From an uncultured Yersinia sp. (GTDB lineage Bacteria > Pseudomonadota > Gammaproteobacteria > Enterobacterales > Enterobacteriaceae), in the NCBI GenBank assembly GCA_964496225.1, contig CAZBYB010000001.1, positions 5,416 to 35,461 on the forward strand: a stretch of DNA of 30,046 bases, in the 5' to 3' direction. This document shows positions 1-30,046 of this stretch, piece by piece. Within the stretch, counting starts at the first letter, position 1, and every line of letters begins with the position of its first letter. The notes under the pieces are model-generated. The model was given only the letters and a program-made list of their open reading frames with translations. It searched no databases and was not told the DNA's origin. A program made the translations under genes and the position numbers.

Positions 1-8496: not shown

Positions 8497-10521
8497 GTGA
8501 TAAGTCAATCCATCAAATTAATAATAATGGCTACTTTGTTGCTGGTGAAGATCAGTGGAGCTAGTAATCACGGTTATCAAATCGAACAATTGCCTCAGCT
8601 CAGTCAGGAGCCACAACACTCAACCATCAGTGAGCGCATTACGTCACGTTTTACCCGTTCACATTACCGGCAGTTTGTACTAGATGAGACGTTTTCAGCT
8701 AAAATACTCGAACGTTATCTTAACATGCTGGATTATAATCATGATCTATTTTTAGCCACAGATTTAGCAACATTTTTAGATAAAAAAGACAGGCTGGGTG
8801 AAGAATTAAAATCCGGGCAACTCACGACAGCATTTCAACTCTTTAATCTGGCACAAAAGCGTCGATTTGAACGTTATCAATATGCTCAATCATTACTGGG
8901 AACCTCAGTAACCTTTAACAGCAATGACACCATCAATATGGATCGTAGCAAAGCACCATGGCCCAACAGCGTAACAGAGTTAAATCAGCTCTGGCGTACT
9001 CGGGTTAAGAGCGATCAACTGAATCTAAAACTGGCCGGTAAAACGGATCGGCAAATAAAAGAAATGCTGACTAAACGATATCAATTTGCCATTAAACGGC
9101 TTATGCAAAGTAAAAGTGAAGATGTTTTTCAGTTAATGATGAATGCCTTTGCCCGTGAGATTGATCCCCATACTAACTATCTGTCGCCACGCAATACTGA
9201 ACAATTTAATGCCGAAATGAATCTGTCTCTGGAAGGAATAGGCGCCGTCTTACAGATGGATGATGATTACACGACAATTAATTCCATAATGGCAGGCAGT
9301 CCTGCTGCAAAAAGCAAAGCTATTAATATAGGAGATCGCATTATTGGTGTAGGCCAACCCGGTCAACCTACCATCGATGTCATTGGCTGGCGCCTGGATG
9401 ATGTTGTTGCGCTCATTAAAGGGCCCAAAGGCAGCAAAGTCCACCTTGAAATTCTACCTGTTGGTAAAAGTACCAAGACGCGTACAGTGGCTTTAACACG
9501 TGAGCATCTTCGTCTGGAAGACCGTGCGGTTAAAATGACGGTAAAAAATATTGGGAAAGAGAAAATTGGCATACTGGATATACCCGGTTTTTACGTTGGT
9601 TTGACCGAAGATGTGAAAATTCAATTACAAAAGCTAACCAGGCAAAATGTAAACAGTATTATCATCGACCTGCGCAGCAATGGTGGAGGAGCATTAACAG
9701 AAGCCGTATCGCTTTCAGGTTTATTTATTCCTATCGGACCCGTGGTTCAGGTACGGGATAATAACGGCAGGGTACGTACAGATAATGATACTGATAGTCA
9801 TATGTATTACCAAGGCCCGCTACTCGTCATGGTGGATCGATACAGTGCTTCAGCTTCAGAAATTTTCGCAGCAGCAATGCAGGATTATGGCCGTGCGCTC
9901 ATTGTTGGGGAACCCACTTTTGGCAAAGGAACAGTACAACAATATCGCCCACTCAGCCGCATCTATGATCAGATGCTGCGCTCGGACTGGCCTGCGTTGG
10001 GCTCAGTGCAATATACCATTCAAAAATTCTATCGGCTTAATGGTGGCAGTACTCAACGTAAAGGAGTTACTCCAGATATTATCATGCCAACGGGCATTAA
10101 CTCTGCGGAGATGGGTGAAAACCGTGAAGATAATGCATTGCCTTGGGACAGCATTGATGCTGCGAACTACACCAAAATAAAAAACCTGAAACCACTATTG
10201 CCTCAATTAATCAAAGCGCATGCTGAACGTATTAGCAATGATCCAGAATTTCATCATATTACCAATGAGATCGCCCGCTATAATGCTTTCAAGCAAAAAA
10301 ATAATATTATTTCCCTAAATTATTACGAACGTGAAAAAGAAAACCATGAATATGACGCGAAGCGTCTTATACTGCTTAATGAACGTTTCAAACGTGAGGG
10401 TAAAAAACCGCTCAAGTCACTCAATGAATTATCTAAAAGTTACCATGAACCTGATCATTATCTTAATGAGTCTGTCCACATCGCGCTGGATTTAGCTCAT
10501 CTAAACCTTAACAACTCTTGA
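8497..10521 (+). CDS. prc: Tail-specific protease Prc (S41)
   Basis: DPHTNYLSP, PDZ (GIGAVL), DLRSNGGG, catalytic SASASE and FGKGTVQ; follows proQ. Confidence 0.97.
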   Translation: MISQSIKLIIMATLLLVKISGASNHGYQIEQLPQLSQEPQHSTISERITSRFTRSHYRQFVLDETFSAKILERYLNMLDYNHDLFLATDLATFLDKKDRLGEELKSGQLTTAFQLFNLAQKRRFERYQYAQSLLGTSVTFNSNDTINMDRSKAPWPNSVTELNQLWRTRVKSDQLNLKLAGKTDRQIKEMLTKRYQFAIKRLMQSKSEDVFQLMMNAFAREIDPHTNYLSPRNTEQFNAEMNLSLEGIGAVLQMDDDYTTINSIMAGSPAAKSKAINIGDRIIGVGQPGQPTIDVIGWRLDDVVALIKGPKGSKVHLEILPVGKSTKTRTVALTREHLRLEDRAVKMTVKNIGKEKIGILDIPGFYVGLTEDVKIQLQKLTRQNVNSIIIDLRSNGGGALTEAVSLSGLFIPIGPVVQVRDNNGRVRTDNDTDSHMYYQGPLLVMVDRYSASASEIFAAAMQDYGRALIVGEPTFGKGTVQQYRPLSRIYDQMLRSDWPALGSVQYTIQKFYRLNGGSTQRKGVTPDIIMPTGINSAEMGENREDNALPWDSIDAANYTKIKNLKPLLPQLIKAHAERISNDPEFHHITNEIARYNAFKQKNNIISLNYYEREKENHEYDAKRLILLNERFKREGKKPLKSLNELSKSYHEPDHYLNESVHIALDLAHLNLNNS

Positions 10522-10602
10522 ATATGAGATTGATGCCTATATATCCGAAGTATTACCTGTCGTTTTAAGTCACTTTAAGGAAACAAAAGGAAACAAATTG
10601 TT

Positions 10603-11484
10603 ATGATGCGTATTATGCTTTTTCTTCTTACTAATCTTGCAGTCATGCTTGTTTTTGGCTTGGTACTTAGCCTGACAGGTATCCAACGCAGCAGTATTTC
10701 TGGACTGATGATTATGGCTGGCCTGTTTGGTTTCGGTGGTGCATTTATCTCATTACTGATGTCAAAATGGATGGCATTGCGTTCTGTCGGGGGTGAGGTC
10801 ATTGAACAGCCCCGTAATGAGACTGAACGCTGGTTAATGAATACCGTGCGTCATCAGGCAGAGCAGGCTGGCATTGCTATGCCTCAGGTGGCTGTTTATC
10901 ATGCGCCCGATATTAATGCGTTCGCAACGGGCGCACGACGCGATGCTTCCCTGGTTGCTGTCAGTACAGGATTATTGCAAAGCATGAGCCATGATGAAGC
11001 AGAAGCCGTGCTCGCTCATGAAATCAGTCATATTGCCAATGGCGATATGGTGACCATGACCCTAATGCAGGGTATTGTTAATACATTTGTTATCTTTATT
11101 TCACGTTTGATTGCTCAGGTTATTGCCGGCTTTATCTCCGGTAATCGTGAAGATGAAGAAAGCAATTCAGGCAATTCAATGACCTATTTAGCAGTATCCA
11201 TGGTCCTTGAGCTGGTATTCGGTATTCTCGCCAGCATCATTACCATGTGGTTTTCACGCCATCGCGAATTTCATGCTGATGCAGGTTCTGCCCGATTGGT
11301 AGGACGTGAAAAAATGATTTCTGCACTGCAGCGCTTGAAAACAAGCTATGAGCCTCAGGAAGCGAGCAGTATGATGGCTTTCTGTATTAATGGTAAATCT
11401 CAGTCGTTTAGTGAATTATTTATGTCCCATCCACCATTAGACCAACGCATTGAAGCGTTACGTTCAGGGCAATACCTCAAATAA
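10603..11484 (+). CDS. htpX: Membrane zinc metalloprotease HtpX
   Basis: NAFATG, HEISH zinc motif, [14 protein letters not shown]; follows prc. Confidence 0.97.
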
Positions 11485-11491
11485 CAATAAT

Positions 11492-11534
11492 GCACAGGTT
11501 TTCCCGCCGTTCACAAGAGGCGTGATACCTGTGC
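11492..11534. terminator. Imperfect stem-loop downstream of htpX
   Basis: GCACAGGT...ACCTGTGC outer stem with inner CGCC/GGCG; no clear U-tract. Confidence 0.4.
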
Positions 11535-11795
11535 TACCTGGAATACTGATATTCCCCTGTCATGGCCTATGTTGATGGAATAATGGGTTTTTTATGATCT
11601 TTTTTGGCTGCAATCAGCAATAGCAATATTGCCGACAAAACGTGCACAGTAGAATGAACCGTGGAGATGCAGCGTAAAAGTTTGCTGCCTCGAACGTGTC
11701 AAACCCGGTTCAAGGCGCAGGATAACATTGCGCGCAAACCGATTTGACTTCTCTTACTGTAGCATTTGGTAATCCATGCTAATTAGATTCCAGTA

Positions 11796-13157
11796 TCAGT
11801 CACACTGGACTTTAATGGCAAGGCCACCGCGGGATGTTTCACGGTATTTGGCATTCATATCCTTACCCGTTTCGTACATGGTTTCAATAACCTTATCAAG
11901 AGACACACGAGGTTCACTGGCACGCCTGAGCGCCATACGGGCTGAGTTTATTGCCTTTACCGATGCAATGGCATTACGTTCAATACACGGTACCTGTACC
12001 TGACCCGCTACAGGATCACAGGTCAGACCCAAGTTATGCTCCATACCAATCTCAGCTGCAATACATACTTGCGCCGGACTTGCACTTAACAATTCAGCCA
12101 ATCCAGCAGCGGCCATAGAGCAGGCAACCCCCACTTCTCCCTGACAACCCACTTCTGCCCCTGAAATAGACGCATTCATTTTATACAAAATACCAATGGC
12201 CCCTGAAGTCAGAAAATAGCGGATATAAATCTCAGGTGTGACAGGTTCAATAAAGTGATCATAGTAGGCCAGGACCGCCGGAATAATGCCACATGCACCG
12301 TTAGTCGGTGCTGTAACCACTCGTCCTCCTGCTGCATTTTCTTCATTGACTGCCAAAGCAAACATATTAACCCAATCAATCGCATTCATTGGATCCATAG
12401 ATAATTTATCAGAAGAAACCAGTAATCGACGTAATGCAGACGCCCTGCGGGGCACCCTTAACGGGCCAGGCAATATACCTTCGGTATTTGAACCACGATC
12501 AATACAAGCACGCATAGTCTGCCAGATATCCGAAAAATAAATATCTATCTCTTTTTTACTGTGTAGGGCCAACTCATTTTGCAATACCAGACCAGAGACA
12601 GACATACCCGTTTGATCACAGTGAGCAAGAATATCTCTGGCGGAATGAAAAGGATAAGGAACAGTCACCGTATGTACTGTTTGCTTACCAAAATGTTCGG
12701 CATCAACAATAAAACCGCCACCAATAGAATAGTAAGTTTTACTGTAAACCTGTGTTTCATTAGAAAATGCATGGATTTTCATGCCATTTTCATGTAGCGG
12801 TAAATTATCTTTACAAAAAACGATACCTCCTTCACGGGGAAAATTGACTTCCTGTTGTTTATTGAGCATCAGCCGCTCCCGTTGCTCAACTTCGCGAATA
12901 AAACCAGGAATATGATTGATATCAACGGTATCAGGTTGATACCCTGCCAACCCCATAATAATGGCAATATCCGTATGATGACCCTTTCCAGTCAATGATA
13001 GAGAACCGTAAACTTCAACAGCGACACGCGTGATGGAAGAGAGCAGCGCCTGATTGACCAGATCATCCACAAACTGTTTCCCGGCTTTCATTGGCCCCAC
13101 CGTATGAGAGCTGGATGGACCGATACCAATCTTAAACATGTCGAAAACACTAATCAC
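11796..13157 (-). CDS. sdaA: L-serine ammonia-lyase, Fe-S dependent
   Basis: GIGPSSSHTVGP, SLSLTGKGH, VVTAPTNG, GCQGEVG, GLTCDPV..PCIERN; GTG start with AGGAG RBS; synteny with nudL/pabB favours sdaA over sdaB. Confidence 0.93.
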   Translation of the reverse strand: MISVFDMFKIGIGPSSSHTVGPMKAGKQFVDDLVNQALLSSITRVAVEVYGSLSLTGKGHHTDIAIIMGLAGYQPDTVDINHIPGFIREVEQRERLMLNKQQEVNFPREGGIVFCKDNLPLHENGMKIHAFSNETQVYSKTYYSIGGGFIVDAEHFGKQTVHTVTVPYPFHSARDILAHCDQTGMSVSGLVLQNELALHSKKEIDIYFSDIWQTMRACIDRGSNTEGILPGPLRVPRRASALRRLLVSSDKLSMDPMNAIDWVNMFALAVNEENAAGGRVVTAPTNGACGIIPAVLAYYDHFIEPVTPEIYIRYFLTSGAIGILYKMNASISGAEVGCQGEVGVACSMAAAGLAELLSASPAQVCIAAEIGMEHNLGLTCDPVAGQVQVPCIERNAIASVKAINSARMALRRASEPRVSLDKVIETMYETGKDMNAKYRETSRGGLAIKVQCD

Positions 13158-13422
13158 AATAACTCCTTAAAATAACTTGATGAAACTGAATACTGTGATC
13201 CCTGTCAGCACACCCAGCCAAAACAGCATTACCTTGATTATCAACATTATTCTTATAATATTAAGAGATAAGGATTACAGGTATTTTACAATTTCACCCT
13301 CATAGTTTAGCTGTTAAAAAAAGAAATCGATAGCATTGAATGCCAATGAAAATAAGAAAATATAATACGACATGATTAACAACGTTATTTTTGAGAGAAG
13401 CTGAAATTTTTAAATTTGGATG

Positions 13423-13476
13423 GTGGTGATATCCAGCTACCTGCTGCACAAAAAAGAAATCAGGCTGGATCACCAC
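13423..13476. terminator. Long imperfect inverted repeat just downstream of the metalloprotease gene
   Basis: GTGGTGAT(AT)CCAG..CCTG / CAGGCTGGATCACCAC; begins 15 bp after the stop on the minus strand; no canonical U-tract. Confidence 0.4.
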
Positions 13477-13491
13477 AGCCCGTATGTCCTG

Positions 13492-16188
13492 TTATGTCAC
13501 AGTACTGAATGTTATACAGGGAGTTATGCCACTGCAGGTTCCTGTAACCGGCGATGGAAAATACACATCCGCAGATGAAGAATCCTGAAAACCAGCAATT
13601 GCATCGACAAGAAGTCCCTCAGGCCTCTGCTGTTTCTGCAGGGTAGCAGAAGATGCATCCGGTGAGTCATCGTCCGATTCAGCGATCTCTGGCGGCGCAT
13701 TAATAGCCTGTCGCCTATCGTGAGATTCAGTATTTAACGGCAGATGATCATTTGATGGTACATCGATATCGGTTATTGTAATCCACTTGTCACCCTGCAG
13801 AATATGCCCTACCCATTTCAACCCGGCACTATTGTCAGACTGCAACTGATAGCTACTTCCGTCAGCATACAGAATTTCTACCTGAAGATCAGAAAACGCC
13901 AGTGATTCCATTCCTATTATCAGCACTGTTTTTCCCGTATCAGCATCGTCTTTAAAATGAATCCTCCATGTTCTGTCATTCAGTGCATCTATTGCTATGC
14001 CACGATGGAAACCTGTTGTTCTGTCAGAAGCAGAGAAAAAGCGCAGCACAGATTCCCCCTGTACAAAACCCGTAACAGCATAATCTTCATTCAGCCTGTC
14101 TTGGGCATTGAGTGTGATCTGTGCAGCCCAGGAACCAGGAGCCAGCCAAACTTTTTGCGCTTCACGAAAAAGTTGCTGTGATGTGCCCAATTCAGGATTC
14201 CTGCCATGTATTAACTGGATTGTCAGTTTATCTGTAGATTGATATTCAAAAACTTCGGTACCCTGTGACATCACTGAAAGCCGCATATCGTTAATCAACT
14301 CGTTCCGATGATCCAACCCAAGCGCATGGGCAATTTCATGCCGGATGATCCCCAGTATTGATTGCGTATCCTTACCGAAGGTTGATTCATCGCCAAACCT
14401 GATTCTCCTGTAAGGCAGTTCTCCATTCATAAAAGCAAGCCTGCCTGGCGTAGTATCTCGATCATCATTACGATAGGCAGCGAAATCAAAATCAATGTCC
14501 TCACCCTCTGTGGCTTTGCGAAAACGAATTGCCGCAAAACTCTCGATTTCATCAAGAACGGATCTTATCAGGCTCTTCTGCTCATCTGTCATCGCAATAA
14601 GCTCGAGTGTATGCCTAAAATCATCCCCTTTTTCAGAACGCCCAAATCCATCAACACGGGGGGTATCAACAAAAGCATAAGTATAGACTCTGACCAGACC
14701 ATCCGACTGTGCATAACCTGGCCAGGCATTGGAGATGCCAAATACAAAAGGGCCATTAAAATCATTCACCGCTATCGAGTTCATTTGTCCATAGATAATA
14801 CGGGGAAAAGTGACAAATTGATCGATACTTTCACGTACGTGCATCACCTGGAAGGCAGGAACGGCATCTTTGATCAGTGCAAGCAAGGTATCCTCTTGCG
14901 TTCCACTATTCCCGGATCTCTGCCTGTTTTCCTGGATAATACCCTGCCTGACTAAGGGTTCAACGATTTCCCATGTGATTTTTTTGGGGTTATCCACCCA
15001 TTTTTCCGCCTGGTTCATGGCCTCGTCGGCAATACGCCACCGCATTTCTGGCGTAAAATATTCTGCTTCTTTAGCAAAAATCGCTTCCACCCCGTCGGAG
15101 ATTTCCTGCCGTTTCAACCGGGACTCATACTCAAAATCGCTCGGCATACCCATCTCTGTTGCCAAGCGAAAAAGGCGGCTTCTGATATCCCTGACATCTA
15201 TGTTGCGAATAAGACACTGAGCAATATATGCAGGTTCTTCAGAAGGCGAAAGAGAAAGCTGGCCTTCAAGCAGCCCCTTCAGTTCTGGAATATTAAATAG
15301 GCTTTCTTGATGCCGGTCAGAAGACGCCATGCCATCAGCGTGATTGGCTGGTTCTTCATCACTTAATTCAGGCATACCCAAGAATCGATTCAGGGCACGT
15401 AACACACCAAGTAACCAGGATTTATCATAACTGGATGACCCACTTTGTATTGATGTGGAGCCACTGGCTGGCAGCAACAGAACCGGTATTTTCGATTTCT
15501 GGCTGGATGTTAATAATGTTGTCGACGCTTGTGGTGCAAAAACCGCGCGATCAATGAGGAAATGCGTTTTTTCCGACGGACTGACGTAATTGAAGCCCAA
15601 TCTCAACATCAGTAACACGATGATATCGCTTTCACCGTAACTAAACCAACCGTCGGAAGAATTGTAAGTAAAGCTGTAATTGATACTCTCTGGTAAATTT
15701 TCTCTGGAATAACTGTTTTGACTACTTTGGTTTTCCTGTACAAAAGTACGAATCACTGCCGCTATGGGTGCATTTTCTTTTTCGCTGTTCCAGTACTGCC
15801 CGATACGCTCACGATACTGGCGTTTGCTGTCACCTACCAACGTACCAATAATACGCCCCATTAACTGACTGAGAGGAGGCCACCCTTCTTTCCAATTTTG
15901 TTTCTCAATATCCTGCGAAACAGTATCAATAACGCTCTTAATCTCCTGTGGTTTTTCAGGGTATACTTCCAGCAGTGCTGACTGCAGCCGATCAAAAAAT
16001 GCCTGATGAATACCGCTGTTAAAATAGATTAAACCCTTATTTTCATTGACCCAGTCTATAAAATCCAATATCGCCTTGCCGTTCTTTTCGTTTACATCTG
16101 CACTGCTCATCGGATTGAGCTCAACCGTAGGCAGGTTATTGAGAAAAGGGAGATCTGCTGTTGCCGTCATGAATATCATTACTCTCAC
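13492..16188 (-). CDS. 898-aa putative secreted metzincin (M10-like) metalloprotease with unknown N-terminal region
   Basis: HEIAHALGLDH (HExxHxxGxxH, 14308-14340), Met-turn SVMS (14266-14277), upstream YTYAF..EQKSLIRSVL..IRF pattern as in M10 catalytic domains; C-terminal IIGMESLAFSD and LLVDAIAGF resemble RTX-associated motifs. True start may be ATG 16179 or 16170. Confidence 0.85.
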   Translation of the reverse strand: MRVMIFMTATADLPFLNNLPTVELNPMSSADVNEKNGKAILDFIDWVNENKGLIYFNSGIHQAFFDRLQSALLEVYPEKPQEIKSVIDTVSQDIEKQNWKEGWPPLSQLMGRIIGTLVGDSKRQYRERIGQYWNSEKENAPIAAVIRTFVQENQSSQNSYSRENLPESINYSFTYNSSDGWFSYGESDIIVLLMLRLGFNYVSPSEKTHFLIDRAVFAPQASTTLLTSSQKSKIPVLLLPASGSTSIQSGSSSYDKSWLLGVLRALNRFLGMPELSDEEPANHADGMASSDRHQESLFNIPELKGLLEGQLSLSPSEEPAYIAQCLIRNIDVRDIRSRLFRLATEMGMPSDFEYESRLKRQEISDGVEAIFAKEAEYFTPEMRWRIADEAMNQAEKWVDNPKKITWEIVEPLVRQGIIQENRQRSGNSGTQEDTLLALIKDAVPAFQVMHVRESIDQFVTFPRIIYGQMNSIAVNDFNGPFVFGISNAWPGYAQSDGLVRVYTYAFVDTPRVDGFGRSEKGDDFRHTLELIAMTDEQKSLIRSVLDEIESFAAIRFRKATEGEDIDFDFAAYRNDDRDTTPGRLAFMNGELPYRRIRFGDESTFGKDTQSILGIIRHEIAHALGLDHRNELINDMRLSVMSQGTEVFEYQSTDKLTIQLIHGRNPELGTSQQLFREAQKVWLAPGSWAAQITLNAQDRLNEDYAVTGFVQGESVLRFFSASDRTTGFHRGIAIDALNDRTWRIHFKDDADTGKTVLIIGMESLAFSDLQVEILYADGSSYQLQSDNSAGLKWVGHILQGDKWITITDIDVPSNDHLPLNTESHDRRQAINAPPEIAESDDDSPDASSATLQKQQRPEGLLVDAIAGFQDSSSADVYFPSPVTGTCSGITPCITFSTVT

Positions 16189-16380
16189 GTTAATTATAAG
16201 AAGGAAGAAAAATTCATGCTTTGTAAGATATACGCCATTTTTTATATGATCTTTTAAAAAACGCTCATTTTAATAACTGGGATGTCACTTTTTTCTCTTT
16301 CTTCACGGTTGCCTGCTTGAAGGCCTGTAAACAACTTTGTTAACAGTGCCATACATAAAGTAAGCAACAATAATTATAAC

Positions 16381-16968
16381 TCAGTATAATGAATGACTTA
16401 CCTGATAAGCTAGCTGACGGATGATCGCTGCTGTCAATCCCCAGATCAATTTCCCTCCATACCATGAGAAATAAACGTGACGATATTTGCCTGAATAATA
16501 GCCCTCCAGCGGATAATAATGGGAAAACCGGAGTGCTTCCTGTAACGGTATTTCAAACAAATCATTAACTTCCGTCGGGCTAGCGTAAAAAAAAGTTTCT
16601 GGAGGGATCAGACCAACAACAGCAGTGACTTGATAACCATTGATGCTGTCTAGGGGAGCGAGCTGGCCAAGCACAGTTACCGATAAAGGAGACAGGTTAA
16701 TTTCTTCCTGTGCTTCCCGCAATGCAGTGGCTATCAATGAATCATCTTCCGGATCGGCTACTCCTCCGGGAAAAGCGATGTGCCCTGGATATCTGCGCAA
16801 CGTATCGGCGCGACGCGTGAGTAATAACGTCGGCACCGGCCGACAGATAACAGGGATTAATACTGCGGCCTTGCGCAGGTTACTACAATGCTGTACAAAC
16901 TGTGGCATTTGCAGTTGGAAGCGGCTCACAAATTCAGGCAATGATGAATGCTCAGGCAGTTGACTCAC
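16381..16968 (-). CDS. nudL: Nudix hydrolase NudL (YeaB, CoA pyrophosphatase type)
   Basis: AAVLIP, LLLTRR, IAFPGG..ALREAQEE Nudix box, IWGLTAAI; overlaps the pabB stop. Confidence 0.93.
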   Translation of the reverse strand: MSQLPEHSSLPEFVSRFQLQMPQFVQHCSNLRKAAVLIPVICRPVPTLLLTRRADTLRRYPGHIAFPGGVADPEDDSLIATALREAQEEINLSPLSVTVLGQLAPLDSINGYQVTAVVGLIPPETFFYASPTEVNDLFEIPLQEALRFSHYYPLEGYYSGKYRHVYFSWYGGKLIWGLTAAIIRQLAYQVSHSLY

Positions 16969-18338
16969 AAAAATGCCAGTTCTCCCAATTGCGGCAGGAT
17001 ACGACTTATTTTATCAAAAGTTTCCTGATATTCTGCCTGCTCCTGGCTGTCTGCGACGATCCCTCCCCCTGCCCAACAGTAAATCCTGCCCTGCTCTGTC
17101 AATAAAGTACGAATACTGATGTTAGTATCCATAGTACCGCAACAACTGATATAGCCGATATTTCCGCAATATGCATTACGCCGCTGAGGTTCAAGTTGTT
17201 CAATAATCTGCATCGCGCGTATCTTTGGTGCCCCCGTAATGGAGCCACCAGGAAAACAGGCGCGCAGTAAATCAGCAGCATGGTATTCATCCGCAAGAGT
17301 GGCAGTCACAGTACTGACCAGGTGATAAACTGCAGGAAATTGCTCAACAACAAAGAGTTCAGGCACCTGAACCGTACCTGGCTTAGCCACCCGGCCAATA
17401 TCATTTCGCATCAGATCGACAATCATCAGATTTTCTGAACGATCCTTGGATGAATTTTTCAGTTTAATAACCTGATTTTGATCTTCCCTAGTGTCCTGTT
17501 TTCTGGGTAGCGTCCCCTTGATGGGTCTGGTCTGGATATGCTGATTTTGCAACCAGAGAAATCGCTCGGGAGAAACACTCAGCACGGTGTTCTGTGGCAG
17601 GCGTAAAAAAGCAGAAAAGGGTGCCTGATTACTTTGACTCAGACGTAAAAATGCCTGCCACTCATCTCCTTGGTATTTTGCGCTAAACCGTTGTGCCAGA
17701 TTCACCTGGTAGCAGTCGCCCATGCGTAACCAGTGCTGTATCTGACAAAATTTTTCTCCATATTGCTGACGTGACATATTGCTGTGCCAGGGGCCGGTTA
17801 AGTGAAAAGGTATCGTTGCTGCATTGGAATGTCGCTGCAGCCATTCCAGACGCTGTTGTGGATCCCCATAACACATCAGGGTCAGTTTTTTCAGGTGGTG
17901 ATCGGCAATCAGCGCCCAATCATATAATCCAACGGCCATATCGGGAAGTTCGATATCTTTTTCAGCCAGTAACGGTAGCTGCTCTATACGACGTGCAAGA
18001 TCATAACCGAACAATCCCAGCGCACCGCCCTGAAAAGGGATATCAGGATGCATCATGGCAGTAAAATTCAATGCATCTAGCTGCCGTTGCAGGAGTTGAA
18101 AGGGATCATCCTGCACACGTTGCGATTTCCCAGCATACGCTATTTCAGTGGACTGGCCACGAGTCGTTAAGGTTAGCAGTGGATCAGCAACCAGGATATC
18201 AAACCGATTGTGTGCATGACAGGCAAAACCTGAATGTAACAGCATAGCCCAAGGTTGGACTGAAATAGGTGCAAAATACCGTAAAACGGCATCCGCCTGC
18301 CAGGGTAATGATTTAAAGTCAGGAGATTTGACATTCAT
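16965..18338 (-). CDS. pabB: Aminodeoxychorismate synthase component I
   Basis: SPERFL, TRPIKGT, ENLMIVDLMRND, FPGGSITGAPK, WAGGGIVADS. Confidence 0.96.
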   Translation of the reverse strand: MNVKSPDFKSLPWQADAVLRYFAPISVQPWAMLLHSGFACHAHNRFDILVADPLLTLTTRGQSTEIAYAGKSQRVQDDPFQLLQRQLDALNFTAMMHPDIPFQGGALGLFGYDLARRIEQLPLLAEKDIELPDMAVGLYDWALIADHHLKKLTLMCYGDPQQRLEWLQRHSNAATIPFHLTGPWHSNMSRQQYGEKFCQIQHWLRMGDCYQVNLAQRFSAKYQGDEWQAFLRLSQSNQAPFSAFLRLPQNTVLSVSPERFLWLQNQHIQTRPIKGTLPRKQDTREDQNQVIKLKNSSKDRSENLMIVDLMRNDIGRVAKPGTVQVPELFVVEQFPAVYHLVSTVTATLADEYHAADLLRACFPGGSITGAPKIRAMQIIEQLEPQRRNAYCGNIGYISCCGTMDTNISIRTLLTEQGRIYCWAGGGIVADSQEQAEYQETFDKISRILPQLGELAFL

Positions 18339-18527
18339 TAGAAGATCTCATTAGGCCAGTAAAATGCGTTTTTTATTTGTGGCATCCCTTATTATCGGGA
18401 TTTAGAGTAAACTGATAATCAAAAAGTATTCAAGATTATATTGATCTAAACCAAATTTTATGACCGTATTGTCTTGTCCATCTACCCCATAAAATGCGTC
18501 AGATTGTGTTCTGGCAATAGAGGTGAT

Positions 18528-18923
18528 ATGAAATCCCGGATAATAGAAATATATGCATTGCTTGTCTGTTTTTGTGCGGTAACTTGTTTAATGATTGCTA
18601 CAGGTACTTTTGGATATGCAATTTTTAAAATTGCAGCACCGGAATTAACCATGGAAACGTATGAATATAACCAGCATCAAAACAATGCCGCTTTTTGGAA
18701 AGATAAGTTGTCATGTGGATCACGAGGTGGGGATACACAGAATAGTGAAATAAAACCCGATGAGAATGAATTAACCCGACAGCGGTTAAGTTCGCTGGAT
18801 TTCGCCATACAGGCAGAAAAACGTGAGGGTATACAATCCGTTGTGCAATCGCTGATTTTTATATTAAGTTCCTGCATTGTACTTGCCGTACATGCAATGA
18901 TGGCAATAAAGAGTCGTCACTAA
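18528..18923 (+). CDS. Hypothetical two-TM membrane protein (131 aa)
   Basis: AGGTGA RBS before ATG 18528; N- and C-terminal hydrophobic helices around a polar loop; no family recognised with confidence. Confidence 0.75.
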   Translation: MKSRIIEIYALLVCFCAVTCLMIATGTFGYAIFKIAAPELTMETYEYNQHQNNAAFWKDKLSCGSRGGDTQNSEIKPDENELTRQRLSSLDFAIQAEKREGIQSVVQSLIFILSSCIVLAVHAMMAIKSRH

Positions 18924-18966
18924 ACATGTGGATGAAATGCAGCGCTTTACAGGTTGGCAGTTAATT

Positions 18967-20373
18967 TTATGTTCCTGTATAGCTACCCTTACTGATATTC
19001 TCCCCATCCTCAGGCTTCAGAGCCAAAAAGGACAATGCGGATAACATCGTTAATCCACCCAAGGTTAAAAAAGTATAATGCAGTGCCTGCCTGATAACAG
19101 CAGCATCACTTTGTGGCACATCACCCAGATACCAGGCCGTGATCAGGGTTCCACAGGCCAGACCAAAGCTCATGGACATCTGCTGCATGGAACTGGCAAT
19201 GGTAGTGGCCATACTGGCATCTGAAGTCCCGATGTCCGCCCAAGCTATGGAATTCATACTTGAGAACTGCAATGAATTAAAAGATCCCTGCAACAGGGCC
19301 AGAAAAACAATAAATACCACGGATGTATCGGGAGTAATACCCGCAAACCAACACAGAGTGATACCGATCATGACAGTATTGGCCCACAACACCCTGCGGT
19401 AGCCAAAACGTCGCAGGACACTGACTGAGATCAGTTTCATACTCATTGCCGCAGCAGCGGCAGGTACCATTAGCAATCCGGATTGCCATGGAGAAAACCC
19501 AAGGCCCAGCTGGTAAAAAAGCGGTAATAGAAACGGTAAACCTCCCAGCCCCAGTCTTGTCATAAATCCTCCCATGACTGATACACGGAAAGTGCGCACC
19601 CTGAACAGAGTCAAGCGTAATAGAGGGTTTTTTATATTGCCTGCATGGTAGACGTAAGCCGCCAACAGGATCAGGGAGAGCATTAATAGCAGGATGGCCG
19701 ACGTGGTACTCATATTATGTTCGCCGAACATTTCCAGCAGCCATGATAACAGGGCACTGCCAGCACCGAATAGAATAAAGCCAGTAATATCAAGAGGATG
19801 ATTTCCTTCACCATGATAATCTGGCATGTAGCGATGAATCAGGTATTGTGCTACTAAGCCTATCGGCACATTAATAAAAAAAATGACCCTCCATGGAAGC
19901 CAATGCACAATCAGACCACCTACAACGGGGCCAAGCAGTGGCCCGATTAAGGCTGGAATAATCACAAAATTCATGGCCCTGAATAATTCGGATTTTTCAA
20001 AAGTGCGGATAATGGCAAGGCGCCCCACTGGCATCATCATGGCGGCTCCTGTTCCCTGTAAAATACGCGCTGCAACCAGCATGGGGACATTTACAGATAA
20101 CCCACTGAGCATCGAAGCAAAAGTGAAAATCGCCACAGCCAGGCTGAATACACGCTTGACGCCAAAACGATCCGACATCCAGCCACTGATCGGGATGCCA
20201 ACAGCCAAACTTAGGATATAACTGGCCACAACGGCTTTCAGGCTGAGGGGTGCCACATGGAAATCTACGGCCATGGAAGGTATTGCTGTGCTCAGAATGG
20301 TTGTATCGAGCTGCTCCATGAACAACGTTATTGCGACCACCCACGGCAGATGACGTTTTACGTTTGGGTGCAT
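18967..20373 (-). CDS. DHA2-family (14-TM) MFS efflux transporter, HsrA/MdtD-like
   Basis: FMEQLDTTILSTAIP (motif D1), GWMSDRFGVKRVF (motif A), ARILQGTGAA, GPLLGPVVGG, WRVIFFINVPIG. Confidence 0.93.
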   Translation of the reverse strand: MHPNVKRHLPWVVAITLFMEQLDTTILSTAIPSMAVDFHVAPLSLKAVVASYILSLAVGIPISGWMSDRFGVKRVFSLAVAIFTFASMLSGLSVNVPMLVAARILQGTGAAMMMPVGRLAIIRTFEKSELFRAMNFVIIPALIGPLLGPVVGGLIVHWLPWRVIFFINVPIGLVAQYLIHRYMPDYHGEGNHPLDITGFILFGAGSALLSWLLEMFGEHNMSTTSAILLLMLSLILLAAYVYHAGNIKNPLLRLTLFRVRTFRVSVMGGFMTRLGLGGLPFLLPLFYQLGLGFSPWQSGLLMVPAAAAAMSMKLISVSVLRRFGYRRVLWANTVMIGITLCWFAGITPDTSVVFIVFLALLQGSFNSLQFSSMNSIAWADIGTSDASMATTIASSMQQMSMSFGLACGTLITAWYLGDVPQSDAAVIRQALHYTFLTLGGLTMLSALSFLALKPEDGENISKGSYTGT

Positions 20374-20434
20374 AGTTTATTAAATTTATTATAATAATCT
20401 TCTTTAACCGGAGAATCATTAGCCATGAAACTGC

Positions 20435-20469
20435 GCCAGGGACTGTATTTCCTAAACCCAGTCCCTGGC
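20435..20469. repeat. Perfect 11-bp inverted repeat (GCCAGGGACTG / CAGTCCCTGGC, 13-nt loop)
   Basis: Read directly; lies between the ybfA stop and the MFS start. Confidence 0.85.
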
Positions 20470-20588
20470 TGACGGCTATCGAATAGAGATATCTTTAGAC
20501 ATTTTCCGCGCATCGATTCGCGAAATCCGGTGCAGAACATGGCGGCGTACTGCGAGTATAAGGCCTCCTGAGGAAGGCTTGGGGGATA

Positions 20589-20789
20589 TCAGTAAAAATA
20601 ACCGCCTGTGAGTTCAGCTTGGTCTAACCATACTGGTTTATCACTGGTTTTCAGCCAGACTCGGTGCAGGTAACTATAAAAACGAGCACGATCACTACGA
20701 CAAAGCATAATAGGCAATGCCATCATACCTAACAGAATCACTGCACTACGACGCAAAATAACCTGATACAACGGATATATGTTATACAC
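20589..20789 (-). CDS. ybfA: YbfA family protein
   Basis: [27 protein letters not shown] is nearly identical to the E. coli YbfA C-terminal half. Confidence 0.92.
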
Positions 20790-21205
20790 AAAACCCCCTC
20801 AAAAACGTTTTATTATTCAATAAAGCCTATCAGGCAACATAAAAACGTTACCAAAGCCAAGAAAACATCACCTGTAACGTGTATAAAATACTAGCACCTG
20901 TGATGAAGTTTAACCACGTGCCAGGAAAATTAAAACCATGGATGATTATTAACTAATTGATAGTTAATAAAATAATAAATAAGGAAAATAATAATATGAC
21001 ATTGATGTATATAGCCAAATGTTACACCTCACCATTGACATGGTGTGGCACATTAACCCCACGACATTGCTAATCAAGTCAATTAAAGACGTCAAGGTGG
21101 GTGATGGCAGCGAGGAACAAAATATCACTGCAGTTAATGAATTGACTAAAAAACAGAAATAAAATCATTAATGGGCAGGATTGGACTATCGATGGACTGG
21201 CGGCA

Positions 21206-22852
21206 TCAGTGTTCAACTTCAGCCAAGGTTGCATTCACTATTTCCAGGGCTTCACGTTCAATTTTTTCACGATGCGCGTCACCAAGAAAACTTTCACAGT
21301 AAATTTTATAGGCAGCCTCAGTACCGGAAGGACGAGCGGCAAACCAGCCATTGGCGGTGATCACTTTCAGACCACCAATGGCTTCACCATTTCCAGGGGC
21401 AACAGTTAAACAGGCCGTAATCCCATCACCAGCCAGAGTACTGGCTTTAATACTGTCCGGTGAAAGTTGTGCCAACGCATTTTTCTGTACCTGAGTCGCC
21501 TGTGCCTGGAGACGGCGATAACTGGGTGCACCAAAGCGTTCTGTCAGAACGTCATAATGGTACTGTGGATTTTCACCAGTCACTACCGTGATTTCTGCCG
21601 CCAGCAGACACAGGATAATACCGTCTTTATCAGTAGACCAGCTGCTGCCATCAAAGCGTAGAAACGAAGCACCCGCGCTCTCTTCACCGGCAAAACCCAA
21701 GCTACCGTTGTGCAGGCCATCAACAAACCACTTGAAGCCCACCGGCATCTCAATCAGATGACGCCGCAAATCTGCCACAACCCGATCGATCATGGCACTG
21801 GATACCAGAGTTTTACCTACAGCCACTTGCTCTTTCCACTGTGGACGGTGCTGGAACAGGTAATGGATCGCCACCGCCAGGTAATGATTGGGGTTCATTA
21901 AGCCCTGTGGGGTTACAATGCCATGGCGATCGTAATCAGGATCATTGGCAAAGGCCAAATCAAATTTATCGCGTAATGCCAGCAAACCTGCCATTGCGTA
22001 TTCGGAAGAACAGTCCATACGAATCACACCATCCTGATCCAAGGGCATGAAACGAAATGTCTGATCAATAGCATCATTCACCAACATCAAATCCAGCTTG
22101 TAATGTTCAGCAATACGTTGCCAGTAAGCGATGCCCGATCCCCCCAGAGGATCAACACCTAATTTAAGGTGCCCATTGGCAAGAGCGGACATATCGACAA
22201 CATCAGTTAAAGCTTCAACATAAGGCATCAGCAGATCCTGTGCATGCAAATAATTTCCTTGCCATGCCTGATCCAGTGACTGGCGTCTGACACCCTGTAA
22301 CGCTTGGTTTATCAGTTGATTGGCGCGTTTTTCGATAGCTACCGTTAAATATCTGTCCGCAGGACCCCCATTGGCGGCATTATACTTAATACCCCCATCT
22401 TCCGGAGGATTATGAGATGGGGTGATGATAATGCCATCCGCCAGCCCTTTCCCCTGACGGTTATGACAGAGAATAGCATTAGAGATAACCGGCGTAGGTG
22501 TAAAGCCGTTATTTTCCTGCACTATGACCTCAACGGCATTGGCTGTCAGCACCTCCAGCACCGAGATCAATGCCGGCTCCGACAACGCATGCGTATCCTT
22601 GCCAACATAACAGGGACCGCTAATACCTAACTGATGACGGACTTCAACAATCGCTTGGGCAATCGCCAGAATATGCGTTTCATTGAAACTGTGATGGGAT
22701 GCACTGCCACGGTGCCCGGATGTGCCAAATTTTACCGCATGCTGTGCATTACCTGCCTCCGGACGCAGTACATAATACTGGGATATCAGCTCTGCCACAT
22801 TAATCAGATCACTTTGCCGGGCTGGCTGTCCGGCACGAGGGTGAAGGCTCAT
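21206..22852 (-). CDS. pgm: Phosphoglucomutase
   Basis: FGTSGHRG, catalytic TPSHNP, metal loop DPDYDR, GEESAG, RPSGTE. Confidence 0.97.
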
Positions 22853-22935
22853 GGTACTTCCTCATTATTTCCACACAACGCTCTGCAACCACCTGCAAGT
22901 GATCTACACCCTGCTCACGGTCCTACAACAGACTC

Positions 22936-23454
22936 TTAAAGAGTAGCACAGACATTTTCGATTATATCATCAGGAAACTGCATGGCTGACATAATGTACT
23001 GTACCATCGTACGTTTACGATCAGTATTAGTATTGGTAATCACCCACCACGGGGTGCCAGGTACTTGTTTTGGTTTGCTCTGTGTGCCATGCCTGAGCAG
23101 TGTCTGTGGATCGCTGGCAAAATAAGTTCGGGTACGGCCATGCAGTGATCGCGTGGCCATGGCGAATTCGCTGGCTTGCAGTGCATATAATGCCGACAGT
23201 ATCGACATGAAACGATTGACAGCCTTACGTTGCCCTCTGTACTCATCAGACAATAGCAGTTTACGCAGCATACGTACCCGATCATTTGATGATGTTGTTC
23301 CTGTGCTATCGACCACCTTGTCAGCTAATAACACCGGCTGCTCGATGGTAAACTTTAACATCCGCCGTAAAATATCAGACGCATTTTCACCAATATGCCG
23401 GGTATGGCTGGCTATATAGCGGTAAAGATCTTCATCTACTTCAATTGTTTTCAT
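22936..23454 (-). CDS. seqA: Replication initiation negative regulator SeqA
   Basis: MKTIEVDEDLYRYIAS..ASDILRRML; GRTRTYFA; WWVITNTNT; upstream of pgm. Confidence 0.97.
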   Translation of the reverse strand: MKTIEVDEDLYRYIASHTRHIGENASDILRRMLKFTIEQPVLLADKVVDSTGTTSSNDRVRMLRKLLLSDEYRGQRKAVNRFMSILSALYALQASEFAMATRSLHGRTRTYFASDPQTLLRHGTQSKPKQVPGTPWWVITNTNTDRKRTMVQYIMSAMQFPDDIIENVCATL

Positions 23455-23534
23455 TGTGATTGCAGTACTGATTTTCTGATTTAATCCCCCTTATGATACA
23501 CTAACCCTCCTGTTTATCATCAGACGAATGCATC

Positions 23535-24293
23535 ATGAATTTAAATTATCGCTTGCAGGGCACACAAAAGGCGATGCATTTACCGGTAATATTACTGCAC
23601 GGCCTGTTTGGTAGTCTGGATAACCTTGGTACTTTGGGCCGTGCATTGCAACAGGACAGGCATATCATCAGCATTGATCTGCGTAATCATGGGCTTTCTG
23701 CACATGATGCCGAAATGAATTACCCCATTATGGCACGGGACGTGTTAGCACTGCTGGATAAATTACAGATAGAAAAAGCCACTATTATTGGCCATTCCAT
23801 GGGCGGCAAAGTCGCCATGGCGATGAGCGCCATCGCTGCTGCACGCATTGATAAACTCATTATTATTGATATTGCACCCATCGCTTATCAAACCCGGAGG
23901 CACGATGACATTTTTGCTGCTTTGAAGGCGGTAACGGATGCCGGGATAACCCAACGTTCACAGGCTGCACAGCTGATGCGTACTTTCCTGGCGCAGGATG
24001 CGGTAATTGCGTTTTTACTGAAATCCTTTCATGGCGGAGCCTGGCGTTTTAACCTGAATGTTCTGATAAATCAATATGAGCATATACTCAGCTGGCAACG
24101 CGTACCCGCATGGCCACATCCGGTGCTGTTCATAAAGGGGGAACGTTCTTCTTATATACAGGATACGTATTTTGACGACATCGCAAGTCAGTTCCCACAA
24201 GCACGTGCTCATGTAATTGCCGGTAGCAGTCATTGGGTTCATGCTGAAAAACCGGCCATCCTGCTACGGGTTATCCAGCGTTTTTTGACTTAA
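23535..24293 (+). CDS. ybfF: Alpha/beta hydrolase esterase YbfF
   Basis: HGLFGS, DLRNHG, nucleophile GHSMGG, IDIAP, HWVHAEKP; divergent from seqA. Confidence 0.94.
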   Translation: MNLNYRLQGTQKAMHLPVILLHGLFGSLDNLGTLGRALQQDRHIISIDLRNHGLSAHDAEMNYPIMARDVLALLDKLQIEKATIIGHSMGGKVAMAMSAIAAARIDKLIIIDIAPIAYQTRRHDDIFAALKAVTDAGITQRSQAAQLMRTFLAQDAVIAFLLKSFHGGAWRFNLNVLINQYEHILSWQRVPAWPHPVLFIKGERSSYIQDTYFDDIASQFPQARAHVIAGSSHWVHAEKPAILLRVIQRFLT

Positions 24294-24553
24294 AACCACG
24301 CATTATGAATTTACCATTCCTGTACCAATCTTATGATGTGCTACCCATATGACCAGCTGATTACAACCCGACCATAGTCTTGAATATATCGTCCAGAATA
24401 TGCTTTGTTAACATGCACATGGGCAACAAACCTCACTGCAAACGGACTGAATCGCCCAATATTGCATAAACTTGATTAAATTGAGAGAAATTTCTGGCAT
24501 GATAATGGCCGTGAAAAAATAACGGGTACTATTTTACCAGGGTTAAAAGCGAT

Positions 24554-25078
24554 ATGACAGCTGTAGGCATTTTCTTTGGTTCTGACACTGGCAATACTGA
24601 AAATATTGCCAAAACGATTCAAATACAATTGGGCAAAGGGACTGCTGAAGTTCATGATATTGCCAAAAGCAGTAAAGAAACGCTGGAGCGCTTTGACATA
24701 TTACTGTTCGGTATCCCAACTTGGTATTACGGTGAAGCTCAGTGCGACTGGGATGATTTCTTTCCTACCCTGTCACAGATAAATTTCAATGGTAAACTTG
24801 TCGCGCTTTTTGGTTGTGGTGATCAGGAGGACTACGCGGAGTATTTCTGTGATGCCATGGGCACAGTGCGTGATATCATCGAACCACAGGGGGCCACCAT
24901 TGTTGGCCAATGGCCTGTTACAGGTTACCACTTTGAAGCCTCCCGCGGTCTGGCAGATAATGGTCACTTTATTGGTTTGGCCATTGATGAAGATCGACAG
25001 CCTGAACTAACAGATGAACGTGTCAGAACTTGGGTTAGACAGATTGTCCAGGAACTCCAGTTGTCGAATGTTATCTAA
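24554..25078 (+). CDS. fldA: Flavodoxin FldA
   Basis: FFGSDTGNTE FMN loop, GIPTWYYGE, GCGDQEDYAEYFCDA. Confidence 0.97.
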   Translation: MTAVGIFFGSDTGNTENIAKTIQIQLGKGTAEVHDIAKSSKETLERFDILLFGIPTWYYGEAQCDWDDFFPTLSQINFNGKLVALFGCGDQEDYAEYFCDAMGTVRDIIEPQGATIVGQWPVTGYHFEASRGLADNGHFIGLAIDEDRQPELTDERVRTWVRQIVQELQLSNVI

Positions 25079-25146
25079 TCGCAAGATGCAATAACCCTTA
25101 TATAACCTGGCAATAAGGCACGGTGATAAATCCTCTGAAGTATGTA

Positions 25147-25212
25147 ATGATATTGCTGTTAATGACCGCCGGTTTTTATTCACAGGACTCAAACCCGCAT
25201 GAGCGACAATAA
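25147..25212 (+). CDS. Possible fur leader peptide (uof-like, 21 aa)
   Basis: MILLLMTAGFYSQDSNPHERQ* overlaps the fur start in the same relative frame as E. coli uof (CCG CAT G..); sequence similarity otherwise low. Confidence 0.3.
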   Translation: MILLLMTAGFYSQDSNPHERQ

Positions 25213-25645
25213 TAAAGCATTAAAAAACGCTGGCCTGAAAGTCACATTACCGCGTCTCAAGATCCTTGAAGTACTACAAGACCCGGCATGTCATCACATC
25301 AGTGCCGAAGATATCTACAAACGGCTCATCGATATTGGTGAAGAAATTGGTTTGGCAACGGTTTACCGCGTATTGAATCAGTTTGATGATGCCGGTATTG
25401 TCACCCGCCACAATTTTGAAGGCGGCAAGTCTGTCTTTGAGCTTACGCAACAACATCACCATGATCATCTGATTTGCCTGGATTGTGGCAAAGTTATTGA
25501 ATTCAGTGATGAGCCCATTGAATTACGCCAGCGTGACATCGCCAGACAGCATGGCATAAAATTAACCAACCACAGCCTGTATCTTTACGGACATTGCGAA
25601 AAAGGGAACTGTCGTAAGGATGAATCACTACACGATATCCGATAA
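25199..25645 (+). CDS. fur: Ferric uptake regulator Fur
   Basis: GLKVTLPRLKIL, IGLATVYRVL, HHHDHLICLDCG. Confidence 0.98.
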   Translation: MSDNNKALKNAGLKVTLPRLKILEVLQDPACHHISAEDIYKRLIDIGEEIGLATVYRVLNQFDDAGIVTRHNFEGGKSVFELTQQHHHDHLICLDCGKVIEFSDEPIELRQRDIARQHGIKLTNHSLYLYGHCEKGNCRKDESLHDIR

Positions 25646-26030
25646 CACCTGTCTTAAAATGTAAGGCAACACCACGTTACTGACAAAGTCAAAAAGGAAT
25701 GCCCCGGATTTTTGGATAAAAATAGATCTGCAGGCGTTTCAATACTGATATTACTCAGAACCTGAGCCTGTACTACAACCAGTATATTTCCGAAGCAATC
25801 CGTATGTATTGTGGTACTCAGTTGTTAGCTATTGAAGCGTATTGTCTATGACCCGCAAAACGACAGCCATATCCATGAACCACCGCACCCTATAAAAATA
25901 ACCTAATAGATACCATCGCGCGTAGTGCAATGGCATCAACAGGGTAATGCAATCTTTTGCAGGCTTTTTTACAAAGCCTCACTTAAATCCAACCGCTCCT
26001 GAACAGACCCTAAATCAGGCTGACATAGAT

Positions 26031-26390
26031 TCAACAAGGATTAGGCACACTAAGGGTTTCAGCAATGGCAACACCAACATCTTTCAAACGGCAGATCACC
26101 GCACTTTCATCACGGCAGGATACAAACAGACAGGGATCTTCTTCCCACTCAATGATTGCACTATCAATCCGAATTTCCTGCAATGAATGATGGAGCCATT
26201 GCATAACATTTATGGCATGAATTCCGGTATAACCCAGTAACCTTAGCCCCAGCAATTTATTATTTTCATCCATAGCTACCGGTGGCAGTGGTTCTACCTG
26301 TATACCAGTATAACCAGACAACCAACGATAACTTTGCGGTAGACGATACACTACCGGACGATCCACTACCGAAAGTTGGAACTTACTCAC
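26031..26390 (-). CDS. yejG: YejG family protein
   Basis: QLSVV..RLPQSYRW..CLFV..CRLKDVGVAIAE matches YejG; carries a 5-aa insertion. Confidence 0.88.
   Translation of the reverse strand: MSKFQLSVVDRPVVYRLPQSYRWLSGYTGIQVEPLPPVAMDENNKLLGLRLLGYTGIHAINVMQWLHHSLQEIRIDSAIIEWEEDPCLFVSCRDESAVICRLKDVGVAIAETLSVPNPC
26342..26371. repeat. 15-bp tandem duplication inside yejG
   Basis: GACGATACACTACCG GACGATCCACTACCG (one mismatch). Confidence 0.85.
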
Positions 26391-26594
26391 ATGATGTCCC
26401 TAATTAATAATCAAAAAATGATTAATTACTCAAAAACCACAACATAAATTAACTTACTAGCACTAATAAACACTAACACAGTATCCCGTTTCAATAATCC
26501 ATCAACAAAACTTGTATCCATAATAACAAAGATCAACCTGTACCGAACGCTATCGTCTGAATCTGGATTATTGAGGAAAAAAAAGAACGTTAGT

Positions 26595-27305
26595 TTAACG
26601 CCTTGACACAGCCATACTGGTAATTTCTTGCTCCGTCAAGCTACGGTATTGCCCTGCAGCCAGAGAGTCATCCAAAATTATTTTACCAATACGTTCACGG
26701 TGCAAGTTGGTAACCAAATTACCGCATGCAGCAAACATGCGTTTTACCTGATGATAGCGCCCCTCACTCAGGGTTAAACGCATTAATCCAGACTGCAATA
26801 CTATAAGCTGTGCGGGTTTGGTCAGTGTCTTCTCACCACGAAGCTGAACGCCTGCCATAAACTGGCGGACAATGTCATCAACTATTATTGGATATTTTAA
26901 GGTCACCAGGTAGGTTTTCTCACAATGATATTTAGGGGAAGTGACCCGATGTGACCATTGGCCATCATCAGTCAGTAATACTAACCCGGTGGTATCAATA
27001 TCCAAACGCCCTACAGTATGTAATTTATGAGCTGCGGGTTCATCAAGTAAATGCAATACTGTCGGATGATGAGGGTCTGTGGTAGAACAAACATAGCATT
27101 GTGGTTTATTCAGCATAAAATAACGGTGGCCAAGCGGCTGATGAAGCAGATTCCCGCCACAGGTCACCGTCTGCTGATGCGTAATTTTAACCGCACCATC
27201 TTTAACAATGCTACCATCTACAGTGACCCTGCACGCCCGTAATTCCCTGGTAATCAAGCTGCGACTCATCCCAAGCTGTTGTGATAAAAACCTGTCCAAG
27301 CGCAT
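26595..27305 (-). CDS. rsuA: 16S rRNA pseudouridine(516) synthase RsuA
   Basis: [10 protein letters not shown]4 domain start at 27305, YFMLNKPQ, catalytic [21 protein letters not shown]. Confidence 0.96.
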
Positions 27306-27423
27306 GCAATCCCTTTTGTCTATCCGTGGCATATGAATCATACTAACGTATACAATCAGCAGTATGCACAGAGTTTGCTTTAAGGCAATCAGTAAAATTG
27401 CATACCGATACCCTGTTGGGTAA

Positions 27424-27478
27424 TAAAGGATATCTATCAAAAGAGTATGCCGTGAAAAATTTTGATTTCTACAACAGG
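27424..27478 (+). pseudogene. Possible trace of the radD (yejH) 3' end
   Basis: Broken frames KG-Y..REK/FDFYNR loosely resemble the RadD C-terminus (KGxYW..REKxFDY.GR) at the syntenic position; very weak. Confidence 0.2.
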
Positions 27479-27640
27479 CCTTCTCCTGAAGACTCCTTAA
27501 TATCCATTTGCTGTCAATGCTACATTAAGCTAGAATGCCGACCAGATTGACGTTGCATGACAGGCCTGTTTGGCCAGATTAGCATTTTATGCCAAGCCAC
27601 TGTATCACTTGTGGCGCCGTGACGATTTTAGGAAAAAACG

Positions 27641-27925
27641 ATGTTCACTATCAATGTAGAAGTGCGTAAAGAACAGGGGAAGGGCGCAAGTCGTCGTTTG
27701 CGTATTGCTGGTAAATTTCCAGCTATCGTTTATGGTGGAAAAAAAGCGCCGATTGCCATTGAACTTGATCATGATACGACCAAAAACTTGGAAGTAAAAC
27801 CAAATTTTTATGGCGAAACATTAGCCCTTGTTATCGATGGTCAGACAACCAACGTAAAAGTACAGGCAGTTCAGCGCCATCCATTCAAACCAAAGCTGAC
27901 ACATATCGACTTCATACGCGTTTAA
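27641..27925 (+). CDS. rplY: 50S ribosomal protein L25
   Basis: [33 protein letters not shown]; short 94-aa enterobacterial form. Confidence 0.98.
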
Positions 27926-27961
27926 ACTATCACGCCAAGCACTCAGATTTCAGGTCAAGAC

Positions 27962-27988
27962 GGATGCTGGTTTTCATGATCAGCATCC
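27962..27988. terminator. Stem-loop downstream of rplY
   Basis: GGATGCTG / CAGCATCC 8-bp stem, 11-nt loop, 36 bp after the rplY stop; weak U-tract. Confidence 0.4.
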
Positions 27989-28158
27989 TGTTACGTTGTG
28001 TGCCAACATGATTTCTGACCATAGTTTTAAAAATGCTGCATACTCAGAATAACAGCTTACCTCGTTTGAATATCAAGGGGAAAACAGCAAAAATAAAAAA
28101 GGCGTTATATATGTCCCCCTGACTATCACGCAGTTTTAATAGGGAACAAATCTAATTT

Positions 28159-30046: not shown

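Follow-up and report, generated by a model that had tools for sequence, protein, structure and literature searches.

A divergent M10-type metzincin of a genus-restricted family between nudL and sdaA in an uncultured Yersinia sp.

The 30,046-nucleotide stretch of contig CAZBYB010000001.1 analysed here (the window) contains, between nudL and sdaA, an intact gene for a predicted zinc endopeptidase of several domains, one of which is of the M10 metzincin type and has all residues of the zinc site. Judged by sequence comparison, the protein is a member of a fast-evolving, multi-copy, genus-restricted family. This copy has been relocated into the nudL-sdaA spacer, and the relocation was probably mediated by an insertion sequence (IS). 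The reading that we favour, with a probability of about 0.55, is that of an exported M10 protease of such a family that acts on a host or on the environment, was probably relocated by an IS and likely leaves the cell through HlyB/HlyD/TolC.

The gene and its M10-type catalytic domain

The gene is a single open frame on the minus strand, 898 aa long when counted from its GTG codon (Table 1). The original prediction had located this large intact ORF correctly, without giving its strand, and the positions that it reported for the zinc-binding motif and the Met-turn methionine were exact. The copy in public databases is 892 aa long. Since the paralogues begin at the position that aligns with the ATG at 16170, the true coding sequence is probably 13492-16170 (892 aa). 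A sigma-70 promoter scan performed no better than on shuffled sequence, and no Rfam family matched within 13000-16500.

Table 1. Coordinates of the metzincin gene, its predicted parts and its surroundings in the window
Feature	Position	Strand	Remarks
sdaA (L-serine ammonia-lyase)	11796..13157	-	one insertion flank
Terminator-like hairpin and T-run	13461..13482	-	10 nt past the metzincin stop codon
Metzincin gene	13492..16188	-	GTG 16188 gives 898 aa; probable start ATG 16170; stop codon 13492-13494
Acidic tail, aa 811-898	13495..13758	-	Ser/Thr/Pro/Asp-rich, pI 4.1, low model confidence
LVDAIAGF motif	13588..13611	-	ends 32 residues before the C-terminus; candidate HlyA-type type I signal helix
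C-terminal beta-sandwich, ~aa 679-805	13774..14154	-	without RTX repeats; also in catalytically dead paralogues
M10-type metzincin catalytic domain, ~aa 496-665	14194..14703	-	
Met-turn M640 (SVMSQ)	14269..14271	-	unchanged in 8 aligned M10 domains
Zinc-binding motif H617-E-I-A-H621-A-L-G-L-D-H627	14308..14340	-	
N-terminal region, aa 1-495	14704..16188	-	mostly helical by prediction; best-conserved block aa 100-330
Upstream stretch	16212..16271	-	81% identity to the region upstream of the sister-species orthologue
Decayed IS5-family transposase 3' end and element terminus	16268..16362	+	last 24 codons readable, 16269-16343
nudL (CoA pyrophosphatase)	16381..16968	-	other insertion flank
pabB	16965..18338	-	beyond nudL

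The residues that define the motif and the Met-turn, with the one after the third His, are H617, E618, H621, G624, H627, R628 and M640. H617, E618, H621, G624 and H627 form the extended HExxHxxGxxH motif with a general-base Glu by which the metzincin clan is recognized, and the three zinc His are, like M640, invariant in the alignment of eight M10 domains. The Pfam profile Peptidase_M10 (PF00413) matched aa 534-662 with 30.0 bits (cut-off 24); it retrieved paralogue P0004 with 30.9 bits and did not match the orthologue, P0003. Foldseek searches against the PDB returned serralysins first (E 4e-7), followed by MMP catalytic domains, with TM scores of 0.6-0.67 over ~180 residues. A VIA structure search retrieved alkaline protease (Z 8.7) and MMP-2 (Z 8.0), and an AFDB cluster search concurred, the top PDB and AFDB matches being serralysins, MMPs, snapalysin and astacin. 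PDB matches at the sequence level were weak and limited to stromelysins (E 0.13-0.9), and a word-indexed search with aa 490-812 gave no matches. The mean pLDDT was 47.6 for the full-length model and 64 for a model of aa 490-812, with 74-91 in the catalytic core and values below 30 in the tail and in the Met-turn region, where 21-30 is too low for judging the geometry of M640. The protease part itself is of a known kind, and its catalytic chemistry is ordinary.

Serralysins (M10B: Serratia serralysin, Pseudomonas AprA, Dickeya PrtC) have the same metzincin M10 fold, the same S-V-M-S context at the Met-turn and a catalytic domain followed by a C-terminal beta domain. They are likewise acidic and devoid of a Sec signal, and the export through a C-terminal type I signal that we predict as probable for the metzincin would be a further likeness. 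However, R628 occupies the position after the third His where serralysins have Pro, Q642 replaces the Tyr of SxMSY that serves them as fifth zinc ligand, and the metzincin has an additional orphan N-terminal region of 490 aa. It contains no GGxGxD or GxGxD repeats and no HemolysinCabind match, so the beta domain at its C-terminus is no calcium beta-roll. A true serralysin (L050) from a related genome, with HP...TVMSY, gave no phmmer match to the metzincin. Matrixins (M10A, MMP) share the Peptidase_M10 match and a similar catalytic fold, but they carry Ser in place of R628 and their flanking domains are unrelated, hemopexin being absent here. Neither the PRCGxPD cysteine-switch propeptide nor the signal peptide of matrixins was found in the metzincin, and the spacing of 13 between its third His and the Met is longer than in matrixins.

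The assignment to M10-like metzincins with no characterised orthologue, as originally proposed, was borne out by the database searches: when 1.84 billion cluster representatives were scanned exhaustively with HMMER, only five matched, and the NCBIfam serralysin model NF035945 scored 12.9 bits, far below its cut-off of 500. Clear orthology to a characterised protease family was not found, nor was the gene present at this locus in any of the related genomes checked. The use of the Arg after the third His as a subfamily mark had to be abandoned, because this residue is not conserved among the closest paralogues (R, R, I and Y) and is Ser in the second M10 protein of the genome.

A genus-restricted family with an orphan N-terminal region

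Among the genomes searched, the full architecture (orphan N-terminal region, M10 domain, beta-sandwich and acidic tail) is, as far as sequence homology reveals it, confined to one genus. The only one of 60 other Enterobacterales genomes with a family match was that of the sister species, and the family profile found no match in 399 other Gammaproteobacteria. The sister species encodes six paralogues at scattered sites. Two of them lack the catalytic motif (HDLLH..R and YSLLY..R), and the C10 paralogue lacks the tail entirely. Two 317-aa ORFs beside sister-species paralogues were considered as a shared neighbour gene and rejected, being mutually unrelated and not found in the metzincin genome.

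The N-terminal region matched nothing in Pfam, NCBIfam, PADLOC, a PDB profile search or an ESM Atlas feature search, and was seen only in full-length paralogues from the same genus. Its block at aa 100-330 has 70% column identity; the AlphaFold2 model of the region is of low confidence. A hidden degenerate second M10 domain was considered for LLGVLRALNRFLGMPE...DGMASS, which resembles a decayed HExxH...Met-turn, and was rejected after hhalign against the M10 profile gave a probability of 0.14% (E 0.41).

Three uncharacterised M10 proteins without RTX repeats share 35-36% identity with the metzincin in the catalytic domain: P0006 (GCA_964030615.1), P0007 (GCA_054403835.1) and the second M10 protein of the same genome (446 aa, contig C71). 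None of the three has the beta-sandwich or the 490-aa N-terminal region of the metzincin. Their M10 domain either stands at the N-terminus or is duplicated, and a Mucin_bdg module is present in P0006. P0006 and P0007 come from other host-associated Gammaproteobacteria. In the island of P0006 there are also genes for toxin-family domains (Peptidase_C80 and TcdA_TcdB), and P0007 adjoins two-partner-secretion genes (TPS/ShlB).

Relocation between nudL and sdaA and constraint on the gene

pabB, nudL and sdaA are contiguous in E. coli K-12, where 183 bp separate nudL from sdaA. The spacer measures 3230 bp in the metzincin genome, compared with 340 bp in the sister species (G001) and 141-615 bp in all 24 family genomes having both genes (24/24). 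Both junctions are spanned by error-free contigs (12747-13912 and 16122-16507) of a public freshwater run, which may be the genome's own assembly sample. The insertion into the pabB-nudL-sdaA block, recognized from the window alone, is real: neither the sister species nor any family genome checked has a gene at this site. About 60 bp of upstream DNA appears to have travelled with the gene. The decayed IS5-family end remains at the nudL-side junction, which argues for a probably IS-mediated move, and the genome holds five further copies of this element, three of them near contig ends. A DNA query for the accessory genes on either side of the sister-species orthologue found none of them in the metzincin genome, in agreement with the earlier suggestion that the gene was kept while neighbours were lost.

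The metzincin gene has a dN/dS of 0.36 at a dS of 0.84-0.91, against 0.07-0.09 for the flanking genes (sdaA, nudL, pabB, htpX and an MFS gene). Selection on the gene, as had been anticipated, is thus purifying, but the flanking core genes are four to five times more strongly constrained, and the ratio also fits partly relaxed constraint. It is very unlikely that the gene is a decaying leftover, with its frame still open but its function gone, pseudogenising in a shrinking genome. Such decay would agree with the elevated dN/dS, with the loss of most of the family's paralogues from this genome and with three SNPs in another population, all of them non-synonymous though too few for a selection test. 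Against it, the 2.7-kb frame is open with every catalytic residue intact, dN/dS is well under 1 at a dS of ~0.9, a conserved upstream region and a terminator come with the gene, and the same sequence recurs in runs of several studies. Two metatranscriptome contigs with 100% identity lie inside the gene, a weak hint that it is expressed.

Export route and proposed role

No Sec signal peptide or transmembrane segment was detected in the metzincin, the maximum 19-residue hydropathy being 1.45 and away from the N-terminus. The LVDAIAGF motif near the C-terminus is a candidate signal. Motifs of this type end 27-37 residues before the C-terminus in the metzincin (P0001), its orthologue, the dead paralogues and the second M10 protein, and in the same range in the two outside M10 relatives, the genome's RTX toxin and an orphan 753-aa protein; in P0006, P0007 and the C71 protein the distance is 31-35 residues. 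The strict motif occurred five times in the tails of the whole ORF set against 4.9 expected by chance, and the sequences suggest that what is notable is the fixed position in candidate secreted proteins, not the frequency. In HlyA, the essential amphipathic helix comprises residues 975-987 of 1024 (PMC8870123). The structure model of the metzincin predicts no helix at the proposed signal. The genome encodes HlyD, TolC and HlyB-like ABC transporters that have a C39-like domain. Against type I export, no genes of such a system are linked to the metzincin gene, the C10 paralogue is without the tail, and classical HlyB-type substrates carry the RTX repeats that are missing here.

The lack of a signal peptide would also suit a protein that is not exported and does nothing outside the cell, be it a protease that works in the cytoplasm or processes itself, or a pseudo-protease serving as a regulatory scaffold; an N-terminal half that matches no known function adds to this. 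We regard such a role as highly improbable. The acidic pI (4.8 for the whole protein), the low Cys content and the disordered tail with its HlyA-like motif suit export, an unregulated cytoplasmic M10 endopeptidase would be unusual, and the absence of the family from all other Enterobacterales searched argues against a housekeeping function.

Delivery as a type III effector, injected into eukaryotic host cells by one of two type III secretion systems, is possible, if rather doubtful. In that case the first 20-30 residues would contain the signal, and the orphan N-terminal region would bind a chaperone or direct the protein within the host cell. The genome encodes two intact type III secretins, both scoring above the family cut-off, and the absence of a Sec signal is also in keeping with this route. 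The metzincin and its paralogues are scattered singly among core genes next to other orphan ORFs, a layout typical of effector repertoires, and the family evolves fast, dead copies included. The extreme N-terminus is conserved, rich in Thr, Ser, Asn and Pro, and predicted to be unstructured, although it contains the acidic residues D6 and E23. No small chaperone-like ORF adjoins the metzincin gene, and the position-conserved C-terminal motif, common to the genome's RTX toxin and to unrelated M10 proteins, points to type I secretion. No type VI sheath gene was found, and this route was dropped for that reason.

Under the reading that we favour, the metzincin would be exported and act outside the bacterium on proteins of a host or of the environment. 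The M10 domain would be the cleaving part, the non-RTX beta-sandwich, kept by the dead paralogues too, would bind the target, and the orphan N-terminal 490 aa may be a latency or targeting module. The likeliest exporter would be a HlyB/HlyD/TolC type I system that reads LVDAIAGF as an uncleaved C-terminal signal.

The protein is probably a host-interaction factor, and that it targets a host we infer. DNA of the organism occurs in metagenomes of fresh water, aquaculture and wastewater and has been linked to no host, so the degradation of immune peptides or barriers envisaged in the original prediction is conjecture. The same habitats would suit a type I-exported protease directed against competing microbes or used for nutrient scavenging, as would the encoded type I components and the serralysins as nearest structural relatives; serralysins are broad-specificity secreted proteases that scavenge extracellular protein in free-living bacteria. 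It is nevertheless quite unlikely that the metzincin has such a non-host function. A 1.88 Mb genome with many IS copies, two type III systems and RTX toxins fits host restriction, dead paralogues that keep the beta-sandwich suit target binding over bulk digestion, and no immunity-like gene adjoins the metzincin gene.

More speculatively, and with low expectation, the family might represent a new modular class of exported toxins. In a serralysin-like protease, the RTX beta-roll would have given way to a calcium-independent beta-sandwich, and a genus-specific 490-aa N-module would have been added, of which aa 100-330 might form a novel domain for latency or translocation, or a second catalytic one. 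A HlyB-type system would export such proteins without RTX repeats, and the dead paralogues might be decoys or binding-only effectors.

The protein is a divergent addition to the M10 metzincins, with a domain layout that had not been seen before, and half of it is an orphan without detectable relatives beyond a single genus of aquatic, Yersinia-like bacteria that are uncultured and genome-reduced. The locus offers a clean case of probably IS-mediated relocation, in which a single accessory gene survived the shrinkage of the genome from ~2.8 to 1.9 Mb. If secretion of the HlyB type holds true, the metzincin would be among the few substrates that lack RTX repeats, its HlyA-like motif standing at a conserved position, and would help to define the type I secretion signal.

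Catalytic domain and subfamily

The metzincin gene, located between nudL and sdaA, forms a single open frame of 898 aa from a GTG, and its database protein copy has 892 aa. Since the ATG at 16170 aligns with the paralogues' start codons, the true coding sequence is probably the shorter one. A scripted search returned H617, E618, H621, H627, R628 and M640 (within SVMSQ), reproducing exactly the motif numbering of the original prediction. Residues 534–662 matched Pfam Peptidase_M10 with 30.0 bits (curated cut-off 24). Sequence-only comparison with the PDB gave only marginal stromelysin matches. Foldseek searches of the PDB with the predicted model placed serralysins first (PrtC, alkaline protease and serralysin; E 4e-7 to 2e-5), followed by MMP catalytic domains (TM 0.6–0.67). 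A Foldseek-independent scan retrieved alkaline protease (Z 8.7) and MMP-2 (8.0), then snapalysin, EcxA toxin and astacin, and AlphaFold DB clusters concurred. The catalytic domain is an M10-type metzincin. Both models are weak, the full-length one with a mean pLDDT of 47.6 and that of residues 490–812 with 64; the latter has a good M10 core, an unmodelled Met-turn region and a fairly confident β-sandwich at ~679–805.

Unlike serralysins, the protein lacks RTX repeats, carries Arg instead of Pro at the position following the third His, has Gln for the Tyr of SxMSY, and scores 12.9 with the NCBIfam serralysin model, whose cut-off is 500. It differs from matrixins in lacking the cysteine switch, the signal peptide and Ser after the third His. 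As all serralysin-specific and matrixin-specific tests were negative, it is M10-like and outside both named subfamilies, as had been proposed. The Arg, put forward as a subfamily mark, is not a family signature, since this position is occupied by R, R, I and Y in active paralogues and by S in a second M10 protein of the same genome (G000), encoded on contig C71. No relative or fold was detected in searches with the N-terminal 490 aa, for which latency, targeting or a second activity are candidate roles.

Family members and selection

An HMMER scan run exhaustively over 1.84 billion cluster representatives matched five proteins: the orthologue from the sister species (G001), one dead paralogue, two M10 proteins without RTX repeats and a fragment. 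The two non-RTX proteins come from other genomes and align over the catalytic domain only (35–36% identity). A word-indexed 5.8-billion database returned the identical set of close relatives. G001 was the one match among 60 other Enterobacterales genomes, a profile of M10 domain plus β-sandwich matched none of 399 other Gammaproteobacteria, and any M10 domain is rare in Enterobacterales genomes (7/151). The gene is a new architecture within an already-known kind of protease, present in one genus only. The C71 protein scores exactly at the Pfam M10 cut-off (24 bits) and lacks RTX repeats.

G001 encodes six family members: two full-length copies (58% and 56% identity to the metzincin), two tandem C-terminal-half copies and two more distant ones. 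Both tandem copies have a degenerate motif, HDLLH...R in one and YSLLY...R in the other, and are catalytically dead derivatives in which the β-sandwich and a C-terminal motif are conserved. The β-sandwich, which these dead paralogues keep, is the best candidate for a target-binding module.

Against either full-length G001 copy, dN/dS (Nei–Gojobori) was 0.36 (dS 0.84–0.91); it was 0.07–0.09 for sdaA, nudL, pabB, htpX and the MFS gene. The gene is constrained evenly along its length, in line with the selection originally predicted, but four- to fivefold less than its core neighbours. All three differences in an aquaculture-metagenome population were non-synonymous, a number too small to interpret.

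Coordinates of features in the window, elsewhere in G000 and in the sister species G001
Feature	Sequence	Position	Strand	Remark
Metzincin gene, open frame	window	13492-16188	-	898 aa
Metzincin, probable coding sequence	window	13492-16170	-	ATG start
Metatranscriptome contigs	window	14280-14467, 15987-16141		error-free
IS5-family repeat	window	16268-16362	+	~95 nt
Other repeat copies	G000	C83:3456-3550, C15:26049-26134, C8:12233-12293, C20:22319-22367, C78:7289-7350
fur-fldA	window	24554-25645
Synteny breakpoints	window	18339-18966, 25646-26030
ORF	window	18474-18923		149 aa
AT-rich orphan ORF	window	4632-5456	-	274 aa
Second M10 gene	C71 (L004)	479-1819	-	446 aa; motif HEIGHALGLGHS
Orphan ORF	C9 (L047)	6091-8352	+	753 aa
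RTX pore-forming-toxin gene	C13 (L048)	6600-10504	+
hlyB/hlyD	C13 (L048)	2253-6054	-
Tandem short paralogues (L008 and L007)	G001, L025	7977-9317, 9917-11389		446 and 490 aa

Insertion between nudL and sdaA

The flanking sdaA, nudL and pabB were identified by equivalog-level NCBIfam matches; htpX and prc lie beyond sdaA, and the MFS transporter gene, pgm, seqA, ybfF, fldA and fur beyond pabB. pabB-nudL-sdaA is contiguous in E. coli K-12, where the nudL-sdaA spacer is 183 bp. The spacer measures 340 bp in G001 (a 2.8-Mb MAG labelled 'uncultured Yersinia sp.', the sole other species of the genus) and, computed from match coordinates, 141–615 bp in 24 of 24 genomes of the same GTDB family holding both genes. 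The spacer of G000 measures 3230 bp; the predicted insertion is real, and the site holds no such gene in G001 or any of the 24 family genomes. Both junctions are bridged without any difference by contigs of a public freshwater run, which is possibly the assembly's own source.

GC content of the gene resembles that of its neighbours. Its upstream 60 bp are 81% identical to those of the G001 orthologue. That orthologue has a different location, an accessory islet bounded by glnS and fur, with a DUF1275 gene and a GDSL-lipase gene as its neighbours; neither flank was found in G000 by DNA query, and fur-fldA is present in the window. Within the 192 bp separating the metzincin start from the nudL stop lies a repeat comprising the 3' end of an IS5-family transposase gene, still readable as its last 24 codons and stop, and the element terminus. 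A fuller copy encodes the last codons of a DDE_Tnp_1-type (IS5-family) transposase (Pfam E 4.7e-6, just under cut-off). The simplest reading is that an IS moved the gene within the lineage, rather than that it was recently acquired from a foreign source. As three of the five other copies (C15, C78, C20) lie within ~1.1 kb of contig ends, the repeat probably accounts for part of the fragmentation of G000.

Synteny with E. coli and G001 breaks at two points, where pabB adjoins the MFS-pgm-seqA-ybfF-fldA-fur block and fur adjoins yejG-rsuA-like-yejM. The 149-aa ORF has no family match, yet shows 74% DNA identity in G001. The AT-rich orphan ORF, previously suggested as a possible deamidase, has no Pfam or PADLOC match.

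Lifestyle and export

The gene is found, nearly unchanged, in metagenomes that several studies sampled from aquaculture, fresh water and wastewater; the source organism is therefore aquatic, not an insect endosymbiont. Its 1.88-Mb genome (134 contigs, 98.6% complete), with IS copies, two T3SSs and RTX toxins, suggests host restriction. Two freshwater-metatranscriptome contigs within the gene, the only 100%-identity recovery across a 5-kb stretch, give just a hint of its expression, since they may stem from DNA carry-over. The original observation of an intact inserted protease gene was confirmed; its interpretation was borne out only in part.

The protein is probably exported. Searches found no signal peptide or transmembrane segment; it has a pI of 4.8 and only three Cys, and its final 88 residues, unmodelled, are acidic and rich in Ser/Thr/Pro. 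A motif with the pattern hydrophobic-hydrophobic-x-A/E-hydrophobic-small-x-F/M/L recurs with a fixed spacing from the C-terminus, counted from the motif end: 32 residues in the metzincin and its G001 orthologue, 31 in both dead paralogues and in the C71 protein (LISAMSAM), 31 and 35 in M10 proteins from outside the genus (P0006, GCA_964030615.1; P0007, GCA_054403835.1), 27 in the genome's own RTX toxin and 37 in the orphan C9 protein (LVEAMSSM). Type I secretion of E. coli HlyA requires an amphipathic helix spanning residues 975–987 of its 1024 (PMC8870123). Two HlyB-type ABC transporters that carry C39-like domains are encoded in G000 along with HlyD proteins and TolC, and one HlyB/HlyD set adjoins the RTX toxin gene. 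Because of the position-fixed motif, the parallel with the HlyA helix and the presence of HlyB, HlyD and TolC, export through a type I system is favoured, with the motif as candidate signal. However, the metzincin has no RTX repeats, the motif is not predicted to be helical, the paralogue on C10 of G001 lacks the tail, and the strict motif shows no genome-wide enrichment in tails. Less probably, the metzincin may be a type III effector, given two intact type III secretins in G000 and family genes scattered singly beside other orphan ORFs. No T6SS sheath gene was found in a search of the genome.

The orphan C9 protein, which belongs to no Pfam family, may be a T1SS-type substrate. The C13 RTX toxin reads as two overlapping ORFs, with the RTX N-terminal domain followed by nine HemolysinCabind stretches; the apparent split falls at masked (N) bases.

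The metzincin is of value mainly for the orphan half at its N-terminus and for what may be a type I secretion signal free of RTX repeats.
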